Assembly (NCBI GenBank): GCA_025360845.1
Contig: JANYBJ010000148.1
Span: forward strand, 1 to 60,453
Length of the DNA: 60,453 nucleotides
From: a bacterium
GTDB taxonomy: Bacteria > Verrucomicrobiota > Kiritimatiellia > RFP12 > UBA1067
Direction of reading: 5' to 3'
Below the pieces are notes generated by a model that was given only the letters and a program-made list of their open reading frames with translations, was not told where the DNA came from and searched no databases. Made by a program: the position numbers and the translations under genes. Of the stretch, positions 1 to 60,453 are shown in pieces (positions within the stretch are counted from its first letter, which is position 1; each line of letters starts with the position of its first letter).

Positions 1-2
1 TC

Positions 3-821
3 GGCAACGGCACGTCGCTGATCATCATGATCAACATCACGTCGCGGTTGCCGGTCGCCATTATCGAGGCGTGGACGCGCTACTTCGGTCTGGGCGGTAT
101 GCAGGCCACCAAGAGCCCTGTTGAACTGCTTCTGCTGTTGCTCTTCGGCTTCGCCATCGCGATGGGAACCGTGATGCTCACGCAGGGTGTTCGCAAGGTG
201 CCGATCCACTCGACGCGCCGTGCGGCGGGCGGAGGGGGCAACTCCTACGGGATGCAGCAGACTTATATGCCGTTGCGCGTGAACTACACGGGCGTTATGC
301 CGATCATCTTCGCGGGGCCGCTGATTCAGTTTCCCTCGGCGTTGCTGAGCCGGATCCCGGCGGAGATCTCTTGGCTGGCGTGGCTCAAGTGGCTGGGCAC
401 GCAGTTGTCCGATATGACCAGCCCGATTCACCTCGTGGCCTACGCGGTACTGATCATGTTCTTCGCGTTCTTCTGGGTCGCCACCCAGTTCAATGCCATG
501 CAGATTTCAGACAACCTGAAGCGCGACGGTTCTTATGTTCCCGGTATCCGTCCGGGACGCGCCACGGCAGAACATCTGGATGCGCTGATGACGCGTGTGA
601 CGCTGATCGGCGGCACGGGGCTGCTCATCATCGCGCTGGTTCCGCAGTTGCTGCGCGGCGTGATGCAACTGCCTTGGGAGATGGCCTCCTTCTTCGGCGG
701 CACGAGCTTGCTGATTATTGTCGGCGTGGCGCTCGATACGCTGCGTCAGATGGAGTCGCATTTGCTCATGCGCAACTACGACGGCTTCCTGAAACACGGA
801 CGCCTGCGTGGCCGCCGCTAA
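3..821 (+). CDS. secY: Preprotein translocase subunit SecY (5'-partial, starts before window)
   Basis: Frame open from position 3 (GNGTSLII). SecY motifs PLRVNYTGVMPIIFA, YVPGIRPG, FGGTSLLIIVGVALDT, NYDGF. Confidence 0.97.
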   Translation, partial: GNGTSLIIMINITSRLPVAIIEAWTRYFGLGGMQATKSPVELLLLLLFGFAIAMGTVMLTQGVRKVPIHSTRRAAGGGGNSYGMQQTYMPLRVNYTGVMPIIFAGPLIQFPSALLSRIPAEISWLAWLKWLGTQLSDMTSPIHLVAYAVLIMFFAFFWVATQFNAMQISDNLKRDGSYVPGIRPGRATAEHLDALMTRVTLIGGTGLLIIALVPQLLRGVMQLPWEMASFFGGTSLLIIVGVALDTLRQMESHLLMRNYDGFLKHGRLRGRR

Positions 822-906
822 GATGTAGCCGCCACAAACGACGTGCTCGTCTCATGAACAGGCTCGCGGGCGTCAGTCCGTGAGCCTGTTCTGTTTTTTA
901 GCCTTT

Positions 907-1896
907 ATGATTTTGCAGCAGTACTTCCGACACTTACCGCACATCGGCCCGCAGCGCGAGAAGGCGCTGCGTCTGGAAGGGTGCGCCTGCTGGACAGACA
1001 TCCTGAATGCGCCGCATCCGCTCGCGGGTCTGGACGTCTTTGCCTGGGACGAGGTGTGCGTAGCGGCAGAACAGAGCCTGCGTGCATTGCAAGCGGATGA
1101 GGTCGCCTTCTTCAGCAAGCGGCTCCCGCCCTTGGAGCAATGGCGTGTGCTGACGCATTGGTTCGACCAAGCGTCGTATTTCGATATCGAGACCAGCGGT
1201 CTGGATGCGGACAGTATCGTCACGCTCGTCTGTTGTTTTCACGGAGAACAACCCTTGCGGTTCCTCGCAGGCGAGAATCTGGACGAGTTCCTCGAGTTGT
1301 TGGAAAGCGTGAAGCTGTTGGTGTCGTTCAATGGCGCGAGCTTCGATGTGCCGCGCGTACTCGACCGTTTCCACATTCCCGAGTTGCCCTGTGCGCATGT
1401 GGACCTGCGCTGGTTCTGTCACCACGCCGGGTGGCGCGGCGGGCTCAAGAAGATCGAGAAAGCACTGGGTTTGCGGCGTCCTGCGGATCTCGACGGCCTC
1501 GGCGGTGCGGAGGCGGTCTGGCTGTGGCAGGCGTGGCAGGAACGCGGCGACGAGCAGGCCAAACGCACGCTGGAGCGCTATTGCTCGGCCGACACCGTGA
1601 TGCTGAAACTGCTCGCTGGAAGGCTTTGCGCTTTACAAGGGGCGGCCGTTGCGTTGTCTACGGAGACCGACCTGTGGTCGCTTGTCAACAGGGCTTATCC
1701 CGATCTCGGCCGGCCTCTCGTGAATACGCCACCTGTGTCAGAGCCTGCCCTTCCGAAACCCTCACCCGGCCCCGTCATATCCGCCGATCTCTTCTCGATC
1801 TCGCAGATGGTGAGTGCCACAGAAGGATTGTCACGTTCGGAGAAGCAGGCCCGGTTGCGCGAGCGCTGGCGGCAGCACCGAAGCGGCGGTCTGTGA
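907..1896 (+). CDS. YprB-like RNase H-fold (DEDD) exonuclease-domain protein with N-terminal HhH-like motif
   Basis: FDIETSGL, LVSFNGASFDVP, HVDL, GGLKKIEKALG, YCSADT; N-terminal LPHIGPQRE. ATG 907 preferred over GTG 880. Confidence 0.85.
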   Translation: MILQQYFRHLPHIGPQREKALRLEGCACWTDILNAPHPLAGLDVFAWDEVCVAAEQSLRALQADEVAFFSKRLPPLEQWRVLTHWFDQASYFDIETSGLDADSIVTLVCCFHGEQPLRFLAGENLDEFLELLESVKLLVSFNGASFDVPRVLDRFHIPELPCAHVDLRWFCHHAGWRGGLKKIEKALGLRRPADLDGLGGAEAVWLWQAWQERGDEQAKRTLERYCSADTVMLKLLAGRLCALQGAAVALSTETDLWSLVNRAYPDLGRPLVNTPPVSEPALPKPSPGPVISADLFSISQMVSATEGLSRSEKQARLRERWRQHRSGGL

Positions 1897-1939
1897 GACC
1901 TGTCTTTCGGATCTCGTATGTTCGAATTGTGGAAACAAG

Positions 1940-2670
1940 GATTTCCTGATGAACTACCGCGAAGGCGCGACCGGTCTGCCGCTGGCGAGTTACGACTTGT
2001 GGGAGGAACGGTACGAGGTGCTTACCTTCACGGCGGCGGCGGTGTATGGCGGGCTGACAGCGGCGGCGGGTTTTGTCGAGGCCTTCGGCGAGCTCGAATG
2101 GGCTGAGGATTATCGGCAAGGGGCTGCCACTTTGCGTGAAGCCGCGTGCCACCATCTCTACCTGCAGGAGTCGCACTGTTTTGCGCGGGGAATCCTCTTT
2201 CCCGAAGAGGGCGAGCCGGTCGTGGATCGCGTCGTGGATGCGAGCATCTGCGGTTCCTACCTGTTTGGTCTCCTGCCGCCGGATGATCCGCGTGTGGCGG
2301 AGACCGTTCAGCGCGTGCGCGAGCGGCTCTGGTGCGCCACGTCTGTTGGAGGGCTGGCGCGTCTATGAGGACGATGCGTACTATCGCACGGGCACGGACA
2401 CGCCGGGAAACCCGTGGTTCGTGACCACGCTCTGGTATGCGCAATATCTGATCGCGAAAGCGCAGGCGATAGACGAACTGAAGCCGGTCATGGATCTTCT
2501 GGAGTGGACGGCGGCCCGCGCCCTGCCCAGCGGGGTGCTGGCGGAGCAGATCGATCCCCGTTCCGGAAAACCGATCTCGGTCTCCCCGTTGACGTGGAGC
2601 CACGCCGCCTTTGTCACAACCGTCTGCGAGTACCGTCAGCGACGGCAACAGTTGGAAGGTAGTCTAACGC
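1940..2670 (+). pseudogene. Glycoside hydrolase family 15 (glucoamylase-like) C-terminal remnant, N-truncated and frameshifted
   Basis: GLPLASYDLWEER and DAS...LFGLLPPDDPRV...GGLAR in one frame; YEDDAYY...GNPWFVTTLW...LAEQ...SVSPLTWSHA in the next. One extra base at about 2363 (cgt-c-tat). Confidence 0.85.
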
Positions 2671-2685
2671 GGGCGGAGCCCGCAA

Positions 2686-2720
2686 CCCTCACCCCGACCC
2701 TCTCCCAGAGGGCGAGGGAG
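2686..2720 (+). repeat. CCCTCACCCC...CTCTCCC..AGGG.GAGGG palindromic interspersed repeat
   Basis: ccctcaccccgaccctctcccagagggcgagggag resembles a widespread REP-like family often found near DUF559 genes. Confidence 0.7.
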
Positions 2721-2843
2721 GGGGCAACAACGTTCTTTTTATCACTGTTACGAAGCCGTAAGGCACTAAAATCACGCGTCCGCGCTCCGGCAGCGAGGTA
2801 GCCCCGGCAGGGCTTTGACCTGGCAGGTCTGGCGGCCGCCGGG

Positions 2844-5240
2844 TTACCGCTTCGCTTTCTCAGGACGCGACACAATCTTGAATTGCGTGATCGAGGTGTC
2901 GACGCGTTGAAGAAGGCCTTCCGCCTCTCGGAGCGCGTCTTTCGCCCGCTCCGTCTGCTTCTGCAAGGCGTTGGCGCTTTCGGTCGTGGCTGGAGCGGAG
3001 GTGTCGGCCTCGCGCAATCGCGCGATCTCGGCGGTTAAGGCCTGGATTTTCTGTAAGTCCCCGTCGATCTGTTTGCGGATCTCTTGCGCACGCGGCGTAA
3101 ACCCCACAGAGGTCGAGTGCAGAAGGTTCGCCGCTGTGATTAATCGGGGATTGTCCTCTGCGGTCGGGCTCCAAGCCACGGCGAGATGATCCTCGCCCTC
3201 AAAGTCCCTGAGAAAAGCCTCGACAAAGTAATAGCGGCCTTGAACAAGCGACACAGGCTTCGACTTCCGTATTTCCTTTTCCCATGACTGCGGGCCGACA
3301 TAATGGTCGAGATCGATGCACAGGGCCAGTTTTGCAGGGGTCTCGTCAGAGCTCAGCCAGAACTCCCCCTGATCGTCGCAGGCGATGTAGAAGGTATACT
3401 CGCCGGTTACGGAGGGGGTGAGAAATCCCCGGACCCGCGCGATGTAAAAATTGCTGTGGTTCGCGGGCACTTCAAAATTCTCGATGGCCTGGCTGGAGTC
3501 CGGTGGTTTTTTCAGGACCCCTTGTTTGCGCGCCTCGTTCAAAGAATCGAATTTGGCGTTCTCCCAGTATTCGAGGGTCAGACCGGGAACGAGACCGGTG
3601 ACCGGCGCGAGATCGGCTTGGCGCTTGGTCGCTTTCTCGGCCAGTGCGGCCGCGGATGCGGACAGGCGGACCAGTTCCAGGCGGGCACTCTGGATGCGGG
3701 ATTCGGCCATGACCTTTTCGGGGGTTCCTCCCAATACGAGTTCAGCCAAATGTTCAAAGCGGGAGTTGGCCGCGATGGCGCGCTCGCGGTATTTCAGCGC
3801 CAGATCGACTCCCCCCGTGATCTCTTTGCAAAAGATGGCTGCGGCTAAGAAAAGCGTGCCTTTTGTCGCGGAGTCACCCGCGGCCTTGGGCACGGTCGCG
3901 TTCACCAGACGCAGCATCTGGTCAGCCGGGATCTTGTCCCATGCGACGATGCGGCCCGGCGCGACCGTCACGCCCTCGTCATTTGCGCCGGTCACGTCCA
4001 CCTGTCCGCCGAAGGCGACCCAGACACCGCGGAGCGGCGCACGTGCGAGTTCCTCCTGCACAAATACCCGAAGTCTGGCCAGCGTCTCGAAGCGCAGGAT
4101 CGCCGTGTCGATGATGTCCTTCGCCTCGGGGTCTTGCCAGTTGGTCCTTTTGGCTTTCAGGATCTGGGAGGCTTCGGCGAAACGGTAAGCCACGCCGTTG
4201 AGGCGCATCTGCTCTTCCACAGCCGCCCTTGCCGGAGCCAGTGCCGACGAGAGCCCGTCTTTGGGTTTTCCCTGCTCAGCCGTATCCGGTGTCGCCACCT
4301 GTGTGCCCGCTGTCGCCGGTTGTCCGGTTGTTACTGCCGCCTGAACCGCTGTCTGGGTCTCCTGCCAAGGCTGGAGGAAAGGCTCGTCGATGATAACCGG
4401 CTGATCCGAACCGGGCAGCGTCCAGCCCACCCGCAAATAATCGAACCCTTCGCCTTCTTTCATCAGGGCCTCCAGATAGTACCGCTTCCCGGCGACCAGA
4501 TCACAGGCTTCGGACAGCAGGTCGGCGCGGTAGTCCCAGCTTTCGACAAAGTTGTCGACGGTGATCAGCTTACGCAGGTTGGCGGGCGTGTCGTCCGTGC
4601 TCAGCCAGAACTCGGCGGTGTCGTCGACACAGACCGCGAATCGGTATTTGCCCGATTGAGACGGCACAAGATAACCCCGCACGCGCGCGCCGTAATGGTC
4701 GCCAATATTATCCGACAGCTCAAAGCGTCTGATCTGGACGGTCCGGCTGGGCTGTCCAGGAAAAGTGGGGGCCGAAAGGAGTGCCCTGATCGGTTGTTCG
4801 GGGATGCCCTCATAATACTCGCAGAGCAGGCCGTGGGGACTGCCCACAGGAACCTCTCGCGGGAGGGCCGTCTGTTGCTGCTGGTTTTGCGTGGGTTGCG
4901 GTGTTGGCTGCGGTTCCGGGTTCTGGCCTGTGGTCTGTTCCTGTTTCGGTTCAACGGACACAGGCGCCTTCGGCACAGGCGCCTTCGAGGCGGGCGGTTG
5001 TTCGACGTTGGTTTGCCGGGAAGAGGCGGGAGGAGGTGCCGGTTTCTTCGAGCCTCCGGAAACACCGATTCCGATGCCGATAACGACCAGCAAACCCACA
5101 CCGATGGCGGCGGGAATCACCCATTTCAGCCCGTTTTTGGGTCTTTTGGGAGGGGGTGGCGGATGGGAAGTCGGCGGATGGCGCAGGTCCTTGTGTTGGA
5201 TCTTCTGAGTGAAGCCTCTGTCAATCTTGATCGTGGACAT
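2844..5240 (-). CDS. Membrane-anchored protein with two PA14 carbohydrate-binding domains
   Basis: N-terminal TM segment (WVIPAAIGVGLLVVIGIGIG), Pro/Gln linker, two PA14 repeats (GLLCEYY...YGARVRGYL...DD.AEFWLS...GKRYYLEA; GLTLEYW...ARVRGFL...DDQGEFWLS), C-terminal coiled coil. Confidence 0.85.
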   Translation of the reverse strand: MSTIKIDRGFTQKIQHKDLRHPPTSHPPPPPKRPKNGLKWVIPAAIGVGLLVVIGIGIGVSGGSKKPAPPPASSRQTNVEQPPASKAPVPKAPVSVEPKQEQTTGQNPEPQPTPQPTQNQQQQTALPREVPVGSPHGLLCEYYEGIPEQPIRALLSAPTFPGQPSRTVQIRRFELSDNIGDHYGARVRGYLVPSQSGKYRFAVCVDDTAEFWLSTDDTPANLRKLITVDNFVESWDYRADLLSEACDLVAGKRYYLEALMKEGEGFDYLRVGWTLPGSDQPVIIDEPFLQPWQETQTAVQAAVTTGQPATAGTQVATPDTAEQGKPKDGLSSALAPARAAVEEQMRLNGVAYRFAEASQILKAKRTNWQDPEAKDIIDTAILRFETLARLRVFVQEELARAPLRGVWVAFGGQVDVTGANDEGVTVAPGRIVAWDKIPADQMLRLVNATVPKAAGDSATKGTLFLAAAIFCKEITGGVDLALKYRERAIAANSRFEHLAELVLGGTPEKVMAESRIQSARLELVRLSASAAALAEKATKRQADLAPVTGLVPGLTLEYWENAKFDSLNEARKQGVLKKPPDSSQAIENFEVPANHSNFYIARVRGFLTPSVTGEYTFYIACDDQGEFWLSSDETPAKLALCIDLDHYVGPQSWEKEIRKSKPVSLVQGRYYFVEAFLRDFEGEDHLAVAWSPTAEDNPRLITAANLLHSTSVGFTPRAQEIRKQIDGDLQKIQALTAEIARLREADTSAPATTESANALQKQTERAKDALREAEGLLQRVDTSITQFKIVSRPEKAKR

Positions 5241-5318
5241 AGTCGGCCTTTTCCTTTCCCTTGTTCAAGTTATAGCCCACCCGCTGAGGGGATAAGTGAG
5301 GGGTGATCAATCAAAGCT

Positions 5319-5605
5319 GTTCAGCGGGAAATAACCCGTGTGAACGCATTTAGACATCGCCATCAACAAACCCGAGAATCAGGTGCATGGTGATAGAGCG
5401 TAAACACATTTTCCGCCTTCGTCAAGCGGGCAAGTCACTTGTGTCGGGGTGTCGGGGGGCGCATGGCCGTTCTGATGAGGTCGGTGACTCGTAATCTTGC
5501 TCAACAGAACGGCGATGCGCCGCGGAAGGAATCAGCGGTTGACTATAATTCGAGAAGCCTATTACCTGTCCCGTTGTGCATTATAGCAATTATTTCCCGT
5601 TGAAC
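5319..5605. repeat. 16-bp inverted repeat pair bounding most of the divergent intergenic region
   Basis: GTTCAGCGGGAAATAA (5319-5334) vs TTATTTCCCGTTGAAC (5590-5605), 15/16 reverse-complement match. Confidence 0.7.
5397..5425 (-). promoter_or_regulatory. Putative sigma70 promoter for the PA14 gene
   Basis: TTGACG-17 nt-TACGCT on the minus strand. Confidence 0.5.
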
Positions 5606-5628
5606 GCGGCCGCGTAATGGGATATTCT
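5600..5628 (+). promoter_or_regulatory. Putative sigma70 promoter for the TIGR04255 cassette
   Basis: TTGAAC-17 nt-TATTCT, followed by purine-rich SD-like GAAGGGG and ATG 5659. Confidence 0.55.
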
Positions 5629-5658
5629 ATTTTGGCTGAAAGAGTAAGGGTGAAGGGG

Positions 5659-6438
5659 ATGGAACAGATCAGTCAGCCATGCATAAACAGAGCGGAAAAT
5701 TTCGCGCAACTTCCAAAGTCGCCGCTTGTGGAAGCTGTTTTGCACATTCAGAGCCGACCGACGCAACCGATTGTGCCAGCCGAGTTGCGTGCGCGTCTGG
5801 ATGGTGAGTTAAGCGGTTACGCGTTCTCGAATGAGTTGTTCGAGTGTACCAACGAGTTTACCTTTGGAAAAGACGGCGCCCAGAAATCTAAGGCCAAAAC
5901 CGATTGGAAAGGTCTGCGCTACACGTCTGCAGACGGCAAACAAGTCATTCTGTTCAACAAAGACGGTTTCGTTTTCAGCAGACTCAAGCCTTACCTCTCC
6001 TGGGATTGTTTTGTCAAGGAAGGCTTGGCTGCGTGGAATGTATTTAAGCGTGTTGCCCAACCGGATTTGGTCATCCGCATTGGCCTGCGCATGATTAACC
6101 GCGTCACCATACCGATCGGGACTTTCCAAATAGAAGATTACTTGGCGACGGCACCGCAAGCGCCGAAAGGGTTTGATATTCCTTATCAGGGGTTTATGCA
6201 TCATGAATCCTTCGCTCTGCCCGACACGCCTTATGGAGTCACTGTAGTAAAGACCATCCTTCCGCCCGTTAAAGGTGAGCCCGGACCGGCCATTGTTATT
6301 GACATCGACGCGTTTTTGACGCCCAACGAAATGGTTGGGGACGAGACACTGGTGGAGCTTTTGACCGACATGCGATGGATAAAGAACAAGGTCTTCTTTG
6401 GCACGGTTACTGCCAAAACCTTGGAGGCTTTCAAATGA
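5659..6438 (+). CDS. TIGR04255 family protein
   Basis: PLVEAVLHIQ, FVFSRLKPYLSWDCF, RIGLRMINR, VIDIDAF, RWIKNKVFFGTVT are characteristic of the family. Confidence 0.85.
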   Translation: MEQISQPCINRAENFAQLPKSPLVEAVLHIQSRPTQPIVPAELRARLDGELSGYAFSNELFECTNEFTFGKDGAQKSKAKTDWKGLRYTSADGKQVILFNKDGFVFSRLKPYLSWDCFVKEGLAAWNVFKRVAQPDLVIRIGLRMINRVTIPIGTFQIEDYLATAPQAPKGFDIPYQGFMHHESFALPDTPYGVTVVKTILPPVKGEPGPAIVIDIDAFLTPNEMVGDETLVELLTDMRWIKNKVFFGTVTAKTLEAFK

Positions 6439-6926
6439 TTAGGACCATCGTAGGAATTGTGACCTTGGCGCATCCCTCCATGTCGGCGGGGGTGAGCGAA
6501 AGCGCATTCATGATCAAGAAGCAAATGGAAGAGGAGCGGACACGCTTGCAGCAATCCTGCGCCTGGGGCGGAACATCGCAGGACTTGCTGACCAGCATTA
6601 TTCACGTCGAGCAGGAGTGTTGTAACGCCGGTTGGGACGGTTATGACGCGTTGCCTGTCTCGGGTGAATCTGTCCGCCTCGGCATCGCCCTGTCCAAGTC
6701 GCTGCCGTGGGGATTTCATAAGCCTACGGTTGGGGTTGAGCCGGATGGCCAGCTCACCTTCGAATGGTACAAGTCCCCTCGAAAGACCTGTTCGGTCAGT
6801 GTAGCCCCTGACGGTACGTTTCACTATGCGGCCTTGAATGGTGCCAGCAATGTTTATGGTTCGGAGCTGTTCAACGGTTCGATGCCAGCCACCATCCTTA
6901 ACGCCATCGACAGCGTTTATTCATGA
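6435..6926 (+). CDS. Hypothetical protein with GWDGYDALP motif (middle gene of coupled triplet)
   Basis: ATGA overlap with both neighbours; motifs GWDGYDALPVS and EPDGQLTFEW. Confidence 0.8.
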   Translation: MIRTIVGIVTLAHPSMSAGVSESAFMIKKQMEEERTRLQQSCAWGGTSQDLLTSIIHVEQECCNAGWDGYDALPVSGESVRLGIALSKSLPWGFHKPTVGVEPDGQLTFEWYKSPRKTCSVSVAPDGTFHYAALNGASNVYGSELFNGSMPATILNAIDSVYS

Positions 6927-7333
6927 GTGCCGTTGCCGTCCAGCCTGTAGGTGACGATGAGGTCTTGGCACGGTTTGTACTCAGAAAAGACTGGGTGCGA
7001 AACGATCAGACTCTTCGTCCCGAGGCTTTCATACCCCATCCGCACAAGGATCTGTCGGTTTCGCGTCATCAGGCTCGTCCCGATACGGAGTTGTGGGAAG
7101 AAGGTAAGGCGGTGGCAGCAGCGGTAACGGTGACTGTGAGGAGAGTCATGCAACTTCACGGCCGAGCAGATTTTATCGCGTCTGACGTGATCGGCCAGAA
7201 TTTGCGCGTCGAAGCCGACCCGCTTCCGGAAAATCCGAGTCACGCCGTCGTTGTGGGGTGGCCGCCCGAAAAAGCGGTTCAGAAAATCAAGGCATTGATG
7301 CTTGCCGCTGCTGCTCGATTTGTACCCCTCTGA
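6923..7333 (+). CDS. Hypothetical protein, possible ADP-ribosyltransferase/RES-like fold
   Basis: ATGA-coupled. Pattern E-V-L-A-R ... PEAF ... DLSVSR ... NPSHA..GWP resembles an R / SxS / H ART-type core. The fold is inference. Confidence 0.7.
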   Translation: MSAVAVQPVGDDEVLARFVLRKDWVRNDQTLRPEAFIPHPHKDLSVSRHQARPDTELWEEGKAVAAAVTVTVRRVMQLHGRADFIASDVIGQNLRVEADPLPENPSHAVVVGWPPEKAVQKIKALMLAAAARFVPL

Positions 7334-7337
7334 TCTG

Positions 7338-7780
7338 TCACAGCCCAAGCTTCGGCAGCGCCTTCACGATCTTCATGGTTTCGATGCTGAGCGTGACGAT
7401 GCGCTTGAGCAGGTCGATGATGTAGCGCGGCTGGTTGTGCTCGTCGCACCAGAGGTTGGGGTCGTTGACGATGCCGCTCTCTTTGTGGGTGGTGACGGCG
7501 TAGCGCTCCATGATCCACTCGATGGCGTGAAGAAGCTGCGGGCATCCGACGTGAATTTCTCTTCCGGCGCGAGCGGGATGAGTTCTGCGTAGCCTTCGTC
7601 GCGGTGGTTGATCCAGTCGCCGTGCTTGTTGGGCTGGAGGATGGTGAAAGCGCCTGCCTTGAGCATGGCGCCGACGGAGCCGAATTCCTTGATGCGGGCG
7701 AGCTTCTGCTCGCGCGTCAGGTAGTCGCCGATGTCGTGGTAGTAGAGGGTGGCGTTGTCGTTCATGGGGTGGGCTTCCGG
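7338..7780 (-). pseudogene. Type ISP (LlaGI/LlaBIII-like) RM enzyme C-terminal remnant with large internal deletion of the target-recognition region
   Basis: ATLYYHDIGDYLTREQKL...PNKHGDWINHR joins at about 7527, out of frame, to the extreme C-terminus AIEWIMERY...SGIVNDPN...PRYIIDLLKRIVTLSIETMKIVKALP. Confidence 0.85.
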
Positions 7781-8367
7781 CTGGGAGGACTGGGTGATAT
7801 GGGAGGGCTGGACAGGGTAACTTTGTTTCTGGTCTGCTGACGCGCCGCAAACAGGCGCTCCCTAAAGCCGCCCTGCGCCAGGAATTTCGTCTCCAGCGCT
7901 TCCAGTTGGCGCTGGAGCAGGTAATCTGCCTGATGCAGCAGGCAGAGGCACATGTTGGCCGTGGTCTCGGTCGGGCGTGTCTTGGCGATGTCCAGATACC
8001 AGGTCGGCGGCACGGAGGCGTCGCGGGATTTGTCGCGCAGATAGCAGGCTTCGCGCGAGTCCTTGTCCCAAAGCCGCAGCCCTCGGACGCGCAAATAATC
8101 CTCGTAATCGATGCGCAGTTCAACCAGGTTGGCTTTGGCGACATTCGTCAGCTTGATCTCCGTCTCCGCAGAGGTCACGGCGGCCGCGCTGGCCTCAGCG
8201 ATATTCTGTTTGCCGCTGCGCGCAGCCTGCACCATCTGATCAACCGTACGGTCGCCTTTGTTTAGGTGCGCATGCGCGAAATAGAAGGTCAGGTCATAGA
8301 TGATCTCCGCCTTCTGATAGGTCAGCAGCCTTTTGAAATCCCCGCGGGGGGCAAGCAGTCCGCGCAT
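7762..8367 (-). CDS. Four helix bundle protein (23S rRNA IVP/Avd-like, TIGR02436) with four-helix-bundle suffix domain (TIGR04258)
   Basis: DRTVDQMVQAARSGKQNIAE, ELRIDYEDYLR, QGGFRERL; GGAGG SD upstream of ATG 8367. Confidence 0.92.
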   Translation of the reverse strand: MRGLLAPRGDFKRLLTYQKAEIIYDLTFYFAHAHLNKGDRTVDQMVQAARSGKQNIAEASAAAVTSAETEIKLTNVAKANLVELRIDYEDYLRVRGLRLWDKDSREACYLRDKSRDASVPPTWYLDIAKTRPTETTANMCLCLLHQADYLLQRQLEALETKFLAQGGFRERLFAARQQTRNKVTLSSPPISPSPPSRKPTP

Positions 8368-8414
8368 GGCTTACCTCCGCCACCAGTAGTCCCAGTGTTC
8401 CCAGTACGCCCAGT
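7781..8414 (-). mobile_element. Intragenic insertion carrying the four-helix-bundle gene, bounded by complementary 9-nt periodic arms
   Basis: On the minus strand, 5' arm (8383-8414) ACTGGG-CGT-ACTGGG-AAC-ACTGGGA-CTA-CTGG and 3' arm (7781-7811) CCAG-CCC-TCCCATA-TCA-CCCAGT-CCT-CCCAG. It splits the type ISP gene. Confidence 0.75.
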
Positions 8415-10305
8415 GTTTTTCTTCACCAGGATCGTGACGGCGATCGGCGTACGGCTGCCGAGCCCGAAGATGCCGCCGCCTTCGCGTTGGCGAAGCTCGC
8501 CGCTCGTGCGGCAGTTCCCGCGCAGGTTGAAGACGTAGATGGCGGAAAATTCCTTCTGGATGGTCTTGCGGAAACCTGCCATGGCGTTGCCGTCGAGCCA
8601 CGCGCCGTTGGAGACGAAGGCCACGATGCCGCCGTTCTCGGGGTCGAGGCGGTCAGATGCCCAGCGGAAAGCCTTGATATAGGAGTCGTAAAGAGAACGG
8701 ACGAGCGTGGCGTCGCTGGCGGCGACGTAGGTGTCCTCGATACGCTTTTCGAGATTCGGGTAGCTCTGGTTCTGGGCATTGTCGTTGGCGGACTTCTGTC
8801 CGACGGAATACGGCGGGTTGCCGATGATGATGCGCAACGGGGCCTTGCGCTGGGCGCGGACGCGCTTGGAGTTGTCCACGAAGCCGTCGTTGAGATCAAG
8901 GGTGCCTTCGCCCTCGCCGAGCTGGAAGGTGTCGGTCAGGCAGACGCCCTCGAACGGCTGGTCGGGCTTGTCAGGCGTGCGCTCGTGATAGGCGTTCTCG
9001 ATGTTGATGGAGGCGATGTAATAGGCCAGGAGCACGATTTCGTTGGCGTGCAGCTCCTTGGCGTATTTGCGTTCGAGGGCCTTGCTGCTGATGAGACCGG
9101 ACTGCAGCAGGCGGGTCATGAAGGTGCCGGTGCCGGTGAACGGGTCGAGGATGTGGATGTTTTCGTCCGAGAGGTCGCGGTTGAATTCGCTCTTGAGCAC
9201 GTCGGCCACAGAGTGGAGCATGAAGTCCACGACCTCGACGGGCGTGTATACGATGCCGAGTTTTTCGACGACCTTGGGGAAGGCGGTCTTGAAGAACTTG
9301 TCGTACAGCTCGACGATGGTCTTCTGCTTGGCTTCGCCGTTGTCGATGCCCTTGGTGCGCATTTTGACGGATTCGTAGAACTCGTGCAGGATGACGCGGT
9401 CTTTTTCCAGCGTAAGGGCGGAGAGCTTGTCCAGCATGCCCTGCATGGCTTTCGAGACGGGGTTGTTCTCGACGAACTTGTAGTATTCGAAAAGGGCGTC
9501 GAAGACGGGCTTGGTGATGAGATGCTGGGCCAGCATCTGGATGGCGTCGTCCTGGGTGATGGACGGGTTGATGTTCTGGAGCAGGCCCTTGAGGAAGGTG
9601 TCGAAGGCCTTCTTTTGCGGGCCGCCCTGCGCGATGAAGGCGGTGATCTGCTCGATGTGGCGCTCGGCGATCTTGGCGACGTCCCGCGCCCACTGTTCCC
9701 AATAGCGCTTGTTGCCGACCTTCTCGACCATCTTGGCGAAGATGACGTGGCAGAGGGCGCCGAGGTCGGCGAAGTTCTTCTTCTGGACTTCGGCCTCGAA
9801 GCGGGTGCGGTCTTCGTCGTCCCAGGTCTGGCCGGCGGAGGAGCCGCCTTTGCTGTCGATGACCGTGACCTGGTCGGGCAGGCGCTTGCTGAGGTTGATC
9901 TTGTTGATGAGCGCGTCGAAGCGGTCGTCGTGGGCGCGGAGCGCGTTCAGGACGGTCCAGACCACGCGGAAGCGGTCGTTGTCGTCCAGCGCGTCTTCGG
10001 GGGCGGTGCCGGAAGGGATCAGCACGGGGATGATGATGTAGCCGTATTTCTTGCCGTGCGAGGTGCGCATGACGCGGCCGACCGACTGGACCACGTCGAC
10101 CTGCGAGTTGCGGGGCGAGAGGAAGAGCACGGCGTCGAGGGAGGGCACGTCCACGCCTTCGGAGAGGCAGCGCACGTTGCACAGGACGCGGCACTCGCGG
10201 CTGGACCGTCCGACGGATTTGAGCCAGGTCAGTTTCTCCTCGCGGGTCAGCGCGGACATGGTGCCGTCCACGTGGTCGGCGGTGACGTCGACCAGCGCCT
10301 TCTTT
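8322..10305 (-). pseudogene. Type ISP RM enzyme (SF2 helicase C-terminal part plus N6-adenine methyltransferase), N-terminally truncated
   Basis: CLSEGVDVPSLD, VDVVQSVGRVMR, GIVYTPVEVVDF, ILDPFTGTGTF, IIGNPPYS, YVFNLRGN. Nuclease and ATPase N-terminus absent; begins abruptly after an AT-rich patch at 10310-10435. Confidence 0.9.
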
Positions 10306-10435
10306 GCACGTACTCCCCTTGAAAAAAGTCTTAGGCAGACGCCACGCCGTCAGCAACAGACTCGGAATAATAAGTAGATTAAAAATATCAAACTTCCATA
10401 GTAGCGTCACTGCGAAACGAATACATAACTTTACG

Positions 10436-11812
10436 CTACAGGCCGGGCTCCCCTGAGTTGAGGAAAAGGTCTCGAGCCTCAGCGATGCACGAAAACCGTC
10501 CCTCCAGTTGCGCGTCGTAAAGTTCATTCAGCAAGGTGCCCATGTCCGGTCCGGGCCGCACGCCCCAAGCCAGCAGGTCGCGGCCGCGCACGAGCGGCTC
10601 GGGCAACACGGGTTCGGACGTGAACGACTCGTGGGCCTCTTTAAGAAAACGCCAGGTCGAGAAATCGTTGTTGCTGTGGAGGATGTCCAGACGCATCAGC
10701 TCCATCATCCGGGGGAAGTGCGGCATGCCCAAAAAACGGCGAAGCTTAGCGGGCCGCATTTTTTTTGCCTCCACGAAGTGCATGTGGCCCAGCACCAGCG
10801 CCTTCACCTCCGCGATCCGCGCCGAGGGCTGCCGCAACCGCAGCAGGAGCGATTCCGCCAGCTCCGCGCCGACCGCCGCGTGACAGGGGAAGCGGATGCG
10901 CGTGGCGCCCGAATCGGGCTCGACCGTTTCGCAGGAGGTCACGGGTTTGCCGATGTCGTGCAGCAGCACCGCCAGCGCCAGCACCGGGTCGCGCGGCGTT
11001 GCCAGCTCGTCCAGCATCAGACACGTGTGTGTCCAGACGTCGCCCTCGGGGTGGAACTGCGGCGGCTGCGCCGTCCCGGCCAGCGCCGCGACCTCGGGGA
11101 GGAAGTGCGCCAGCAGGCCGGTTTCGCGCAGAAGCGCCAGCCCGGCGGACGGCCGCGGCGACTCGCACAGCAGCCGGATGAACTCGGTCGCGATCCGCTC
11201 CGCGCTCACACTGCCGATCCAGTCCGCATGACGCTTCACCGCGGCGCAGGTTGCCGGCTCGATTTCAAAATCCAATACGGAGGCGAAGCGCACGGCCCGC
11301 AACAGCCGCAGATGGTCCTCGCGGAAACGCGCCTCGGGCTCGCCGATGGCCCGGATCACCCGTGCGCCGAGGTCGGCCAAGCCGCCCACATAGTCGATCA
11401 CTTCGCCGCTTTCGGGCTGGCAGAAAAGGCCATTCACCGTGAAGTCCCGGCGCTGCGCGTCGCCCTCGGCGGTGGCGAAGGTCACGCGCTCGGGGTGCCG
11501 TCCGTCGGCATACGCGCCGTCGGTGCGGAAGGTCGCGACATCGAACTGGAAGCCGTCGCGCCGGACCAGCACCACGCCGAACGCCTTGCCCACCGCCACG
11601 GTCTGTCTTGGGAAGAGCGCTTCGACCTGGTCCGGCGTGGCCGAGGTCGCGATATCGATGTCTTTGATGGCGCGTCCCAGCAATGCGTCGCGAACGCAGC
11701 CGCCCGCGAAGAGTGCCGAGGCTCCGGCGCGGGTCAGGTCGCGCGCCAGGCCGCGCGCGGCCGCCACCATCGCCGCGTCCGAGGGATGGAAACGTGTCGT
11801 CTGGGTATTCAT
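10436..11812 (-). CDS. cca: CCA tRNA nucleotidyltransferase / poly(A) polymerase family with HD domain
   Basis: GGCVRD, DIDIAT, RRDFTVN, EDHLRLLRAVRF, SAERI, HPEGDVWTH, LLHDIGKP. Confidence 0.9.
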   Translation of the reverse strand: MNTQTTRFHPSDAAMVAAARGLARDLTRAGASALFAGGCVRDALLGRAIKDIDIATSATPDQVEALFPRQTVAVGKAFGVVLVRRDGFQFDVATFRTDGAYADGRHPERVTFATAEGDAQRRDFTVNGLFCQPESGEVIDYVGGLADLGARVIRAIGEPEARFREDHLRLLRAVRFASVLDFEIEPATCAAVKRHADWIGSVSAERIATEFIRLLCESPRPSAGLALLRETGLLAHFLPEVAALAGTAQPPQFHPEGDVWTHTCLMLDELATPRDPVLALAVLLHDIGKPVTSCETVEPDSGATRIRFPCHAAVGAELAESLLLRLRQPSARIAEVKALVLGHMHFVEAKKMRPAKLRRFLGMPHFPRMMELMRLDILHSNNDFSTWRFLKEAHESFTSEPVLPEPLVRGRDLLAWGVRPGPDMGTLLNELYDAQLEGRFSCIAEARDLFLNSGEPGL

Positions 11813-11818
11813 GGCGTG

Positions 11819-13825
11819 TCACAACGGCTGCATGGGCGCGGGCTTGCCTTTATGGGAAACCGGGTGGGCCGCGAACTCGGCGTCGATGCAGGCGCGGATG
11901 AGTCGGGCCAATGCGGCCGCATCCGTGTTTTCCATCCGCGCCAACACTTTAGCCCAGCGGTAGGAGAAGGTCTTTTCGCCCTGCTTGCTGTGCTTGAACA
12001 GCGTGTCGAACGCGCGGCGGTTCTGGCGGTACTCCGACTGCATGCCGCGCAGGCGGTCGGCCAGGGCGTTCACATAGGTGTCGGCAAACGACTGGGGATT
12101 CGCGACGAAGCGGGCGCGCGAGATGACGGGCCGAGCGTATGCCGCGGCGAAGGCCTCCAGCTTTTTCTCGTAATCGACGAAGGTGCCCGCATGGTCGGCC
12201 ACAACGATCCGCTGCGGGTGGCCGACCTCGTCCATCAGGAGCATCTCGTCGCCTCGGTCGAACGTCACCTCACCCTCCTGGGTCGTGCGCCCGACGACCA
12301 GGTTGGGCGCGGCCGCCTGGCCGAGCAGACGCGCGAACCCTAGGGCGAACGCGTCGTCTCTGAGGCGGACGTCCGGGATCTTGTCGGTCGCCAGGCCGTT
12401 GATGAAATCCCGCTCGTAGTATGTCGTCCAAATGCGCGTGCCGTGGTACGCCGGATTGGCGCCCATGTAGGTTTCCGTCACGGTGCGGGTGTCGATGCGG
12501 CCCGGCAGCAGCATGCCCAGTTCCCAGCAGCCCAGCCGGCGGTCGAGGGTGTAGTCCGTGTAGTCTTGGGCCTCCATGATCGCCCAGAGCAGGTCTTTGC
12601 CCGCGTCGAGATGCTCGCGGATTCCCCACCGCTGGATACGGATGATCCGCAACACGGGCTTCTCCACGCCGCGGTGTTTGACTTCGGACAGGTAGGCGCG
12701 GTGGCCCCCGACCGGCGGGAGAAGCCGGAGGTCAGGCAGGAGTCCGCCGATGTTGACGTATTGGAGGGTTCCGAATTCGCGGATGTAGTTGCAGATGAAG
12801 CCCCTGATCCGCTGGTCGTTGAGGGCGACGGTAGAGGCCTCCGGAGACTTTTCGCCGGCTTCGCCGAAAGCGGAATCGAAAACCAACTCGCCGTTCTCAA
12901 TGCGTCCGCCCTGCAGCCAACGGATCTTATGGAAAAACTCGGGCGTGAGACCGCTCACCACCGTCTCCGCCAGCGTGTCGTTGGCCTCGTCGATCAGGCA
13001 GGCGAACATGCGGTTGCGCCAGAGCTGGACATGAGGCAAATCCTTATGAAAGACGTGGGGCACGGCTTTTTTAAAACAGTCGACCAGTTCCGCATGCCAG
13101 GCGCGGAGCTGATCCACAGGCGCGTGTACGATATCGCGCCCCTCAAAAGCCTTGTAGCCGAACGTGCCGTCCGACGCGAAGAACGCCACCTCGCGGTGGC
13201 CGATCCGGTTCCGCTGCGCCGAGTAATCCCTGATTTCTATCAAATGCTGGCGCAGGAACGGCTCGCCCAGCGTACTCAGCGAGTCCAGCGCCTGGACCGT
13301 CAAGTAGCGCGTGCCGGTAACGAAATTGTAATAGTAGAGCGCCAGACCCCCGAGTGCGAGCTTCGCTTTTTCAATCGTCGCAATGATTTCGGGGGTCTCT
13401 TGCGGCTCAGGGCTGATGCGCCAGTACTCGCCGCGCTCGCGGATGGCTTGCTGGACTTTGGCGTTCCGCGCGTTGAGAAAACGGATGTGAGGCTTGGTGG
13501 TCTTCTCCAGCAAGAGGTCGTCGCCCTGAAAGGCCAGCCCCATCTTGTCGGGCTCCGGACGGATCAGGATGTTGCGCCCGTCCATGATGAGGTCAACGGC
13601 GGACTCCCAGACCATCTCCTTGTCCTGATCTGAGAGCGGGGGCACCCCTTGGCTGCACCGCTGGCTGTCGAGCAGGCCGGTGTAATAAAGCCGCTGCATC
13701 GCATGGGTCATGCGGGGGAGCGTCACCAGAACGCGGGCATCGACGAAGAGCGTCCCGATGCGGCTTTTGAGTTTTCCCTCGGCATCGGTCGCCAAAGGGT
13801 GCTCGCCAAAGAGAGTCAGACTCAT
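11819..13825 (-). CDS. Hypothetical protein (668 aa)
   Basis: Long ORF with typical codon usage, AGGAGG SD, 6-nt gap to the CCA gene. Confidence 0.85.
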   Translation of the reverse strand: MSLTLFGEHPLATDAEGKLKSRIGTLFVDARVLVTLPRMTHAMQRLYYTGLLDSQRCSQGVPPLSDQDKEMVWESAVDLIMDGRNILIRPEPDKMGLAFQGDDLLLEKTTKPHIRFLNARNAKVQQAIRERGEYWRISPEPQETPEIIATIEKAKLALGGLALYYYNFVTGTRYLTVQALDSLSTLGEPFLRQHLIEIRDYSAQRNRIGHREVAFFASDGTFGYKAFEGRDIVHAPVDQLRAWHAELVDCFKKAVPHVFHKDLPHVQLWRNRMFACLIDEANDTLAETVVSGLTPEFFHKIRWLQGGRIENGELVFDSAFGEAGEKSPEASTVALNDQRIRGFICNYIREFGTLQYVNIGGLLPDLRLLPPVGGHRAYLSEVKHRGVEKPVLRIIRIQRWGIREHLDAGKDLLWAIMEAQDYTDYTLDRRLGCWELGMLLPGRIDTRTVTETYMGANPAYHGTRIWTTYYERDFINGLATDKIPDVRLRDDAFALGFARLLGQAAAPNLVVGRTTQEGEVTFDRGDEMLLMDEVGHPQRIVVADHAGTFVDYEKKLEAFAAAYARPVISRARFVANPQSFADTYVNALADRLRGMQSEYRQNRRAFDTLFKHSKQGEKTFSYRWAKVLARMENTDAAALARLIRACIDAEFAAHPVSHKGKPAPMQPL

Positions 13826-13848
13826 TTCACAACCTCCTGATGTTTAAG

Positions 13849-14286
13849 TCAGCTCAACACCCGTTTGCGCAGCCACACGTCGGGAGTCATGACGCGGACC
13901 ACCTTGGACGCGCGCTCGATCACCTCGGTGTCGTAGGTCAGCAGAACCGCATCCGACAGGTGGGCGACCGCCACGTAAACCGCATCCGCGCCGCGCAGGA
14001 AAAACGTCGCCGCGAAACGCTCCGCCGTTTCCGCACACTCCTCCGAAAGCGGTTGCCAGGCATGCCCGTTGAAACCGCGCACCCACTCGGCGGCCAGACG
14101 CCCCTGCCGCGCGTTGCGCGTCTTGCGGCCGATGGTGGCGGCCACCTCGACAGGCAGCAGCAGCGGCGAAAACAGGCGGGCCGATTTATCAGCCGCCCGC
14201 AGAAGGCACGCGCGGCAGGTTTTCGAGGCCGGATCATGCTCGTCTAACGCGCCCACCCAGATGTTCGCATCGAGGGTCAGTTTCAT
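13849..14286 (-). CDS. vapC: VapC-like PIN domain toxin
   Basis: LTLDANIWV, PVEVA, LRGADAVYVAVA, LLTYD; ATGA overlap with the antitoxin. Confidence 0.9.
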   Translation of the reverse strand: MKLTLDANIWVGALDEHDPASKTCRACLLRAADKSARLFSPLLLPVEVAATIGRKTRNARQGRLAAEWVRGFNGHAWQPLSEECAETAERFAATFFLRGADAVYVAVAHLSDAVLLTYDTEVIERASKVVRVMTPDVWLRKRVLS

Positions 14287-14561
14287 CGGCGGTCCGCCTG
14301 AAGAAGGGTTCGGCACGTCCGCTTGTCGACCGCCGCCTTGCTGATTTTCTCGGCCAGCGCTGCGGTCTCTCGCACCCAGTTATCCGCCCAGGCGCGTTTT
14401 TCTCCCGCTGTTGGCGCGTCGGGATATTCCAGGGATACGCTTCCGTCCAGCCACAGTTCATAAAGACGCTGGGTGACGGCGCGTATGGGCTGCCCGTCGA
14501 GTGAGCTTTTCGACTTCACCCGCCGGTAAAGCGCGTCGGGCAGTTCAATTGTGGTTTTCAT
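14283..14561 (-). CDS. Ribbon-helix-helix (VapB/CopG-like) antitoxin
   Basis: MKTTIELPDALYRRVK; directly upstream of the PIN toxin. Confidence 0.85.
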   Translation of the reverse strand: MKTTIELPDALYRRVKSKSSLDGQPIRAVTQRLYELWLDGSVSLEYPDAPTAGEKRAWADNWVRETAALAEKISKAAVDKRTCRTLLQADRR

Positions 14562-14568
14562 AACGAAG

Positions 14569-14599
14569 CCATATTCCCATATTCCCATATTGCTGTCAA
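14569..14599 (-). promoter_or_regulatory. TA promoter/operator with tandem AATATGGG repeats
   Basis: TTGACA followed by (AATATGGG)x2-AATATGG just upstream of the antitoxin ATG; no SD visible. Confidence 0.55.
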
Positions 14600-14636
14600 T
14601 GGAACGCCGGGCATGTTGCTCGCGTCATCGCGTATT

Positions 14637-14704
14637 CGTTTGTAGTGTTCCCGTCAGGGAATTCTTGGCAGTGCCGGAGAAGCGCCTCACGGCGCCACAA
14701 ACGG
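14637..14704. repeat. REP doublet, GTAGTG family (same family as those flanking the RAYT gene)
   Basis: cgtttgtagtgttcccgtcagggaa ... gagaagcgcctcacggcgccacaaacg. Confidence 0.8.
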
Positions 14705-14723
14705 TTGCTGCCAAACTCGTCAC

Positions 14724-17390
14724 TTACTGCTCTTTCAAAGCATCATCGAGCGCATAGGCTTTTCCGGCTTTTGTCGCGAGGGTCACGGTCTTCGCTCCGA
14801 GGCGGACGGTGCAGGGGCCGCCGATGGAGGAGCGGATGACCGTGCGGGTCAGCTTGCCCTGCTGCCACGCGAGATCGACCTCGAAGCCGCCGCGTGCGCG
14901 CAGGCCTTTGGCCGCGCCGTCCGGCCACGCCTGCGGCAGGGCGGGGAGCAGCACGAGCTCGCCCGAATGCGATTGCACCAGCATCTCGCAGACGGCGGCG
15001 GTGATGCCGAAGTTGCCGTCCATCTGGAAGGGCGGGTGGTTGGCGAAGAGGTTAGGCAGCGTGTTGTAAGTGAGCAGGCTGCGCACCATGCGGTGGGCGT
15101 TTTCGGGCTCGCCCAGCCGCGCCCACAGCGCGCAGCGCCAGGGCCACGTCCAACTGCGGCGGCTGTCGCCCGCTTCGCCGCGCGCGGCGAGCGAGACGGC
15201 GGCGGCCCTGGCCAGCTCGGGCGTCGCGCCCAGGCTGATCTGATGTCCCGGATAGACCGCGAAGAGGTGCGAGGTGTGGCGGTGCTGGTCTTTGGGGTCG
15301 TCGCGGTCTGTCATCCACTCCTGTAGCTGGCCCCACTTGCCGATCTTCGGGGTGACCAGCCGGTCGCGCAGCGCGGCGAGCGCGTCGCGGTACGGTTTGT
15401 CCGAGCCCAGCGCGTCGGCCGCGGTCACGGTGTTGTTGAAAAGGTCCCAGACGATCTCCTGGCTGTAGCTCACGCCGTCCTCGTCCGGGCCGTGTTCGGG
15501 CGACCAGCAGTTCGGGACGACCAGCCGTCCATCGGGCAACGCTTTGAGCTGGTCCTGCCAGAAATCGCAGACCTCCTTCATGATCGGGTAGGCGGTCTGC
15601 TTCAGATACGTTTTGTCGCCGGTGAAGGCGTAGTGCTCCCAAAGGTGCTGGCAGTACCAGGCGTTGGCGGTCTTGTCCCATTTCCAGCCGAGTCCGCCGA
15701 AGATGTTGTGCGAGGTGCGCACGGCCCAGCCGCGCGCGGGTGCGCCGCCGGCGGTGCGGAACTCCTTCTCCGCCTGCGTGGCTTTGCGCCAGACCGGGAG
15801 CTGGCTGCGGATGAGGTCGATGAAGGCCGTGTGGCAGTCGGCGAGGTTGGCGGGCTCGGCGGGCCAGTAGTTCATCTGGATATTGATGTTGGAGTGGTAG
15901 TCGCTGTGCCACGGCGGGTTGTTGCTGTCGTTCCAGAGCCCCTGCAGGTTGGCGGGCAGGGTGCCGGGACGCGAGCAGCCTTGCAGCAGGTAGCGGCCGT
16001 AGTGGAAGAGCAGGGCTTCGAGTTCGGGGTCGGGCGTGTCTTTGGCGTAGGCCGCGAGGCGTTCGTCGGTGGGCAGGTCGCGCTGGGCCGGGGCGGTCGC
16101 GCCGAGGTTCAGCGCCACCCGTCCCATGAATGCGGCGATGTCGGCGAGCTGCGCTTCGCGCAGCTTGGCGTAGGGCGTGGCGCCGGCGCGTTTGAGCTGC
16201 TCGCTGACGAGCGGTGCGGACGGAGCGCCCTTCCAGTTGCGGGCGGGGTCGGGCAGGTAGCTGGTGGCAGCCGCGAGGGTCAGCGTCAGCGCGTCGCACT
16301 TCTCGAAACGGCAGACGCCGTTCTTGCTTGAGGCCTTGCCGCCTTCGGCCGCCACACGCACGCGTGCCGCGTAATCGAGGCTGTTTTTGAAGCTGCCGTC
16401 AAAGGTCAGGTCGGTCGCGTCGGCGCGGGTTGTTTCCTGGTGCGCGCCTCCGAGTTTGACGGATCCGGTGAAGGCCCCGGGCTTGTCGGCTGTGAGGCGC
16501 ATCACGATCACCTGGTCGGGCGCGCTGGCGAAGGTCTCGCGCCGGAACGTGACTCCGCCCGCGGTGAAGGTGACGGTGTGCAGGCCGGTGGCAAGGTCCA
16601 GCGAGCGGCAGTAGTTCGCGGGCGTCGGCGGGGTCTTGTTCAGGTCGACGCCGGCCAGCCCGATCTCCGCCAGTTGGAAATGCGAATCCCCTTGGTTGGC
16701 GAGGAAGGCGAGACGATAACGGCGGAAGGGCTTCGGAGCCGACACCGAGTAGGTTTTCAGCTCGCCGCGCTTTTCGAAGGCGGGCTGATCCTCGCGGCGG
16801 TCGAGAGGTGTCCAGCTTGTGCCGTCGTTCGAACCGGACAGCTCCCACGTCTTGGGGTCGCGGTCCGGACGGTCCTCGGTTGCGGAGGTGAGCGTGTAGG
16901 CGGCAACGGCGGCGGGTTGCGGCAGGCGGGCCTCCCAGACTACGGGGGTGCCGCGGGGCTCCACGCACCACTTGGTCTCTTTGTTGCCGTCGGTCGAATA
17001 GGTGATACCCTCCGCGGCGTAATAGGGCGTGTGGTCGCTGGCGGCGAGGATCTCGGTCCGGTCGGGGGCGGATGCGTCCATGTCGATCCGCAGGTCGCCG
17101 AAGTTCTGGTACTCGCCCATGGAATCGTACTCGCCGGAGGGGTTCTCGTCGCCGGTCCAGAGCGAGTCCACGTTGAACTGGAGGTGCTCGCTGAAAGCCC
17201 CGCCGAAGAGCATGCAGCCGAGGCGGCCGTTGCCGAGGGGCAGGGCCTGACCCGACCACGCCTGTTCGGCGGCGGGCGCGCGGTACCAGAGCACAAGAGG
17301 CGCGGGTGCCGCAGTCGCGAGACCGAACGTGCTCATCAGGGTTGCAACGAAGACCAACCCTTTGCCGACTGCCACTGCTTGCTGTTTCAT
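14724..17390 (-). CDS. Glycoside hydrolase family 95 (alpha-L-fucosidase-like) with inserted F5/8 type C-like domain
   Basis: Signal peptide; [63 protein letters not shown]. Confidence 0.95.
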
Positions 17391-17429
17391 CCTTTTTCCT
17401 CCTCAATCCGTTCTTGGAACACAGCCACT

Positions 17430-19331
17430 CTATTTACCGTCAATCGTAAACCAAAATTCCAGCAGGCGGCCGATGATCTGGCAGCCGCGGTCATTGGCGT
17501 GGACGGCGTCGCCCATGAACCAGCCGTAGGTCTTGCCGCTGTCCTGAATATACGTCCACCAAGGGCTGGTCATGTCGAAGAAGGCGCACTTCTCTTCCGC
17601 CGCGACCTTCTGCATGTTGAAGCGGAAATTGCCGGTCGTCGTATCGATCTCGCGCGTGAAGGTTCTGATGTGCTCGTCGCGCGTCGAACCGAAGACGGGC
17701 GTCAGCAGCAGGACCTCCGTGTCCGGTTTCTGGGCGCGGACCTGCCGGATCACCGACCGGACCGCCTCGGCGTCCCCTTGGTTGGAGATGCCGCCGATGA
17801 CCAGCAGATCCGGGCTGTGCTTCAGCACGTAGTCCTGGACGCGGTTCTCTTCCCGGTAGTACGTGCAGCCGGTCGAACTCCGCAGCGAGGCGATCTTGAC
17901 GACCTGGCATTTCGGATAGTCCCGCATGAGCAGCAGCTCGAACGACGAGCCGGAGGTGTTGCCCATGATGCTGTCGCCCAAGAGCACCATGCGCAGTTCG
18001 CCGCCGTCGCGCAGTTTGCCCACGGTCTTGGGGATGTTCGCGAACCGGTCGGCCGGAGGACGGTAGACGATCGGGTCCATCGCGGCGTAGATCGCATCGA
18101 TCCGCTGCAAGGCGCTCAGCTCGGCGAAGGCGTCCGCGACCGTGCCGTTGAGCAGGAAGCCGCCCACGCGCGCGGCTCCGGCCGAGGCGACCTTCAGGAC
18201 GAGCTCATGCTCGGCCTTCCGGTCCAGCCCCTTGGTCAGTGAGACCGGCCGCAGGGTCGCTCCGGCGAGGTCTTTCGGCACCGGGAGTTTTCTCGGCGCG
18301 GCCCCGTCGACGGCGTATTCGTAGTCGGCGCTGTCCTTGTCCACGACGTCGACGATGCCGATCTCCGAGCCTTTGAATTTCAGCGTCAGCGTCGCGCCCG
18401 CCTGATCGGAGACCAGCAGATGGCGGAACGGCTCGATCGGGCTGGCCTGCCCCGGCTTCCAGGTGCCGGAGCGCCTGACCTGCGGATCCTCGTAGGCGAC
18501 GATCCGCCCGTTGTCGTCCGTTTCCGGAAACAGGGGCGCGGGCAAGACGTACGGCGTGGTCTTTTCCGGCACGGGCGAGGCGGCCATCAGCGCGTCGACG
18601 AAGGCCGCGACCGCATCCGCGTAGATGGTTGCGCCTGCGTCGGTCGGGTTGATGCCGTCGGCGGAGAACGCTTCAAAGGAGATTTCCCCGGCGATGATCT
18701 TTTCCGCCGCGTATTTGGCCAGGTTCAAGCTGGGGATGCCGTAATGCTCGGCGAGCTGTTCGCTGACCTTGATGTACTCGGGCGTCCGGCCCGCCTTATA
18801 GGCCTGAAGCATCTCGGGGGTCAGGGTGTAGACGAGGATGCGGCTGTGCGTGGCGCGGTAGAGGGTGACCTGGCGGATCAGCCCCTCCAGCGACGTCCTG
18901 ACCTGTCCGATGCCGGTGTTGCGGTCGTCGGCGGCGAAATCGAGGATCGCCAGATGCCCGCTGCAGATCACCTCGCCGAAGACGGGCTGGCCCCGGCTGC
19001 AGCGGTACAGCCCGAACCAACTGCCGCCCGGCTGCGAGTGCCGGGTCTCGATCACGCTCGCCGACGGGAAGTGCTTTTTGAAGCCCTTGACCATCTGGGA
19101 GGAATAGCGCAGGTTCTGGTCTTTCAGACCGGTTCCGGCCAGAACGGAGTTGCCGATGAAGAACAGGTATTGATTCCCGACCGTGTCATTCTTGAAATAG
19201 TATTGGCTGTTGGGAATGCCGCCGCGGGTCTGATAATAGTCCGCCTCCGCCGCGGCGGCTGTCCGCGCCGCGCCGACGATCAACAGGGAACCGAAAAGCA
19301 AGCTCTTCACACAGGTCGTAACCATATCCAT
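17430..19331 (-). CDS. Secreted two-domain SGNH/GDSL hydrolase
   Basis: Signal peptide; domain 1 FIGNSV...DGINP, domain 2 LGDSI...GGISN...DAVH. Confidence 0.8.
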   Translation of the reverse strand: MDMVTTCVKSLLFGSLLIVGAARTAAAAEADYYQTRGGIPNSQYYFKNDTVGNQYLFFIGNSVLAGTGLKDQNLRYSSQMVKGFKKHFPSASVIETRHSQPGGSWFGLYRCSRGQPVFGEVICSGHLAILDFAADDRNTGIGQVRTSLEGLIRQVTLYRATHSRILVYTLTPEMLQAYKAGRTPEYIKVSEQLAEHYGIPSLNLAKYAAEKIIAGEISFEAFSADGINPTDAGATIYADAVAAFVDALMAASPVPEKTTPYVLPAPLFPETDDNGRIVAYEDPQVRRSGTWKPGQASPIEPFRHLLVSDQAGATLTLKFKGSEIGIVDVVDKDSADYEYAVDGAAPRKLPVPKDLAGATLRPVSLTKGLDRKAEHELVLKVASAGAARVGGFLLNGTVADAFAELSALQRIDAIYAAMDPIVYRPPADRFANIPKTVGKLRDGGELRMVLLGDSIMGNTSGSSFELLLMRDYPKCQVVKIASLRSSTGCTYYREENRVQDYVLKHSPDLLVIGGISNQGDAEAVRSVIRQVRAQKPDTEVLLLTPVFGSTRDEHIRTFTREIDTTTGNFRFNMQKVAAEEKCAFFDMTSPWWTYIQDSGKTYGWFMGDAVHANDRGCQIIGRLLEFWFTIDGK

Positions 19332-19359
19332 TCCTAACGTGTCTTGGCTGTGATTCACA

Positions 19360-19575
19360 TTATTTCTCGCGTGACTCCCGAACCGCATTCAAAATATCTT
19401 GCGTGGAAACACCCGTTTTGACCCCGGGAACATCGAATGGAGACTTAGCCGCTTTCTTGTATGAAAGGCGGAATGAGTCGCCCCCGCGCCGTGTAATCAC
19501 GACCTCTTCTTTTCTGGCCGTATCTAGGACGGTCGAAAGCTGTTGCCGCGCCTGCGAATAGGTAAATTTTTTCAT
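19360..19575 (-). CDS. Phd/YefM family antitoxin
   Basis: FTYSQARQQLSTVLD...EEVVITRRG. Confidence 0.9.
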   Translation of the reverse strand: MKKFTYSQARQQLSTVLDTARKEEVVITRRGGDSFRLSYKKAAKSPFDVPGVKTGVSTQDILNAVRESREK

Positions 19576-19970
19576 GTGTGAACCTCCAATACATCGATGC
19601 TTAATTCCCGTGCGACACGCGCCATACATCGGTCAAGAGTGAGTAGCGGCAACCTCCGGCTCAGAGCGCACTCGAGAAAATACGCGTCATACGCATAAAT
19701 GCCGAACCGTGCTGCAAGCCCCAATGACGCACGGATGTCGACCGGACATAGTTCGACAGGAATCGTCTGCGCCGCATCCCAAGCAAGCGGCATCTCCGCC
19801 GCCCGCAAGACGCCTTTCTTTAACAGGGCTGACAGCGCATTGCCAATTTCGAACGGCAACACGTCCGGAGCGATCAGGTCATATCCTGTAGTCACCTGAA
19901 TGAGGCCGTCTTTTGCCCTCTCATTCAACGCCACCGCCAGAAACGTGTTTGTATCCGCCACCAATTTCAT
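19572..19970 (-). CDS. vapC: VapC-like PIN domain toxin (upstream of its antitoxin)
   Basis: LVADTN, FEIGNAL, IYAYDAYFLECA, LLTLD; ATGA overlap. Confidence 0.9.
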   Translation of the reverse strand: MKLVADTNTFLAVALNERAKDGLIQVTTGYDLIAPDVLPFEIGNALSALLKKGVLRAAEMPLAWDAAQTIPVELCPVDIRASLGLAARFGIYAYDAYFLECALSRRLPLLTLDRCMARVARELSIDVLEVHT

Positions 19971-20005
19971 ACGTACAATTGTACGTTAAAGGCATTCGAT
20001 TGCAA
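19971..20005 (-). promoter_or_regulatory. Leaderless-type promoter with perfect palindromic operator
   Basis: TTGCAA-16 nt-TACAAT-7 nt-ATG. The palindrome ACGTACAATTGTACGT (19971-19986) covers the -10. Confidence 0.75.
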
Positions 20006-20213
20006 GCGCCAAACAAGGGACGGCGAATTGCCGCGCCACTTCTTGACTTCGGCGGCGTCCAGGATCGCATCCCGGGAGTTCAGCATCGCGGCGTCGATCT
20101 CGCCGGCCTTCTCGCCGGGCGCACAAAAAAAGTCGGCAGGTCCGGCTTTCATGGCCAGCCGGATTCTTGTATTCTACTGCGTATGGCTTAAGTGGTGTGT
20201 CCTGAAATGAAAG

Positions 20214-21110
20214 GTGTCTCGCATGCTCAATATTCCTGTGCTGACAGTCCACGGGCGTTCGCTCGCCGAAACCTTTGAGAAGGCGCTGATCGCCCTTCAT
20301 CGCGACGGCGTCCGCCTGGGCACCCAGTACGACAAGCCGGGCGATCCGCTCAGCATCGACGCGACCATGAACATGACGGTCGAGGAGCCGCTGGCGGACC
20401 CCATGATCCACAAGGCCTTCCCCGGCGGGATCGCGGACCTGCGCGAATACGTCTATGAGCTGGAAGGGCGGAAGGACAGTTGGGTCAAGGCCGTCAACGA
20501 TCCCGCCGACACGCGCTGGGAGTACACCTACCACGGGCGGCTGCAGAATTACGGGCAGTGGAAAGAGAACCGCGAGGGCAAGGCCGTTTTCACCGGACCC
20601 TTTCAGGTGGACCAGGTCGAATACGTCATCGGCAAACTCTGCGCCCAGCCGTTCACGCGGCAGGCCCAGATGATCACCTGGATGCCCAGCCTTGATCTGA
20701 CCTGCTACGATCCGCCCTGCCTGCAGTCCATCTGGTACCGCATCCTCGAAGACGAGCAGGGCGTGCAGTGGCTGAACGTGAACGTCCGCTTCCGCAGCAA
20801 CGACGCCTGGGGCGTGAATTTCATGAACATGTTCGGCTTCGTCATGTTCAACAAAGAGGTCATCGCCGACGAGATCGCGCGGCGCACCGGCAAGACGGTC
20901 AAGCTCGGGCGCATGAACTGGCAGGCCGACTCGTTCCACATCTACGGCAAGGACATCGAGCAGGCCGAGCAGCGCCTCTTCTCGCGGCTGGAGACGACGT
21001 CGTTCGAAGACCGCGTCTATCATTTCTCGGATCCGATGATTCGGGAAATGTATCACGAAGAGGAAGCCTCGATCCTTGCCAAGATCGCGGAGATGAACAA
21101 GCGGATGTGA
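20214..21110 (+). CDS. thyA: Thymidylate synthase, archaeal-like short form
   Basis: YTYHGRL, TRQAQMITW, DPPCLQ, FRSNDA, NMFG, SFHIYG. Confidence 0.85.
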   Translation: MSRMLNIPVLTVHGRSLAETFEKALIALHRDGVRLGTQYDKPGDPLSIDATMNMTVEEPLADPMIHKAFPGGIADLREYVYELEGRKDSWVKAVNDPADTRWEYTYHGRLQNYGQWKENREGKAVFTGPFQVDQVEYVIGKLCAQPFTRQAQMITWMPSLDLTCYDPPCLQSIWYRILEDEQGVQWLNVNVRFRSNDAWGVNFMNMFGFVMFNKEVIADEIARRTGKTVKLGRMNWQADSFHIYGKDIEQAEQRLFSRLETTSFEDRVYHFSDPMIREMYHEEEASILAKIAEMNKRM

Positions 21111-21190
21111 GATGGCGCTTAAGCCCGCCGCCCACGGGGCGGGAATGAACGAGGGCAGTAACTAGAACGCCGAATGTCGAAGTTACCTCC

Positions 21191-21244
21191 GGTAGGGACG
21201 GCTCGCCGAGCCGACCGCGGCGGTTTCGGCGAAACCGCCCTACC
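21191..21244. repeat. REPIN, GTAGGG family
   Basis: ggtagggacggctcgccgagccgacc ... ggcggtttcggcgaaaccgccctacc, an inverted pair with GTAG ends. Confidence 0.8.
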
Positions 21245-21324
21245 GTTTTCAGCATGGCTTAAGTGCGACAAAATGGCCAAGTTATCGACGAGAACGTGTA
21301 CAAACAGGACAGGACAGACAGAGC

Positions 21325-22617
21325 ATGAGAGCACAGGCAGGATTGTTGGCGATGGCGATGTTAATCGCGTGTGCGGTGAGGGCTGAAGACGGCGGGTTTC
21401 CCGATGTCGCGCCGAAGGCCGGGTGGGACACGCTGCCGGCGGCCAAGGCGGATGCCAAGGACTGGCCGTGGTGGCGCGGGCCGACGTGCGACAACATCGC
21501 GCCTGCCGGGCAGAAGCCGCCGCTGACGTGGGGCGCGGGAACCAACATTCTGTGGCAGGTGCGGGTGCCGGGGCTTGGGCACTCGTCGCCGTGTATCGTG
21601 GGCGATCGGATCTACATGACGTCAGGTGATCTGGCGCAAGGGGCCGTGTGGCTCTTCTGTCTGGAGCGCGCCACTGGCAAGACGCTGTGGCAGACCGAGG
21701 TCTACAAGGGTCCGGTCGCGAAGCTGCACGCCGACAATTCTCTGGCCTCCGCGACGCCCGCCTGCGACGGCGAGCGCATCTTCGTGCCGTATCAGACCGA
21801 TCAGGCGGAGGGGCTGGTTGCGGTGAGTCTGGACGGCAAGGTGCTTTGGAACAAGGTGGCCGCGCCCTACAAATCGATCCAGGGATATTCGGCGTCGCCG
21901 GTTTTCTACAAGTCCGCGGTGATCATGCCGATCGAAGGCGGGCTCGGCTGCCGCATGGTGGCGCTGCACCGGGCGACCGGCGAGGTGGTGTGGCGCACGA
22001 CCTTGCGCACGGTCAAGGAGAGCTACGCCACGCCGCTGGTGGCGCGGGTGGCGGGCCGCGACCAACTGCTGCTGATCGGCGGCGAGAGCACGCGCGGCTA
22101 CGATCCTGAGAACGGCGCGCTGCTGTGGGAGTGCGAGGGACCCTCCACGTTCTGCGGCGCGACGCCGGTGGTCAGCGGCGACGTGATGTTTGCGACGGCG
22201 GGCTGGCCCAAGCGGGCCTTGATGGCGATCCGCGCCGACGGCAAAGGGGATGTGACCAAGAGCCATGTGGTGTGGGCCAGCGACGCCAAGGCGGGCTACA
22301 TTCCGTCGCCGATTCTGCGCGACGGGCTGCTGTATGCGGTCAACGACCAGGGGCTGATGCGGTGTTACGATGCCGCTGACGGAAACGTGCTGTGGGAGCA
22401 GGACTTCAAGGCGCCGTTCTACTCCTCGCCGCTGCTGGTAGGCGGGAACATCTTCGTTTTTGACCGCAAGGGCAAAGGGTATGTGATGCCGGCCGGGCGC
22501 ACCGTCGGGCCGGTGATCGCCAATGACCTTCCTTCCGGGGTCTTCGCCGCCCCGGTGATTCTGGACAGCCGGATGTATTTGCGGACGCTGGGCGATTTCT
22601 ACTGTATCGGCGAGTGA
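21325..22617 (+). CDS. PQQ-like beta-propeller repeat protein (BamB-like)
   Basis: Signal peptide; DWPWWRGP, GHSSP, repeated tryptophan-docking motifs (TGKTLW, GKVLW, TGEVVW). Confidence 0.9.
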   Translation: MRAQAGLLAMAMLIACAVRAEDGGFPDVAPKAGWDTLPAAKADAKDWPWWRGPTCDNIAPAGQKPPLTWGAGTNILWQVRVPGLGHSSPCIVGDRIYMTSGDLAQGAVWLFCLERATGKTLWQTEVYKGPVAKLHADNSLASATPACDGERIFVPYQTDQAEGLVAVSLDGKVLWNKVAAPYKSIQGYSASPVFYKSAVIMPIEGGLGCRMVALHRATGEVVWRTTLRTVKESYATPLVARVAGRDQLLLIGGESTRGYDPENGALLWECEGPSTFCGATPVVSGDVMFATAGWPKRALMAIRADGKGDVTKSHVVWASDAKAGYIPSPILRDGLLYAVNDQGLMRCYDAADGNVLWEQDFKAPFYSSPLLVGGNIFVFDRKGKGYVMPAGRTVGPVIANDLPSGVFAAPVILDSRMYLRTLGDFYCIGE

Positions 22618-22698
22618 GGGACTTCGGTCTTGGGTTGACAAGTGGGCATCGGGGCAACGACAATAACGCCCGCTTAACACGCATGAAGGAAATGACTG

Positions 22699-23991
22699 AT
22701 GAGCTACCGGGAAGAGACTTTTCTGAAGCAGAACGGACTGGATGTGGAGGGGATTGACCGCGAGGCGCTGCTGGCGGTGTTCGAGGAGGAGATGAATGCC
22801 GGATTGGCGGGCCAGCCTTCATCGCTGATGATGATCCCGTCGTTCATTTCCATCGATAAGCCGGTCAAGACCGACACGCCCGTGACGGTGCTGGACGCGG
22901 GCGGCACGAACCTGCGTGCGGCCGTCGTGAAAATCAACGCGGCGGGCAAGCCGGAGATCGGCGCGTTTTCGAAGAGCGTGATGCCGGGCACAAAGGGCGA
23001 GATCGACGCCGAGACTTTTTTTGACGCTTTTGCGGACTTCGTGTTGCCGATTGTCGATCAGTCCGATGCCATCGGCTTCTGCTTCTCCTATGCGGCGGAA
23101 ATCACGCCGGACTGCGACGCGCGGCTGATCCGCTGGAGCAAGCAGATTCAGGTGCCCTCCGTGGTCGGCCAGATGATCGGCTCAGGACTCAAGAAACACC
23201 TCGCGCGGCGCGGCTATGAGCGGCGTATCGTGATCCTGAACGACACCGTGGCGACTCTGCTCGCGGGCAAGAGCGCGGGCGTCGCCCGGAATTACTCCGC
23301 GTATGTCGGTTTCATCCTGGGCACCGGCACGAATACGGCCTACGTCGAGCGCAACGCGCGCATCACCAAGCGCACGGATTTGGACAGGGCGGGCTCGATG
23401 GTCATCAACGTCGAGTCCGGCGCGTTCCGGTGCGTGCGGCAGACGCTGTTCGACACGATTCTTGACGCGAACACGATGGACACCGGATACTACATCTTTG
23501 AAAAAATGATCTCCGGCGCCTATCTCGGGGTCTTGGGGCACGTGGTGCTGAAAGAGGCGGCCAAGGCCGGCCTCTTATCGCCTGCCGCCGCCGCGAAGGT
23601 CGCGGAGTGGAAGACGGTCGAGAGCAGGCACCTCGACGAAGCCTGTGCAGGCACGCCGGCAGCGGACAACCCGTTCTCGGATGCGGTCTTCAGCGCGTCT
23701 GACCGGGAGACGATTGCGCGGCTCTGCACGCCGGTCTTCGAGCGTGCCGCGGTGCTGACCGCCGTGAATCTGGCCTCCGCCATCCTCAAGACCGGCGAAG
23801 GCAAAGATCCCGCGCGTCCGGTGTGCGTGAACGTGGACGGGTCCACGTATTATGGCGTGCAGACCGCGCAGTTCAAGACCCGCGTGCAGAGCGAGTTGAA
23901 GCAGTTGCTTGCACCGCGCGGCATCGCTTACGAACTCATTCGCGTGGATGACTCGCCGGTGATCGGCGCGGCGGTGGCGGGGCTGATGTGA
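22699..23991 (+). CDS. Hexokinase (eukaryote-like family)
   Basis: LDAGGTNLR, GFCFSY, ILNDTVATLL, FILGTGTN, INVESG, FEKMISGAYLG, DGS. Confidence 0.92.
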   Translation: MSYREETFLKQNGLDVEGIDREALLAVFEEEMNAGLAGQPSSLMMIPSFISIDKPVKTDTPVTVLDAGGTNLRAAVVKINAAGKPEIGAFSKSVMPGTKGEIDAETFFDAFADFVLPIVDQSDAIGFCFSYAAEITPDCDARLIRWSKQIQVPSVVGQMIGSGLKKHLARRGYERRIVILNDTVATLLAGKSAGVARNYSAYVGFILGTGTNTAYVERNARITKRTDLDRAGSMVINVESGAFRCVRQTLFDTILDANTMDTGYYIFEKMISGAYLGVLGHVVLKEAAKAGLLSPAAAAKVAEWKTVESRHLDEACAGTPAADNPFSDAVFSASDRETIARLCTPVFERAAVLTAVNLASAILKTGEGKDPARPVCVNVDGSTYYGVQTAQFKTRVQSELKQLLAPRGIAYELIRVDDSPVIGAAVAGLM

Positions 23992-23999
23992 AGACATGT

Positions 24000-24070
24000 G
24001 GCTCGTCAGAGCCTCGCCCTCCAAGGGGTTCCGAACACGTCTTTGGAGAGCGAGCGTCCTCGCGAGCCGC
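24000..24070. repeat. REPIN, TGGAGGGCGAG family
   Basis: ggctcgtcagagcctcgccctcca ... tggagagcgagcgtcctcgcgagccgc. Confidence 0.8.
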
Positions 24071-24085
24071 CCGAGGTCAATGCGC

Positions 24086-25447
24086 ATGAAAAAGGTAATT
24101 GGGTCATCGATTGTGCTTCTGCTCGCTACTCATCTGGCGGCCCAGACCACAGGCCTGAACGCGCTGCTCGACGAGGCGGCGTGGAAGCTGGGCCCCGACG
24201 CGTTCATGGGCGATTATCAGGCGCGGGGCTTTGCCCTCGTGGACGGCAAGAAGGCCGCGAAGTCGATCAGCCCTGACCTGCGTTTCCTGGATCTCAAGGT
24301 CTGGGAGGCGCGCGTCTTTTTCGAGCAGGAGGCGCTGAGCCGGGTCGAACTCTCGCTCTACAACAAGGGGGACGCCGGAGACTTGGACCAGGAGGCGTTC
24401 AAGGAGCTGATCACGAAGGTCGGCGACGCGATCAGCGCGTTTGCGGGCTCGAAGGGCATGACCGGCAAGACCTCCAACGACCGCGCCAACTACTATGTCA
24501 ACCGCCGCCAGTGGGCCAAGAAGCCGGTGGGCATCCAGCTCGAATGGGCCTTCGTGAACCCGCACCGCTCGGAGCGTCAGCTCATGCCGTTCCGCGCCGA
24601 GTTCGTGAAGGTTCTGCTGGTGCCGGCCAAAGAGGGCGGCATTGCGGCGGTCACGAGCGGGACGCCGACGTGGGCGGACCCCACCACCGCGCGCACGGTG
24701 AAGGTCAACGTGAAGAGTAACCCCGAGGGCGACGTGTGGGTGGACAATGTTCCGATGGTCGACCAGGGGCAGAAGGGCTATTGCGCGGCGGCTTCGGCGG
24801 AGCGGCTCCTGCGCTATTACGGGCGTCAGGTGGACCAGCACGAGATGGCCCAGCTCGCCGACACGGCCTCTAAGGGCGGCACCTCACTGGAAGGCATGGT
24901 CAGCGCGTTGGACGCGGTCGGCAAGAAATATCAGTTGGACCAGAAAGACCTGATCCGCTCCGACAGCGGCAAAAGTTTCGAGAAAAGCAAGTTCTACGAG
25001 ATGATCGACCAGTACAACCGTCAGGCGAAGCAGAAGAAGAAGGCGACGATCGACTTCATGGAGTTCGCCGAAACGACCGGACCGAACTCGCGCACGATCG
25101 ACACCATGAAAATCTATGCGGCGATGGACGCCGAGACCCTCAAAGAGTCCAAGGTGAAGCAGGCGCAAGCGCTGGAGATGTTTCGCAAGAACATCATCCA
25201 GTACACGGCGCAAGGCGTGCCGGTCGTGTGGGCGTGTGTGGTCGGCAAGTATCCCGAGAAGCCGGACCTGGGCAAGGAGGGCGCGTTCGGCCACATCCGG
25301 CTCATCATCGGCTACAACGCGAAGACCCAAGAGGTCCTTTATTCCGATTCGTGGGGGACGGGACATGAACTCAAGCGTCTGCCGATCGGCGAGGCGTGGA
25401 CCATGACTTTCGGTCTGATGGTGCTCAAGCCGCGCGATGTGCGGTGA
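24086..25447 (+). CDS. Secreted protein with C39-like cysteine peptidase domain
   Basis: Signal peptide; VDQGQKGYCAAAS (Gln/Cys), GHIRLIIGYN, YSDSWG. Confidence 0.85.
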   Translation: MKKVIGSSIVLLLATHLAAQTTGLNALLDEAAWKLGPDAFMGDYQARGFALVDGKKAAKSISPDLRFLDLKVWEARVFFEQEALSRVELSLYNKGDAGDLDQEAFKELITKVGDAISAFAGSKGMTGKTSNDRANYYVNRRQWAKKPVGIQLEWAFVNPHRSERQLMPFRAEFVKVLLVPAKEGGIAAVTSGTPTWADPTTARTVKVNVKSNPEGDVWVDNVPMVDQGQKGYCAAASAERLLRYYGRQVDQHEMAQLADTASKGGTSLEGMVSALDAVGKKYQLDQKDLIRSDSGKSFEKSKFYEMIDQYNRQAKQKKKATIDFMEFAETTGPNSRTIDTMKIYAAMDAETLKESKVKQAQALEMFRKNIIQYTAQGVPVVWACVVGKYPEKPDLGKEGAFGHIRLIIGYNAKTQEVLYSDSWGTGHELKRLPIGEAWTMTFGLMVLKPRDVR

Positions 25448-25455
25448 CGAAGAGA

Positions 25456-25580
25456 AGGTTTTTAGGTGTTTAGACTGTTAGGCTGTAAGGGAGAAAGTTC
25501 TTATGAAAACACGCCCGACAACCAGCCTCCAAGCACGTTTGTATGCCTAACAGCCTAACAGTCCAAACGCCTAACAGCCT
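25456..25580. repeat. Inverted pair of 8-mer (TAGGCTGT-type) tandem arrays enclosing a 15-codon mini-ORF
   Basis: Arms 25456-25490 and 25546-25580 are 30/35 reverse-complementary. Inner ATG 25503 to TAA 25550 reads MKTRPTTSLQARLYA. Confidence 0.8.
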
Positions 25581-25648
25581 CTCTCCCACGGTTACGGGTT
25601 GCAAGCGTAGGGCTGAATGGCGTATTGTATTGACCCTTTGGAGAAAGA

Positions 25649-27091
25649 ATGAGCGATAAAAAAGTGTCGATGGCGGATTTCGAATCGTTGCTGAGTGCGC
25701 AATTGAGCAGCTACCGCAAGGGCTTCAATCCCGGTGACCGGGTGCGCGGCACCGTGAGCAACATCACGAATCAGTACGTGATCCTGGATGTGAGCGCCAA
25801 GCGCGAGGGCCTGGTGCCCATTGCGGACATGACCAACGAGGACGGGGCACTGCGCTGCAAGGTCGGCGATTCCGTCGAGGTGATCTTCGCGGGCATGCAG
25901 AACGGCACGTTCCTCTTCTCCGGCAGCGTCGGCGCCAAACAGGTGATCGACCGCACGCTGGCCGACGCCTACGCGCGCCAGATGCCCGTCGAGGGCTTGG
26001 TCGAGAAAGAGATCAACGGCGGTTACGAAGTGACCGTCTCGGGCAAGCGCGCCTTCTGCCCCTTCTCGCAGATCAGCCTGTTCCGCCAGGAGGGCGCGGA
26101 GTACATCGGCCACAAATTCAGTTTTCTCATCTCCGAGTACGGCGAGGACGACCGCGGCACAAACGTGATCGTCAGCCGCCGCACGCTGCTGGAGAAGGAG
26201 CGCGAGGCGTTGCGTCAGGACCTGATCGAGGACCTGCACGTCGGCATGGTCGCCTCGGGCACGGTCACGCGCATCGTGGAGTTCGGCGTGTTCGTCGACC
26301 TCGGCGGCGTGGAAGGGCTGATCCCGCTCAAGGAGATCGCCTGGGGGCGCGACATCAAGCCCGAGGACGTGGTCAAGACCGGCGACAAGGTGGATGTGCA
26401 GATCAAGGACCTCGACTGGGACCGCAACCGCATCTCGCTCAGCCTGCGCGCCGCGAAGGGCGACCCGTGGGCCGACGCGGTGGCGCGCTTCACCCAAGGC
26501 ACCGTCTTCACCGGCAAGATCACCAAGCTCGAGAAGTTCGGCGCGTTCGCGGAGCTGATCCCCGGCGTCGAGGGCCTGATCCCGATCGGCAAGCTGGGCG
26601 GCGGACGCCGACTCATGTCGGCCCGTGAAGTGGTGACCGAGGGCCAGGAGATTCTGCTGCAGGTCGACAGCGTGGACATCGAGCGCCGCCGCTTCAGCCT
26701 CAAGCCGGTGGATGAGCGCATCGCGGCGCTCAAGCCCGGCGAACTGGCCGAGGGCGCGAAGGTCGACGGCATCGTCGAATCGATCCAGCCCTTCGGCATT
26801 TTCGTGCGCCTCTCCGAAGAGAAGACCGGGCTCCTGCACATCAGCGAGACCGACATCCCCAAGGGCGGCAACCCCGCCGCCAAGCTGGAGCGTCAGTTCC
26901 CGCCGTCGAGCAAGATCGAAGTGGTGATCAAGTCCCTCGAGGGCGACCGCATCTCGCTCACGCTCCCCGCCAAGTGGGAGACCCGCGGCGCCGGCGACGA
27001 GAGCGACGACGTCTCGTCCTGGCTCTCCTCCAACAAGGGCGGCGGCGCGCTGGGCTCGCTCGGCGACGCATTTTCAAAGCTGCAGTTTTGA
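25649..27091 (+). CDS. 30S ribosomal protein S1-like protein (multiple S1 domains)
   Basis: Repeated S1 motifs FGVFVDLGGVEGLI, FGAFAEL.PGVEGLI, FGIFVRL...GLLHISE; RAFCPFSQI. Confidence 0.9.
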   Translation: MSDKKVSMADFESLLSAQLSSYRKGFNPGDRVRGTVSNITNQYVILDVSAKREGLVPIADMTNEDGALRCKVGDSVEVIFAGMQNGTFLFSGSVGAKQVIDRTLADAYARQMPVEGLVEKEINGGYEVTVSGKRAFCPFSQISLFRQEGAEYIGHKFSFLISEYGEDDRGTNVIVSRRTLLEKEREALRQDLIEDLHVGMVASGTVTRIVEFGVFVDLGGVEGLIPLKEIAWGRDIKPEDVVKTGDKVDVQIKDLDWDRNRISLSLRAAKGDPWADAVARFTQGTVFTGKITKLEKFGAFAELIPGVEGLIPIGKLGGGRRLMSAREVVTEGQEILLQVDSVDIERRRFSLKPVDERIAALKPGELAEGAKVDGIVESIQPFGIFVRLSEEKTGLLHISETDIPKGGNPAAKLERQFPPSSKIEVVIKSLEGDRISLTLPAKWETRGAGDESDDVSSWLSSNKGGGALGSLGDAFSKLQF

Positions 27092-27096
27092 GGAAA

Positions 27097-27131
27097 AGGC
27101 TGTTAGCGGTTTAGGCTGATAGGCTGTTAGG
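27097..27131 (+). repeat. Single arm of TAGGCTGT-type 8-mer tandem array
   Basis: aggctgttagcggtttaggctgataggctgttagg, same unit as 25456-25490. Confidence 0.75.
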
Positions 27132-27167
27132 TTGAGAGTTTCGCGCAGAGGCCGCAGAGACGCGGAG

Positions 27168-27252
27168 GAGAAGCGCCTCACGGCGCCACTACGAACGGAC
27201 CGGGAGAGGGCGTTTGGCGCAACCGTTTGTAGTGTGCCCGTAAGGGCCTTCT
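27168..27252. repeat. REP pair upstream of RAYT (GTAGTG family)
   Basis: gagaagcgcctcacggcgccactac ... gtagtgtgcccgtaagggcc. Confidence 0.85.
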
Positions 27253-27268
27253 TCTGGAGGCAAGTGTC

Positions 27269-27859
27269 ATGTACGCGTATCGTCATGCGACTCCTGAACT
27301 TCGCAAGGAACTGCTCGAAGAACGTCAGCTCAAGTCGTGGCCCTGGCACGCGCCCCCGCACTTCGCCGACGGTGAGCATGTGTATCTGCTGACCGCCGCC
27401 TGTTTCGAGCATCAGCCCATCTTGGCGTCGGAGACGCGGCGCGACGAATGGCTCTCCGCGCTTCGCGCCTGCGTCGCCGACTGCGGCGGCGACCTGTGCG
27501 GCTGGGTTGTCCTGTCGAACCACTATCACCTCGTGGCGCAAGTCGATCTTGATGCGTTCGCTCCGAAGATCGGCCGGTTACACAACGGAAAGGCGACGCA
27601 GTGGAATCGGGAAGACAAAGCCCCGGGCAGAAAGGTCTGGCACCGGTTTTCTGACCGGCGGATTCGCAATGACAGACACTACTTCGCTTCGCTAAACTAC
27701 GTGCATGACAATGCGGCACACCACGGGTTGGTTGAGCGGTCGGATGCTTGGCGGTGGAGCAGCTTAGCGCACTTCAGGCAAGAGGTGGGTGCCGAGACGC
27801 TGGAGGCGTGGGCGCGCGGGTATCCGATCGAACGTTTCGGCCAAGGGTGGGACGTTTGA
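27269..27859 (+). mobile_element. REP-associated tyrosine transposase (RAYT, IS200/Y1 HUH family)
   Basis: YLLTAAC, WVVLSNHYHL (HUH), KVWHRFSDRRIR, NYVHDN, WRWSS; REPs on both sides. Confidence 0.9.
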
Positions 27860-27876
27860 CAGGCGTGCGTGAGGCA

Positions 27877-27929
27877 AGAAGCGCCTTACGGCGCCACTAC
27901 GAACGGCTCGTGAGGACACTCGCCCTCCA
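27877..27929 (-). repeat. Two adjacent REPs of different families downstream of RAYT
   Basis: agaagcgccttacggcgccactac followed by cggctcgtgaggacactcgccctcca. Confidence 0.8.
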
Positions 27930-28029
27930 GAGCCGTTTAGCAGGACTATCGCATGCGGCAACGCCTTTCCGAAGAAACTCCGTTTCAAACGAGTCTTGCC
28001 AGGGTGTGACATGCCCAACGAGGAGGCCA

Positions 28030-28929
28030 ATGATGAAGCGAGCATTTCTGATGGCGGTTCAGGCGGCGGTGTGCGGTGTCGCGTGCGCCCAAGAGGACAC
28101 GAACCTGTATTGCCGAGTCTATTTCGCCAATCCGTCTGATTGTGTGGAATTCGTTGACCCGCCTGCGAAGGAGGGTTGGTATAAGGGATATCTCACCAAC
28201 GTTTGCGGTGTCGAATGGCCGGAAGGTGCACGGGTCTTTGACCCGATTGGAAGAAGTTCGCGTCTCGTCGTTCTGAATACAGCCAACAACATCGAGAAGT
28301 GTGACGCGTACTTTGACCACGAGATGGCTCGACGAAGGGTGGCTTGGGAGTATCAGGTTTTCGCTTTCCGCCTCTCAGATGTGGAAAGCCTGCTGAACGG
28401 CGAGGGCGTGTCGGTCGATACGCTGATGACCTTGCGTAAGAAGAAGCGGGCAAAGCTCGTGTCAACGGCGAGGTGTATGGGAGATTCGGGCCAGGAGACT
28501 ACAACTCAGGAAATCGTGGCGATCCACTATCCATCGGGAGCAGGGGGGCTAGCTGTGACCAATGACGTTGATTCAGGACAATCCTCTAGCCCGTTTGAGA
28601 ATCAAGTCGCCGAGATTGGAACCCGTCTTCAGATCGTCCCCGAATTTAGCGCGGACGTCCGTGATGTTAAAACAATTCACCTCATGCTGAAATATACGCA
28701 GACAAGCTTGGAGAGGTGGGAGTCGTACGAAGCGGTGACAGGACAGGGGGAGACGAGTCGCAAAGTTAAGGTCAGGCTACCTGTTGTCCGCACTTCTTCA
28801 ATCGAAAACACGTTCAAAATTCCTCTTGATGAAACAATCTTGGCAGGAGGCTGTAAGGCGCAAGACGACGATTGGGTCAACTATCACTTTCTCAAAGCGT
28901 GGGTTGATTGGACGGAGCCCATGAAGTGA
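28030..28929 (+). CDS. Secreted hypothetical protein, weak resemblance to a truncated secretin-like domain
   Basis: AGGAGG SD, signal peptide; SSRLVVLNT..NIE, EIGTRLQIVPE, ETILAGG recall secretin N3 and beta-domain segments. Confidence 0.6.
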   Translation: MMKRAFLMAVQAAVCGVACAQEDTNLYCRVYFANPSDCVEFVDPPAKEGWYKGYLTNVCGVEWPEGARVFDPIGRSSRLVVLNTANNIEKCDAYFDHEMARRRVAWEYQVFAFRLSDVESLLNGEGVSVDTLMTLRKKKRAKLVSTARCMGDSGQETTTQEIVAIHYPSGAGGLAVTNDVDSGQSSSPFENQVAEIGTRLQIVPEFSADVRDVKTIHLMLKYTQTSLERWESYEAVTGQGETSRKVKVRLPVVRTSSIENTFKIPLDETILAGGCKAQDDDWVNYHFLKAWVDWTEPMK

Positions 28930-30095
28930 AGGCTGCCATTCCAGACATCCCGCTCCCCCTGCTCTCCCCTTCGAAGCGCATTCACGCGGAAGTGTCTGTT
29001 GAGACCGTGTGGATCGGGTCGACCGTCTACCCTGAGTGTCCGGTGTGGCGCGTGTGGTGCGATGAGCGGCTGGTCGTCGACACCTCGACGTTCGGGCTGC
29101 TGCCGCAAGACGGCGAGCCGCTGGCGTACGGCCTGACGTTTGTGAAGGCGACGCGCCATCGGCCGCAGACCGGGATCGGGCCGGGGCGTATGGTCAAGGC
29201 GCGGTTTGCCGGACGCGATGGCCGCGAACTTGAAGTGACGATCCGCGTGACAGACCTGAGCGCGTTCTGCGCGGTGCGGCAGTTCGGGAAAAGGCCATCG
29301 ACGCAGCGGCTCGCGGGGACGCTCGCCCTCCACTGCCAGGACGAAACGTGGAGGGCGAACGTCCCCGTGAGCCGAGGCGGGAGCGACGCGCAGGATCTGT
29401 CCATCACACGTTTTCCGCAAGGTTCGGTGCTGCTGGAACGAGGAGAAACGCTCAACGCTCAACGCTCAACGCTTAACGCTCAAGGGAAAGTCCCCCAAGT
29501 GCGCTTCGCGCCGAGCGGCAAGCTGGTCGCTTTCTGGAGGCACGGCCTGGAGCAGCACCTCGTTTTCTTCGACCGGCCCGGCGACCTCGCGGTGCGGCGC
29601 TTCGGCGCTTTGGAGCGTGTGGACGAACTTGTCGTTACAGACGGACGGCAGGGCTGCAACCATCTCTTTCTCACGGTGCCGTTCACCAAGGCGGCTTTGC
29701 CTGCGCCGGCCTTCGGCGGTGCGGTGACGCCCGCGTTCCGCGCGGCGTTCGAGACGATGCTGGGGCGCGGCGCGGCGAGCGACGATTTCTGGATGATGCG
29801 CGGCGAGCCGGGCGAGTTCGCGGTTGCGGCGCGGCGGCAGGGCAACGTGTGGCAGGTGGCGGGCGTGACCGCGGCGGCGCAGACGCTGACCGTGCGCTTC
29901 GAGGACCTGTGGCTGCGCATGCCTGCGGAACAGCGTGCGTTGACTTACACGGTGGATATCCTGCGCGACCCGCTCAAGGGCGAGGCGGGCGACCGCGTCG
30001 AGGAGCCGTTCGCGGATCAGGCCCCGGACGTGCGCGTGGCGTTGGACCTCGCGAAGAACGGCGGATTCCTGATCACGTTCAATCCGCAGATTTAA
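28926..30095 (+). CDS. GH97-like protein retaining N- and C-terminal domains, catalytic barrel not recognisable, repeats embedded in frame
   Basis: LSPSKRIHAEV start and GEPGEFAVAARRQGNVWQVAGVT...NGGF end resemble GH97 termini; GTGA overlap with the upstream gene. Confidence 0.55.
   Translation: MKAAIPDIPLPLLSPSKRIHAEVSVETVWIGSTVYPECPVWRVWCDERLVVDTSTFGLLPQDGEPLAYGLTFVKATRHRPQTGIGPGRMVKARFAGRDGRELEVTIRVTDLSAFCAVRQFGKRPSTQRLAGTLALHCQDETWRANVPVSRGGSDAQDLSITRFPQGSVLLERGETLNAQRSTLNAQGKVPQVRFAPSGKLVAFWRHGLEQHLVFFDRPGDLAVRRFGALERVDELVVTDGRQGCNHLFLTVPFTKAALPAPAFGGAVTPAFRAAFETMLGRGAASDDFWMMRGEPGEFAVAARRQGNVWQVAGVTAAAQTLTVRFEDLWLRMPAEQRALTYTVDILRDPLKGEAGDRVEEPFADQAPDVRVALDLAKNGGFLITFNPQI
29306..29374. 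repeat. REPIN (TGGAGGGCGA family) inside a coding frame
   Basis: gcggctcgcggggacgctcgccctcca ... tggagggcgaacgtccccgtgagccg. Confidence 0.8.
29447..29483 (+). repeat. Heptamer tandem repeat (AACGCTC)x5 inside a coding frame
   Basis: aacgctc aacgctc aacgctc aacgctt aacgctc aa. Confidence 0.9.
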
Positions 30096-30125
30096 AAAGC
30101 GTCACTCAAAAAAAGCTGTTTTTCA

Positions 30126-30161
30126 TTGAAACCATACTCCTGAAAGGGATATATTGGGGAC
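30126..30161 (+). promoter_or_regulatory. Leaderless-type promoter for the AAA gene
   Basis: TTGAAA-18 nt-TATATT-6 nt-ATG. Confidence 0.55.
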
Positions 30162-31469
30162 ATGAAACAGGTCCTTGAGCGTTTGGTCAACGAGGCGTTA
30201 TCGCGCCGGATTCCTGAGGTGGTGCCGCGTGATGTGCGGGTTCGGCGCCTGTCAGGAAAGGTTTCGGTCCTGACCGGGATGCGGCGCACGGGGAAGACAT
30301 CGTTGTGTTTCCAGAAGATGCGCGAGCTCCTCGCCTCGGGGATTCCGAGAGAGCGGCTGCTGTACATCAACTTCGAGGACGACCGTCTGGCGGAGGTACG
30401 CGTGGGCGATCTGCAGTGGATTGTCGAGGCCTTTTACGTGGCCAATCCGGCGTTCAAGGATGAGACCTGCTGGTTCTTTTTTGACGAGATCCAGCGCGTG
30501 GCGCAGTGGGAGTTGTTTGTCCGGCGCATCCTCGACACCGAACGCGTAGAAATCACGCTTACCGGATCATCCGCCAAACTGCTGAGCCGCGAGATCGGTA
30601 CGGCCATGCGTGGCCGGTCTTTGACGACCGAAGTCTTTCCTCTCTCGTTCAGGGAATACTGCAGGTTTAACAGCGTCGCGGTTCCGGACCATCCGGTTTA
30701 CGGTGACCGGCATCGGTATTCGCTGGCCCGTGCTGCAGAAGGCTATCTGCGAACCGGGGGCTTTCCAGAGGTGCAGGGTCGCGAGGAGGATATTTGGCGC
30801 ACGGTCTTGCAGGAATACACAGATGTGGTGATCCTGCGGGACGTCATCGAGCGGTACGGGCTGACGAACTATGCGGCGGCAAAAGCGTTGGGTCGGCACA
30901 TTCTGCAGAACCCTGGGCAGTTGCTCAGTGTCACCCGGATGGCCGCTTCCTTCGCGCAAGCGGGGATCACGTGCGGCAAGAATACGCTGTTCGAGTTGCT
31001 CGACCATTTGCACGATGCGTACTTTTGTTTTCCGGTGGAGGTGCATGACCGGTCGCTGCGGAGGCGGCAGGTTAACCCCAAAAAGGTCTATGCCGCGGAC
31101 ACAGGTCTATGCCGGGCTTTCTCCACCGGCCAGACGGGCGATGCGGGTGCGGCTTTGGAGGGCCTCGTTTTTTCGGCGTTGCGGGCCAGAGGACTGCAGC
31201 CGGATTACGTGGTGACGGCGCGGAAAACGGAAGTGGATTTCGTTTATACGGACCGCTATGGGTGGCACTTCGTGCAGGCGTGCTGGTCGGTGAGTGAAGA
31301 GGCGACAGCAGCACGCGAATTTCGCGGGTTGGCGGATGCGCTTCCTCTCCATCCGCGAGCCACGCGCACGATTGTCACGTGGAATGACGAGGGGGAGAGG
31401 GACGGCGTTCGCCTGGTGCCCCTGTGGCGTTGGCTTTTGGAGCAGGAAAAGAAGAACGAGAACAAATGA
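30162..31469 (+). CDS. AAA_14 ATPase with DUF4143 domain
   Basis: GMRRTGKT, FFDEIQ, LTGSSA, GGFPE, KKVYAADTGL, EVDF. Confidence 0.92.
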   Translation: MKQVLERLVNEALSRRIPEVVPRDVRVRRLSGKVSVLTGMRRTGKTSLCFQKMRELLASGIPRERLLYINFEDDRLAEVRVGDLQWIVEAFYVANPAFKDETCWFFFDEIQRVAQWELFVRRILDTERVEITLTGSSAKLLSREIGTAMRGRSLTTEVFPLSFREYCRFNSVAVPDHPVYGDRHRYSLARAAEGYLRTGGFPEVQGREEDIWRTVLQEYTDVVILRDVIERYGLTNYAAAKALGRHILQNPGQLLSVTRMAASFAQAGITCGKNTLFELLDHLHDAYFCFPVEVHDRSLRRRQVNPKKVYAADTGLCRAFSTGQTGDAGAALEGLVFSALRARGLQPDYVVTARKTEVDFVYTDRYGWHFVQACWSVSEEATAAREFRGLADALPLHPRATRTIVTWNDEGERDGVRLVPLWRWLLEQEKKNENK

Positions 31470-32431
31470 TAAAAGAGACCATAGAGATTCTGGAAGACGA
31501 GGCGCTGGTTGATGAGGACGGGGAGAGCGTGCTGTCGCTGACCGTGCCCGCAGGCGCGGAGGGGCGGCTGGACGCATGGTTGGCGTCGCAGGTGGCGGAG
31601 CTTTCGCGGGCGCGGATCCAGGCGCTGATCAAAGAGGGCCGCGTGACGTGCGACGGCGTGGCGATCAAGTCCAACGGCAAGCCCAAGCCGGGGCAGGTGA
31701 TCGAGATCGTCGTGCCGGCGCTGGTTTCGGCCGAGCCTGTGCCGGAAAATATTCCGCTCGACATCCTGTACGAGGATAGCGATTGTCTGGTGATCAACAA
31801 GCCCGCCGGGCTGGTGGTACACCCGGCGCCGGGTCACGCCGCGGGCACGCTGGTGAACGCATTGCTTTATCACTGCAAAGATCTCGGCGGCGTGGGCGGC
31901 GTCGAGCGTCCGGGCATCGTACACCGCTTGGACAAAGACACCTCGGGGCTGATGGTCGTGGCGAAGAACGACGCGGCCATGGCGGGCTTTGTGCGGCTGT
32001 TCCAGACGGGCGGCATCACCAAGGAGTATCTGACGCTGGTACACGGCGTGCCGCCGAAGGCGTCCGGCACGGTGTGTACGCTGATCGGGCGGCATCCGGC
32101 GCAGCGCAAGAAGATGGCGGTGGTGGCGCGCAACGGCAAGCAGGCGGTGACGCACTACACGGTCGAGAAGCGGCTCGGGGACATCACGCTCGTGCGCTGC
32201 CGCATCGAGACGGGGCGCACGCATCAGATCCGCGTACACATGCAATCGCTGGGCTGCCCGGTTGTGGGCGACACGGTGTACGGGAGAACCGCGGCGGACA
32301 ACCGGCTGCCGCATTTTCCCGCGCGTCAGATGCTGCACGCCGCGCATCTGGTCTTCGCGCATCCGGTGACCGGCGCGGCGATGGATTTCACCGCGCCGCC
32401 GCCCGCGGATTTTTTGTTGCAAATCCGGTAG
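31466..32431 (+). CDS. rluD: RluA-family 23S rRNA pseudouridine synthase
   Basis: S4 domain (RLDAWLA...SRARIQ), NKPAGLVVHP, VHRLDKDTSGL, TGRTHQIRVH, QMLHA. Confidence 0.93.
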   Translation: MIKETIEILEDEALVDEDGESVLSLTVPAGAEGRLDAWLASQVAELSRARIQALIKEGRVTCDGVAIKSNGKPKPGQVIEIVVPALVSAEPVPENIPLDILYEDSDCLVINKPAGLVVHPAPGHAAGTLVNALLYHCKDLGGVGGVERPGIVHRLDKDTSGLMVVAKNDAAMAGFVRLFQTGGITKEYLTLVHGVPPKASGTVCTLIGRHPAQRKKMAVVARNGKQAVTHYTVEKRLGDITLVRCRIETGRTHQIRVHMQSLGCPVVGDTVYGRTAADNRLPHFPARQMLHAAHLVFAHPVTGAAMDFTAPPPADFLLQIR

Positions 32432-32494
32432 GGCGTGCGCTCCTGCGCCGCCGCTTATCGCACAAGAGCGGCAGCACAGAGTGCTCGCCCTGCC
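32427..32494. repeat. REPIN, GTAGGGCG family, between convergent genes
   Basis: ggtagggcgtgcgctcctgcgccgccgc ... gcggcagcacagagtgctcgccctgcc. The rluD TAG stop is part of its GTAG. Confidence 0.7.
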
Positions 32495-32511
32495 CATCGT
32501 TCCAAAACCCT

Positions 32512-33732
32512 TTAGTCCAGCGTATGCACCAGCAGGCCGGAGCGCAGCTTGGGCTCGAACCAGGTGCTCTTGGGCGGCATGATCTGGCCCGCGTCCGCGA
32601 TGTCCATCATCTGTTCGACCGTCGTCGGGAACATCGAGAAGGCCACGGCGTCGCGGCCGCTTTCCACGCGTTTGGTCAGCTCGCCCGTGCCGCGGATGCC
32701 GCCGACGAACGAGATGCGCGTGTTGGTGCGCGGGTCGTCGATGCCCAGCACCGGCGCCAGCAGCCAGTCCTGCAGCACGCTCACGTCGAGGCGGCCCACG
32801 GGGTCGGAGGCGAACTCGTCCCAGGCCAGCCTATACCAAGCCTTGCCGAGGTACATGCGCACTTCGCGCGGCCCGGCCGGCGTCGCGCCATCGGCGGGCT
32901 CGGTCTTGAAGACGGACCGCACCTTTTCCAGGAACGCGTCGGGCGTCAGGCCGTTGAGGTCGGCCACGCAGCGGTTGTAGGGCAGGATGCGCAACTGGCT
33001 GGCGGGGAAGAGCACGGCGAGGAACCAGTTGTACTCCTCGTTGCCGGTGTGTGCGGGGTTGGCGGCACGGCGCTGCTGGCCTGTGCGGAAGGCGGCGGCG
33101 GCGCGGTGGTGGCCGTCGGCCACATAGGCCAGCGGAACCTGACTAAAGGCTTTAATCCAGCCTTCGGCGGGGCCTTCCACGCGCCAGACGGTATGGCGAA
33201 TGCCGTCGACGGCGGTGAATTCGTAGAGAGGCTCGCTCTTCTGGACCGCGGCGACCAGCGTGTTCAGCGCGGCCGTGTCGCGGTAGGTCAGAAAGACCGG
33301 GCCGGAGTTGGCGTTCAGCTCCATGCAGTGACGCGTGCGGTCATCCTCTTTGTCTTTGCGGGTCTTCTCGTGTTTGCGGATGATGTCCCTCGCGTAGTCC
33401 TCGATATTGCAGCACGTCACCACGCCGGTCTGGCTGTGGCTGCCCATGATCTGGCGGTAGACGTAGAGACGTTCGTCCGCCTCGCGCCGCAGTATGCCGC
33501 GCGCCTGCAAATCCTTGAAGGCGCGGACGCCCTGCGCGTAGACCGAATCGTCGTGGATGTCCACGCTGTCCGGCAGGTCGATTTCGGGACGCGAGACATG
33601 CAGGAAGCTGTCGGGGTTGCCCGCGGCCAACACGCGGGCCTCGGCGGTGTCGACCACGTCGTACGGGACCGCGGCCAGCGTCGCCGCCTTTTCGGGAACA
33701 GGCCGCAGAGCGGCGAAAGGTTTAACGAACAT
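32512..33732 (-). CDS. DUF1015 family protein
   Basis: PYDVV, FLHVSRPEID, IRKHEKT, YVADGHHRAAAA, MPPKSTWFEPKLRSGL. Confidence 0.93.
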   Translation of the reverse strand: MFVKPFAALRPVPEKAATLAAVPYDVVDTAEARVLAAGNPDSFLHVSRPEIDLPDSVDIHDDSVYAQGVRAFKDLQARGILRREADERLYVYRQIMGSHSQTGVVTCCNIEDYARDIIRKHEKTRKDKEDDRTRHCMELNANSGPVFLTYRDTAALNTLVAAVQKSEPLYEFTAVDGIRHTVWRVEGPAEGWIKAFSQVPLAYVADGHHRAAAAFRTGQQRRAANPAHTGNEEYNWFLAVLFPASQLRILPYNRCVADLNGLTPDAFLEKVRSVFKTEPADGATPAGPREVRMYLGKAWYRLAWDEFASDPVGRLDVSVLQDWLLAPVLGIDDPRTNTRISFVGGIRGTGELTKRVESGRDAVAFSMFPTTVEQMMDIADAGQIMPPKSTWFEPKLRSGLLVHTLD

Positions 33733-33754
33733 AAGGCTTTCTCCTGATAAGACA

Positions 33755-33793
33755 AAACGCAAAGGCAGCCCGTTAAAGCCACGCTTTGCGTTT
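33755..33793 (-). terminator. Hairpin / likely intrinsic terminator
   Basis: aaacgcaaag...ctttgcgttt stem followed by a T-run on the minus strand. Confidence 0.55.
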
Positions 33794-33817
33794 CAGATCA
33801 AGTGGGTGCGAAGCGAC

Positions 33818-34333
33818 TTACATGCTGAAGTTGATCAACGGCATGAACGGAACGCGACTGTCACGGATGATGTTGATCAGCCCGACCTGATAGCCGCTCA
33901 TCCCTTCCACGCGGTTGATGATGCCGACTTGGAGGCCTTTGGAGTAATCGGCGAGGTTCACCAGTCCAACCTGCAAGCCGGAGATGGTCTTCGCCTCGTT
34001 CCAGAGCCCCGTTTGAAGGCCGAACATCTCGCCATCCCCGGTCGAGTTGTAACCCAGCGAAATCTGCCAGCCCTGCAGCGTGTCTTTCACATCGTTGCGC
34101 AGCAGGTTGATCTGGATGCCGTTGTAATACTGGGAGCGGCCGATGAAACCGAGGTCCATGCCTGTGACCTGCTCGCACTGGCCGGAAAAGAGGTTGAGCC
34201 GCAAGCCGACCACATCGATGTCTGACGAGTCGTTGAAAGAAAACCATACCGGCCAACGGACTTTTTCAGCAGCGCTGGCGCCGAAAACGACCAAACCGGC
34301 CAAAACCAAACCGAACATCATTTTTTTCATCAT
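33818..34333 (-). CDS. Secreted LA_2272-type repeat (GxQxGxxN beta-solenoid) protein
   Basis: Signal peptide; GLQTGLWN, GLQVGLVN, GLQVGIIN, GYQVGLIN repeats. Confidence 0.85.
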   Translation of the reverse strand: MMKKMMFGLVLAGLVVFGASAAEKVRWPVWFSFNDSSDIDVVGLRLNLFSGQCEQVTGMDLGFIGRSQYYNGIQINLLRNDVKDTLQGWQISLGYNSTGDGEMFGLQTGLWNEAKTISGLQVGLVNLADYSKGLQVGIINRVEGMSGYQVGLINIIRDSRVPFMPLINFSM

Positions 34334-34462
34334 ACCCCTCGTCTCGATTTTGAAATGGTTTCTGTGCCCTGCCGAACGCAGGTTCCAGACCGTGATTAGC
34401 TTGTACTATACCGAATTCCACGCCGCAGCGCAAACACGAGAATGCGCTTTTTTTAAAAAAGT

Positions 34463-35116
34463 TTACTTGGGCGGCGGAGCAGACTTCGTGTCCATCCTGA
34501 CTGAGATGACCGCGTTTGAGAAAACGATCGCGTCCGGCAAAAAGTACACCCGCCATTCGGAGTGGTCAAGCTTGCGGAACTCCAAATCCAAACCGAGCGG
34601 GTCACTGCGCTTGATGGCGTCCAGACCCAGAAGATGGTGGGGTGGCGCGATGGTCAGGGCTGCCACCTCGCGCCGGCGGTCGACGGCGAACCACTCGTAA
34701 CGGTCGGCCAGCTTCTTGGGCAAACGGATGTAATAGCGCGTCGGCATCGCGAGCGGGCGCAAGAGCTGGGCGTCGTTGAAGGTCTGCCCTTGGAACTGAT
34801 ACGAGACGTAGGGAAAATCCGTCCGGGTCAGCGGCGGCTTGTACCAGATGACGGCGGCGACGCTGAGCACCGCCAGCGCCAGCGAAACCTTGATCAGGTC
34901 AGGCAGGCAGCGCCGGAGGCGGCTCGCGGGGGGGGGTGTCGCGGCGGGAACCGGCTCCTTGACCTGTTCGGGCAGCTCTTGTCCTGGGCCCGGCGTTGCA
35001 GGGTCGGGCTCGGAGGCCGACGCCCGCGCGTCCGGAACGGCCTCGCTTTCAGAAAGGTTCTGTGCCGCGCCGGGAACCGCGGGACTCTTCTCCTGTTTTT
35101 TCTTATTTTTCCCCAT
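34463..35116 (-). CDS. Hypothetical single-pass membrane protein
   Basis: Pro/Glu-rich N-terminus, TM VSLALAVLSVAAVIWY, globular C-terminus. Confidence 0.75.
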   Translation of the reverse strand: MGKNKKKQEKSPAVPGAAQNLSESEAVPDARASASEPDPATPGPGQELPEQVKEPVPAATPPPASRLRRCLPDLIKVSLALAVLSVAAVIWYKPPLTRTDFPYVSYQFQGQTFNDAQLLRPLAMPTRYYIRLPKKLADRYEWFAVDRRREVAALTIAPPHHLLGLDAIKRSDPLGLDLEFRKLDHSEWRVYFLPDAIVFSNAVISVRMDTKSAPPPK

Positions 35117-35266
35117 GGATGTGACTATTTATAAACCGACGAGGCGATTGTGGAAAGCGAATTTTTAATTTTTTGCTCTTCCGGGAGCTGAAAAAAACAA
35201 AACTGCCCGATCGGGCGAACCGCCGTGATCGGGCAGGCACTGAGAAAGCCGAGGGAACCCCCTCGC

Positions 35267-36412
35267 TTACACGTTGGGCGAGATCCACTGTCCGCTGGCC
35301 GCCGAGGCGAGCACCGCGTCACAGACATACTGCGTGGCCAAGGCATCGCGGAAGGTGGGACCGACGGGCTTGCCCGTGGCCAAACCTTCCAGGAAATCGG
35401 CGATCTGGTGGACGAACGAGTGCTCGTATCCGATCGCCAGGCCCGGAACCCACCAGTGCTTCATGTAGGGCTGATCGCCATCACTGACATGGATGGAGCG
35501 CCAGCCACGCAGGATGCCCTCATCGCGGTGGTCGAAGTACTGCAGGCGGTGCAGGTCGTGCAGGTCCCAGCGGATCGAAGCCTTCTCGCCGTTGATCTCG
35601 AAGGTGAACAGGGCCTTGTGTCCGCGGGCGTAACGGGTCGATTCGAAGTTGCCCATCGAGCCGTTGCCGAAGCGGCAGAAGAAGGTGCAGGCATCGTCGA
35701 TGCCGACCGGCTCCATCTTGCCGCTCTCGACGCTCTTGCGCTCTTTGACAAAGGTCTCGGTCATGGCGTTGACGCCGGTGATCGGGCCGTTCTGCCAGAG
35801 GGCCAGGTCAATGCAATGGGCCAGAAGGTCGCCCGTGACGCCCGAGCCGGCCGCCTTGGCGTCCAGCCGCCAGGTCCCCATGCCGCCCTGGGGCACCTCG
35901 GTCGAGATGGTCCAGTCCTGCAGGAAGTTCGAGCGGTAGTGGAAAATCTTACCCAGGCGCCCCTGATCGATGAGCTGCTTGGCCATCGTCACCGCCGGAA
36001 TGCGGCGGTAGTTGAACGAGGCCAGATTGGGAACGCCGGCCGCCTCAACCGCCTCGACCATCGTCAGGGCCTGCGGCCCGTTGAGCGCGAGCGGTTTCTC
36101 GCAGATCACCATCTTGCCGGCTTTGGCGGCGGCGATGGCGATCTCGGCGTGGTAGTTGTTGGGCACGCAGACTTCGATGATGTCGATGTCCTTGCGCTCG
36201 ACAACCTTGCGCCAGTCGGTGGTGAAGGATTCGTAGCCCCAGCGGTCCGCGAACGCCTCGGCCTCGGCCTCGACCAGTCCGCAGACCGACTTCAAGACCG
36301 GCTTGTATTCCAGGTCAAAGAAGTTGCCGACCTTGCGGTAGGCGTTGGAGTGTGTCCGGGCCATAAACCCGTAACCGATCATGCCGACATTCAGTTCTTT
36401 TTTCGCTTTCAT
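35267..36412 (-). CDS. Gfo/Idh/MocA family oxidoreductase
   Basis: [33 protein letters not shown]. Confidence 0.95.
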
Positions 36413-36425
36413 AGAGATTCCTTTT

Positions 36426-36478
36426 TTCGAACGAATCGAGAGAATCGACGTGTCGAGCCCCTCGATTTATTCGAGTTT
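36426..36478. repeat. Inverted 9-mer (TCGA-core) tandem hairpin
   Basis: ttcgaacgaatcgagagaatcgac-gt-gtcgagcccctcgatttattcgag. Confidence 0.65.
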
Positions 36479-36481
36479 GTC

Positions 36482-37528
36482 TTATTCTTTCCAACCGTGG
36501 GCGTTGCGGACGTTGATCATCGCCGCCAGAATGGAGTTCCACGTTTCGGGTTTGAGCATGACCTCATTTGTGAACATGCAGCCGTCCCAGCAGAGGTGCC
36601 GGATCGCGCGTGTCGGCTTGCCGGCCTCGTCGCGCAGCCACTGGCCCGCAGCCCAGGTGATGTCCAGCTTGCCGTTCGGATCGCCCGGCAGGCAGTGGCG
36701 CCCGGTCTTGTCGTGCGAGCCCTGCCCTTTGACCGTGGCGTCGTTCTGCGCGACGTGGAAGTCGTTGGTCCAAGGCCGCAGCGAGGCGGCGAGTTTGATA
36801 TAAGCGGCTTGGAACACTTCGGTGTCGCTCCAGTCGAAGGCTTCGGGCACCAGACGGTCCTCCGGCGCGTTGTAGCCGAGCATGTAGAGCAGCGTGTGGG
36901 CCATATCGGACTGGAACCCGAGAGTCTTCGGACGCCCAACCCCTTCGAGCACCTGCAACATCGTGCGCCACGAGTGCATCCCGCCCCAGCAGATCTCGCC
37001 CTCGGCTGCGAGCCGCTCGCCGGACCCTTCCGCCACATCGCAGGCACGCGAGAACGTGTCGATGATGAGCTTAGTGTTGGCGGCCGGAGCCTTCGCCCAG
37101 TCGGCGACAGAGCCGGCGGAGTCGATGCGGATCACGCCGTCCGGACGGACGCCGAGGTCGCGCAGCTTCTTGCCGATGGCGCAGGCCTTGCGCACCTGCG
37201 TCACGAACTGGTCGCGCGCGGCCTGATCGCCGAAGGCCGTGCCGCCGCCGGCGGGCGGCCACACGGGGGCGACCAATGAGCCGGCCACGAGGTTGCGGCT
37301 TTTCAGCGTGTCAGCAAGCTTCTTCAGGTCCGCGTCCGTCGAGTCGATGTCGACATGCGGCGCGCAGAGGAAGAGGTCGATGCCGTCGAACGTCACGCCG
37401 CCCACTTCGGCGGCCGCGGTGAGGTCGATCATGGTCTGCAGGCCGATGAGCGGCTCCGGCGTGCCGGGGCCTTTGCCGACGACGCCCGGCCAGGCGGCGT
37501 TGTGCAGTTTCGGGTATGTGTTGGGCAT
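36482..37528 (-). CDS. Sugar phosphate isomerase/epimerase (xylose isomerase-like TIM barrel)
   Basis: FDGIDLF, AAEGEICWGG, GFQSDMAH, DFHVAQND, CWDGC. Confidence 0.85.
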   Translation of the reverse strand: MPNTYPKLHNAAWPGVVGKGPGTPEPLIGLQTMIDLTAAAEVGGVTFDGIDLFLCAPHVDIDSTDADLKKLADTLKSRNLVAGSLVAPVWPPAGGGTAFGDQAARDQFVTQVRKACAIGKKLRDLGVRPDGVIRIDSAGSVADWAKAPAANTKLIIDTFSRACDVAEGSGERLAAEGEICWGGMHSWRTMLQVLEGVGRPKTLGFQSDMAHTLLYMLGYNAPEDRLVPEAFDWSDTEVFQAAYIKLAASLRPWTNDFHVAQNDATVKGQGSHDKTGRHCLPGDPNGKLDITWAAGQWLRDEAGKPTRAIRHLCWDGCMFTNEVMLKPETWNSILAAMINVRNAHGWKE

Positions 37529-37585
37529 TTATTCCTCCTTGGGGTTGTGGTTGTGAGTGGGAAAGTTGTTAGCAGTGTCTCTACG

Positions 37586-38298
37586 GATCCTTCGCCGAAC
37601 TCAATGACGAACCGCTGGATCTCGGCGAGAATGGCGTTCTCCTGGTCTTTTTCGGAATAGGTGTCGGCAAGTCCGAGAAAGTCTAGAAAATACGGGTCGC
37701 GGAAGACCATGTCGGGCGTCATCTTCCCGGTCTTTTTCAACGAGGCGAGGTCGTTCTTGATGGTCCGTGCGGGCTTTTTGCTGATGGCTGTGCGTTCGTA
37801 CAGCAGGGCGTCAATACGCTCACGCAGGGTTCGGACGCTCCAGCGCTCAAGCTGGCATAGCTCAATATAGAAATCGCGCTTCAGCGGATCGCCCATTGGG
37901 ATTACGGCAAGGAGGTGTGTCCAACTCAATTGTCGTATCAGCGATACGACATTCTCTTGCTCGGGAAAGGCGCGCGCGAACTGCCTCATTCGTCTGACTT
38001 GCTTTTCTCCCCATCCGCGTCCGAATTCCTGAACCAGATGCGTGCACAGATCCCCGAGGACACGTTTTCCGTATTCCGCACGCTCATTGCCGAGGATTTC
38101 ACCGTTGATGCGCTTGCCGACGTTCCAGTACAAGAGGGAAAGGTCAGCGTTGACACCGGCGGCGACACGATGCCGGCAGGCCGTGATCAAGTCCCGAATA
38201 TCCGTCAGCAAGGGCATTTCGGCATGAGCAGAAACGGACTCTCTTGCGACAGCCGTTGCTCCCTGTTTTGCGCTCTTTTGCTTTTGGACTCGAGCCAT
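37586..38298 (-). pseudogene. DUF1016 (YhcG) family protein truncated before its PD-(D/E)XK nuclease domain
   Basis: LYWNVGKRI, RAEYGK, LSWTH, WSVRTLRERI...LYERT, RDPYFLDFLGL, SEKD.E. Homology stops at EFGEG and the frame runs into the next gene. Confidence 0.85.
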
Positions 38299-38313
38299 AT
38301 CCTGCCTAGGACG

Positions 38314-38365
38314 CTCACACAAAGTCGCAACGTATTCCGGTGCAGACGCTGTGGCTTTGTGTGAG
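38314..38365. repeat. Inverted repeat upstream of the DUF1016 insertion
   Basis: ctcacacaaagtcgc ... gtggctttgtgtgag. Confidence 0.6.
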
Positions 38366-38381
38366 AGTGAATCGCCTATTG

Positions 38382-39635
38382 CTATTTGCCGATTTCAGGT
38401 GCGCCGGGGTTCACTTCGGGGCCGAAGTAGCGCAGCATCACCAGGGGCTCGGTTTTGGACGTGTTCTCGAACACCACGCCCTCGCGGGCCGCGGCGTCCA
38501 CGACGAAGACCTCGTCGTCGGTCAGGTCGTGGAAGCGGATCAGGTTGGGGCTGCTCAGGCGCTGGCCGTTGATGGCGCCCTTGCCCTGCACGGTGATCAG
38601 ACCGTAGGCGCCGCCGTCCTTGATGGTGCATTTCGCGCCGGGCAGGACGGTCAGCTCCTTGGCCGTGACGCACTGCCAGCCTTTGATGCGGCCGTAGCAG
38701 ATCCACTTGTCGAAGTAGCCTTCCTCCTCTGAACCGCCTGCCGGCACGGGCTCGAGGTAGTGGTTCGCGTGGAACTTCGGATCGGTGTTCTGCTTCCAGT
38801 CGAGCTGATCGACGAGGTAGTCGAGGTCCTGATGTTTCTCCGCGGGAACGTCCTTGACCAGCAGCGACCAGGGAACCTCGCGGCCTTCGACCAGGCTCTG
38901 GTACATGCCGAAGACGTCGGAGCCCCACTGCGGCTCGTAGGTGCAGAGCGAGCCCGGCGCGTGCAGCACGCAGGGAGGCACGAGCCAGCCGGTGCCGGGT
39001 TTGAGGCGGTAGGCCTGGGAGATGTCGAGGATGCCGTTGTCACCCTTGTTCCAGTTCTCGAGGCAGCGCCTGACCTGGGCCTTGGTCGTGCCGGGCACGA
39101 GGCCGAAGAAGGTGTAGGGGAAATTGTTGCCGACGTTGTTGTGCTGAACCGGGAAGTAGTAGGTCTCGGGCTTGCCTTCCTGTCCGATCAGCTTCGCCTG
39201 CGCGGCGCTCTGGTGCATGTGGTGGGGGATGGGCCCCATGTTGTCGAAGAACTTGCTGTAGACCGGCCAGCGGTGGTACTTGGACCAGATCTCCGCGCCG
39301 ACCGCCGTCGCGCCGAGTTCGGCGACCGCGTCGCGCAGCAGGAAGCGCTGGTTCTTGAAAACGATGTAGCTCAGGCCCTCGTCCGGCACGCGGCCCTCGT
39401 TGGCGGCCTCGGTGGTGGAGGCGAACCAGCGCTCGTCGATGCCGCCGCGGTTGAGCCCGTAGGCATAGAGGTCTTCCGGATGCAGCTTGAGGCGGCGTCC
39501 GGGGTGAAGGAAGGAACGAGGCACCCAGTTCGGCGCCAGACGTAACACGCCATTTCCCTGGTTGAGCGCCGCATCGGCCACACTCTTGACATTGGCGCTG
39601 ACGGTCTTAAGATCGGTTACAGATCGCATCTTCAT
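38382..39635 (-). CDS. Cupin-fold, mannose-6-phosphate-isomerase-like protein
   Basis: ERWFAST, SKFFDNMGPIPHHMH, GKPETYY, VLHAPG..CTYEPQWGSD. Confidence 0.8.
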   Translation of the reverse strand: MKMRSVTDLKTVSANVKSVADAALNQGNGVLRLAPNWVPRSFLHPGRRLKLHPEDLYAYGLNRGGIDERWFASTTEAANEGRVPDEGLSYIVFKNQRFLLRDAVAELGATAVGAEIWSKYHRWPVYSKFFDNMGPIPHHMHQSAAQAKLIGQEGKPETYYFPVQHNNVGNNFPYTFFGLVPGTTKAQVRRCLENWNKGDNGILDISQAYRLKPGTGWLVPPCVLHAPGSLCTYEPQWGSDVFGMYQSLVEGREVPWSLLVKDVPAEKHQDLDYLVDQLDWKQNTDPKFHANHYLEPVPAGGSEEEGYFDKWICYGRIKGWQCVTAKELTVLPGAKCTIKDGGAYGLITVQGKGAINGQRLSSPNLIRFHDLTDDEVFVVDAAAREGVVFENTSKTEPLVMLRYFGPEVNPGAPEIGK

Positions 39636-39796
39636 AGCAAACGTTTCCCCTTTCGTTTGGAACCTTAAGGTTACGCCAGACACACCGGCGTTTTCATGTC
39701 CGGTATTCTAGCAGTTTAATCCCGCAGCAACAACCTTGATACACCTTTTTCCGAATATGTACACATTGTGCCCGTATACAGACGTTTTGGGCGAAT

Positions 39797-39830
39797 AAAA
39801 AAGGGCGTACGGTTTCCCGTGCGCCCTTTT
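39797..39830 (-). terminator. Intrinsic terminator (near-identical to 43978-44010 in opposite orientation)
   Basis: aaaagggcgcacgggaaaccgtacgccctttttt on the minus strand. Confidence 0.8.
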
Positions 39831-39873
39831 CCGCTCGCCGCTCCATTATTCCTTCACGTGCGGCGGGCGTTCC

Positions 39874-40116
39874 TCACCGATAAATGCGGCGGGCCGTTGA
39901 CGCCTGGGCAGGCTTCTTGGCCGCGGCTTTCTTTGCGGCCGCGGCGGCGGTGTCGGTACAACAGGCCGCCTGCTTACAGGTACTGGCCGACATGGCGGTG
40001 GCGCAATTCGCTTGTCCCATCGGACAGGCGGAATTGGGACACGTTGCCGCCGAGGCGGCGCCTGCCGCTGCGCCAATCAGGGCGGTCGCAAGCAGGATGG
40101 TGTGGAAGGTCTTCAT
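39874..40116 (-). CDS. Small secreted Cys-rich peptide
   Basis: AAAGGAAA SD, signal peptide ending ASA, six Cys, own promoter and terminator. Confidence 0.75.
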   Translation of the reverse strand: MKTFHTILLATALIGAAAGAASAATCPNSACPMGQANCATAMSASTCKQAACCTDTAAAAAKKAAAKKPAQASTARRIYR

Positions 40117-40160
40117 GTGGGTTTCCTTTTCTGCCTTTACTCGTCATCCGGTCCGTCAGA

Positions 40161-40213
40161 CGCTTTGTAAAAACGCCGTAACTATATAATATATATCCTA
40201 TAGAGTCAATGGT
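40161..40213 (-). promoter_or_regulatory. Sigma70 promoter/operator module, copy 1
   Basis: TTGACT-17 nt-TATAGT; shares ATTGACTCTATAG and GTTTTTACAAA at identical spacing with 41801-41853. Confidence 0.8.
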
Positions 40214-40357
40214 GTTGCGAGTCGTATCAGCAATTCTAGATTTGGCGGGAAAATATAAGGATGCGCAGTTATAATGTTCAATTTTAGTGTTTTCTTATAC
40301 CGATGCATGCTGTAGAGTATATTGTCATCTAAATCAACTTGATAGGTGGGCAGACGC

Positions 40358-40795
40358 ATGAGAATCTCAACAAAGGGACACTACGGGCTGCGTTCGCTGA
40401 TCGACGTCGCCTTGAATCAGGCACAGGGGCCGGTCACGTTGAACGACATCGCGAAGCGGCAGTCCATTTCCGTCAAGTACCTGTGGCAGGTGCTCAACCC
40501 GCTCAAGACCTCGGGATTCCTGAAAGTGACGCGCGGTATAAATGGCGGCTACGTGCTGGCGCGGCAACCGGACAAGATCACCATGCTCGATGTGCTGACC
40601 GCCCTCGAGGGACCGATCTCCATACTGAAATGCCTCACCCAAGAGGAAGCCTGTCCCCGCGCCCGTTCCTGCGTCGCGCGCACGGTCTGGGCGGACGTGA
40701 ACCGGGTCGTCGAGAAAGCGTTGGCAGATACCACGCTGGCAAAATTGCTGCGTGAGTGTGCGCATTTGTCCGAAGTGACCAACTACACGATCTGA
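40358..40795 (+). CDS. Rrf2 family transcriptional regulator (IscR/CymR-like, three Cys)
   Basis: MRISTKGHYGLR, IAKRQSISVKYL, RGINGGYVLA, C-x6-C-x5-C. Confidence 0.93.
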   Translation: MRISTKGHYGLRSLIDVALNQAQGPVTLNDIAKRQSISVKYLWQVLNPLKTSGFLKVTRGINGGYVLARQPDKITMLDVLTALEGPISILKCLTQEEACPRARSCVARTVWADVNRVVEKALADTTLAKLLRECAHLSEVTNYTI

Positions 40796-40839
40796 GCGGA
40801 ACGCTGACGTCATCGCAGGATCCCGCCGGTTTTTCGACG

Positions 40840-41781
40840 CTACTTCAAGTCGAGTGACCACCAAGGGCGCAGTTGCCGCGGGTCGAAGGCTTCTTTGTCC
40901 CAAAAGGCCCGGGCCTGTCCGTGCTGCAGCAGATAGAGCCGGGGCGGCCGTTCGCCGATGAAAGCGAAGAAGGTCTCTGGTTCGACGCAAAGGTAGGGGA
41001 ATTCGGCGCCGGTGTCGTTGAAGAAGGAGGGGACCTCGCTGGTCTCGCCCAAACAGAGCAGGTAGGTGGGAGGCAGGGCACCCTGGCCGTCGGCTTCTGC
41101 GAGGCTGGTGACCAACGCGCGACAATGATCGCAGTCGAGACTGACAAAGACCGCCAGACAAGTCCCCGCCGTGAGGTCGGCCGCCTGGCCGTCGCTGAAC
41201 TCACGGAACTCGGCAAACCGGCTCTTCTCGGTCGATGGGGTTTCAACAGACGGGTGGACGACGACCTGTCGCACGGGAAAGCCGAGCAAGACGATCAGCA
41301 GGCTGGCGGCCGTCAGGCCGGCGGGAACACGCCAGGACCCGGCCGGCCACCCCCTGGTTTTCCGGAAGAGGTAGAGAACAAGGCCGAGGAGCGCCAGATT
41401 CTTGAACAGGGACTCAAGCGGTGACATGCGGATCAGTTCGCCGAAGCAATGGCAGGACCCGGTGTCTTTCCGTACGAAGGCCAGATAGGCCAGGTAAATA
41501 CTGAAGAACGCCAGAAGTCCGAAGATGGCCGGCAGGGTGAAATGGCGAAACCGGCTCCGCTGAAAACAGGCCAGCCCGAGACACAGTTCCGCCGCCACGA
41601 GCAGGCGCACCGCATAAGCCGCCATCACGCGGGAGTGCAGCAGATTCTGCTGCACCACATACAACTCGACGGCGCCGAGCGAATACAGTTTCGCGACGGC
41701 CGAGACGATAAAGACCAACCCCAGGAGCCAGGCCGCCAGAGTGGCCCGTTGCTGAAAAACCCGTTGCAACAATGCGCTCAT
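40840..41781 (-). CDS. MauE/DoxX-family membrane protein fused to a thioredoxin-like domain
   Basis: FIVSAVAK, several TM segments, SCHCFGE, SLFKNL; C-terminal CDHC and cis-Pro-like PPRLY. Confidence 0.85.
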   Translation of the reverse strand: MSALLQRVFQQRATLAAWLLGLVFIVSAVAKLYSLGAVELYVVQQNLLHSRVMAAYAVRLLVAAELCLGLACFQRSRFRHFTLPAIFGLLAFFSIYLAYLAFVRKDTGSCHCFGELIRMSPLESLFKNLALLGLVLYLFRKTRGWPAGSWRVPAGLTAASLLIVLLGFPVRQVVVHPSVETPSTEKSRFAEFREFSDGQAADLTAGTCLAVFVSLDCDHCRALVTSLAEADGQGALPPTYLLCLGETSEVPSFFNDTGAEFPYLCVEPETFFAFIGERPPRLYLLQHGQARAFWDKEAFDPRQLRPWWSLDLK

Positions 41782-41800
41782 TTCATACACCTTGGTTATG

Positions 41801-41853
41801 CGTTTTGTAAAAACTTGTGCAATGTAATATTTTTCGTCTATAGAGTCAATAGT
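41801..41853 (-). promoter_or_regulatory. Sigma70 promoter/operator module, copy 2
   Basis: TTGACT-17 nt-TACATT with the same two conserved boxes as copy 1. Confidence 0.8.
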
Positions 41854-42091
41854 ATAAAGTGACACGGCAGTTTAGCATGTATCGATTCACTTATATGGTT
41901 TCCCGATGCGCGTTCAGTTCAATACTTTTGCCCAACCACTTCTGTATTAAGCACATAAGAGTCAGTAACATGACAAAAAAGTAATGCGGATCGCTATTGA
42001 CATCAAGCGCCACTATAGGCATACTGGACATTCAAAGGCGGCTTTAGCGTTCGGCCTGTTAAGCAAGGCTGCCGAAACTGGAGGTACACAC

Positions 42092-43963
42092 ATGCGTCAT
42101 ATGATCACTGCGCTCTTCGCGCTTGGACTCTCTTTTGCGGCCCAGGCCTTTCCGCTGGCCAGCACGGATCCGGCCAATGTTGAGCTTAATGTCTGGAACA
42201 GCAACGTGGCTGCCGCCAAGGCTAAGGCCAGGGCCTTGAACCGTCCGGTCCTGTTGGCCATGGGCGACAGCGTCAACTGCGGTTATACCAAGGCCTGGGG
42301 CTCAAACATCTTGGCGTCGCCGGAATGGACGGCCTTTATCGCCGAGAATCCGCTGGTTCTGGTTCTGGCGGACAAGACGTTCCTGCCGTCGACCACTTGG
42401 TACGACATTATAGCGCCGTACCGCTCGCCGCCCTTCACAGGGACGTTCCTCTTCCCGACCATGGTCTTGTTTCGCCCGGACGGCACGGTCGCGGACCAGT
42501 TCTTGGCACGCAGTGTTCTCGGCGCCAGCCCGGGGTTCTACAACCGTGTCCGAAACACAACCGACCAGTACCCCAACACCGGAACCCCGCCCCCACCCGC
42601 CAGCACCGCGCCCGCCTTTGTCGCTCCCACTCCCGGCTCTGGAGCAACCGTTTCCGCCGTCCTGAATAGCGCGGTGAACATTCAGGCCAGCGCGACGGGC
42701 TCGCCGCCGATCGCCTATTCCGCGACGGGACTGCCCGCAGGCTTGTCCATTAACGCGGCCACCGGCCTGATATCCGGGACGCCGACCGTCGCCGGAAACT
42801 CGGCGGTGACAGTCAATGCCAGTAACAGCAAGGGGTCGGCGACGATCGCTTTCACGCTGCGCGTCGCAGCCCCAGCCACGATTACGGCCGGGTCGTACCA
42901 GGGCTTCTTCTACGATCCGGACCTGCAGACCGTTCGAGGCACGCTGACGCTGTCTGCGAATGCCACCGGGGCATTGAAGGCTCTGGCGGTGCTGGATGGC
43001 CAATCTTTCACGTTCACCGGCACCCGGCAGGCGGGAGCCGCCTTCACCGCCGATCTGCAATCGCCCAAGAGCGTCGATCTGCTTAGCGTGCAGGTGGATG
43101 ACCTCGGCATCCTGACCGGAACCCTCGGCGACGCGGACCTGTTCGGCCGCCTCGTCGACCTTGCTGGCGTGGGCGAGTTCGCCGGGTATTACACCTCGAT
43201 TATCGGAACCAAGGCGGTGACGCCGAACAGCACCGAAATCGACAACCAGCCGGAAGGCTCGGGCAATGTGACGTTCACGGTCACCAGCCGCGGCGCGGTC
43301 AGTTACAAGGGCGTGCTTGCGGACGGCACCCTGTTCAGCGGGTCGTCGACTCTCGTGACCTACAGCGGGACCGAACTGGCCGACCTGGGATACACGGATG
43401 TCGCAGACGACCAGCGCTACGCCCTTTTCACCGTATACAACCCGCTCTACTTACGGCGCGGCGTGGTCGCCGCGCAGATCTGGATCGACGGAAACCTCAC
43501 CCCGACGTCGGAAGACAACAAGGTGTTCATCGTGGGCTCCGAATGGGTCTATCCCGGCAAAAGCGCAACGGCCGACGCGGACGGGTTTACCGCGACGCTG
43601 GATGAAGGCGCCTTCACGGAGATCGGAGCCGCTTTCGTCAAGCCGGCGAACCTGGCCGTGGCCTACGACGGGACAAGTTTGCAGACCGATGGCGGGGCGG
43701 TTCCCGTACTGCCGAACGGGCTGTCGATCAAGCTTCAGTCCGGCAATGCGCTCAAGGCGACACTGACGGCTTCGACGACAACCGGGCTGATCTCCGGGAA
43801 GATTCTGTATTCGCCGGACTCCGGGGCCGCGCCGTATGTGGTCAGTTACTCGGGCGTGCTTGTGCCCTCGCTGGGTATCGGCGCAGGCTATTACCTCGTG
43901 ACCGACAACTCGGTGCCGGGATACAGCGTCAAAAGGTCTAAGACCATCGTCATCGCGCCTTAA
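42092..43963 (+). CDS. Secreted/surface protein: thioredoxin-like N-domain, putative Ig (He_PIG) domain, beta-rich C-terminus
   Basis: GGAGG SD, signal peptide; AKARALNRPVLL...CGYT...FPTMVL..PDG; YSATGLPAGLSINAATGLISGTPT. Confidence 0.8.
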   Translation: MRHMITALFALGLSFAAQAFPLASTDPANVELNVWNSNVAAAKAKARALNRPVLLAMGDSVNCGYTKAWGSNILASPEWTAFIAENPLVLVLADKTFLPSTTWYDIIAPYRSPPFTGTFLFPTMVLFRPDGTVADQFLARSVLGASPGFYNRVRNTTDQYPNTGTPPPPASTAPAFVAPTPGSGATVSAVLNSAVNIQASATGSPPIAYSATGLPAGLSINAATGLISGTPTVAGNSAVTVNASNSKGSATIAFTLRVAAPATITAGSYQGFFYDPDLQTVRGTLTLSANATGALKALAVLDGQSFTFTGTRQAGAAFTADLQSPKSVDLLSVQVDDLGILTGTLGDADLFGRLVDLAGVGEFAGYYTSIIGTKAVTPNSTEIDNQPEGSGNVTFTVTSRGAVSYKGVLADGTLFSGSSTLVTYSGTELADLGYTDVADDQRYALFTVYNPLYLRRGVVAAQIWIDGNLTPTSEDNKVFIVGSEWVYPGKSATADADGFTATLDEGAFTEIGAAFVKPANLAVAYDGTSLQTDGGAVPVLPNGLSIKLQSGNALKATLTASTTTGLISGKILYSPDSGAAPYVVSYSGVLVPSLGIGAGYYLVTDNSVPGYSVKRSKTIVIAP

Positions 43964-43977
43964 GCGTCCTGCACGTC

Positions 43978-44010
43978 AAAAAAGGCGCACGGGAAACCGT
44001 GCGCCTTTTT
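43978..44010 (+). terminator. Intrinsic terminator
   Basis: aaaaaaggcgcacgggaaaccgtgcgccttttt. Confidence 0.85.
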
Positions 44011-44037
44011 ATGAGCATTTCAAAAGGAACGTTCCCG

Positions 44038-45123
44038 ATGTTCAGAGTCCTCATGTCGTTTTCCTGCCTGATCGCCCTGTGCGCTCCAGGTCTCGACACC
44101 ACGTCCTCTGCCCCTGTCAAAGCCCCCTACATCGTGCTGGAAGGGAATGACGCCAAGGAGGCGGGCACGATCAAACGCAATGAGAAAACGAACGTTGATT
44201 TGGGTAAAATCGCGTTTTATGAAAAGAAGACCGTCCGTTTCAGGTTCAAAAACACGGGGGACGCCCCCGGCGAGATTACCGGACTTAAGCCCTCGTGTTC
44301 TTGCATCTCCGGCACCGCCGACAAGACGCGCCTGGAGCCTCAGGAAGAGGCGGTCGTCACGGTGATGCTCGATGCGTCACAGGTAAACGGCGGCGTCTTC
44401 AAACGCGTCCTGTCGGTGACGATACCCGAAAGGCCAAGCGTCAACCTCACCCTGCGGGGGGAGGTGCTCCCCCCTTTCAACGGTCTGCCGGAGTCGCACC
44501 AAACGTTTGTTTTGGCCGACGGCGTCTCCTGGACCAACCGGTTCACGCTCACAGAGGCAGAAACCAACCTGTTTTTGGGCAAGCCTTTCATCACCGCCGA
44601 TGAGACCAAACTTCGCGCGACGGCTACGGTGGAGACCAACACCCAGGGAAAAACGTCGTATGACGTTACACTGGTGGTTACCCCTCTCGCTTCCGGAAGC
44701 CACAAGCTATCCCTGTCGCTACCGCTGGAAGGCCGCCCGAATCCGAGTCCGATCAAGCTGTCATATTCCGGCAGCGTCGGAGTCGAAGAATTGAAAGTTG
44801 TCCCGTCAAAAATAATGCTGGCGCCCGTCGAACAGTCGCTGACGCGCCAGTTGAACATCAGGACCACTGAACTGAATCCGGCCACGAACGCCCTCACGTG
44901 GACGCCTCAGCGTGACGGGGTTTCCGTGCAGGTTCAGCCGCGGCCCAAAAGTCCGTACCTGACGGTCACGCTCACCTTATCGCCCGAAGCGGTGGCAAAC
45001 TTGCTCAACGAGAAAGACGCGCAAATGACCTTCAATTATCCCAATTACAGGTCCGTCAGCGTAGACTTCTTTGCGCGGCCAGAGCCGTCGGCCGAACTGG
45101 CAAAAGCCGCCACTGACAATTGA
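44038..45123 (+). CDS. DUF1573 domain protein
   Basis: Signal-like N-terminus; FRFKNTGDAP..I..LKPSCSC......LEP.E. Confidence 0.8.
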   Translation: MFRVLMSFSCLIALCAPGLDTTSSAPVKAPYIVLEGNDAKEAGTIKRNEKTNVDLGKIAFYEKKTVRFRFKNTGDAPGEITGLKPSCSCISGTADKTRLEPQEEAVVTVMLDASQVNGGVFKRVLSVTIPERPSVNLTLRGEVLPPFNGLPESHQTFVLADGVSWTNRFTLTEAETNLFLGKPFITADETKLRATATVETNTQGKTSYDVTLVVTPLASGSHKLSLSLPLEGRPNPSPIKLSYSGSVGVEELKVVPSKIMLAPVEQSLTRQLNIRTTELNPATNALTWTPQRDGVSVQVQPRPKSPYLTVTLTLSPEAVANLLNEKDAQMTFNYPNYRSVSVDFFARPEPSAELAKAATDN

Positions 45124-45250
45124 CACGGCTTTCGCAACACGCAACCCTAGATCCGAACATGATGACCCTCTTCATTAATAATCAGGCCATACTGCCGGAT
45201 TTGGGGTGCGTCCTTCCGTCACACTGAACTGTGACTATGAGTCCACATCC

Positions 45251-45345
45251 GTGCAATATTGCACAGGTTGGCTTGAAATTGAGAGACAAAGTATATCTAT
45301 AGAATATAAGGTTGTTGGTGTGGCATAAATGGCACGGCACATGCT
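45251..45345 (+). promoter_or_regulatory. Sigma54-type promoter with upstream palindromic activator site
   Basis: TGGCAC-N5-ATGCT at 45330-45345; perfect palindrome GTGCAATATTGCAC at 45251-45264; AT-rich spacer between them. Confidence 0.7.
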
Positions 45346-45417
45346 AATGAAGTCTCTCGACTTGCCTTTAATGTAAGGCAAGAGTATCATGTTACGAAAT
45401 TAAAGAAAGGAATCACC

Positions 45418-45720
45418 ATGAACCACTTGAAGCTAGGTTTCTTGGCCTGCGCAGCCGCAACGGCGTTGGTCTCCGGTTGCTCGACCACGGGCGGCACGTC
45501 GTCCAAAGAGGAAAAACCGGCGGTCATGTGTGCCAAGTGCGAAACCACCTGGGTCCGCACGCCCCACACGATCAATAAGACGACCGTGTACAGTCGCCAC
45601 AAGCAGATGGTCTGCCCCGACTGCGCTTCGGCCGCGGAGAATTTCTTCAAGACGGGCAAACTCGAGCACACCTGCAAGACCTGTGGCGACAGCCTCTCGG
45701 CCTGCCCGGCCTGCAAGTGA
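45418..45720 (+). CDS. Small lipoprotein with four CxxC motifs
   Basis: Lipobox LVSG-C; CAKC, CPDC, CKTC, CPAC. Confidence 0.85.
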   Translation: MNHLKLGFLACAAATALVSGCSTTGGTSSKEEKPAVMCAKCETTWVRTPHTINKTTVYSRHKQMVCPDCASAAENFFKTGKLEHTCKTCGDSLSACPACK

Positions 45721-45764
45721 CCCCAGTCTAAGAAGGCATACGAAAAAACCGAAAGGATACACCC

Positions 45765-46079
45765 ATGAACATCACAAATTGGATGCTGGCCTGCGCGGTC
45801 ACGGCACAGTTGACCACCGTCGCTTTCGCCGCCGACAAAACCGAACAGACGCCGACCGCAACGAGCACCAACGCGGTTGCGGTCAAGGCCCAGACGCTCT
45901 GCCCCGTCATGGGCGGCGCGGTCGACAAGAGCAAGTTCGTCGATTACGACGGTAAGCGCATCTACGTCTGCTGCGGCGGATGCATCGCCAAGATCAAAAA
46001 AGATCCGGCCAAATACGTGAAGCAGCTCGAAGCCGAAGGCATCACACTCGACAAGGCCCCGACGCCTAAAGCCAAGTAG
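45765..46079 (+). CDS. Secreted YHS-domain metal-binding protein
   Basis: QTLCPVMGG, YDGKRIYVCCGGC, KDPAKY. Confidence 0.9.
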   Translation: MNITNWMLACAVTAQLTTVAFAADKTEQTPTATSTNAVAVKAQTLCPVMGGAVDKSKFVDYDGKRIYVCCGGCIAKIKKDPAKYVKQLEAEGITLDKAPTPKAK

Positions 46080-46189
46080 GCGCGTGGACACGGCCCCTTT
46101 GGGCTTAAGCAATGAACGCGACCTCGCCGGGACGACACGATCAACGGAGTCTGGCGGGGTCGCATATCTCAAACGGTCCGCCAGGTGAG

Positions 46190-47482
46190 ATGCCCTTCAT
46201 GCAAGCAAAACCGTTGCGGGTACTGTGCGCCTTTGCCTTCGTTGCAGGCGTCTCGACCGGATATTCAGCGGAGCAAGCAGGGGCGACCAACCTCACTCTC
46301 GCCGCCGCCTTGGAGCAGGCCTTCAGCGACAATCCTGACTTGCAAAGTCTTCGCTCCAAGTGGGAGGCCATGCTCGAGCGGCCTGCTCAGGCCGGGGCGC
46401 TGCCGAACCCGATGCTCAAGTTCGGCGCCATGGACGCGGCGTACGAAGGCACCTGGCCCAACACAAACGAAAAACGGATCATGGTGGAGCAGCAGTTTCC
46501 CTGGTTCGGCAAGCGCGGCCTCCGCGAGGGCATCGCCCGGAAGGACGCCGAGGCCATGCGGCACGAGCTCGAATCCATGACCCGCGAAGTGGTGCTGATG
46601 GTCAAGGAGAGCTATTTCGGACTCTATGCCGTCCAGCAGGCGATCGCGATCACGCGGAACGAGGCAACGGTCCTGCAGCGCATGGCGAAAATCTCCGAGA
46701 CGATGTACGCGACGGGTGAGCGCACCCAGCAGGACGTTCTCAAGGCCCAGTCGGAAATCACCATGCTGAAGCAGCGCCTGCTCGAGCTTGACGCCCAGGA
46801 AAACGCCCTGCAGGCCAAGCTGAATACCCTGCTCAACCGGCGTGCCGACGCGCCGCCGGGCGCGGCCGTGACACCCCCGGAAGCCGCCTTCAACGGGACT
46901 CCGGAAGCGCTCTTCGCCCTCGCGGCCGCGAACCGTCCGGAAGTCCGCGCGGCGCAGGCGCGGATCGAACGCTACGAACTGGAGAAGGAGTTGATGGCCA
47001 AGGAGTCCATGCCCGACTACCAGCTCGGCGTGGAATACCGCAGCATCGGCGGCGGCGAAAACATGGTCATGCTCACCCTCGGCGTGGAGCTGCCGATCTG
47101 GCTGGAGAAAAACAAGGCCGGCGTCCGCGAGGCGGAAAAGATGCGGGCTTCGAGCGAAGCCGCCCGCGATTCCGCCAAGCGGAACAGCGCCCTCGACGTT
47201 CAGGACGCAGCCTTCAAGCTGCAGACCGCCCGGCGCATGCTCGCGCTCTATAAGACCGAACTCATCCCTCAAGCCGAAACACGCTTCAACGCCAGCGAAG
47301 TCGACTATCAGACCGGAAAAACCGATTTCATGGACTTCCTCGAAAGCCAGCGTTTCCTGCTCGGCATCCGCGTCATGGCCGCCATGGCGGAAGGCGACGT
47401 CGGCATGCAGTTCGCCCGCCTGGAGCGGGCCGTCGGCGCAGAGCTGAATGCGGCCCCGGCACCGGGAGAAAACAACAAATGA
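46190..47482 (+). CDS. TolC-family outer membrane efflux protein (CusC-like)
   Basis: NPDLQ, LPNP, QQFPWFGKR, NRPEV, YQTGKTDFMDFL. Confidence 0.9.
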   Translation: MPFMQAKPLRVLCAFAFVAGVSTGYSAEQAGATNLTLAAALEQAFSDNPDLQSLRSKWEAMLERPAQAGALPNPMLKFGAMDAAYEGTWPNTNEKRIMVEQQFPWFGKRGLREGIARKDAEAMRHELESMTREVVLMVKESYFGLYAVQQAIAITRNEATVLQRMAKISETMYATGERTQQDVLKAQSEITMLKQRLLELDAQENALQAKLNTLLNRRADAPPGAAVTPPEAAFNGTPEALFALAAANRPEVRAAQARIERYELEKELMAKESMPDYQLGVEYRSIGGGENMVMLTLGVELPIWLEKNKAGVREAEKMRASSEAARDSAKRNSALDVQDAAFKLQTARRMLALYKTELIPQAETRFNASEVDYQTGKTDFMDFLESQRFLLGIRVMAAMAEGDVGMQFARLERAVGAELNAAPAPGENNK

Positions 47483-48789
47483 GAATTCGCCTGCTCGCCC
47501 TGTTGGCCTGTTCCTTCGCCGCGGCTGTTTTCACGGCGCTTCCCACCGGCTGCGGACGCGACACGCGCGGGCACGGCGCCGCGCTGCGGTACCACTGCCC
47601 GATGCACCCCACGGTCGTCTCCGACAAGCCCGGCGACTGCCCGATCTGCGGGATGAAACTGGTGCCGATGGAGGAGCAGAAGGCCCCTGCCCAAGCCGCG
47701 AAATTCCACTGCCCCATGCATCCGACTGTGGTGTCCGACAAGGCGGGCGACTGTCCCATCTGCGGGATGAAACTCGTGCCCATGGAAGAGTCGGCTCCGG
47801 GCGACACCAACACGCCGCCGGGACTGGCTTCCGTCTCCATCATGCCGGCGGCGCGCGAGCGCATGGGGCTGACGCTCGGAACCGTGGCGAAACGCAAACT
47901 CTCCCGCGAAATCCGTACCTCGGCGCGGATCGTCGCCGACGAAACGCGGCTGCATCATGTCACGGTTAAGATCGAGGGTTATGTGGAGGAGCTTTTCACC
48001 GCCACGATCGGCCAACAGGTGAAGCAGGGCGAGCCCCTCCTGACCATCTACAGCCCGATGCTGGTTTCGGCGCAGCAGGAATACCTGAACGTGCTGAACA
48101 ACAACGCGGGTCTGGCGGCGGCGGCCCGGAAGCGGCTGACCCTCTGGGACATCACCGACGAGCAGATCGAGCGGCTGGCCAAGACGGGCCAGCCCGAACG
48201 TACCGTCACGCTCTTCGCGCCAGCCAGCGGCTGGATCATCGAGCGCGACATCTCCGCGGGCCACAGGGTCATGGCGGGCGAGCAGCTGATGGTCCTGGGC
48301 GACCTCTCGAGCGTCTGGGCGGATTCGGACATCTATCAGTCCGACCTGCCAAACGTGAAGATGGGGATGCCCGTCGAACTGGCCGTTTCGGCCGCGCCGG
48401 ACATGACCTTCACGGGCAAGGTCAGCTTTATCTCCCCTTCACTGGACGCAGGGACCCGCACGGTCAAGGTGCGCATGGAAATTCCGAACGCCGGTTTGCT
48501 GCTGAAGCCTGAAATGTTCGCGGTCGCGCGGCTGGCGTTCGACCTCGGCGAGAAGCTGGCCATCCCCGAGGCCGCCGTGATGCGCACCGGCGTGCGCTCC
48601 TATGCGTTCCGCGACGCGGGCGAAGGCCGGCTCGAGCCGACCGAGATCAAGCTCGGCGCGCGCACCGACGGCTGGTTCGAGCTGCTCGACGGACTCAAGG
48701 AGGGCGACAAGGTCGTGACCTCCGCGAATTTCCTTGTGGATTCCGAGTCTTCCATGAAAGCCGCCATCGAGGCCCTTTCCGGAAAATAA
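47479..48789 (+). CDS. cusB: RND periplasmic adaptor with two heavy-metal-binding domains
   Basis: Two (Y/F)HCPMHP...CPICGMKLVP repeats, IYSPMLVSAQQEY, LKPEMF, SANFLVDSES. Confidence 0.9.
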   Translation: MRIRLLALLACSFAAAVFTALPTGCGRDTRGHGAALRYHCPMHPTVVSDKPGDCPICGMKLVPMEEQKAPAQAAKFHCPMHPTVVSDKAGDCPICGMKLVPMEESAPGDTNTPPGLASVSIMPAARERMGLTLGTVAKRKLSREIRTSARIVADETRLHHVTVKIEGYVEELFTATIGQQVKQGEPLLTIYSPMLVSAQQEYLNVLNNNAGLAAAARKRLTLWDITDEQIERLAKTGQPERTVTLFAPASGWIIERDISAGHRVMAGEQLMVLGDLSSVWADSDIYQSDLPNVKMGMPVELAVSAAPDMTFTGKVSFISPSLDAGTRTVKVRMEIPNAGLLLKPEMFAVARLAFDLGEKLAIPEAAVMRTGVRSYAFRDAGEGRLEPTEIKLGARTDGWFELLDGLKEGDKVVTSANFLVDSESSMKAAIEALSGK

Positions 48790-48792
48790 GCC

Positions 48793-51700
48793 ATGGCCGA
48801 TCAAGAACCGACCGAGAGACTATCGCTCATCACGCGGCTCATCGCGTTCAGCGCCGGCAACCGCCTGCTCGTGATCGGCTTGGTGGCGGCCGCGATCGGG
48901 TACGCCGTCTACGCGATGAAGAACATCCGGCTCGACGCCATCCCGGACCTCAGCGACACGCAGGTGATCGTCTACACGAAATGGGACCGCAGCCCGGACA
49001 TTCTGGAAGACCAGGTCACCTACCCGATCATCACCGCGCTGCTCGGCGCGCCCAAGGTCAAGGCGATCCGCGGCTTCAGCGACTTCGGCTTCAGCTACGT
49101 CTACGTCATTTTCCAAGACGGGACCGACATCTACTGGGCACGCTCCCGCGTGCTCGAATACCTGCAGAAGCTTTCCGGCAACCTTCCTGCCGGGGCCACG
49201 CCGCAGCTCGGACCGGACGCCACGGGCGTGGGTTGGGTGTTCCAGTATGCGCTGGTTGACAAAAGCGGCAAGCACAACCTGGCCGACCTGCGGAGCTATC
49301 AGGACTGGTACCTGCGCTACGCACTCCAGAGCGTGCCCGGCGTGGCCGAGGTCGCGGGCATCGGCGGCTTCCAGAAACAGTATCAGGTGACCATCGACCC
49401 CGCCCAGCTCCAAAGCTACGGCCTCTCGGTGATGGACGTGGCGGACGCGATCCGCAAGAGCAACAACGAGGTCGGCGGGCGGCTCATCGAGTGGAGCGGG
49501 CGCGAATACATGGTGCGGGGCCGCGGCTACGTCAAGGACACCGCCGCGCTCGGCGAGGTGGTCGTCAAAACCGGCAAGACGGGCACGCCCGTCCTGCTGG
49601 GCGACGTGGCCACGATCCAGACGGGGCCGCAGATGCGGCGCGGCGTCTCCGACCTCGACGGCAACGGCGACACCGTCGGCGGCGTGGTGGTCATGCGCCA
49701 CGGCGAGAATGCGCTGAACGTGATCAAGCGCGTGAAGGCCAAGCTGGAGGAGCTGAAGCCCTCCATGCCCGAGGGCGTCGAGGCGGTCATCACCTACGAC
49801 CGCTCGGACCTGATCCAGAAGGCCATCGACAACCTGCGGGAAGAGCTGCTCGTCGAAATGCTCATCGTCAGCCTGGTGATCCTCCTGTTCCTCTGGCATA
49901 TCCCGTCGGCCATCGTGCCGATCATCACGATCCCGGTTTCGGTCATCCTGTGCTTCATCCCGATGTACATGCTGGGGCTCTCCTCCAACATCATGAGCCT
50001 GGCGGGCATCGCCATCTCCATCGGCGTGCTGGTCGACGGCGCGATCGTCGAGGTGGAGAACGCCTACAAAAAGCTGGAGCTGTGGCAGGAGGGCGGCCGC
50101 CAAGGCGACTTCCACAAGGTGCGGCTGCAGGCGCTGATGGAGGTCGGCCCCTCGGTCTTCTTCTCGCTGCTGGTCATCGCCGTGGCTTTCCTCCCGGTCT
50201 TCACGCTCGTGGACCAGGAGGGCCGCCTCTTCAAGCCGCTCGCCTACACCAAGACGCTGGCGATCGGCTTGGCCGCGCTGCTCGCGGTGACGCTCGACCC
50301 GGCGGTGCGCATGTTGTTTGTGCGGATGGATCCGTTCAGCTTCCGCCCCCGCTGGCTCGCGGGGTTCTTCACCTCGCTCTTTGTCGGCAAGTACCACAAG
50401 GAAGAGAAACACCCCATCAGCCGCATCCTGTTCTGGCTTTACGAGAAACCCTGCCGGCTCGTGCTGCGCTGGCCGAAGACCGTCATCTTTCTGGCCCTCG
50501 CGATTGTGGCCAGCACCGTGCCCGTCTACCTGAAGCTCGGCAGCGAGTTCATGCCGCCGCTCAATGAAGGCACGATCCTCTACATGCCCACGACCCTGCC
50601 CGGCATCTCCGTCACCGAGGCGCAGCGGCTGATGGAGACGCAGGACCGCATCATCCGCTCGTTCCCCGAGGTCGTGTCGGTCTTCGGCAAGGCGGGCCGC
50701 ATCGACAGCTCCACCGACCCCGCGCCGTTCTCGATGATGGAGACCACCGTGGTCCTCAAGCCGCCAGCCGAGTGGCGCGCCAAGCCGCGCGCCTTCTCCA
50801 CATGGCCGAAGCCGCTTCGGTCGGTGCTCGGCCACATCTGGCCGGAGCACATCTCCTGGGAAGAGCTGACCGACGAAATGGACAAGGCGCTGCAGATTCC
50901 CGGCTGCGTCAACGCCTGGACCATGCCGATCAAGGGCCGCATCGACATGCTCACCACCGGCGTGCGCACCCCCATCGGCATCAAGATCTTCGGCTCCAGC
51001 CTCGACGAGATCCAGCGCATCGGCGAACAGATCGAGACGGCCCTGCGCGCCGTGCCCGGCACGCGCAGCGTCTTTGCCGAGCGCGCGTCGGGCGGCTACT
51101 TCGTGGACATCACTCCTGACCGCAAGGCACTGGCCCGCTACGGCCTGACGATCGACGATCTGCAGGGCGTCATCATGACTGCCATCGGCGGCGAGAACAT
51201 CACGACCACGGTCGAAGGCCGCGAGCGCTACAGCATCAACCTCCGCTACCCGCGCGACCTGCGGGCCGACCTCGACCAGCTCCGGCGCGTGCTCGTCACT
51301 GCCCGCAATATGGCCGGCGCTGAAAGTGCCGTTTCCGGCGGCATGAAGGGCGGCGCGGCGGGCAACGGCCCAGGCGTTATCCAGATCCCCATCTCCGAAC
51401 TCGCCGAGATCTCATTGGTCAACGGCCCGGCCATGATCCGCGACGAGAACGGCATGCTCGCGGGCTACGTCTATGTGGACATCACCGGCCGCGACATCGG
51501 CGGCTACGTCGAGGATGCTAAGCAAGCCGTCTTCAAGCAGGTGAAGCTGCCGACCGGCTACTCCCTGACCTGGAGCGGCCAGTATGAGAACATGATGCGC
51601 GTCCGCGAGCGCCTGAAGGTCGTCATCCCCGTCACCATCCTGCTGATCTTCCTGCTGCTGTACATGAACACCCGGTCCGCTTTCAAGGCGACGGTGGTGA

Positions 51701-52230
51701 TGCTGGCCGTGCCCTTCTCCGTCGTCGGCGCGGTCTGGCTCATGTACCTGCTGGGCTACAACATCTCGATCGCGGCCTGGGTCGGCATGATCGCCCTGAT
51801 GGGGCTCGACGCCGAGACCGGGGTCTTTATGCTGCTGTTCCTTGACCTGTCCTACGCGGAGGCGAAGAGCAAAGGGCTGCTGCGCAATCTGGCGGACCTG
51901 AAGGAGGCGATCATCCACGGCGCGGTCAAGCGCGTCCGCCCCAAGATGATGACCGTCGCGGCGGCCTCCATGGGCCTGATGCCGATCATGTGGTCGGCCG
52001 GGACCGGCGCGGATCTGATGAAGCGCGTTGCGGCCCCCATGGTCGGAGGCCTCTTCACCTCGTTCCTCATGGAACTGCTGGTCTACCCGGCGATCTACCT
52101 GCTCTGGCGCTCGCGGCAGCTCAAGCCGGAGCCGGAGCCGGATACGGAAGCGACCGCTGAGACAGTGGATCAAACGCCTTCACCCGAGCAGCCGGTTAGT
52201 CCAGGATCGGAACCGTCCGGAAGAGGATGA
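48793..52230 (+). CDS. cusA: CusA/CzcA family heavy-metal efflux RND transporter
   Basis: LDAIPDLSDTQVI, LGPDATGVGWV, GSEFMPPLNEG.ILYMP, DPAPFSMMET, RVRPKMMT. Confidence 0.95.
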   Translation: MADQEPTERLSLITRLIAFSAGNRLLVIGLVAAAIGYAVYAMKNIRLDAIPDLSDTQVIVYTKWDRSPDILEDQVTYPIITALLGAPKVKAIRGFSDFGFSYVYVIFQDGTDIYWARSRVLEYLQKLSGNLPAGATPQLGPDATGVGWVFQYALVDKSGKHNLADLRSYQDWYLRYALQSVPGVAEVAGIGGFQKQYQVTIDPAQLQSYGLSVMDVADAIRKSNNEVGGRLIEWSGREYMVRGRGYVKDTAALGEVVVKTGKTGTPVLLGDVATIQTGPQMRRGVSDLDGNGDTVGGVVVMRHGENALNVIKRVKAKLEELKPSMPEGVEAVITYDRSDLIQKAIDNLREELLVEMLIVSLVILLFLWHIPSAIVPIITIPVSVILCFIPMYMLGLSSNIMSLAGIAISIGVLVDGAIVEVENAYKKLELWQEGGRQGDFHKVRLQALMEVGPSVFFSLLVIAVAFLPVFTLVDQEGRLFKPLAYTKTLAIGLAALLAVTLDPAVRMLFVRMDPFSFRPRWLAGFFTSLFVGKYHKEEKHPISRILFWLYEKPCRLVLRWPKTVIFLALAIVASTVPVYLKLGSEFMPPLNEGTILYMPTTLPGISVTEAQRLMETQDRIIRSFPEVVSVFGKAGRIDSSTDPAPFSMMETTVVLKPPAEWRAKPRAFSTWPKPLRSVLGHIWPEHISWEELTDEMDKALQIPGCVNAWTMPIKGRIDMLTTGVRTPIGIKIFGSSLDEIQRIGEQIETALRAVPGTRSVFAERASGGYFVDITPDRKALARYGLTIDDLQGVIMTAIGGENITTTVEGRERYSINLRYPRDLRADLDQLRRVLVTARNMAGAESAVSGGMKGGAAGNGPGVIQIPISELAEISLVNGPAMIRDENGMLAGYVYVDITGRDIGGYVEDAKQAVFKQVKLPTGYSLTWSGQYENMMRVRERLKVVIPVTILLIFLLLYMNTRSAFKATVVMLAVPFSVVGAVWLMYLLGYNISIAAWVGMIALMGLDAETGVFMLLFLDLSYAEAKSKGLLRNLADLKEAIIHGAVKRVRPKMMTVAAASMGLMPIMWSAGTGADLMKRVAAPMVGGLFTSFLMELLVYPAIYLLWRSRQLKPEPEPDTEATAETVDQTPSPEQPVSPGSEPSGRG

Positions 52231-52496
52231 TGCATGGGCACACCTGCAGTCCGCTGGGTGGTCTTGGTGAGTTTTCCCCTTCCCGTCTTTTCCTCGATGA
52301 TCATGTCGCCCGCGCCGAACACGCGGTTGTTCTTGTCCTCGAAACCCTTGATGAGATCCGTGAACTTGGAATCGCCGAATTTGATCTGCTCGATGCCATG
52401 TACGTAAGTCCATGCTCGCCAGCCTTGGCAGAGCCCCGCGGTTATGCTAATGTAACCGCAATAATAAATGGGGACGGTTTTAGAAGGGGGATTCCG

Positions 52497-55400
52497 ATGA
52501 GGGGGTTTATTGCTTCTTTGGGTGTGGCCGTGTGTCTTGTGCCGGCTTTGCTCCGGGCAGACGCGAAAGAGGACACGCTGATTCAATCGCTGACCGCGGT
52601 CAGGGCCGCTTTTCATCAGGGGCTTTCGCAGTGCAGCGACAATGCCGCGCGGATACCGGCGTCGTTCAAGCCGTATCAGAGTCCCAAGATCAGCCACGGC
52701 GATGCGCCGGCGGCGGTCTCCGTCGACGTGACCGGACTTGAGCACCTCTGCCTCGTGGCGGAGGGGACGATGGGCGGCGGCCACACCTATTGGGGCGAGC
52801 CGGTGTTGATCGATCAGGCGGGCAAGGCCACGCGCCTCACCGAACTACAGCCGCAGGTGGTTGTGCTGGGCTGGAGCGAACTGCGCGTCGCCAAGAGCGG
52901 CGGTCAGTACTCCATCGGTAAGCAGAAGATGGAGTTCGGCCTCTTCGCGCACGTCGACAGCTACCTCAGCTACGCGCTCGACAAAAAGTATGTGAAGTTC
53001 GAGGCCAAGGCGGGGCTCTCCGACTCTGGTTCGCCCGGAGCGTACGCGACGTTCAGCGTGTTGGGCGGCTTCGACAAGCGGATGACGCAGGCGATCGTCA
53101 AAGGCAGCATGGACAACGAGAGCGTGGGGGACCTCGGTCGCGAGTGGCTGGTGGCGGCCGAGGGCGGCACGCTGGAGCTGGCGCGCTGGATCCGCACGCC
53201 GGGACCGGAGCTGATCGCCGAGGCGACCCGCAAGCTGCTGGCGCAGTGCGGCGACGAGCCCGGGCTGGCTCAGCGGCTGGCAGACGTGGCCGCATCCAAG
53301 AAGGACGGGGGGGAGGTTGAGTGGCTGAAGCTCTATTTTGACGTGCTCAAGGCCAAACGCGAATACGCCGCGCTCGACGAGGCGGTCGCCCAGCTCGACG
53401 CGCTGTGCGCGTTCATGAAATCCGAAGGAGCGAAGATCGACGGGTTCCGCGCGGAGATCGACGTGGCCAAGCAGGGCGCTGCAGCCGAGCGCAAGAAAGG
53501 CGTGCAGGCCCTGCGGGCGTACAGCGATAAGTTAGCCGTGCTGCGCCGCAAGATACTCTTCAGCCACCCGGCTGCGGATTTCAAAGACCTGCTGGTCGAC
53601 GTGCGGCATATCCCGCTCTACTACCACAACGTGGATCAGTACATCGGCAAAAGCAGCCGCGTGGCGCCCGGCCTGATGGTTCTGGAGGGCTGGAAGAGCG
53701 CCGCGCCGAAAGAGCGTTGGCTGACGCGCGACAAGCTGCCGCCGGGCTGCACGCAGCACCCCGATCTCTCGTACGACGGCAAGCGCGCGCTCTTCAGTTT
53801 TTGCGACCACACCGAGAAGAACGCCGACAGGCGGCGCTTCCTGATCTACGAGGCGGCGATCGACGGCAGCGGCGTGCGGCAGGTGACGGGCACGGCGGCC
53901 GACCCCTGGGAAAAGACGCGGCGCGATGGCAACTACACGGTGATGATCGAGGACTTCGACCCGCACTATCTGCCGGACGGCGGGTTCGTCTTCACCTCCA
54001 CGCGCAGTCAGGACATCGCGCGCTGCCATGCGGGGCGCAACGCTCCGGCCTTCCTGATCCATCGCGGCGAACTGGACGGCAGCGGTGTCCGGGCGCTCAG
54101 TTGGGGCGAGGCGAACGAGCTTGACCCGGCTGTGTTGAACGACGGGCGGATCATCTACAACCGCTGGGAGTACGTCAACCGTCACGACTGCCTGTTCCAC
54201 AAGCTCTGGAGCATGAAGCCCGACGGCACGGGCGCGGCGAATTTTTACGGCAACCTCACGCCCTATCCGCAATCGATCACCGAGCCGCGCCCGATTCCCG
54301 GCAGCGGCAAGGTGATGGCCACGGCCACGGGCCACCACTCCTTCACGGCGGGCAGCATTATATTGATCGATCCGCTGAAAGGCGTGAACGGTCCAGACCC
54401 GGTCTATAAGCTCACGCCGGAAGTCAAGTATCCCGAGTCGGAGGGCTGGGGCATGCCGACCTATGTTTCGCCGTATCCGCTGACCGAGAAGCTCTTCTTC
54501 GCGGCGTGGTCGCCTTATCCTCATGGCACCGATGGAGAGTCGGCGGGAAGTGTTTATGCGATTTATCTCGTGTTCCATCAGGACGGCAAGGCCTACCGCG
54601 AGCGGGTCTACGAGCCGAAAGAGGGCTTTTCCTGCTTTACGCCGCTCCCCTTGCGCTCGCGCCCCACACCGCCGGTGTTGCCCTCCGCACTCGTGGCGGG
54701 GTCGAACACGGGCAAGGGGGTGTTCTATGTGCAGAACGTCTATGAGAGCCTGCACACGATCGGGACGAACAACGTCAAGTATCTGCGCATCAACGCGCTC
54801 TTCAACCAGCCCACGCCCCGCGTGCCGCACCGGAGCTGGGTGATGGACGAGCTGGCCAAGGGCGTGCTCGGCACGGTGCCGGTCAACGCCGACGGTTCGA
54901 CCGCGTTCACGATCCCTTCGCACACGCCGGTGCAGGTGCAACTGCTCGACGCCGACAAGATGTGCGTGATGAACATGCGCTCGTTCATCTATCTTCAGGA
55001 CGGTGAGCGCATGAGCTGCGTGGGCTGCCACGAGGACCGCATGAAGTCGCCTCCGCCCGTGAATTACGCGGCGGCCCGCGTGTATGAGCCGACGCCCGTC
55101 CCCGGCCCTGACGCGAAGAAAGGATTCAATTATGTGGCCACCGTGCAGCCGGTGTTCGACCGCTACTGCATCCGCTACCGCGGGCTTGAGAAGACCGAGG
55201 GCAAAGTGAACCTGACGGGCGTGTACCTCGAACGCGAAACGGAGCGGTATCCGAGCGGCAGACTGCGCATGAGCAAGTCGTACGAGTCTCTGGTGATGAA
55301 CCCGAAATACTACAAGCTGATGGACCGCAACTGCGAGACGCCCTCCTCGGTGCCCGAGGATTATCTCTCGCACGCGAGCGGCCTGCCCGCATGGCTGAAA

Positions 55401-55874
55401 AAGCACGGCAAGGACAAGGGTGCGGAACTCGACCTTGCGAGCTGGGAGCGGGTGATCACGTGGCTGGACGTCAACGCGCAGCTCTACGGCAACTACAGCT
55501 TCAACCGCGAGGAGAACCGCACGGCCGACCCCGAGGGCGAGAAGGCGCTGCGCGCCTACGTGAAGGAGTGTTTCGGCGAGGCGCTGGCGGGGCAGCCCTT
55601 TGAGGCGCTGGTGAACAACGGGTGTGTCGACGAGAGCCGCATCCTCAACGCGCCGCTGGCGGTCGCGTCGGGCGGCTGGGGACAGACCCCCGGCTGGAAG
55701 AGCAAGGACGAGGCGGGTTATAAAAAGATGCATGGCCTGGTGGCGGCCTCGCTCGCGCCGCTGGCGTTCCACGATACGGACGGAACCTGTGGCGACCCCG
55801 AGCACTGCCGTTGCGGCGCGTGCTGGGTGAAGCCCTTCGAGACGGAGTACCGGAAGAAACAAGCGGTCCCTTAA
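52497..55874 (+). CDS. Secreted NPCBM + beta-propeller + hydrazine-synthase-alpha-middle-like domain protein with a CxxCH heme motif
   Basis: Signal peptide; NPCBM-like GLFAHVDS..Y.L, DPHYLPDGGFVFTSTR, DGRIIYNRWEY, LGTVPVNADGS..F..P, MRSFIYLQDGERMSCVGCHE. Confidence 0.85.
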   Translation: MRGFIASLGVAVCLVPALLRADAKEDTLIQSLTAVRAAFHQGLSQCSDNAARIPASFKPYQSPKISHGDAPAAVSVDVTGLEHLCLVAEGTMGGGHTYWGEPVLIDQAGKATRLTELQPQVVVLGWSELRVAKSGGQYSIGKQKMEFGLFAHVDSYLSYALDKKYVKFEAKAGLSDSGSPGAYATFSVLGGFDKRMTQAIVKGSMDNESVGDLGREWLVAAEGGTLELARWIRTPGPELIAEATRKLLAQCGDEPGLAQRLADVAASKKDGGEVEWLKLYFDVLKAKREYAALDEAVAQLDALCAFMKSEGAKIDGFRAEIDVAKQGAAAERKKGVQALRAYSDKLAVLRRKILFSHPAADFKDLLVDVRHIPLYYHNVDQYIGKSSRVAPGLMVLEGWKSAAPKERWLTRDKLPPGCTQHPDLSYDGKRALFSFCDHTEKNADRRRFLIYEAAIDGSGVRQVTGTAADPWEKTRRDGNYTVMIEDFDPHYLPDGGFVFTSTRSQDIARCHAGRNAPAFLIHRGELDGSGVRALSWGEANELDPAVLNDGRIIYNRWEYVNRHDCLFHKLWSMKPDGTGAANFYGNLTPYPQSITEPRPIPGSGKVMATATGHHSFTAGSIILIDPLKGVNGPDPVYKLTPEVKYPESEGWGMPTYVSPYPLTEKLFFAAWSPYPHGTDGESAGSVYAIYLVFHQDGKAYRERVYEPKEGFSCFTPLPLRSRPTPPVLPSALVAGSNTGKGVFYVQNVYESLHTIGTNNVKYLRINALFNQPTPRVPHRSWVMDELAKGVLGTVPVNADGSTAFTIPSHTPVQVQLLDADKMCVMNMRSFIYLQDGERMSCVGCHEDRMKSPPPVNYAAARVYEPTPVPGPDAKKGFNYVATVQPVFDRYCIRYRGLEKTEGKVNLTGVYLERETERYPSGRLRMSKSYESLVMNPKYYKLMDRNCETPSSVPEDYLSHASGLPAWLKKHGKDKGAELDLASWERVITWLDVNAQLYGNYSFNREENRTADPEGEKALRAYVKECFGEALAGQPFEALVNNGCVDESRILNAPLAVASGGWGQTPGWKSKDEAGYKKMHGLVAASLAPLAFHDTDGTCGDPEHCRCGACWVKPFETEYRKKQAVP

Positions 55875-55894
55875 GCGGATGGGTGGCCGTGGTT

Positions 55895-55924
55895 GAGAAG
55901 CGCCTTACGGCGCCACTACAAACG
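55895..55924 (-). repeat. Single REP, GTAGTG family
   Basis: gagaagcgccttacggcgccactacaaacg. Confidence 0.85.
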
Positions 55925-56053
55925 CTTGGGGCTGGCAGAAGTGAAATGCACCGTCGCCCCTTTTACACGGTTGAAAGAAGCCCGGTGAAAGCCTAACATA
56001 TGACGCATCAAAGCGCGTATACAGCGCTTAACCACACGGAGAGGAGACGGATC

Positions 56054-56668
56054 ATGAGAAAGGGAAGGACTTCCGCATGTTTGGCTGCGATTCTGATGGC
56101 GGCAGGTGCCAGGGCTCAAGTCGAAACGGCCCCGGCGGCTACGACTGCGGAGCAGACGCCTGTCGGGGTTGTGTCGTTTCAGGCAAGCTTGACCCCGAAT
56201 GCCGCGATCTATGACCGGAACACCAGCGTCGAAGGAATGACGCTTAGCCTGTGGGGTGAAAACCCGCAGAGGTCGTTGGCGATCGGCATCGTCAACGGGT
56301 CTACAGGTGAGAGCGGGGGTCTGAGCCTGGGGTTCGTCAACTATGCAGAGAGCTTTCAAGGTGCTCAGTGGGCCTTTGTCAATTGCACGGACCAGGATTT
56401 TACCGGGTGGCAAGGAGGCCCTGGCCTGGGGTTGCTCATTAATTTTCTGAACTATACCGGCGGGCGCATGAAGGGCTTGCAGACCGGCATCGTCAACATG
56501 GCGGGAACGGTGTCGGGGTTGCAGGCGGGAATTTTCAACTACGCGCAAATGGCCGACTCCGGGGTTCAGGTCGGCATCGTGAACATCATTGCGCAGAACA
56601 GCGGGTGGTTCACCCAGTGGCCTGACGAGGTCGCACCCGGAATGGTGCTGCTGAACTGGCATTTCTAG
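56054..56668 (+). CDS. Secreted LA_2272-type repeat protein
   Basis: Signal peptide; GAQWAFVN, GLQTGIVN, GLQAGIFN, GVQVGIVN; C-terminal NWHF. Confidence 0.85.
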   Translation: MRKGRTSACLAAILMAAGARAQVETAPAATTAEQTPVGVVSFQASLTPNAAIYDRNTSVEGMTLSLWGENPQRSLAIGIVNGSTGESGGLSLGFVNYAESFQGAQWAFVNCTDQDFTGWQGGPGLGLLINFLNYTGGRMKGLQTGIVNMAGTVSGLQAGIFNYAQMADSGVQVGIVNIIAQNSGWFTQWPDEVAPGMVLLNWHF

Positions 56669-56691
56669 AGGTTCGAACGGGAGAGAGACGT

Positions 56692-57069
56692 ATGCTGACG
56701 ATGATCAAGACTGAGGCTGCGCCCGCGGCGATCGGCCCTTACGCGCAGGCGATCGAGGCCAGCGGCATGATTTATTGTTCTGGGCAGATCCCCATCAACC
56801 CCAAGTCGGGAAACATCGAGGTGGTGGGCGCCGCGGAACAGACCCTGCAGGTGCTGCTGAACCTGCGCGCGGTGCTGGAGGCTGCGGGATCGGGTCTGCA
56901 CAAGGTCGTCAAGACGACGGTCTTCCTGACCGACATCGGCGATTTCCCGGGCGTCAACAAGGTCTATGCCGAGATGTTCGGCACGCACACGCCCGCCCGT
57001 TCGACCGTGCAGGTCGCCCGCCTGCCCAAAAGCGCGAAGGTCGAGATCGAGGCCATCGCGCTCAAATGA
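56692..57069 (+). CDS. ridA: RidA family reactive intermediate deaminase
   Basis: APAAIGPYAQA, CSGQIP, VVKTTVFL, PARSTVQV..LPK...VEIEAIA. Confidence 0.95.
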   Translation: MLTMIKTEAAPAAIGPYAQAIEASGMIYCSGQIPINPKSGNIEVVGAAEQTLQVLLNLRAVLEAAGSGLHKVVKTTVFLTDIGDFPGVNKVYAEMFGTHTPARSTVQVARLPKSAKVEIEAIALK

Positions 57070-57631
57070 GACCGTGCGCGGCGAGCCAGTCGCGCACCGG
57101 GGCTTCGGGCAGTCCCATGATGTTGGTGTAGGACCCGCTATAGCCGGCGATCAGCAGGTCGCCGTTCTCGTCGATGTCATAGGCGCCCGCCCGGTCGAGC
57201 GGGCGCGTCTTGTGCAGGTAGGCCTTGATCGTTTCTTCCGACAGAATCTTAAAGCGTACGGAAGAGGCCTCCACGCGGACTTCGGGCTCCTGGTGCGGCA
57301 GCCCGAGTGCGATACCGGTGTAGACGACCTGTGTGCGCCCCGAGAACGCGCGGAGGAACTGCGCGGCCTCGTCGAGGTCCGCGGGCTTGCCGATGAGCCG
57401 GCCCTCGAACCACACCAGCGTGTCGGCGGTGATGAGCGCGGCTTCGGGGTGGCGCCTGCGGCAGGCGCGGTATTTCTCCAGCGCGTTGGTGACCACCGTA
57501 TGGACCGGATCGGCCGCGTCGTGGATCTCGTCGGTGTCGGCCGTGGCCACGGTGAACGTGCAGCCCAGCGCCTGCAGGATCTTCTTGCGGCGGGGCGAAA
57601 CGGAACCGAGGATGAGGGGTGGGGTTTGCAT
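57062..57631 (-). CDS. maf: Maf family nucleoside triphosphate pyrophosphatase
   Basis: LILGSVSPRRK, TADT.V....IGKP, DRAGAY, GSYTNIMGLP. Confidence 0.92.
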   Translation of the reverse strand: MQTPPLILGSVSPRRKKILQALGCTFTVATADTDEIHDAADPVHTVVTNALEKYRACRRRHPEAALITADTLVWFEGRLIGKPADLDEAAQFLRAFSGRTQVVYTGIALGLPHQEPEVRVEASSVRFKILSEETIKAYLHKTRPLDRAGAYDIDENGDLLIAGYSGSYTNIMGLPEAPVRDWLAAHGLI

Positions 57632-57649
57632 AAGGGGTGTTGTGGGGTG

Positions 57650-57705
57650 GTAGGGGCGAATCATTATTCGCCCGTACATGTGGGGGCGAACCTGTGTGTT
57701 CGCCC
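57650..57705 (+). repeat. Two tandem GTAGGGGCGAA-type REPs
   Basis: gtaggggcgaatcattattcgccc and gtgggggcgaacctgtgtgttcgccc; they overlap the 3' end of the OppF-like gene. Confidence 0.8.
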
Positions 57706-58485
57706 TCGTTCTTTTAACGCGCGGCCGACGTCCGGCACGGCGGCCAGCAGTTCGCGGGTGTAGGCGTGTTGCGGCGCGTCGAGCACGTTGGCAGACGGAC
57801 CGCTCTCCACGAACTGCCCGGCGTACATCACGGCCACGCGGTCGCAGATGTTGCGCACCACCGCGAGGTCATGCGAGATCAGGATGATCGCGAGGTCGAG
57901 TTCCTTCTGCAACGTGCGCACCAGATTCAGGATGCGGGCCTGCACCGAGACGTCCAGCGCGCTGACCGGCTCGTCCGCGATGATCAGGCGCGGTTCAAGC
58001 GCGAGGCACCGTGCGAAACTGATGCGCTGACACTGGCCCCCGCTGATCTCGCGGGGATAGGCGTCGAGGACCGTTTCGGGCAGGCCGACGCGGTCCAGCA
58101 GTTCGCGGACGCGGCCGGCGACGCGGCCGGCGGGAACCATCTGGTGTACGTGCAGCACTTCTTCGAGGGTCTGCCGCACGGTCATGCGCGGGTTGATCGA
58201 GCCCACGGCGTCCTGAAAGATCATCTGGACCACGCGGCGGTAATGGCGGAAAGCGGCGGGTTTCATGCTCCCGAGCTCTTGGCCTTCGAACCGCAGCGAG
58301 CCCGCGCTGGGCGGCTGGAGGCCGATGATGGTTTTCGCAAGCGAGGATTTGCCGCAGCCGCTTTCGCCGACGATGCCGAGCGATTCGCCCGCGCCGACGC
58401 TGAACGACACGCCGCGCACGGCCTCGACCGGTTTCTGGCCGGGCGAATAATAGGTGACGTGGAGGTTTTGGATGTTCAACAACAT
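57664..58485 (-). CDS. Oligopeptide/dipeptide ABC transporter ATP-binding protein (OppF-like)
   Basis: GESGCGKS, ISGGQCQRI, IADEPVSALDVSVQA, HAYTRELL. Confidence 0.93.
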   Translation of the reverse strand: MLLNIQNLHVTYYSPGQKPVEAVRGVSFSVGAGESLGIVGESGCGKSSLAKTIIGLQPPSAGSLRFEGQELGSMKPAAFRHYRRVVQMIFQDAVGSINPRMTVRQTLEEVLHVHQMVPAGRVAGRVRELLDRVGLPETVLDAYPREISGGQCQRISFARCLALEPRLIIADEPVSALDVSVQARILNLVRTLQKELDLAIILISHDLAVVRNICDRVAVMYAGQFVESGPSANVLDAPQHAYTRELLAAVPDVGRALKERGRTHRFAPTCTGE

Positions 58486-58498
58486 GGATTGGAGACGT

Positions 58499-59533
58499 TC
58501 ACGGTTGGGGAAGGGCGATGGAGGGCGAGCGTCCTCGCGAGCCGCAAAGGGCCGTGGGCGTTTTCTGTTGGCCGGTCTGCGGTCTTGGCCAGCAGCGGTG
58601 CATGCGTCCGTCGGCGAGGGTTTCGGGAGGTTGATCGGTGTGGCAGCGGGGCTCGTCGTCGGTGCAGCGCGGGGCGAAGGCGCAGCCCGCGGGCCATGCG
58701 TCGGGCGATGGCACGGTGCCGGGGATGTCCTGCAAAGGGGTGTTGCGCGGCGCGTCGAGCAGCGGCACGGCGGAGAGCAGGCCGCGCGTGTAGGGATGGC
58801 GCGGGCGGGCCAGCACGTCGGTGACCGCGCCGCTCTCGACGACCTGGCCGGCATACATGACGTAGACGCGCTCCATGCGGCCTGCCACGAGCCCGAGGTT
58901 GTGCGTGATGAGCAGCACGGCCATGTTGTAGGCGTCGGTGAGGTCGTCGATGAGGTTGAGCACGTGGCGCTGCGTGGTCACATCCAACGCGGTGGTGGGT
59001 TCGTCCGAGACCAGCAGCTTGGGGCGTGCGGCGAGCGCCATCGCCAACATCACGCGCTGCTGCTGTCCGCCGCTGAGTTCGCACGGATAGGCGCGGGCGG
59101 CACGCGCGGGGTCGGGCAGCCCGGTTTTCGTGAGCAGGTCGATGGCCGCCGCGAGCCGGTCGGCGCGGCGCAGGTCCGGCAGGCATTCGGCGATCTGATC
59201 GCTGACGCGCATCACGGGATTGAGGCTGGCCGTGGGGTCTTGGAAGACGTAGGCAATGCCCTGTCCTCTCACCCGGGTGAGCGCGCGGGTGCCCAAAGTG
59301 AGTGTGTCGGTTCCTTCGAAGAGCACGCGGCCGGAGACGCGGGCGCGGTCGGTCGGGGAAAGGCGCGTGAGGGCCAGCGCCGTGAGGCTTTTGCCGCAGC
59401 CGCTCTCGCCCACGACCGCCACGCGTTCACCCGCGTGGACGGTCAGCGAGACCGAGCGCACGGGGGTCGTTTCCACGCCCTCCTGCCGGAAGGTGACGGC
59501 GAGATTCACGACCTGTAGAAGCGGCACAGACAT
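58499..59533 (-). CDS. Oligopeptide/dipeptide ABC transporter ATP-binding protein (OppD-like)
   Basis: GESGCGKS, LSGGQQQR, DEPTTALDVT, HPYTRGL, GCAFAPRC. Confidence 0.93.
   Translation of the reverse strand: MSVPLLQVVNLAVTFRQEGVETTPVRSVSLTVHAGERVAVVGESGCGKSLTALALTRLSPTDRARVSGRVLFEGTDTLTLGTRALTRVRGQGIAYVFQDPTASLNPVMRVSDQIAECLPDLRRADRLAAAIDLLTKTGLPDPARAARAYPCELSGGQQQRVMLAMALAARPKLLVSDEPTTALDVTTQRHVLNLIDDLTDAYNMAVLLITHNLGLVAGRMERVYVMYAGQVVESGAVTDVLARPRHPYTRGLLSAVPLLDAPRNTPLQDIPGTVPSPDAWPAGCAFAPRCTDDEPRCHTDQPPETLADGRMHRCWPRPQTGQQKTPTALCGSRGRSPSIALPQP
58519..58545 (+). repeat. REP, TGGAGGGCGAG family, within the 3' end of the OppD-like gene
   Basis: tggagggcgagcgtcctcgcgagccgc. Confidence 0.8.
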
Positions 59534-59639
59534 AGCGGAAGACATTGTACATGGATGGGGACGGAACCGGAACAGAAAACAACTCTGAGCGTTTAAGCCG
59601 GGCGTGACGGAACACATGACACAACATCGATTCATTGCG

Positions 59640-60019
59640 AGTGCCCACGGGCGGTTTCTTATACTCGACGCCCGGCAAGCCTTTGAAATGCTCGTCGTGT
59701 GTCCAGAGCGTCGCTTGTTCAGCCCATGCTGTTGCGAGAATGATACTGTCGGCCATTGGAAGGCGATACCGAATACTGATTAGAGCGGTTGCAGAGCGAC
59801 GGCTTCCGTCACTTCAACAATTCGCCCCTGTTTCATTTGGGCAACGGCCAGAAGCGCCTTTGCCTCATCTGCGACCAGGTTGACTTTCTTGAAAACCTCG
59901 TAAAGGCAGATGGCAGGAACAAGCAGCCTTTCTGTGTCCTCAATCTGTGGCGCGAAACAACCGGCACTCTTGCCGCCGAAAAAAAACTCGATCCAGCCCG
60001 AGGTGTCGACGACGTTCAT
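59640..60019 (-). pseudogene. vapC: VapC PIN toxin with a single-base frameshift
   Basis: MNVVDTSGWIE...LYEVFK in one frame and ALISIRYRLPMADSIILATA...LWTHDEHF in another; one base missing near 59789. Confidence 0.85.
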
Positions 60020-60225
60020 ACGCGGTCCTCCCCGTCACGAACAAACCGGCTGTCGAATCCTTTAAGGAAGCCCCGCGTGCTGCTCATCTTGCGTACGGGG
60101 ACCAGCTCGATCCGGTCGTCAAAGCTAATCACCTGCAACTGTTGACCTGCGGTGATTCGGTTTCTTTCGCGAATTTCGCGAGGAATGACAACCTGAAACT
60201 TGGGCGACACCAATACCGTGCTCAT
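60016..60225 (-). CDS. AbrB/MazE/SpoVT family antitoxin
   Basis: VSPKFQVVIPREIRE...I.AGQ; AAGGAG SD; ATGA overlap with the toxin. Confidence 0.9.
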   Translation of the reverse strand: MSTVLVSPKFQVVIPREIRERNRITAGQQLQVISFDDRIELVPVRKMSSTRGFLKGFDSRFVRDGEDRV

Positions 60226-60245
60226 ATCGAGCTCCTTAAATTCTA

Positions 60246-60314
60246 TTGACAGGATGGCAGGATGAAACAGGATGAATAACGAGTTAGTCCTGAAAATCCT
60301 GTCAAACCTGTCAA
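60246..60314. repeat. Inverted CAGGAT/ATCCTG tandem-array hairpin
   Basis: ttgacaggatggcaggatgaaacaggat ... tcctgaaaatcctgtcaaacctgtcaa. Confidence 0.75.
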
Positions 60315-60404
60315 AAACCGGTTTAAGGTGACTGTCATGTGTATAGCCATTTAAGGGACACTACACTAACCACCTGTGAGGAGTTAGGGAGAATTTAGGA
60401 GTTG

Positions 60405-60435
60405 AACAGCCTAACAGCCTAAACACCTGACAGCC
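60405..60435 (+). repeat. ACAGCCTA-type 8-mer tandem arm (same family as 25546-25580)
   Basis: aacagcctaacagcctaaacacctgacagcc. Confidence 0.75.
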
Positions 60436-60453
60436 TTCTCCCTCCCTCTGGCT

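Follow-up and report, generated by a model that had tools for sequence, protein, structure and literature searches.

The RES-Xre pairs (MbcT-MbcA, VPA0770-VPA0769 and the Xre-RES pair of P. putida) feature small, stand-alone toxins of the ADP-ribosyltransferase (ART) fold that act on NAD+ with phosphate in the context of toxin-antitoxin (TA) modules, and the RES enzymes do so without a catalytic glutamate. DarTG is a TA-type phage defense, whose ART toxin modifies nucleic acid, and in the omega-epsilon-zeta modules the genes are arranged in the order regulator, antitoxin, toxin. KptA has been presented as an enzyme of RNA repair and of the ART type, which lacks the catalytic glutamate and transfers ADP-ribose to phosphate (PMC9503650). 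For CmdTAC, it has been reported that a chaperone senses a phage capsid protein, upon which the antitoxin is degraded and the ART modifies mRNA (PMC11618068; bioRxiv 10.1101/2024.02.24.581848), and prrC is described as a gene inside a Type IC restriction-modification (RM) locus whose product fires upon inhibition of restriction (PMC12707154). Here, we describe a cassette of three coupled genes in a bacterial contig of 60,453 nucleotides (the window, i.e., the whole stretch of DNA that was analyzed), which is probably a new kind of TA-type defense module because it combines a mini ART-like protein and its private partner with a TIGR04255 protein that stands ahead of other toxins elsewhere, and because its relatives are often found inside RM operons.

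The cassette in the window

The preliminary description of this locus, a coupled cassette of a TIGR04255 protein, a protein with a WDGY motif and an ART- or RES-like protein, holds as a whole and is partly confirmed. The three open reading frames on the plus strand and the two ATGA overlaps that join them were reproduced at the same coordinates (Table 1). The ATG of gene 2 is preceded by a GGAGG 9-13 nt upstream; for gene 3, no dedicated Shine-Dalgarno sequence is present. The higher A/T content at third codon positions is likewise borne out, with GC3 values of 0.585, 0.671 and 0.555 for genes 1, 2 and 3 versus 0.71-0.885 for five flanking genes; the overall GC content is 0.50-0.57 in the cassette versus 0.62 in the window. 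The promoter that had been assigned to the cassette was not confirmed: a consensus scan of positions 5200-7500 returned 2 weak sites against 1.4 expected, and the sole promoter-like site on the plus strand (5351-5379) lies 280 nt upstream of the cassette. The region 2640-10495 has no counterpart in a genome of the same genus (G257), where the two flanks are on separate contigs, so that no clean empty site can be demonstrated. An inverted repeat around the cassette (5656-5672/7330-7346) was considered and set aside as probably due to chance, as 48 related loci did not exceed offset controls; a 9-nt repeat core like that in the window was reached by 6 of the 144 controls.

Table 1. Coordinates of the cassette and of the adjoining RM remnant in the window.
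Feature	Position	Strand	Length	Remarks
Gene 1	5659-6438	+	259 aa	TIGR04255 family
Gene 2 (WDGY protein)	6435-6926	+	163 aa	no family by sequence
Gene 3	6923-7333	+	136 aa	stand-alone mini ART-fold protein
ATGA overlap, gene 1 stop/gene 2 start	6435-6438	+		translational coupling
ATGA overlap, gene 2 stop/gene 3 start	6923-6926	+		translational coupling
Type ISP/IIG RM gene remnant, two pieces	7376-7765 and 8325-10271	-		Pfam ISP_coupler (7e-49), partial Helicase_C, Eco57I/N6_Mtase
Four-helix-bundle (23S rRNA IVP-like) gene	7762-8367			splits the RM remnant

The cassette does adjoin an RM remnant, as first noted. The longer piece matches positions 524-1165 and the shorter one positions 1168-1244 of the 1646 positions of the PADLOC profile REase_MTase_IIG, so that the remnant lacks about 523 positions from the N-terminal end of the profile and about 400 from its C-terminal end. 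The distance of 4 nt originally given for this junction is true only of an unsupported ORF in an alternative frame (7338-8144), and the RM fragment supported by homology has its end at 7373, with 39 nt between it and the stop codon of gene 3. The placement inside an active RM operon that would mark an RM-embedded guard module is seen in 7 relatives and is not seen in the window, where the neighbor is truncated and split. As this RM neighbor is dead, any role coupled to it would be orphaned here.

Conservation, surroundings and partner exchange

A scan of genomes with a gene 3 profile recovered 72 loci, spanning about 12 phylum-level labels as given by the depositors; L027, of Geomonas sp. Red32, is the sole hit that comes from an isolate. 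The trio is conserved across these genomes, a point on which the original proposal had been made to depend: gene order and strand are constant, gene 2 lies upstream of gene 3 in all 67 loci with room for it, and 59 of the 63 loci with room for gene 1 have it, the other 4 displaying genes 2 and 3 without it. The 4-nt overlap recurs at the gene 1/gene 2 junction in 34 of 56 related loci and at the gene 2/gene 3 junction in 47 of 66. TIGR04255 is sporadic, as had been noted: within the phylum of the window, 10 of 301 genomes have it, but none of the 12 from its family and not G257; in another phylum, it occurs in 51 of 301 sampled genomes (17%), often in multiple copies. Such a sporadic distribution is like that of accessory genes.

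In a raw count, 16 of 64 loci have an RM gene within the first two ORFs to one side of the trio, and at 7 of these 16 the trio has hsdS upstream and hsdR downstream; the counts are 15 and 6 if one locus (L010) from a genome flagged as unpublished is omitted. Genes for DUF1156 and DUF499 flank two further trio loci, and about three quarters of the loci have ordinary housekeeping surroundings. The trio is also displayed by a viral contig of IMG/VR, where its neighbors are a gene of integrase size, one that is Tad2-like and one for LPD38, and it closes the record of a P2-like Ralstonia phage; gene 3 had no match in a plasmid collection. A defensive or mobile context of the trio is supported by its embedding in RM operons together with these phage and viral records.

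A new observation is that TIGR04255 is likewise the first gene of cassettes whose last gene is a PIN, MazF or HEPN toxin or another small protein. A neighborhood sample from two phyla comprised 41 TIGR04255 loci, in which the third gene codes for a PIN domain (L075, L083, L101, L107, L108, L109), MazF/PemK (L093), a HEPN domain below the Pfam cut-off (L074) or DUF7689 (L087), and the type with genes 2 and 3 is confined to L078, L079, L082, L106 and L111, apart from weaker signs of it in L081 and L084. Each cassette without the ART has a middle gene of its own, which shows no relationship to gene 2. In a further group, TIGR04255 is followed by a single protein of ~225-238 aa, five of which displayed an HTH. 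The cassette accordingly displays the generic features of type II-like TA modules, namely small, coupled and co-directional genes, a patchy distribution and partner swapping. We also considered a common N-terminal hydrophobic "addiction element" in the proteins encoded after TIGR04255. The N-terminal hydrophobicity of the non-WDGY partners has a median of 1.75 versus 1.34-1.39 (Mann-Whitney p about 0.006-0.008); that of the gene 2 family is 1.02, i.e., not raised, none of the other TIGR04255 partners was matched by an HMM built from the N-terminal part of gene 2 (best E 0.14), and such an element is ruled out for this family. The papers searched do not mention TIGR04255 or its synonyms. The families of genes 1-3 might figure under other names in the supplements of NetFlax or of defense-system surveys.

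Predicted folds and proposed function

The suspicion that gene 3 has an ART core, the other computational point on which the original proposal hung, agrees with its structural model (pLDDT 91.0, pTM 0.83), for which a VIA search yields a list dominated by chains of the ART superfamily, with Tpt1/KptA as the best match and RES toxins included. Against the PDB, the top 8 rows are all NAD+ lobes of Tpt1/KptA (rmsd 2.7-3.3 A over 91-94 residues, with Z-scores of 7.6-8.2, values up to 8.2 being in the range that the tool rates as middling), followed by AvrPphF (Z 6.3) and a RES toxin (Z 5.2), and the wide list extends to Tse2, further RES toxins, DarT, Scabin, the pertussis, cholera and diphtheria toxins, Arr and ParT. 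A Foldseek search of the PDB returned nothing at E<=1e-3, the best match being KptA at 0.13, and that of BFVD a single unnamed match (2.4e-4). By the split β-sheet of its model, gene 3 is predicted to belong to the ART superfamily. The motifs read off at the outset (R17, L44-S45-V46-S47 and H49/H107) are present, and R17 and S45, which had been picked for mutation, are invariant in 76 relatives, as is H107; the full set of invariant positions in these 76 sequences is E13, R17, A35-P38, L44, S45, G61, G80 and H107. By strand order rather than superposition, R17 lies in the strand 14-19, S45 in 44-48 and H107 at the start of 107-111. The third position is hence a histidine, with no glutamate, glutamine or aspartate, versus R-S-E or H-Y-E in classical ARTs.

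By sequence, gene 3 had no link to any ART family in Pfam (E<=1), NCBIfam, PHROGs or PDB profiles, and PADLOC-DB 2.0.0 gave chance-level Cas5 rows alone (E 0.02-0.03). The PDB sequence and profile searches with genes 2 and 3 were empty or at chance level, and the matches in the ESM Atlas are solely the unnamed families of the proteins themselves. The gene 3 family comprises 2896 representative clusters (50% identity, E<=1e-3). A search for fused or longer forms of 239-2000 aa found none, which is weak evidence, and 16 members of 169-228 aa have no Pfam domain.

Gene 2 has a variable N-terminal region of ~60 aa and a conserved C-terminal domain, to which the WDGY (67-70), DG (104-105) and FEW (109-111) motifs were correctly assigned; 75 sequences share W67, G69, G105, W111 and G142 without exception. 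It had no family or match in Pfam, NCBIfam, PADLOC, PHROGs or the PDB sequences. As gene 2 occurs only with relatives of gene 3 and is translated directly ahead of it, we read it as a cognate neutralizing partner, i.e., a putative antitoxin or immunity protein. Complex prediction for the trio, in which gene 2 was the partner that was scored, gave 0.79-0.81, against 0.81 when an unrelated protein took the place of gene 1 and 0.00 when gene 2 was exchanged, scores that by the rule of the tool weigh neither for nor against any binding.

The assignment of gene 1 to TIGR04255 is firm, with an NCBIfam match of 113.7 bits (cut-off 30; E 1.2e-32) over profile positions 1-252 of 252, reproduced at 113.4 bits in the genome scan; Pfam, PADLOC and PHROGs gave no match. 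Its AlphaFold model (pLDDT 93.6, pTM 0.89) is a TBP-like pseudo-dimeric, i.e., duplicated, β-sheet saddle, which Foldseek matches to RepDE (7e-5), TBP (2.8e-4) and AdoMetDC (6e-4) and VIA to the McsB kinase domain (Z 7.8), RepDE (Z 7.2) and TBP (Z 7.0). With a Z of no more than 7.8 and a TM of about 0.3, these matches are weak and may, according to the tool, reflect a common arrangement. SecB is not among the Foldseek and VIA matches listed, an absence that does not exclude a fold. The family has three invariant residues (Y112, D215 and F246) and a near-invariant set of E25, D92, R140, R144, N147, D217 and K242. As both DNA-binding proteins and enzymes (phosphagen kinases, AdoMetDC) are among the fold matches, gene 1 could be an enzyme or a regulator; we consider it a candidate shared accessory component acting as a sensor, chaperone or regulator.

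Taking these observations together, we consider it reasonably probable that the cassette is an intact, horizontally acquired and translationally coupled tripartite TA or abortive infection operon, with gene 3 as the toxin, gene 2 as the antitoxin and gene 1 as the shared accessory. Gene 3, the presumptive effector, would present a minimal ART fold closest to the NAD+ lobe of the RNA 2'-phosphotransferase Tpt1/KptA, with its invariant arginine in strand 1, serine in strand 2 and histidine in strand 5, and would use NAD+ to modify or consume a target, the likeliest being a phosphate or nucleic-acid end, as for KptA and the RES enzymes. Its toxicity would be held in check by the cognate gene 2 protein, presumably through binding. 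The gene 1 protein, as a generic third component, would either sense a trigger or stabilize or regulate the antitoxin, and might thereby arm the toxin upon infection or loss of a partner, so as to protect against phage.

With many relatives lying between hsdS and hsdR, an attractive version is a second-line module coupled to restriction in the manner of PrrC. In its fullest form, TIGR04255 would be a promiscuous, TBP-like "arming" sensor placed before unrelated TA pairs (mini-ART, PIN, MazF, HEPN and others), which would make of them suicide modules triggered by infection and, if lodged between hsdS and hsdR, would guard Type I RM against phage anti-restriction; the mini-ART would be a new NAD+-dependent R-S-H toxin, made of a bare Tpt1-like NAD+ lobe and directed at nucleic-acid phosphates. 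We regard this elaboration, taken as a whole, as unlikely, and offer it tentatively.

Alternatively, the trio could be a selfish addiction module without phage sensing that stabilizes itself and the DNA around it, such as RM operons, islands or prophages, by post-segregational killing, with TIGR04255 as an omega-like autoregulator. We deem this rather unlikely, even though the position of TIGR04255 at the head of the cassette, the resemblance of its model to the DNA-binding saddles of TBP and RepDE and the regulator-antitoxin-toxin order of omega-epsilon-zeta all suit it, as do the sporadic distribution, the many loci in housekeeping surroundings and the HTH detected in 5 of the ~225-238 aa proteins, which points to links with regulation. 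Conversely, a 250-aa protein with a conserved polar cluster (E25, D92, R140, R144, N147, D215, D217 and K242) would be unusual for a simple repressor, and RM-operon embedding and carriage by phages and viruses are typical traits of defense. Addiction and defense are, moreover, mutually compatible.

An NAD+-dependent role in RNA-end healing or repair, or in other non-toxic nucleic-acid processing, with gene 3 removing or capping terminal phosphates and genes 1 and 2 binding the substrate instead of a missing RNA lobe, is improbable, although the folds nearest to gene 3 are the NAD+ lobes of an RNA-repair ART that acts on phosphate, and nucleic acid might be a ligand of the TBP-like saddle in gene 1. 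Gene 3, with 136 aa, aligns only to residues ~85-180 of the Tpt1/KptA chains, which means that the N-terminal RNA lobe, the site of most of the catalytic tetrad in Tpt1, is missing. Nor is there a sequence relationship: PF01885 (Tpt1/KptA) has no match in gene 3 (Pfam, E<=1) or anywhere in the genome of the window, and when the gene 3 alignment was compared with 3 KptA sequences by hhalign, the probability was 0.09%. Further, the sister cassettes carry the classical toxins PIN, MazF and HEPN in the slot of gene 3, and the loci display no conserved RNA ligase, 2H or Macro partner. The last reading, in which TIGR04255 is the enzyme or effector (kinase-like or other), modulated by the two genes downstream, and gene 3, instead of being a toxin, is a regulator that binds NAD+ or nucleotides, takes up the best VIA matches of gene 1, the catalytic domains of phosphagen and protein-arginine kinases (Z 7.8 and 7.6, 177-186 aligned residues), its conserved Arg, Asp and Glu residues and the lack of the ART catalytic glutamate in gene 3, but is very improbable given that those matches have a TM of about 0.3 and a Z below 8, possibly a common arrangement, that other cassettes pair TIGR04255 with well-known autonomous toxins, and that genes 2 and 3 occur without gene 1 at the 4 loci mentioned above.

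Were the tripartite TA reading to prove right, it would give a role to three uncharacterized families at once, two of them without a Pfam family and none of them in PADLOC or PHROGs. TIGR04255 would then be the second promiscuous third component of TA modules, structurally unrelated to the SecB-like chaperones that are the known case, and the cassette a new testable system for how TA modules are wired to phage sensing. The mini-ART would widen the chemistry of ART toxins, possibly to phosphate or nucleic-acid ends, and the hsdS-trio-hsdR arrangement could serve as a model for defense layered on restriction.

Comparison with described systems

The preliminary description had proposed an analogy with CmdTAC, with TIGR04255 as the chaperone or phage sensor. 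The analogy may stand at the functional level at best: like CmdTAC and the TAC systems, the cassette has three small, co-transcribed genes, an ART-type putative toxin, a dedicated candidate antitoxin and a third protein common to cassettes with different toxins, and it is sporadic and defense-associated. The cassette differs from them in that the TIGR04255 model is TBP-like and not visibly SecB-like, the third component is the first rather than the last gene, gene 3 is nearest to Tpt1/KptA with a histidine at the position of the glutamate, and no chaperone-addiction-like element was detected in gene 2. The models of PADLOC-DB 2.0.0, which we take to include those of CmdTAC (PD-T4-9), match none of the three proteins.

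Within the ART superfamily, Tpt1/KptA is the closest match of gene 3 by structure, through its NAD+ lobe, and the conserved residues differ, gene 3 having R, S and H in place of the H, H and hydrophobic residue of the 3 KptA sequences. The RES toxins show a likeness at the level of the fold that is lower than that of Tpt1 (Z 5.2 for 8gug, 4.2 for 6fkg and 4.1-4.2 for 9r35); unlike the RES-Xre pairs, gene 3 lacks PF08808, gene 2 lacks an Xre HTH or DUF2384 (Pfam), and there is an additional TIGR04255 gene. DarT chains are present in the fold list of gene 3 (Z 3.6-4.9), but the cassette has neither DarT (PF14487) nor a Macro-domain antitoxin by Pfam, and a Macro neighbor is found in 1 of the 64 relatives (L071).

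In terms of organization, the cassette resembles omega-epsilon-zeta in its small, coupled genes and in the order accessory, antitoxin, toxin, and differs from it in having no homologous component and in its TIGR04255 protein of about 250 aa, which is predicted to be TBP-like rather than ribbon-helix-helix. Its proteins are unrelated to PrrC, with no ABC-ATPase or anticodon-nuclease domain, it has three genes versus one, and most of its relatives are not linked to RM. As with PrrC in EcoprrI, relatives of the trio are lodged within Type I RM operons in the hsdS-hsdR setting, and these belong to the wider set of RM-adjacent loci.

Partner exchange after TIGR04255

The main new result of this analysis is that TIGR04255, the family of gene 1, swaps partners. 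Across 41 loci from two phyla in which we surveyed its neighbors, the pair formed by gene 2 (the WDGY protein) and gene 3 (the mini ART-fold protein) clearly follows TIGR04255 in five (L078, L079, L082, L106 and L111), with weaker cases in L081 and L084. At other loci, TIGR04255 precedes a small unrelated gene and then a PIN (six loci), MazF/PemK (L093), HEPN (L074; match below the Pfam cut-off) or DUF7689 (L087) gene, and these cassettes are also mostly joined by -4 overlaps. The effector slot can likewise be filled by an unnamed family with an (N/A)-C-D-(I/L) motif (L076, L077 and L080); next to the L080 module lie genes for an NgoMIV-type restriction enzyme and a cytosine methylase-like protein. 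In a two-gene form (L086, L088, L089, L092, L094, L096, L098, L099, L102, L105 and L110), TIGR04255 has only one downstream partner, a protein of ~225-238 aa whose gene is usually joined to it by a -4 overlap; five of these partners have a detectable Xre-type HTH. Most of them display a strongly hydrophobic stretch and then G-(S/T)-S-S at around residues 22-60.

Across the cassettes, the identity of the middle gene switches together with that of the last gene, as would be expected of a middle gene that encodes the cognate antitoxin, with TIGR04255 serving as an accessory common to the cassettes. Accommodating the trio as a tripartite toxin-antitoxin or abortive-infection module, in which gene 3 would be a mini-ART toxin, gene 2 its WDGY antitoxin and gene 1 the accessory, is the best-supported explanation and in our estimate a rather probable one. 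A less well-supported alternative is a module that serves addiction alone and is regulated by TIGR04255.

The triplet, which the preliminary description had proposed from the sequence, is conserved across genomes. A gene 3 profile search recovered 72 genomic loci bearing about a dozen phylum-level labels, as given by depositors; gene 2 precedes gene 3 in 67/67 loci with room, and gene 1 precedes gene 2 in 59/63 (the exceptions being L049, L055, L061 and L068). The -4 overlap is retained at 34/56 gene 1/2 junctions and 47/66 gene 2/3 junctions. In L049, a TIR-domain gene (TIR_2, E 2e-13) occupies the TIGR04255 slot directly 5′ of gene 2, which is shortened, and the gene 3 relative is lengthened. 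TIGR04255 itself is sporadically distributed: it is found in 10/301 genomes of the window's own phylum and 51/301 of a second phylum (at most four copies per genome), and is absent from 12/12 genomes of the window's family and from a same-genus genome, in which no counterpart of window 2640-10495 was found. The unpublished genome G301, which holds L010, has four TIGR04255 matches across contigs C78, C9 and C61, one of them split in two pieces with in-frame stops.

Coordinates of the cassette, its surroundings and features of related loci
Feature	Location	Strand	Remarks
Hairpin	window 5455-5521		22-nt arms 5458-5479 / 5500-5521, 91% complementary
Imperfect inverted repeat	window 5656-5672 / 7330-7346		17 nt, 82%, 9-nt perfect core
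Gene 1	window 5659-6438	+	259 aa ORF
Gene 2	window 6435-6926	+	163 aa ORF
Gene 3	window 6923-7333	+	136 aa ORF
RM gene remnant, Type ISP/IIG	window 7373-10271	-	two pieces, covering 524-1165 and 1168-1244 of 1646 profile positions
Four-helix-bundle (23S rRNA IVP-like) gene	window 7762-8367		interrupts RM remnant exactly between profile positions 1165 and 1168
TIR-domain gene	L049:3567-4556	+	
Macro-domain gene	L071:5483-6604	+	374 aa
(N/A)-C-D-(I/L) motif genes	L076:460-1080, L077:506-1057, L080:789-1502	-	
Complete trio, IMG/VR viral contig	L085 3935-5639		between integrase-sized gene and Tad2-like gene
Trio at end of P2-like phage record	L119 194-2061		ON170239.1, Ralstonia phage YO139_2, UNVERIFIED_ORG

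The three proteins

Sequence and profile searches place gene 3 in no detectable sequence family; its own family comprises 2896 representative clusters at E<=1e-3. Its confident predicted model (pLDDT 91) bears out the ART/RES-like fold suspected from residue spacing: in VIA-align, a structure search independent of Foldseek, nearly all leading matches are ART-superfamily chains (KptA/Tpt1, Tse2, AvrPphF, RES toxins, Scabin, Tne2, DarT, CC0527, the toxins of pertussis, cholera and diphtheria, Arr and ParT). In a second structure search, the best eight matches are all NAD+ lobes of Tpt1/KptA (Z 7.6-8.2, well above the next group; rmsd 2.7-3.3 Å over 91-94 residues), fold scores in this analysis being modest throughout. 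ARTs have R-S-E or H-Y-E on strands 1, 2 and 5. R17 and S45, singled out earlier, are invariant in 76 relatives, as are E13 and H107 together with a few structural residues; the order of the strands would put R17, S45 and H107 on strands 1, 2 and 5. The modeled likeness is to the NAD+ lobe only, and membership in the Tpt1 family is ruled out by the missing RNA lobe and the lack of a profile match. Beside this likeness stands a second, less well-supported alternative, in which the trio is an RNA-end repair module.

No family membership was found for gene 2; its WDGY...DG...FEW core, described earlier as a domain that would suit an antitoxin, is conserved among relatives.

Gene 1 is a full-length match to TIGR04255, with no match in Pfam, PADLOC or PHROGs, and full-text literature searches found no paper naming the family or its synonyms. 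The model predicted from a 65-sequence alignment (pLDDT 93.6) has two tandem halves, each strand-helix-four-strand-helix, and the predicted fold is a TBP-like duplicated saddle. Foldseek matched it to RepDE (7e-5), TBP (2.8e-4) and AdoMetDC, and VIA-align to the kinase domains of McsB and phosphagen kinases (Z 7.8 and 7.6), RepDE (7.2) and TBP (7.0); all these matches are weak, and therefore no function can be derived from the fold. Polar residues conserved in the relatives' alignment (E25, D92, R140, R144, N147, D215, D217 and K242) hint at a specific site for binding or catalysis; that TIGR04255 is itself an enzyme is the remaining, less well-supported alternative to its accessory role.

Layout and genomic surroundings

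Both junctions in the window are ATGA overlaps, as first described. GGAGG lies upstream of the gene 2 start; no Shine-Dalgarno sequence for gene 3 is present in the window, so gene 3 must depend on translational coupling. The cassette is indeed A/T-richer at third positions (GC3 0.585, 0.671 and 0.555 for genes 1, 2 and 3, versus 0.71-0.885 in five neighbors). The separate promoter once assigned to it finds no support, a scan giving two weak consensus sites versus 1.4 expected by chance. The intergenic region 5′ of gene 1 holds a hairpin resembling a REP-like element; the first half of the hairpin recurs as a dispersed repeat, with at least 13 other copies in the same genome (78-88% identity), several of them no more than ~250 nt from a contig end. 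An inverted repeat spans the cassette exactly from gene 1 start to gene 3 stop; it is probably due to chance, because it is absent from 48 related loci and 6/144 offset controls attain it.

An RM remnant does lie downstream on the opposite strand, without both gene ends (profile coverage 524-1244 of 1646); the 4-nt gap reported for it applies to an unsupported ORF, and 39 nt separate the gene 3 stop from the end of the homology-supported fragment. At L032, a 23S rRNA IVP-like gene, belonging to the family of the gene that interrupts this remnant, adjoins the trio beside hsdR. Among the nearest two ORFs per side at 64 loci (raw counts), RM genes occur at 16, seven of which have hsdS upstream and hsdR downstream of the trio (15 and six on leaving out L010, from the genome flagged unpublished); DUF1156/DUF499 genes flank the trio at two further loci, and other loci lie in housekeeping-gene surroundings. 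At L071, alone among these 64 loci, the gene directly 3′ of the trio encodes a protein of 374 aa that begins with a Macro domain (E 1.4e-17), a noteworthy neighbor in that domains of this type reverse ADP-ribosylation.

The trio also occurs in viral records. On the L085 contig, the integrase-sized gene (552 aa) has no Pfam match, the Tad2-like gene is of the Thoeris anti-defense type and an LPD38 polyvalent-protein gene lies upstream. L119 encodes TIGR04255, a WDG-type 165-aa protein and a gene 3-like 146-aa protein; this trio may sit at a prophage edge, since the ORFs that follow resemble, when read by eye, PAAR and DUF4123-type host genes.

Comparison with known systems

KptA and RES enzymes attack a phosphate and do not use a catalytic Glu (PMC9503650); for this reason, we favor an NAD+-dependent action of the putative toxin, gene 3, on a phosphate or nucleic-acid end. 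The analogy first drawn with CmdTAC is one of function only. The likeness to PrrC (PMC12707154) is based on gene position in the relatives, not in this window, and the NetFlax paper covers two-gene systems.
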